Notes under the pieces: generated by a model
What the model was told of the DNA's origin: nothing
Databases searched by the model: none
The model's input: only the letters and a program-made list of their open reading frames with translations
Shown: positions 1 through 6,328 of the stretch, piece by piece
Numbering within the stretch: the stretch's first letter is position 1
How the letters are laid out: the number at the start of each line of letters is the position of its first letter
Made by a program: the position numbers and the translations under genes
Virus record (IMG/VR): IMGVR_UViG_2541047844_000011
Length of the DNA stretch: 6,328 nucleotides
From: a virus
Lineage: Duplodnaviria > Heunggongvirae > Uroviricota > Caudoviricetes
Direction: 5' to 3' (one strand)

Positions 1-3667
<3,667 letters not shown>

Positions 3668-3686
3668 ATTTTAAAACCCAAATTCG

Positions 3687-3714
3687 GGCACCAGAAATGG
3701 TGCCTTTTTTATTT
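3687..3714 (+). terminator. Rho-independent terminator-like hairpin downstream of J
   Basis: ggcacc (3687..3692), loop agaaat, ggtgcc (3699..3704), followed by tttttt at 3705..3710 and then attt. It begins 20 nt after the J stop. Confidence 0.6.
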
Positions 3715-3725
3715 GTGGAGTGAAT

Positions 3726-5747
3726 ATGGCAGTACAGATTTCAGGTGTGCTGAAAGACGGTGCAGGAAAACCGATACAGAACTGCACCATTCAGCTCAAA
3801 GCAAAACGTAACAGCACCACAGTTGTGGTGAACACGGTGGCCTCAGAAAATCCGGATGAAGCCGGACGTTACAGCATGGATGTTGAGTATGGCCAGTACA
3901 GCGTCGCCCTGCTGGTTGAAGGTTTTCCGCCTTCACATGCCGGGACCATCACCGTGTATGAGGATTCTAAGCCGGGGACATTGAATGATTTTCTGGGCGC
4001 TGCAACAGAAGATGATGTTTGTCCGGAGGCACTGTATCGTTTTGAAAAGATGGTGGAAGAGGCGGCACGCAACGCTGAAGCCGCCTCTCAGAGCGCAGCG
4101 GCAGCAAAGAAATCAGAAACAGCAGCGGCATCGTCCAGGAACGCGGCGAAAACATCAGAGACGAATGCAGGTAACAGCGCGAAAGCGGCAGCTTCTTCAA
4201 AAACAGCCGCACAAAACGCAGCAACAGCGGCAGAACGTTCAGAGACAAATGCCCGTGCGTCAGAAGAAGCCTCCGCAGACAGTGAAGAGGCTTCCCGCCG
4301 TAATGCAGAGTCAGCCGCTGAAAATGCCGGAGTCGCCACCACAAAAGCGCGGGAGGCCGCAGCAGACGCAACAAAGGCCGGGCAGAAAAAGGATGAGGCT
4401 CTGTCGGCAGCGACACGAGCTGAAAAGGCGGCAGACCGCGCAGAAGCCGCAGCGGAAGTGACTGCAGAGCCCTGTGCGAATATAGTGCCGCCGCTGCCTG
4501 ATGTGTGGATACCGTTTAACGATTCACTGGATATGATTACGGGTTTTTCGCCATCTTATAAAAAGATAGTTATTGGTGACGATGAAATAACAATGCCAGG
4601 CGACAAGATTGTTAAGTTTAAACGTGCTTCAACAGCAACGTATATTAATAAGTCCGGCCAACTCAAGCTTGCTGAAGTTGACGAACCGCGATTTGAGCGC
4701 GATGGCTTATTGATTGAAGGACAGAGGACAAATTATCTGAGGAACTCAAATAAACCAGACTCATGGACTGTTCATTCCGCACTGAATAAAACATTTGGCA
4801 CTGATAAACAGGGGTTCAATTATGCCACGGTGACACCCACGGAAAGTATAGTGGGAACAACAGGTGGCTATACTGTGCATGGTGTGGTTGCAGCAGACAG
4901 ATTCCCGCTGGCAAGTGGTGAATGTTTCACTTTTTCGTGCCGGGTTAAAGGCGCTAAAGCACGATGCAGGTTAAGAGTTTCAGTTATTATTGGTGGAACA
5001 GATACCTTCTCTGCTGACTCTTATCTTGATCTGGATACCCGGATCGCAACAGTAAGCGGTAATACATCCCTTATAACAGCCAAAGCTGAACAACAGGGCG
5101 AGTGGACCTACTATGAGGCCACTTATACAGCTAATACGGACATTGATACCGTTAACTGTGCTTTTTATATGACAAATAAAATAAGTAATGAGCCATTCTA
5201 TGATGACTCAACATTAACCATGACGACGCCGCAAATTGAACTGGGCAATACGGCATCGTCATTTATTGTAACTACAATGCCAACAACACGCGCAAGTGAT
5301 GTAGTTACTATCCCATCGCAGAATAACCTGTCAACACGGCCTTTTACGGTATTGTGCGAAGTAAGCAGGAACTGGAGTACACCGCCCAATGTTGCGCCAA
5401 GGATATTTGATGTTGGAGGGCACAGTATTGATGATAATTATTTATCGCTGGGGTTTGTTGCAACAGGAAAGATAAGCGCCAACGTAGGAATGGTTCAGCC
5501 ACAAATTGCCTCAGATGGAGAAAGGTTCATTGTGGGTGTGAGAGCTAAATCTGATTTATCAGTAAATGCAATATGCAATGGTAATTATACAACAAACCTT
5601 AATGGTAAAATATTTGGAGTTACAGCAACATCGTACCGGTTTGGTGGGCAGACCGCAGCAGGAACGCGTCATTTGTTTGGACACATCAGAAATTTCAGAG
5701 TCTGGTTTAAAGAATTAAATGACAGGCAAATCAAGGAGGCAGTATGA
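3726..5747 (+). CDS. stf: Side tail fibre protein: lambda Stf-like N-terminal domain and Ala/Ser-rich repeat shaft with a non-lambda, low-GC C-terminal distal module (673 aa from ATG 3726)
   Basis: GGAG at 3717..3720 precedes ATG 3726. The N-terminus (MAVQISGVLKDGAGKPIQNCTIQLKAKRNSTTVVVNTVASENPDEAGRYSMDVEYGQYSVALLVEGFPPSHAGTITVYEDSKPGTLNDFL) closely matches the lambda Stf (orf-401) N-terminus from memory. It is followed by degenerate Ala/Ser-rich repeats (KTSETNAGNS..., ERSETNARAS...) as in lambda Stf. From about nt 4470 (aa ~250, ...AEPCANIVPPLPDVWIPFNDS...) composition turns AT-rich and the sequence has no Stf or T4 gp37-like His-rich motifs. The extreme C-terminus (GTRHLFGHIRNFRVWFKELNDRQIKEA) resembles the end of LamG / concanavalin-A-like jelly-roll domains. 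Confidence 0.85.
   Translation: MAVQISGVLKDGAGKPIQNCTIQLKAKRNSTTVVVNTVASENPDEAGRYSMDVEYGQYSVALLVEGFPPSHAGTITVYEDSKPGTLNDFLGAATEDDVCPEALYRFEKMVEEAARNAEAASQSAAAAKKSETAAASSRNAAKTSETNAGNSAKAAASSKTAAQNAATAAERSETNARASEEASADSEEASRRNAESAAENAGVATTKAREAAADATKAGQKKDEALSAATRAEKAADRAEAAAEVTAEPCANIVPPLPDVWIPFNDSLDMITGFSPSYKKIVIGDDEITMPGDKIVKFKRASTATYINKSGQLKLAEVDEPRFERDGLLIEGQRTNYLRNSNKPDSWTVHSALNKTFGTDKQGFNYATVTPTESIVGTTGGYTVHGVVAADRFPLASGECFTFSCRVKGAKARCRLRVSVIIGGTDTFSADSYLDLDTRIATVSGNTSLITAKAEQQGEWTYYEATYTANTDIDTVNCAFYMTNKISNEPFYDDSTLTMTTPQIELGNTASSFIVTTMPTTRASDVVTIPSQNNLSTRPFTVLCEVSRNWSTPPNVAPRIFDVGGHSIDDNYLSLGFVATGKISANVGMVQPQIASDGERFIVGVRAKSDLSVNAICNGNYTTNLNGKIFGVTATSYRFGGQTAAGTRHLFGHIRNFRVWFKELNDRQIKEAV
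4080..4470 (+). repeat. Low-complexity Ala/Ser/Glu/Thr-rich coding repeats within the tail fibre shaft
   Basis: Recurring nucleotide motifs (gcagcggcagc; tcagagacgaatgc at 4156..4169 and tcagagacaaatgc at 4239..4252) encode degenerate peptide repeats. The region is open in several frames on both strands, which accounts for the overlapping ORFs in the six-frame track. Confidence 0.5.
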
Positions 5748-6022
5748 AAGATTTAACTTTGAAATTTCCTGGTAACAGAGAGTTTAAATCCTTCCTGTCA
5801 TCTCTTGACTGGGAGGAGGATGAAGACCTCCAGAATAAACTGTTAGTCGATGAAATTGGTTTCACCTACACAGAAACAGGGGTAACAGAAGAGGGAGAAC
5901 CTGTCTGTGTCCGGAATGACGGTTATTTTGTCAACATTCGCATTCTTGATGACTTGTTTGATGTTTCTGTATTCTCTGATTATGTCGTGGAGCTGGAAAC
6001 ACCGCTTCGGGAATGGAGCTGA
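5744..6022 (+). CDS. Hypothetical small acidic protein (92 aa), translationally coupled to the tail fibre gene
   Basis: The ATG at 5744 overlaps the fibre stop at 5745..5747 (ATGA), and a strong SD (aaggagg, 5733..5739) sits 4 nt upstream. The product has about 22 Asp/Glu against 8 Lys/Arg, including a DWEEDEDLQ run. It is AT-rich like the fibre C-terminal module. I do not recognise a homolog. Confidence 0.7.
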   Translation: MKDLTLKFPGNREFKSFLSSLDWEEDEDLQNKLLVDEIGFTYTETGVTEEGEPVCVRNDGYFVNIRILDDLFDVSVFSDYVVELETPLREWS

Positions 6023-6034
6023 AAGGAGGAAATA

Positions 6035-6328
6035 ATGGATATAAGCCCCTTACTTCATGCACTTTGTGCTGTGGCTGCGCAGATACTGGTTGGTCTTTTT
6101 ACCGGAAACTGGGCTTACGGAGCGATAGCCGGTTGTACGTTCTTCATTGCGCGTGAACATACCCAGGCAGAATATCGCTGGATTGAAATGTTCGGGCATG
6201 GCAAGCGAATGAATATGCCGTGGTGGGGCGGTTTTGATCCGCGAGCTTGGGATGTGGCAAGCCTGATGGATTTTGCTGTGCCGGTGGTGGCGTGTCTGCT
6301 GGTCTGGCTGTTGGTTAATCGTGGGTGA
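6035..6328 (+). CDS. Hypothetical small integral membrane protein (97 aa, 2-3 predicted transmembrane helices)
   Basis: A strong SD (aaggagga, 6023..6030) precedes the ATG at 6035, 12 nt after the upstream stop; the TGA falls at 6326..6328. Hydrophobic segments are LLHALCAVAAQILVGLFTG, WAYGAIAGCTFFIA and FAVPVVACLLVWLLV, with a Trp/charged-rich loop (EYRWIEMFGHGKRMNMPWWGGFDPRAWD). There is no lipobox and no signal-peptide-like positive N-region. I do not recognise a homolog. Confidence 0.65.
   Translation: MDISPLLHALCAVAAQILVGLFTGNWAYGAIAGCTFFIAREHTQAEYRWIEMFGHGKRMNMPWWGGFDPRAWDVASLMDFAVPVVACLLVWLLVNRG

Follow-up and report, generated by a model that had tools for sequence, protein, structure and literature searches.

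The window analysed here, a 6,328-nucleotide stretch of tailed phage DNA (IMG/VR record IMGVR_UViG_2541047844_000011), raises the question of how a side tail fibre that begins like that of phage lambda ends, what its distal part might recognise, and which partner gene it employs. The original prediction had proposed a mosaic gene whose low-GC distal module was horizontally acquired, lectin-like at its C-terminus, and not followed by a tfa chaperone gene. The features upon which our analysis of this locus rests are as follows, in order along the window:

3686..3705, + strand: terminator-like hairpin and T run between J and the fibre gene (consensus match only)
3726..5747, + strand: side tail fibre gene, 673 aa from the ATG at 3726 (675 aa from a GTG at 3720)
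3726..4118, + strand: N-terminal tail-attachment domain, Pfam PF08400 phage_tail_N (residues 3-133, E 2.8e-67)
4026..4487, + strand: alanine-rich shaft, recognised by its composition and by 53% identity to the Ala-rich region of lambda Stf
4488..4709, + strand: conserved neck of the distal module, PPLPDVWIPFNDSL ... FKRASTATYINKSG, with nearly invariant alignment columns
4710..5294, + strand: domain 1, a predicted beta-sandwich of the RcGTA head-spike-fibre type (NCBIfam NF048003 and family profile)
5295..5735, + strand: domain 2, a predicted Laminin_G_3/ConA-like lectin beta-sandwich ending in a conserved LFGHIRNFRVW...L.D.QIK tail
5733..5739, + strand: Shine-Dalgarno sequence AAGGAGG of ORF92, read from the sequence and located inside the end of the fibre gene
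5744..6022, + strand: ORF92, an acidic (pI 4.05), cytoplasmic-type protein of 92 aa and conserved partner of the module
6035..6328, + strand: ORF97, a small membrane protein (PHROG 1443, function unknown) with its own Shine-Dalgarno sequence, AAAGGAGG

The fibre is encoded by a single ORF (3720/3726-5747) downstream of J, and its product belongs to PHROG 1419, annotated as 'tail protein' (E 1.5e-294). The surrounding stretch (3600-6328), fibre gene included, occurs with 100% identity in Escherichia phages Lambda_2E9, 1H12, and others. A pseudogene reading was rejected: PGAP gives two 'partial' features in strain 118UI, yet the reading frame is open there, and the identical stretch is present in isolated phages. 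A promoter and terminator scan returned counts near those of shuffled sequence, and we note from it only the hairpin that precedes the fibre gene; phage 21 has an annotated terminator at the equivalent place. The tail-attachment domain is clearly homologous to that of lambda: residues 3-96 align with the lambda tail fibre chain of PDB 9e7m over its full 94 residues (E 1.5e-49), and lambda Stf (orf-401) shares 73% identity with the first ~158 aa. The similarity continues through the Ala-rich region to residue ~240, beyond which neither BLASTP nor hhalign returned any match to lambda orf-401, orf-314, or their profiles. Thus, the fibre is a mosaic in which a lambda-type anchor and shaft are joined to a different distal module, and the earlier estimate that the first ~250 aa are lambda-Stf-like was accurate. 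The shaft, which also shows weak matches to the N-terminal stalks of the phage depolymerases 7vyv and 7vz3, is probably a trimeric helical stalk; a search for tandem repeats at the DNA level found none within it.

The compositional argument for the mosaic proved more complicated than the homology. GC content does fall across the gene, from 0.556 to 0.424 with a maximum-likelihood change point at nt ~4515, which is close to the position (~4470) from which the gene had been described as markedly AT-rich. However, the shaft owes its high GC to the GCN codons of alanine, which makes up 25% of the entire N-terminal part (3726-4469), and about half of the fall arises because this shaft ends. With the Ala codons left out, GC is 0.466 in the N-terminal part and 0.407 in the distal part, while GC3 declines from 0.476 to 0.367 (z = 2.8). 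The distal codons had also been thought to differ from those of both J and the fibre N-terminus; synonymous codon usage in the distal part indeed departs strongly from J (permutation p < 0.0005), but its difference from the fibre N-terminus is marginal (p = 0.06). The fibre N-terminus likewise differs from J (p = 0.0015), and J itself is not uniform, with a GC of 0.49 in its last third compared to 0.59 elsewhere. GC is therefore not uniform across the gene, but the codon shift within it is marginal, and codon usage makes a weak argument for horizontal acquisition. The good evidence for modular exchange is instead comparative, as the same module sits upon different anchors. We found it on three of them, namely PF08400, tail-collar (PF12571), and Phage_fiber_2, and in one locus (L074) the anchor is different (20-45% identity) while the module is 55-85% identical.

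The fold of the distal module was predicted from family profiles and from an AlphaFold2 model. A search of the PDB with the single distal-module sequence gave no matches, and the PDB matches of this module came only from the family profile, the relatives for which were drawn from a representative-cluster search. The conserved neck was modelled with pLDDT values of 55-89, whereas the distal module as a whole yielded an all-beta model with a pLDDT of 90 and a pTM of 0.86. Domain 1 passes the NCBIfam NF048003 cutoff (66.8 bits vs 36) over profile positions 1-181 of 182, corresponding to fibre residues 331-525, and its profile matches RcGTA Rcc01080 (6tb9_F3) with E 1.7e-43, Sf11 gp17 with E 3.8e-20, and E217 gp45/Pa193 gp46 with E values of ~3e-15; it also gives a weak, partial match to CBM_4_9. 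Domain 2 aligns end to end with Pfam Laminin_G_3 (PF13385; module residues 270-416, profile positions 4-151 of 151, E 3.8e-4), although the window protein alone misses the gathering threshold (21.1 vs 27.6 bits). Among the relatives, 35 of 51 match Laminin_G_3 at E <= 0.01 (best E 1.9e-11), and the model displays the two-sheet jelly-roll beta-sandwich that characterises this family. Thus, membership in Laminin_G_3 is likely at the level of the family, while the window sequence taken alone is not a formal member. Over this last domain, the family profile additionally matches C-reactive protein (a pentraxin), a sialidase CBM, and BoNT Hc. Overall, the model and the profiles predict with high confidence that each chain ends in the conserved neck and two tandem concanavalin-A-like beta-sandwiches, the first of the RcGTA head-spike-fibre type and the second of the Laminin_G_3/pentraxin/CBM40 type. 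The original prediction was consequently right about a LamG/ConA-like C-terminus, where the Laminin_G_3-like domain closes with its final strand and helix, but it saw one sandwich where there appear to be two. It was also right that His-rich motifs are missing, as the fibre lacks HxH and contains only 6 His in 673 aa. Both a gp37-like tip and a C-terminal intramolecular chaperone, the combination of which would have spoken against it, were looked for and rejected, the former for want of BLASTP or hhalign similarity to lambda orf-314 and the latter for want of a Peptidase_S74 match in Pfam or NCBIfam at E <= 1.

Comparison with the side tail fibre of phage 21 reveals where variation is concentrated. 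The two proteins are 63% identical overall, with 90-100% identity in residues 1-280, 62-90% in the neck, and 78% in the last ~33 residues, whereas residues 360-640 are mostly 17-40% identical apart from one 40-residue block at 57%. Such low identity in the core points, at the level of sequence, to a different specificity allele. The exact allele of the window has been found in isolated phages as well as in about 500 of the 5426 complete E. coli genomes, and thousands harbour relatives of it; all 120 matches listed in our search for distal-module homologues were 100% identical over the query, and the module family comprises 1371 clusters at 50% identity. The fibre had been presented as an uncharacterised solution to receptor binding, and the literature searched, including by protein accessions and by PHROG and NCBIfam ids, contained no characterisation of this fibre type with respect to its receptor, structure, or the role of its partner gene; the family is likewise absent from the main text of the Eligo preprint on STF chimeras. 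It is not rare, however, being among the commonest fibre types in E. coli prophages and already catalogued through phage 21, PHROG 1419, and the NCBIfam domain.

The statement that no tfa-sized gene follows the fibre is literally true, and there is no Tfa-like gene, but it overlooked a translationally coupled and module-conserved gene, ORF92. Its ATG at 5744, which has a strong Shine-Dalgarno sequence, overlaps the TGA stop codon of the fibre gene (5745-5747) as ATGA. ORF92 belongs to PHROG 1361, whose 408 clusters at 90% identity are all annotated as 'hypothetical', and it has neither a Pfam family nor a fold relative. Pfam returned no Caudo_TAP (Tfa) match for ORF92 or ORF97, BLASTP found no similarity between ORF92 and lambda Tfa, and the corresponding hhalign probability was 0.1%; more broadly, ORF92 has no sequence or fold similarity to known tail fibre chaperones (Tfa, gp38, gp57A, and the like). 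It does resemble a chaperone in lying directly downstream of its candidate client fibre, with which it is co-inherited: among the viral loci, 79 of 80 have it behind the distal module, and the same arrangement recurs in several genera. ORF92 is 93% identical to its phage 21 counterpart, even as the fibre core falls to ~20-40%, and it therefore does not track specificity. Some of its linkage to the module could be no more than a consequence of where it lies, namely on the right-hand flank of the cassette.

A competing account treats ORF92 as a moron that cooperates with the membrane protein ORF97, for instance in exclusion or host modulation, and that is linked to the fibre by position only. 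The two ORFs share a reading frame and are fused in two natural variants (P0272 and P0274) by TGA>Cys or TGA>Trp, which is consistent with such a partnership, as are the lack of chaperone homology or fold and of co-variation with the hypervariable core. Against this, homologues of ORF92 follow the module without any ORF97 in Silvania, Buttiauxella, Leclercia, Atlantibacter, and Aeromonas, and across phage types: the module and its ORF92 homologue were found between gpW and gpJ of a P2-like baseplate operon as well as on a T7/SP6-like, lytic-type contig. The overlap of start and stop codons also ties ORF92 to the fibre, and PADLOC gave no match for either ORF, so the idea of a defence gene is unsupported. 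We regard the moron account as unlikely, albeit the strongest of the alternatives. ORF97 homologues adjoin the fibre only in Escherichia-like loci (in relatives, the next genes downstream are sitDCBA on the opposite strand), and ORF97 therefore probably lies outside of the fibre system; in phage 21, it is annotated with a 29-aa signal sequence and 2 TMDs. ORF92, by comparison, makes a strong candidate for an accessory or assembly factor dedicated to the fibre. A bolder version, which we advance only tentatively, is that ORF92 defines a new class of accessory protein for tail fibres, an obligate companion of the GTA-spike/LamG-type module in siphophages, myophages, and podophages alike, acting either as a folding or trimerisation factor unrelated to Tfa or as a small subunit bound to the neck and tail, with the fibre itself forming a collectin-like 'bouquet' of three independent lectin heads on one trimeric stalk.

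Taken together, we consider it probable that the side tail fibre of the window, which belongs to a lambda-like E. coli prophage, is of the lambda type but has had its distal end exchanged for a lectin-like, sugar-binding head with a cassette core and ORF92 as its partner. By homology, the N-terminal domain docks the fibre on the tail tip as in lambda. The two head domains would then make weak, multivalent contacts with surface polysaccharide (O-antigen, capsule, or LPS core), and this would accelerate reversible adsorption ahead of the engagement of J with its outer-membrane receptor. Specificity would reside in the hypervariable core (fibre residues ~360-640), presumably an exchangeable cassette flanked by the conserved neck on one side and the conserved C-terminal tail on the other. 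As independently folding beta-sandwiches, the heads would not require a Tfa-type chaperone, unlike the interdigitated gp37/Stf tips, and ORF92, translated from its overlapping start codon, would most likely serve as an assembly or accessory factor acting upon the conserved parts of the module.

The fold itself is no proof of a sugar ligand, since the ConA-like folds include protein binders (neurexin LNS, BoNT) and enzymes (GH16, lyases) as well. Lambda Stf uses the porin OmpC as its receptor, and some of the best fold matches of the module bind proteins or gangliosides (neurexin LNS domains and BoNT Hc); even so, we consider it rather improbable that the distal module recognises a protein receptor such as an outer-membrane porin in place of a carbohydrate. 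Less probable still is a branched fibre, in which the module would not itself bind the receptor but would mainly offer a mount for a second receptor-binding protein, attached through ORF92 as an adaptor. Seven loci (L004, L005, L006, L008, L011, L016, and L018) carry a short ORF of 234-358 aa after the ORF92-like gene, in the five of these that were scanned (L004, L005, L008, L011, and L016) this ORF lacks an anchor domain of its own and matches nothing but the distal ends of long tail fibres, and domain 1 has relatives in fibre- or spike-bearing proteins (Sf11 DTP gp17 and E217 gp45). Nevertheless, a second fibre gene is absent from the window, phage 21, and the 1H12 group, where ORF97 and then sitDCBA follow instead, other parts of the Sf11 and E217 proteins perform the docking, and in the Aeromonas P2-like locus the pair does not adjoin the fibre gene. 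That the module breaks down surface polysaccharide as an enzyme of the ConA-like glucanase superfamily, whether glycanase or lyase, is highly improbable given that Pfam and NCBIfam contain no matching glycoside hydrolase or lyase family, that the best fold matches are non-catalytic binding domains, and that the invariant residues (RASTATY, EGQ.TN, and Q.E...ASS.I.T...TRA.D) sit in the neck and inter-domain stretches rather than in the variable core.

Side tail fibres set the adsorption speed and, in part, the host reach of temperate coliphages, and re-targeting lambda capsids for DNA delivery involves exchanging them. Two self-contained lectin-type domains, a specificity cassette between conserved flanks, and a co-travelling 92-aa gene make this system a practical engineering scaffold. 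ORF92 is its least understood part. The fibre is of a known kind and of moderate interest, and our finding overturns nothing known about phage fibres.

Among known systems, non-catalytic ConA-like carbohydrate-binding modules (CBM40 of sialidases, AbnA domain 4, pentraxins, and BoNT Hc-N) share only 7-18% identity with the head, occur in different contexts, and have no ligand-binding residues that could be matched in the window fibre. Sf11 gp17, a distal tail protein (9occ), and E217 gp45/Pa193 gp46 of the baseplate wedge (8env and 9b45) bear beta-sandwich appendages at their periphery, but are built-in tail or baseplate subunits and single chains. Domain 1 occurs in monomeric contexts (Sf11 DTP, E217 gp45, and the GTA spike), which weighs against our main reading. 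The function of the Sf11 gp17 appendage is described as unknown (PMC12724387). Lambda Stf (orf-401/orf-314) shares the N-terminal attachment domain, the Ala-rich shaft, and the position after J, but its distal half forms a His-rich, gp37-like tip that needs Tfa, whereas the window fibre has no orf-314 similarity, HxH, or Tfa; lom is also missing between J and the fibre in the window. Phage 21 (OL657228, CPT_21_22) has the same architecture, flanks, and gene order (J, fibre, 92-aa ORF, 97-aa membrane ORF), and both it and the PHROG 1419 proteins of E. coli lambdoid prophages are near-identical to the window fibre in the anchor, shaft, neck, and C-terminal tail; phage 21 differs in the core of both beta-sandwiches. 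The RcGTA head spike fibre Rcc01080 (6tb9 chain F3) is homologous to domain 1, with which it shares the motifs RA(S/T).ATY...EPR, ...E..TN, and Q.E.G...SS.IPT...TRA.D. It is attached to capsid vertices via a 10-residue N-terminus, and the profile match extends to no Laminin_G_3 domain, whereas in the window a tail fibre stalk carries domain 1 at its tip, with a second lectin-like domain after it. It is also the closest tested relative, and it mediates better cell binding when capsule is present (PMC10218006).

The window covers the last part of a lambdoid tail operon, with all genes on the plus strand:

185-3667, +, J, with the complete gpJ Pfam domain set
3686-3705, +, terminator-like hairpin between J and the fibre gene
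3726-5747, +, side tail fibre, 673 aa
5744-6022, +, ORF92, 92 aa
6035-6328, +, ORF97, membrane ORF, 97 aa

The fibre anchor is homologous to lambda Stf. Identity to lambda orf-401 is 73% over the first 158 aa and 53% over the Ala-rich segment to residue ~240, while residues 3-96 align with the full 94-residue fibre chain resolved in the lambda tail structure 9e7m (E 1.5e-49). Past residue ~240, BLASTP and profile comparison found no similarity to orf-401 or orf-314; the Stf likeness originally assigned to the first ~250 aa is real and limited to the proximal third. The Ala-rich shaft would form a trimeric stalk. Beyond it the GC content declines from 0.556 to 0.424 (likeliest change point nt ~4515) and GC3 from 0.476 to 0.367 (z = 2.8). 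Part of this drop comes from the 25% alanine content of the proximal fibre, as GC without Ala codons is 0.466 proximally vs 0.407 distally. In within-amino-acid permutation tests of synonymous codon use, both the distal (p < 0.0005) and the proximal fibre (p = 0.0015) differ from J, and thus the whole fibre is unlike J. The predicted AT-rich distal part with codons foreign to J was therefore borne out, its contrast with the fibre N-terminus only marginally (p = 0.06), and foreign codon usage is only weakly supported as the cause of the GC drop. J is compositionally mosaic too, since its last third (2501-3664) has GC 0.49 and GC3 0.56 vs 0.59 and 0.71 in its first two thirds. At the other end of J, positions 1-94 are a direct copy, 95% identical, of J-internal 2522-2615, and from nt 95 the sequence reads into the final ~30 nt of gene I, then the I-J spacer and J. 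The resulting J'-'I junction near nt 94/95 is essentially missing in 5426 complete E. coli genomes, where most matches start at query nt 91, and reflects either a rare rearrangement or a chimeric assembly.

The distal module, the C-terminal ~419 aa of the fibre, contains one domain homologous to the gene transfer agent (GTA) spike fibre and another with a ConA-like fold. Residues 331-525 fall in NCBIfam NF048003, the Rhodobacter capsulatus GTA (RcGTA) head-spike-fibre domain (66.8 bits, cutoff 36). An exhaustive search covering 1.84 billion cluster representatives turned up module relatives in 1371 clusters at E <= 0.001 and 338 at E <= 1e-10, and in these matches the whole 419-aa module is usually C-terminal, in proteins between 438 and about 1500 aa long. 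An alignment of 50 of the representatives with the window sequence showed conservation of PLPDVW.P.NDSL, F.RASTATY..KSG...A..NEPRFE..GLLIEGQ.TN, Q.E....ASS.I.T....TRA.D and LFGHIRN.R.W...L.D.QIK. Against PDB sequences, its profile matched RcGTA Rcc01080 (E 1.7e-43), Sf11 gp17 (3.8e-20), and E217 gp45 and Pa193 gp46 (both about 3e-15), and its last 140 positions matched an S-layer domain protein (4qvs), C-reactive protein, a sialidase carbohydrate-binding domain and botulinum toxin Hc. Pfam Laminin_G_3 spans the last domain end to end, at 21.1 bits for the window sequence, under the gathering score of 27.6, and is matched by 35 of the 51 relatives (best E 1.9e-11). The AlphaFold2 model built with this alignment is confident and all-beta (pLDDT 90.0, pTM 0.86), and Foldseek paired it with the Pa193 and E217 baseplate proteins, neurexin LNS domains, CBM40 modules, C-reactive protein and BoNT Hc. 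The LamG/ConA-like resemblance proposed for the C-terminal ~25 aa is thus right for the last domain, yet incomplete, as a second, different beta-sandwich precedes it.

Horizontal acquisition of this module, argued originally from codon usage, is supported as modular exchange on comparative grounds instead, namely the anchors, the phage types and the pattern of identity. Compared with phage 21 in 40-residue blocks, the fibre is 90-100% identical to residue ~280, 62-65% at ~280-360, mostly 17-40% at ~360-640 (with one core block of 57%, ~520-560, at the junction of both domains) and 78% in the last ~33 residues, so that its core is a variable cassette, one that would carry the specificity of the module. 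Another homologous locus, L074, has the opposite pattern, with an N-terminal anchor 20-45% identical and a module 55-85% identical. N-terminal partners of the module among relatives are PF08400, tail-collar (PF12571) or Phage_fiber_2. The module is also found as a 492-aa Aeromonas protein, encoded between gpW and gpJ in a P2-like baseplate operon, and, on a metagenomic T7/SP6-like contig, as a 449-aa protein whose gene comes after that of the terminase.

Nucleotides 3600-6328 are 100% identical in the isolated temperate coliphages Lambda_2E9, 1H12 and the Lambda_ev series, and 93.8% identical across 67% of their length in classical phage 21, whose annotation calls the gene 'side tail fiber'. 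At least 80% of this region is present in 515 of 5426 complete E. coli genomes, and some match in 4701. Insertion sequences often hit the fibre gene (IS4, IS3, IS5 and a three-gene mobile element split near-identical copies H1, H26-H36 and L023 in E. coli genomes and phages), which fits side fibres being dispensable. In the E. coli 118UI prophage (L001, NZ_CP032515.1), RefSeq/PGAP splits the fibre into two 'incomplete' pseudogene pieces, 6127-6490 and 7123-8148, one bearing the N-terminal domain's name, the other called 'phage head spike fiber domain-containing protein'. Across 6076-8148 the frame is nevertheless open, and the split looks like an artefact of the unmodelled Ala-rich middle.

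We consider the distal module to be probably a lectin-type adhesin. Its two beta-sandwiches would bind surface polysaccharide, and weak multivalent binding could speed adsorption ahead of J-receptor binding. The only tested relative, the RcGTA head spike fibre, gives better cell binding when capsule is present (PMC10218006). Binding of a protein receptor by the module is unlikely, and a role as docking platform for a second short fibre somewhat less likely again. Docking is suggested by seven related loci in which the ORF92 homologue is succeeded by a distal-fibre-like gene, an ORF of 234-358 aa (L004 5605-6645, L005 5584-6288, L006 1873-2577, L008 5527-6486, L011 5557-6414, L016 2347-3423, L018 5527-6258); however, the window has no such gene. 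The five scanned (L004, L005, L008, L011 and L016) match only long-tail-fibre distal ends (PHROGs 4563, 1980, 5481, 1699 and others) and contain no anchor domain, and the L006 ORF begins like its L005 counterpart. That the module is an enzyme is very improbable.

As predicted, the fibre has no His-rich gp37/Stf-type motif (no HxH is present), and except for the N-terminal anchor every test for a gp37/Stf-type tip with Tfa was negative. An S74 intramolecular chaperone is absent from the fibre; self-folding beta-sandwiches would need no Tfa-type chaperone. The prediction that no tfa gene follows holds in that no Tfa homologue lies 3' of the fibre, but it overlooked a conserved partner gene, ORF92. 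The ORF92 ATG overlaps the fibre stop TGA (ATGA), with the SD AAGGAGG 5 nt upstream, and homologues with 93% down to about 25% identity occupy the same position, in most cases with stop and start overlapping, in loci of Escherichia, Silvania, Buttiauxella, Leclercia, Atlantibacter and Aeromonas. Searching IMG/VR from ORF92 homologues, a module-bearing ORF ends at the ORF92 start in 79 of 80 loci, the sole exception having just 85 nt of upstream sequence; most of the 80 are closely related Escherichia prophages and not independent samples, and the argument rests on the cases that cross genera and morphotypes. In the alphaproteobacterial locus and in those of Solemya symbionts, this position is taken by a 122-136-aa ORF that aligns only weakly. 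ORF92 is thus genetically linked to the module, and the chance that it is a fibre factor seems about even; it might work on the conserved neck or the tail as an assembly or accessory factor.

In Aeromonas-type loci, an additional 76-99-aa ORF lies between the fibre and the ORF92-like gene (L007 5218-5496, L012 5185-5415, L015 5191-5490, L106 4852-5082). It belongs to PHROG 6098, weakly matches a 'tail assembly chaperone' PHROG (E 3.9e-5), and has a hydrophobic C-terminus and a CC..HD.DY motif, which we take to resemble the phospholipase A2 catalytic motif. ORF97 follows the fibre in Escherichia-type loci only and is therefore probably outside the fibre system. ORF92 and ORF97 share a reading frame, 12 nt apart (5744-6328), and are fused as one 194-aa protein in two database entries (P0272 and P0274) by change of the TGA stop to Cys or Trp, which may hint at a functional link or at tolerated read-through. 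The shared frame and these natural fusions suggest a rival role for ORF92, a matter separate from what the fibre module does, as a moron that acts with ORF97; we consider this rather unlikely. Relatives carry sitDCBA next, on the opposite strand; in phage 21 (L002 6860-10309) and the 118UI prophage (L001 8821-12270), this iron/manganese transporter operon (sitABCD) comes immediately downstream of ORF97, just past the window end, as cargo on the late operon's fibre-distal side.

Overall, the original observation is confirmed in part, and its interpretation likewise supported in part. Of the new points, the conserved, uncharacterised partner gene ORF92 is the most useful; the literature searched, with most subscription journals outside it, contained no experimental work on ORF92 or this fibre type. 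The fibre itself is a PHROG 1419 member, resembles the phage 21 side tail fibre in kind and would be a specificity allele of it, and it passes the NF048003 test for a GTA head-spike-fibre domain. The first of its beta-sandwiches corresponds to a peripheral domain in the E217 and Pa193 wedge proteins and to the 'large extra appendage of unknown function' of the Sf11 distal tail protein (PMC12724387). Among phage adhesins, lectin-like beta-sandwich tips are an established type, and this one is common and already catalogued.

Follow-up and report, generated by a model that had tools for sequence, protein, structure and literature searches.

The fibre locus and the orf92 gene

The window, i.e., the whole 6328-nucleotide stretch of DNA analyzed here, represents the J–stf region of a lambdoid phage of the phage 21/1H12 type, in which orf92 is annotated only as hypothetical. 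It contains the following features:

3726..5747, + strand: side tail fibre, 673 aa from the ATG at 3726, with an N-terminal lambda-Stf-like anchor (PF08400), an Ala-rich coiled region and a distal lectin-type module
4482..5747, + strand: distal fibre module (aa 255–675), the constant upstream partner of orf92
5636..6328, + strand: block of 94% DNA identity to phage 21, comprising the last ~37 fibre codons, orf92 and orf97; the conserved right flank
5733..5739, + strand: Shine–Dalgarno sequence AAGGAGG, within the end of the fibre gene and 4 nt before the orf92 ATG
5744..5747, + strand: ATGA overlap of the fibre stop and the orf92 start, an architecture typical of translational coupling
5744..6022, + strand: orf92, coding for a 92-aa acidic protein of the family phrog_1361/phrog_18574

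The fibre most likely starts at the ATG at 3726 rather than at the GTG at 3720 that begins the listed ORF, since PhiR47_2 and almost every database copy have the resulting 673-aa form. Its first 158 aa display 73% identity to lambda Stf (orf-401), and in lambda tfa directly follows stf; hence, orf92 indeed occupies the slot of lambda tfa, as a preliminary description of this DNA had proposed. That description had also singled out a very acidic ORF overlapping the fibre stop, and both observations hold: the product contains 10 D, 12 E, 4 K and 4 R residues (net charge −14, pI 4.05), and its ATG (5744–5746) overlaps the fibre TGA (5745–5747) to form ATGA. The low-GC signature that it had attributed jointly to orf92 and the distal half of the fibre was likewise recovered, with GC fractions of 0.419 for orf92 and 0.425 for fibre positions 4500–5747, against 0.556 for fibre positions 3720–4500 and 0.527 for the gene after orf92. 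The overlap is suggestive of coupled translation; the stronger claim that co-translation is obligatory lacks support, as the strong Shine–Dalgarno sequence would also permit independent initiation.

The distal module of the fibre probably adopts lectin-type folds (ConA/LamG/pentraxin/galectin-like), and its central domain is homologous to the head-spike fibre Rcc01080 of the gene transfer agent RcGTA. Foldseek searches with the module recovered sialidase lectin domains, CBM40, pentraxin, LNS and galectin (E-values 3 × 10−5 to 3 × 10−3), and one relative showed a weak match to PF13385. The two ends of the module (aa 256–335 and 636–675) are conserved and the core (aa 336–495 and 576–635) is variable. 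The AF2 monomer model of the module, based on an alignment built with a distant query, has an overall pLDDT of 61 and is confident only for aa 345–508 (pLDDT 80–89), with the conserved ends modeled poorly (pLDDT 25–55). The latter is compatible, as a weak hint, with a requirement of these ends for a partner or for oligomerization. No Tfa gene adjoins the window fibre and no S74 domain (PF13884) was detected in it; thus, the usual assembly aids are absent.

A family of small acidic proteins

Homologs of orf92 occur in 159 phage records and in 77 clusters at 50% identity. The long TPR and PKD repeat proteins that surfaced in an exhaustive profile search were set aside as spurious repeat or composition matches and do not represent fusions to orf92. 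Among the PHROG profiles, orf92 matches phrog_1361 over residues 1–91 of its 92 (E = 1.6 × 10−39) and phrog_18574 (E = 1.2 × 10−5); all 33 of the diverse relatives examined match the former and 24 match the latter. Across the family, pN ranges from 0.22 to 0.37 against a pS of 0.74 to 0.98, at which synonymous sites are saturated, and a comparison of two lambdoid copies gave a pN of 0.229 and a pS of 0.926. This breadth of homologs, together with a pN far below the saturated pS, establishes orf92 as a genuine phage gene rather than a chance ORF, and the substitution pattern indicates that the family is under purifying selection. All relatives retain a net negative charge between −5 and −20; the charge that had been called striking in the window copy is therefore real, but is a trait of the entire family rather than a peculiarity of this copy.

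The AlphaFold model of orf92 is confident (pLDDT 90) and predicts a small, compact α/β domain with a strand (residues 2–8), two helices (11–20 and 27–32) and a long hairpin (33–47/53–67); the C-terminal end carries a conserved P-x-R-x-W-[AS] motif. Residues D3, D36, N64, R66, R89 and W91 are invariant. A Foldseek search of BFVD with this model returned only uncharacterized members of the same family, with no significant match to any other fold. In sequence searches of the PDB, neither the protein nor the family profile found a relative beyond chance-level matches to the RNA polymerase subunit Rpo7 and telomerase p19. Likewise, orf92 has no match in Pfam, NCBIfam or PADLOC, and no Pfam family was matched across orf92 and 32–33 of its relatives. 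The members are annotated as hypothetical in all records examined, save that of phage IrisVonRoten (“tail fiber protein”), and nothing on orf92 emerged from our search of the literature, which covered the FIG identifier, the genetics of phage 21 fibres and chaperones of LamG fibres.

Conserved association with a lectin-type fibre module

Gene-neighborhood analysis revealed a strong linkage between this family and a single type of fibre. In lambdoid, T5-like, T1-like, Seuratvirus, Dhillonvirus and environmental phages, orf92 directly follows a fibre gene whose product ends in a predicted ConA/LamG-like lectin module. The arrangement is seen in lambdoid prophages (the window, L001 and L007), a second type of E. 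coli prophage (L003–L006), the T5-like phage IrisVonRoten (bas32_0022/0023), the Seuratvirus VogelGryff and metagenomic phages (L011 and L014), and at all these loci the last ~420 aa of the upstream protein are 33–50% identical to aa 255–675 of the window fibre. Of 121 related loci, 111 show an overlap (−4 or −1) of the orf92-type start with the upstream stop, as do 14 of the 18 clusters obtained at 70% identity. Related loci carry a Shine–Dalgarno equivalent (AAGGAG or GAGG) at an unchanged position. The association also holds in the reverse direction: an orf92-type gene was present in 78 of 80 loci retrieved by the fibre module alone, the remaining two running out of DNA. The gene after orf92, in contrast to this constant upstream partner, varies: lambdoids have a membrane protein there, virulent coliphages a second fibre bearing S74, and environmental phages a small membrane protein.

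When distant relatives of the RcGTA spike fibre are compared, orf92-like genes are seen only after proteins that possess a C-terminal domain of ~150 aa with the motif “...G.I.K..YYP.RL...LQ.LT”; the R. capsulatus homolog has neither this domain nor an orf92-like gene. No orf92-like gene was detected after several distant fibres that do carry the motif (L205, L211, L224, L229 and L230), indicating that this domain does not always need orf92. Taken together, the phyletic and contextual patterns indicate that orf92 has been inherited with the distal module over deep evolutionary time.

Over shorter distances, the linkage takes a different form. Between the window and phage 21 (where the gene is CPT_21_23), the orf92 proteins are 93% identical and the fibre modules only 42%, and the high-identity DNA begins at 5636, ~37 codons before the end of the fibre gene. 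This places orf92 in a conserved right flank, with the receptor-binding core having been swapped without it. Hence, the proposal of a fibre-tip cassette stands insofar as orf92 follows the distal module through deep time, but fails for the variable core, which is exchanged independently of orf92. As orf92 is more conserved than that core, it cannot be a chaperone specific to particular tip alleles. The divergences of orf92 and the fibre module are correlated (Spearman 0.77), a value that can be explained by physical linkage alone.

Proposed function of orf92

We propose that orf92 is a dedicated partner of the lectin-type C-terminal module of side tail fibres, acting as an assembly factor or a retained partner, and assign this reading a probability of roughly 0.55. 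By analogy, it would be a functional counterpart of Tfa from a new family. Under this proposal, orf92 would be a late, fibre-linked gene sharing a late transcript with the fibre, and its initiation would be coupled to termination of the fibre ORF, such that both proteins are produced together and in proportion. The acidic α/β domain would then bind where the module is conserved and not at its variable receptor-binding core, with aa 256–335 and especially the terminal aa ~636–675 of the fibre as candidate binding regions. Such binding could aid folding or assembly of the distal domains, or their solubility, and orf92 may stay attached thereafter. It would thereby perform, as an unrelated protein, the role that Tfa has for lambda-type fibres and the intramolecular S74 chaperone has for T5-type fibres.

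The preliminary description had left the choice between a dedicated fibre chaperone and an unrelated cargo protein. The first of these is favored in the broader sense of a fibre accessory, with chaperone activity as one putative function, and the second is disfavored because orf92 is tied to one fibre module in phages with unrelated backbones, temperate and virulent alike. If orf92 were a moron, an inhibitor or a mimic of DNA that merely lies after the fibre gene, its small and very acidic product, reminiscent of Ocr/ArdA-type mimics, would be accounted for; morons are also known to occupy the region 3′ of fibre genes in lambdoids, with sitABCD nearby in related phages. Nevertheless, no sequence or fold similarity to known acidic mimics or anti-defense proteins (Ocr, ArdA and the like) was found, and in view of the constant fibre partner we regard such cargo as very improbable. 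The conserved acidity could alternatively serve a transient cap, with orf92 shielding the lectin domain from premature glycan binding, either inside the infected cell or while the virions are still fresh, and being released later. The carbohydrate-binding folds of the partner module, the capsule binding of its RcGTA relative (PMC7296036) and the precedent of caps formed by chaperones on the fibres of Alteromonas phages (cited in PMC11990801) would all suit such a mask, an idea drawn purely from analogy; since it is the conserved ends of the module that orf92 goes with, not its variable putative binding core, we consider the idea unlikely.

A somewhat better, though still doubtful, case can be made for a retained structural subunit, wherein virion-borne orf92 at the proximal fibre end would provide or stabilize a docking site for a distal fibre whose gene comes immediately after. 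A second fibre with its own S74 chaperone is encoded next to orf92, on its downstream side, in 7 of 18 clusters, among them those of T5-like phages, Seuratvirus and one type of E. coli prophage. The N-terminal motifs of these second fibres recur across unrelated backbones (“IPTDI.NLK” in L003, L015 and L016; “M.LRKDSI” in L053 and L099), suggesting a common docking partner within the cassette, and stoichiometric coupling would be apt for a structural subunit. In IrisVonRoten, Gp24 has been predicted to attach to Gp22, a prediction that leaves the orf92 homolog Gp23 out of consideration (BASEL II paper, PMC11990801). Against this adaptor role, no second fibre is encoded after orf92 in lambdoids (the window, phage 21 and L007) or in environmental phages, and yet purifying selection persists. 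A more sweeping version would place orf92 in a previously unrecognized, cross-phylum class of fibre-end subunits, which remain virion-bound on the conserved lectin-type domain as a universal socket, docking interchangeable second fibres in branched-fibre phages and elsewhere capping or tuning glycan binding. It would explain why orf92 is more conserved than the receptor-binding core that accompanies it; we put it forward tentatively, as a rather improbable extension.

Implications for fibre engineering and annotation

Side and lateral fibres with the lectin-type distal module are common in model and therapy phages of E. coli and Salmonella, including lambdoid, T1-like, T5-like, Seuratvirus and Dhillonvirus representatives, and this module is exchanged by recombination. 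If orf92 is needed for the assembly or function of these fibres, host-range fibre swaps would have to include it, with the conserved right flank (window position 5636 onwards) offering a natural crossover point. If the dedicated-partner proposal is true, it would also represent a third way of achieving fibre assembly, unrelated to the two already described, namely Tfa-type proteins and S74 intramolecular chaperones, and would supply a function for phrog_1361 and phrog_18574, both listed in PHROG as of unknown function.

Comparison with known fibre-associated systems

A close parallel in gene organization is with the Tfa type (PF02413; lambda Tfa, P2 gpG and Mu gpU), which similarly lies directly after the fibre gene with a start/stop overlap (1 nt for lambda orf-314/tfa), is expressed late, as orf92 would be, and accompanies a particular type of fibre distal end. 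Yet orf92 is half the size of Tfa and has a single domain, and whereas the C-terminal half of Tfa tracks the fibre tip, orf92 is more conserved than the receptor-binding core. The earlier judgment that it is unlike Tfa was upheld by our searches: orf92 has no Caudo_TAP (PF02413) match at E-values up to 1 and none was found in 33 relatives, while lambda Tfa, used as a positive control, scores 147.6 bits, and hhalign of the family profile against lambda Tfa gave a probability of 0.05%. A clear match to the Tfa family, which would have rendered orf92 an ordinary chaperone, was thus found by neither profile nor hhalign searches. Phage T4 gp38 and gp57A are further small, separately encoded proteins that are needed for, or attached to, distal fibre parts; gp57A is helical and gp38 is much larger, in contrast to the predicted α/β domain of orf92.

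The S74 chaperones (Peptidase_S74, PF13884), such as those of T5 pb1, the K1F endosialidase and DT57C LtfA/LtfB, resemble orf92 in that it too would aid assembly of the fibre C-terminus, and S74 fibres are often encoded beside the orf92 cassette. They differ in being intramolecular, orf92 being a separate polypeptide; PF13884 has no match in orf92, and it is easily recognized in each of the L004, L015 and L016 second fibres. We also considered the branching of the DT57C LtfA/LtfB type as the system of orf92 and rejected it, as LtfA ends in S74 and no orf92-like gene is reported there (PMC4728585).

The likeness to the RcGTA head-spike fibre Rcc01080 (GhsB; PDB 6TB9/6TBA/6TSU/6TUI), a polysaccharide-binding appendage (PMC7296036), concerns the partner fibre and not orf92. 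Fibre aa ~287–533 align with Rcc01080 residues 43–285 (E = 2.6 × 10−23, profile against PDB sequence), and aa 331–525 match NCBIfam GTA_spike_fiber (NF048003) with 66.8 bits against a curated cut-off of 36. Rcc01080 is a single subunit on the head spike, with only residues 2–10 resolved, and the R. capsulatus homolog differs from the window fibre in having no C-terminal LamG-like domain and no orf92-like neighbor. GhsA (Rcc01079) was dismissed as a relative of orf92: a PDB profile search showed no detectable similarity, and it lies upstream of the fibre, orf92 downstream.

Another counterpart is the Gp22–Gp23–Gp24 lateral fibre locus of IrisVonRoten (Bas32), a virulent T5-like phage in which a T-shaped second fibre, Gp24, follows Gp23. 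In the published model, the C-terminal domain of Gp22 is called galectin-like and the Gp23 product is given no role (PMC11990801). The distal module of Gp22 is ~43% identical to that of the window fibre, and Gp23 shares 47% identity with orf92 along with the same ATGA overlap.

Gene organization of the window

The four genes of the window all lie on one strand, with a terminator-like hairpin following the first:

185-3667, + strand: lambda-J-type central fibre gene, with the full set of J domains
3686-3705: terminator-like hairpin between J and the fibre gene, 8 pairs followed by a T-run
3720/3726-5747, + strand: side tail fibre ORF (673 aa in database copies)
5744-6022, + strand: orf92, an ORF of 92 codons
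6035-6328, + strand: orf97, an ORF of 97 codons that stops at the window's final base

The fibre start is listed as GTG 3720 in the ORF set and as ATG 3726 in PhiR47_2 and nearly all database copies; as these copies have 673 aa, ATG 3726 is probably the start. The phage 21 counterpart of the hairpin is also annotated as a terminator, which places the fibre-orf92-orf97 unit past a terminator within the late operon. No terminator-like sites were found from the fibre start to the window end, and promoter-like matches in the window showed no excess over shuffled controls. Escherichia phages 1H12 and PhiR47_2, along with several 'Lambda_ev' isolates, match the segment 5500-6328 at 100% identity, and phage 21 shows 94% identity from base 5636 onwards. 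In these records orf92 (CPT_21_23 in phage 21) carries the annotation 'hypothetical protein' and orf97 the annotation 'putative membrane protein'; the orf92 gene is already in databases, uncharacterised.

Two compositional features were seen elsewhere in the window. GC in J is about 0.60-0.63 but drops to about 0.47-0.53 over its C-terminal third (2400-3667), suggesting that the receptor-binding end of the protein is a mosaic segment too. The fibre shaft (4050-4500; GC about 0.58-0.61) has a very high AT skew (0.5) and encodes Ala/Ser/Thr/Glu-rich 'AAKTSETNA'-type repeats common to lambda Stf and the T5-like Gp22 fibre.

orf92 defines a conserved acidic family

The preliminary description of orf92 as a very acidic protein whose start overlaps the fibre stop, in the position of lambda tfa, agrees with our measurements: it has 10 Asp, 12 Glu, 4 Lys and 4 Arg (net charge -14, pI 4.05), its ATG (5744-5746) overlaps the fibre TGA (5745-5747), and a strong SD, AAGGAGG, lies at 5733-5739. 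Its low GC (0.419) is that of the distal half of the fibre (0.425), as against 0.556 in the proximal fibre and 0.527 in the next gene. The 'tfa slot' label is accurate, since the N-terminal 158 residues of the fibre share 73% identity with lambda Stf (orf-401) and in lambda tfa directly follows stf with a 1-nt overlap. The claimed dissimilarity to the tail fibre assembly protein Tfa was likewise borne out, with a profile-profile probability of 0.05% between the family and lambda Tfa, and no Caudo_TAP match (lambda Tfa control, 147.6 bits).

Its conservation shows orf92 to be a genuine gene. E. coli and Shigella contain many close homologues, an exhaustive profile search recovered 77 clusters at 50% identity, and tblastn found the gene in 159 phage records. 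Diverged copies show pN of 0.22-0.37 against a saturated pS of 0.74-0.98 (0.229 and 0.926 for two lambdoid copies). Across 33 diverse members the conserved positions are M1, D3, L6, F8, D36, G39, G60, V63, N64, R66, P87, R89 and W91, with the C-terminus nearly always one or two residues past the Trp. Acidity is common to the family (net charge -5 to -20, mean -11).

Pfam, NCBIfam and PADLOC searches with orf92 and its relatives gave no family matches; only two PHROGs, both of unknown function, match them. No solved structures related by sequence were found, nor did we find a paper giving the gene a function. Long TPR and PKD proteins from the profile search were spurious matches. In the confident AlphaFold2 model (pLDDT 90.3, pTM 0.74), residues 2-8 form a strand, 11-20 and 27-32 are helical, and 33-47/53-67 pair into a long hairpin; the C-terminal segment is modelled with no regular secondary structure, yet reaches a pLDDT of about 86 at residues 81-90.

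A Coraliomargarita (Verrucomicrobia) genome encodes an expanded family member of 322 aa (locus L232, about 2082-3050; net charge -49) that retains both ends typical of the family, 'MIYYLK' at the N-terminus and 'PANPVRIWWS' at the C-terminus. Records named for Listeria phages or Campylobacter phage C13 (OR847733, OR848352, MG065692) carry T5-like coliphage copies at 72-98% identity and are probably mislabelled or contaminated.

A constant upstream neighbour

The decisive evidence on orf92 is comparative, namely its constant upstream neighbour. A quite different E. coli prophage (Phage_portal_2 portal, protease-capsid fusion) has a 55%-identical copy preceded by a protein of 671-704 aa with a different N-terminus, the last ~430 aa of which are 45% identical to the distal module of the window fibre (aa 255-675). 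The same module-then-orf92 arrangement recurs in another lambdoid type (L007), the T5-like IrisVonRoten (bas32_0022/0023), the Seuratvirus VogelGryff and the metagenomic phages L014 and L011, with L014 showing 33% identity across the entire module. Of 121 loci, 111 have an orf92 start that overlaps the stop of the gene before it, the overlap being 4 nt (ATGA) or 1 nt (TAATG/TGATG), and the overlap is kept in 14 of the 18 clusters these loci form at 70% identity. In the reverse test, with the fibre module as sole query, 78 of 80 viral loci had an orf92-like gene; the remaining two stop too soon to show whether one follows.

The gene 3' of orf92 varies between phage types: orf97 in lambdoids (71 of 201 loci, confined to that context), a second fibre bearing an S74 intramolecular chaperone of its own in T5-like phages, Seuratvirus and the other E. 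coli prophage type, and a small membrane protein in environmental phages. The orf97 product is a predicted two-helix membrane protein of 97 aa (6035-6328, +) that belongs to phrog_1443 and matches nothing in Pfam, NCBIfam or PADLOC. Its copies in the 71 loci are 76-100% identical, T5-like, T1-like and environmental loci lack it, and in related phages sitABCD follows on the opposite strand; orf97 is perhaps a moron, for instance an exclusion factor.

The partner is a putative lectin-like fibre module

Residues 331-525 of the fibre match the NCBIfam 'GTA_spike_fiber' domain (66.8 bits; cut-off 36), and the module profile matches the RcGTA head spike fibre Rcc01080 (PDB 6TB9 and others; E 2.6e-23, fibre aa ~287-533). 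Rcc01080, present as one subunit per spike, mediates capsule binding, and only its residues 2-10 were resolved (PMC7296036). The AlphaFold2 model of the module (aa 255-675) is confident only in a central domain (pLDDT 80-89 at aa ~345-508), with both conserved ends poorly modelled; Foldseek related it to ConA-like lectin folds, including sialidase lectin domains, CBM40, pentraxin, laminin-G/neurexin LNS and galectin. The published IrisVonRoten model gives a galectin-like C-terminal domain to Gp22 and no role to Gp23, the orf92 homologue (PMC11990801).

All upstream partners, including very distant ones, share one kind of C-terminal strand motif ('...GGQT..G.RHLFGHIRNFR.W.K.L.D.Q.KE' in coliphages, '...G.I.K..YYP.RL....LQ.LT' in environmental phages). 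Among 45 genomic Rcc01080 relatives, orf92-like genes occur only after proteins that run on for about 145-170 residues and finish with this motif (in Microbacteriaceae, Saccharibacteria, Azospirillum, Xanthobacter, Coraliomargarita and Methylopumilus), and these distant versions bear the family marks 'M..YYL+' at the N-terminus and 'P.R.W' at the C-terminus. The R. capsulatus homologue extends just 40 residues past the shared domain and has no orf92-like gene; some relatives with the motif also lack one. This distribution links orf92 to the terminal lectin-like domain, an association that outside the coliphage group is frequent, not absolute. At L209 and L215 a motif-bearing fibre is directly followed by another fibre-like ORF starting with the junction motif 'TFTRSSVGTYVD', giving tandem lectin-type fibres with no orf92-like gene.

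Between subgroups, module identity is 76-85% at aa 256-335, about 27% at 336-495, about 50% at 496-575, low at 576-635 and 61-65% at 636-675. Compared with phage 21, orf92 is 93% identical and the module 42%, and the high-identity DNA block starts at 5636, about fibre aa 639. By these comparisons orf92 is part of the conserved right flank, with the receptor-binding core exchanged without it, so that any fibre-orf92 interaction must involve conserved parts of the module. The earlier proposal of a travelling fibre-orf92 cassette is refined in this way. Fibre and orf92 divergence correlate (Spearman 0.77, 78 pairs), as expected from linkage alone, which is no proof of function.

Possible roles of orf92

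Neither of the known assembly aids accompanies the window fibre: no Tfa gene lies next to it, and it contains no S74 domain. What does follow it every time is the coupled orf92 gene. The most economical reading, to which we give a probability of roughly 0.55, is that orf92 would be a stoichiometric accessory protein of the terminal lectin-type domain, acting as an assembly or folding factor or as a retained partner. The main rival, in which orf92 would stay on as an adaptor that serves a second fibre, draws on the second fibres that come after orf92 in many virulent phages and on N-terminal motifs these share across unrelated backbones; we consider it unlikely, as lambdoids and environmental phages retain orf92 without a second fibre. 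The shared motifs, 'T.IPTDI.NLK' in three unrelated backbones (L003/L004, about 6340; L015, about 4267; L016, about 5289) and 'M.LRKDSI/TI' in L053, L099 and L100, hint that the cassette contains a shared docking site. A transient glycan-masking cap seems less probable still, and unrelated cargo, as floated in the preliminary description, very improbable.

If the accessory reading holds, orf92 would represent a new, unrelated family doing a known fibre-accessory job, spread across phage families and bacterial phyla; it is directly testable and relevant to fibre engineering. In Tfa the C-terminal half is generally regarded as matched to the tip of the fibre; orf92 differs, since any interaction it has must be with conserved parts of the module.

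Follow-up and report, generated by a model that had tools for sequence, protein, structure and literature searches.

Gene and locus

The window, by which we mean the whole 6,328-nt stretch of Caudoviricetes DNA that was analysed (IMG/VR record IMGVR_UViG_2541047844_000011), ends with a small gene set directly behind the tail fibre genes, and the question that it raises is what such a gene does for the phage or for its host. The original prediction read its product as host-interaction cargo and offered superinfection exclusion, receptor masking or membership in a larger defence locus as possible roles. The gene is among the commonest unannotated prophage genes in E. coli. It is known in kind, as a phage accessory membrane gene, and its family itself is uncharacterised, unusually conserved and extremely common.

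Four plus-strand genes stand in a row in the window, encoding the central fibre J, a side tail fibre, a 92-aa protein and a 97-aa protein (Table 1). The 97-aa ORF is 294 bp long. It opens with the ATG at 6035, no earlier start codon being present behind the in-frame stop, and it closes with a stop codon that ends at the last base of the window. The stop of the 92-aa gene lies at 6020–6022, which leaves the 12-nt gap that had been described, and the strong Shine-Dalgarno sequence noted along with it was found within this gap.

Table 1 Features of the window and of the 97-aa protein
Feature	Position	Strand	Basis or remark
97-aa CDS, predicted inner-membrane protein (PHROG 1443 family)	6035..6328	+	ORF call, profile match, homologues, AF2, dN/dS
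Shine-Dalgarno AAGGAGG	6023..6029	+	5 nt 5' of ATG; inter-context homology begins here
Lambda-type central fibre J	185-3667	+	Gene list of the window
Intrinsic-terminator-like hairpin after J, GGGCACCAGAAATGGTGCC then T-run	3686..3705	+	Hairpin scan; likewise annotated in phage 21
Side tail fibre, 675 aa	3720..5747	+	PF08400 N-terminus; C-terminal head-spike-fibre / CBM-like domain (phrog_1419)
92-aa acidic protein, phrog_1361	5744..6022	+	ATGA overlap of its own start with the fibre stop
Helix 1, residues 4-23	6044..6103	+	Holds conserved H8, Q16
Helix 2, residues 26-53	6110..6193	+	G/A-rich membrane part 26-39 (G29, C34), then signature
Helix 2 family signature R40-E41-H42-T43-Q44-A45-E46-Y47-R48-W49-I50	within 6110..6193	+	
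Aromatic/charged loop, residues 54-73, GxGKRxNMPWWGGFDPRxW	6194..6253	+	Predicted cytoplasmic, with N-terminus
Helix 3, residues 74-96	6254..6322	+	Contains D79, P83

Protein family and database searches

The 97-aa protein matched phrog_1443 over its full length (residues 1–96 against profile positions 1–96 of 97, E = 2.4e-58). A set of 5.8 billion proteins yielded 577 related protein clusters at E ≤ 1e-3, with 442 representatives at 50% identity, nearly all of them stand-alone proteins of about 90–110 aa. The dN/dS values among E. coli phage copies of the gene were 0.15–0.29, indicating that it is under purifying selection. The ORF is a genuine gene, far beyond a chance ORF.

PHROG 1443 carries no functional annotation. 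The Pfam scan of the 97-aa protein gave nothing at E ≤ 1 except a sub-threshold PhoR transmembrane match, and the NCBIfam scan gave no match; the PADLOC-DB 2.0 defence models gave 0 families at E ≤ 1 for the 97-aa and 92-aa proteins. Nothing significant was obtained when 47 diverse relatives were scanned singly against the Pfam, NCBIfam and PADLOC models. A PDB sequence profile search with the family returned 0 matches, Foldseek against viral structures returned nothing at E ≤ 0.001, an Rfam scan of the window returned nothing, and a literature search found no paper on the 97-aa/PHROG 1443 family. Membership in the T4 Imm, HK97 gp15 or P22 SieA families was supported by no Pfam, annotated PHROG, NCBIfam or PADLOC match; by sequence, the family is uncharacterised and appears unrelated to any studied exclusion protein. 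Longer relatives were start-site or read-through artefacts, or contained a polar loop insertion of ~45 aa in which no domain could be recognised, and fusion (“Rosetta stone”) clues to function were thus absent among them.

Predicted structure and topology

Kyte-Doolittle hydropathy peaked at residues 4–24 and 76–96, with a weaker G/A-rich segment at residues 25–39. In agreement with this, the AlphaFold2 model, for which a 31-sequence alignment was the input, contained helices at residues 4–23, 26–53 and 74–96 with a mean pLDDT of 94.2, as expected for the small multi-pass membrane protein of 97 aa that had been proposed. The aromatic/charged loop of that proposal lies between helices 2 and 3 (REHTQAEYRWIEMFGHGKRMNMPWWGGFDPRAWD). 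The C-terminus is N-R-G, with no charged C-terminal tail. A cleavable signal peptide, mentioned in a SignalP note in the phage 21 record, was rejected because helix 1 contains H8 and Q16, which are conserved throughout the family.

An alignment of 31 relatives, 57–93% identical, has 26 invariant columns, including H8, Q16, G29, C34, R40-E41 and T43-Q44-A45-E46-Y47-R48-W49-I50 in the first two helices, followed by G56, R58, M61-P62, G65-G66-F67-D68, W72, D79 and P83. In a wider set 28–57% identical to the query, E41 and W72 are invariant and H8, G29, R40, Q44, A45, E46 and P83 are conserved at >90%. The polar residues of the family are conserved like an active or binding site. In the model, helix 2 runs on from its hydrophobic part into the R-E-x-x-Q-A-E-Y-R segment, and helix geometry, rather than coordinates, would place H8 at the start of helix 1, R40/E41/Q44 in helix 2 and D79 at the start of helix 3 on one membrane face.

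Across 47 diverse members, the mean number of K + R was 6.1 on the side of the N-terminus and loop versus 0.6 on the opposite side. By the positive-inside rule, the sole basis of this assignment, the conserved polar pocket is probably cytoplasmic and the protein N-in/C-out. The phage 21 record disagrees with this orientation, citing a TMHMM result of two TMDs with N-in and C-in that would make the loop periplasmic.

Downstream context and expression

From position 92 onward the window is 99.9% identical to, and colinear with, temperate coliphages of the phage 21 group, such as Lambda_2E9, so that their complete genomes can stand in for the sequence beyond the window. In both Lambda_2E9 and phage 21, sitD-sitC-sitB-sitA starts 91 nt after the 97-aa gene on the opposite strand and is followed by a few small ORFs, attP and int. 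The extension towards int and att that the original prediction called for thus encountered the sitDCBA operon, then int and attP. The convergent sitDCBA operon means that the 97-aa gene closes the late operon and does not open a longer defence locus: its predicted place as terminal gene of the tail fibre operon was confirmed in the complete genomes, and the suggested larger defence locus gave way to a transporter operon, in keeping with the lack of a PADLOC match for the 97-aa gene.

Past the J hairpin, the side tail fibre gene is the first and the 97-aa gene the last of one transcription stretch. Given this terminator-like hairpin, the downstream genes need read-through by late antitermination or a promoter that escaped detection. 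A consensus scan of the surroundings of the 97-aa gene (L001, 6900–7800) found 0 promoter-like and 0 terminator-like sites; such scans are no evidence of function, and a weak promoter could escape them. The 91-nt downstream spacer has a modest fold (z = −2.25) and no T-run. In the phage-21-type context the gene therefore looks like a late gene dependent on antiterminated read-through. In phage Gally, the gene is preceded by a strong terminator with a 9-bp stem and by 190 nt of AT-rich sequence that includes a promoter-like site (9/12), and it could be an independent unit there. In JEP4, its start overlaps the tailspike stop (ATGA). The two arrangements suggest that the same cassette may be wired either way, independently or at the end of a late operon.

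Mobility of the gene

Pairwise blastn of the Lambda_2E9 locus against seven other contexts showed similarity beginning at −13 to −9 relative to the ATG and running to +242 to +369, with unrelated flanks beyond. Since homology starts at the ribosome-binding site, the gene moves as a discrete cassette; the 3' part of the gene from ~nt +242 is the variable, recombining cassette end. The GC content is 52% in the gene versus 41–42% in the 3' end of the fibre gene and the 92-aa gene. The gene directly upstream also changes among 80 near-identical copies, being the 92-aa gene in 42, a gene for a 234-aa fibre-domain protein in 24 and one for a 346-aa protein in 13. Discrete boundaries in varied neighbourhoods and a deviant base composition are both features of a moron; a promoter and terminator of its own, which a moron would also have, were not seen in the scan of L001 described above.

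A frameshifted remnant of the gene occurs in virulent HC6-like coliphages, in which the fibre is kept, and one E. coli prophage region has a copy with an internal stop that is annotated as a pseudogene. In these two cases the gene has decayed, apparently where it was superfluous, and it is dispensable for lytic growth. Intact copies are found in lytic jumbo Aeromonas phages.

Distribution in phages and chromosomes

The gene is present in at least 1903 of 5426 complete E. coli genomes (at least 35%), with a median of 2 copies and a maximum of 7, and all of these copies are annotated “hypothetical protein”. Because genomes with 2–7 copies exist, the gene does not keep other carriers from lysogenising the cell. 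In IMG/VR, 434 viral contigs contain the gene, and many predicted prophages stop exactly at its stop codon.

In phages, the gene usually stands right after a receptor-binding gene, of whatever type. Its predecessors include a head-spike-type side fibre, sometimes joined by the 92-aa gene and one more fibre-domain gene; an S74 “pyocin knob” fibre; the tailspikes of the P22-like Gally and JEP4, where it is just 5' of int; a P2-like collar fibre in an Aeromonas salmonicida prophage, with a 4-nt overlap with the upstream gene; a 2520-aa J-like protein in Comamonas; and, in Leclercia, Comamonas kerstersii and a Desulfovibrio MAG, tail fibre or tailspike proteins. In the myovirus phiHAP-1 it lies between the fibre-assembly gene and the sheath gene, and in a diversity-generating retroelement (DGR) it lies between the VR of the mtd-like target gene and avd. 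Exceptions include a Mu-like prophage, where it precedes the portal gene, and the jumbo Aeromonas phages, where it follows a helicase/terminase gene. The P22-like slot between tailspike and int is a known site of lysogenic-conversion or O-antigen-modifying genes, and the phiHAP-1 slot is that of P2 Z/fun. Cargo of the host-interaction type, and not a structural part, is what the original prediction had expected; the mosaic cassette starting at the ribosome-binding site, the GC jump and the conversion-gene slots agree with it. Very probably, then, the 97-aa gene encodes an accessory, mobile, inner-membrane protein and is not a structural or lysis gene.

The family extends across alpha-, beta-, gamma- and delta-proteobacteria, and some members are chromosomal. 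On the Aeromonas rivipollensis chromosome, a relative lies between pirin and RIO1 kinase genes with no phage gene within 8 kb, and the pirin neighbour recurs in four Aeromonas loci. On sphingomonad chromosomes, a relative follows the NAD-dependent DNA ligase gene ligA in three to four genomes. These orthologues with no phage nearby point to a cellular function. For a phage cargo gene, it is unusual to combine adjacency to receptor-binding genes in lambda-, P22- and P2-like and DGR-bearing prophages, exchange as a cassette and an apparently enzyme-like pocket with chromosomal orthologues.

Proposed exclusion at the inner membrane

The adjacency to receptor-binding genes, the conversion or exclusion slots, the dispensability for lytic growth and the prevalence in prophages favour a role in phage-host conflict over the cell surface or phage entry. 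Our preferred reading, which we hold tentatively at a probability of roughly one in three, is that the 97-aa protein acts on a conserved host membrane target and excludes incoming phages. In the proposed mechanism, a horizontally mobile, moron-type gene, the last on the Q-dependent late transcript, would use a strong ribosome-binding site of its own to yield a three-helix inner-membrane protein with helices 1 and 2 as a hairpin. A polar pocket (H8, R40, E41, Q44, E46, Y47, R48, D68, W72 and D79) at one membrane face, predicted to be cytoplasmic, would engage a conserved inner-membrane component of the host. Further phages would then fail to enter the infected or lysogenic cell at the inner-membrane step, as with T4 Imm or HK97 gp15 and not by outer-membrane receptor masking. 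The topology, host target and exclusion phenotype in this scheme are those that we infer for the protein.

Receptor masking, the other surface role initially put forward, is disfavoured. The protein is predicted to reside in the inner membrane with its loop in the cytoplasm, and it retains 57–65% identity between E. coli phages, Comamonas and Aeromonas despite unrelated receptor-binding proteins. The inner-membrane site, the probably cytoplasmic pocket and the indifference to receptor-binding type argue against masking and fit a block at the inner membrane.

The known exclusion and conversion systems offer partial likenesses. Cor is an outer-membrane lipoprotein that blocks FhuA, and the Cor of T1, phi80 and N15 shares with the 97-aa protein that it is a small envelope protein encoded beside receptor-binding genes. 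The 97-aa protein differs from Cor and T5 Llp in being a three-helix integral membrane protein with no signal peptide and no tie to one receptor; C11 follows H-A-L and is not kept in homologues, and a basic N-region is lacking, so the initial view that it lacks a lipobox and is not Cor-like stands. Members of the Lom/Ail group resemble it as cargo after J in lambdoid phages, and lom is present in some relatives (e.g., L081). Lom, however, is an outer-membrane beta-barrel of ~200 aa, whereas the 97-aa protein has an all-helical model (pLDDT 94) and no Pfam Ail/Lom match, and here too the expected dissimilarity was upheld.

HK97 gp15 and T4 Imm are small inner-membrane superinfection-exclusion proteins that block DNA entry. 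Like them, the 97-aa protein is small, helical and predicted to lie in the inner membrane, and its gene is a non-essential extra among or after tail genes. It differs in having no sequence relation to them, in belonging to a far more conserved family with chromosomal orthologues, and in that a lysogen promoter is not detectable in the window. P22 gtrABC, Sf6 oac and P2 Z/fun share its genomic slots (Gally and JEP4; phiHAP-1), but the 97-aa gene is single and small, with no sequence similarity to them and no glycosyl- or acetyl-transferase domain.

Several observations count against exclusion. Exclusion proteins are usually lineage-specific and fast-evolving, and the cross-genus identity of the 97-aa protein is high by that standard. 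Its chromosomal orthologues lie away from phages; up to seven copies occur in one genome, where other carriers were not barred; and intact copies persist in the lytic jumbo phages. With a terminator-like hairpin after J and no promoter-like site near the gene, expression in the lysogen may also be doubtful.

Alternative readings

The main tension with exclusion comes from the cross-class conservation and the chromosomal orthologues, which suggest that the protein acts biochemically on a conserved target. They are the basis of a second reading, in which the protein is a small membrane enzyme or regulator of a conserved envelope-precursor pathway at the inner membrane, e.g., lipid turnover or the synthesis of undecaprenyl-phosphate-linked glycans. 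In phages it would serve as a generic lysogenic-conversion or “receptor shut-off” function, and the task of the chromosomal copies in the cell would be the same. Residues H8, R40, E41, Q44, E46, Y47, R48, D68 and D79, kept across proteobacterial classes, resemble a catalytic or ligand site; three-transmembrane-helix enzymes such as DgkA exist; the chromosomal orthologues are syntenic; the gene shares the slot of the O-antigen-modifying genes of P22-like phages; and many of the receptor-binding proteins encoded next to it belong to types that bind glycans (tailspikes, S74 fibres, a CBM-like domain). However, the protein has only 97 residues, the databases searched gave no sequence or fold similarity to any enzyme, and conserved partner genes are lacking. 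At least one partner receptor-binding type is Mtd-like (the DGR target), and Mtd classically binds a protein. Sphingomonads are not known to have LPS, so that the target cannot be LPS-specific. We regard this reading as unlikely, though next in probability to exclusion. Its most far-reaching form appears more doubtful still: the protein would be a small pan-proteobacterial membrane enzyme or regulator whose H/E/E/D pocket, on the cytoplasmic side, targets a universal precursor of the envelope, e.g., in the undecaprenyl-phosphate carrier cycle, and phages of at least five tail architectures would have captured it and placed it beside their receptor-binding genes as a generic module that switches off surface receptors, whichever receptor is used. 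Phage exclusion or envelope remodelling, if true, would bear on host-range prediction, E. coli phage therapy and the interpretation of polylysogeny.

The chromosomal orthologues in housekeeping neighbourhoods and the strong conservation could also be read as host-fitness cargo with no part in phage-phage conflict, that is, a membrane stress, ion or metal homeostasis factor comparable to sitABCD. The gene adjoins the sitABCD Mn/Fe transporter cargo in phage-21-type genomes, and its H/E/D cluster could bind metal. This linkage to sit, however, is present in only 9 of the 80 near-identical copies, the promoter that such cargo would use in a lysogen is not detectable in the phage-21-type context, which makes lysogen expression doubtful, and this reading does not account for the close placement of the gene beside receptor-binding genes in phages of different types. 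We give this reading little weight.

Coupling to the late genes raises the further possibility of a lytic helper, which might adjust membrane energetics or the timing of lysis as a holin-like, antiholin or viroporin-type protein, or might keep progeny from being lost to the dying cell. Class I holins have three transmembrane helices and ~100 aa, so the 97-aa protein resembles them in size, helix number and late expression, and it is closely coupled to and co-transcribed with late genes (12-nt gap in the window; ATGA overlap in JEP4). The intact copies in lytic jumbo phages are also consistent with this role. Against it, no endolysin is adjacent in the window or in the phage contexts examined, the charged C-terminal tail of holins is missing, and no holin family matched significantly, a holin model being reached by only one of the 47 relatives (E = 0.0036). 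Unlike holins, the family has a long conserved polar loop and chromosomal orthologues. The gene has decayed in the virulent HC6-like phages, and phage 21 already possesses a pinholin/SAR-endolysin cassette. A lytic role is improbable.

Least probable is a factor for the maturation or assembly of tail fibres or tailspikes: it would explain why the gene directly follows receptor-binding genes in six or more phage lineages, in some of them within the operon, and the translational coupling suggested by the overlaps in JEP4 and the Aeromonas salmonicida prophage, but a 77–100% identical protein follows structurally unrelated fibres and tailspikes, P22-type tailspikes are not known to need a chaperone, the HC6-like phages lost the gene and retained the fibre, orthologues occur on chromosomes with no phage nearby, and the protein is predicted to be membrane-embedded.

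The 92-aa neighbour

The 92-aa acidic protein encoded just upstream comprises 45 clusters, which come from Escherichia and Shigella only. Its AlphaFold2 model is a confident small alpha/beta fold (pLDDT 90) for which a PDB fold search gave no match. A two-gene system of the 92-aa and 97-aa proteins was considered and rejected, as their distributions differ and the 92-aa gene is upstream in little more than half of the near-identical copies counted above (42/80). The restricted distribution and variable linkage indicate that the 92-aa protein is not an obligate partner of the 97-aa gene. The 92-aa gene always follows a head-spike-type fibre, even where another fibre gene separates it from the 97-aa gene, and we assigned its product to the fibre module.

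The fibre module and its accessory genes

The features located in the window and in related loci are listed below. The C-terminal domain of the side tail fibre matched the model of the GTA "head spike fibre", with a weak match to CBM_4_9, and reference records start the gene at the ATG six bases 3' of the GTG at position 3720. No gene for a Tfa-type chaperone was found 3' of the side tail fibre. The 92-aa acidic protein that follows the fibre was found in Escherichia and Shigella only, and its structural model, a confident one, is an alpha/beta fold that includes a long beta hairpin and has no match in the PDB; the protein is probably an accessory protein or chaperone of the fibre module.

Features of the window, of the Comamonas nitrativorans locus (L039) and of phages identical to the window (L001)
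Feature	Location	Remarks
Side tail fibre	window 3720-5747	prophage fibre N-terminal domain, Ala/Glu-rich stretch and C-terminal domain
92-aa acidic protein	window 5744-6022	phrog_1361; start codon overlaps side-fibre stop codon
VR in DGR target gene	L039 5810-5928	
bAvd	L039 6305-6691	
TR	L039 6697-6815	89% identical to VR
Reverse transcriptase	L039 6990-8054	
sitABCD Mn/Fe ABC transporter operon	L001 7721-11170	convergent; lies beyond the 3' end of the window in identical phages

Decayed copies of the 97-aa family were found 3' of fibre genes. The virulent coliphage HC6 and its relatives carry a frameshifted, unannotated remnant of the family (L079 3965-4162). The remnant lies directly 3' of an S74-type tail fibre gene, which suggests that the HC6-like fibre module was acquired from a temperate phage and that the trailing gene decayed afterwards. 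In E. coli EC21Z-078, a further copy in a prophage at dusA was pseudogenised with an internal stop. Beyond this copy, in the same region (L082 4501-6795), genes for a reverse transcriptase and a SLATT-domain protein lie on the opposite strand; the two may be a defence pair. The position 3' of the fibre genes appears to be a hot spot for accessory genes.

Relatives of the 97-aa protein

Three relatives of 140-146 aa (P0145, P0186 and P0247) belong to a subfamily with a polar, Tyr/Glu-rich insertion of approximately 45 residues in the conserved loop, placed between FGK and the R-x-N-M-P-W-W-G-G-F-D motif. The C. nitrativorans locus encodes a complete diversity-generating retroelement (L039 4785-8054), in which a member of the 97-aa family is an insertion flanked by the variable gene and avd. 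The Pigmentiphaga humi locus (L041) has the same layout.

Window boundaries and cargo beyond them

In phages identical to the window, the sitABCD operon is cargo placed between the late operon and int. Of 80 near-identical copies of the gene for the 97-aa protein, only nine were linked to it. Many predicted prophages among the IMG/VR contigs (L084-L163) stop exactly 3 nt past the last matched codon of the 97-aa gene, as does the window itself, and prophage-boundary callers seem to cut at the end of this gene. In complete phage genomes, cargo such as sitABCD is located beyond the gene, together with int and attP, and all of these would be dropped by such a cut.

At the other end, window positions 1-94 are a 95% copy of positions 2522-2615, an internal segment of J. 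This copy replaces the end of gene I that lies 5' of J in the complete phage genome Lambda_2E9, which is otherwise 99.9% identical, and the duplicate at the contig start resembles either a chimera from assembly or a scar left by recombination.
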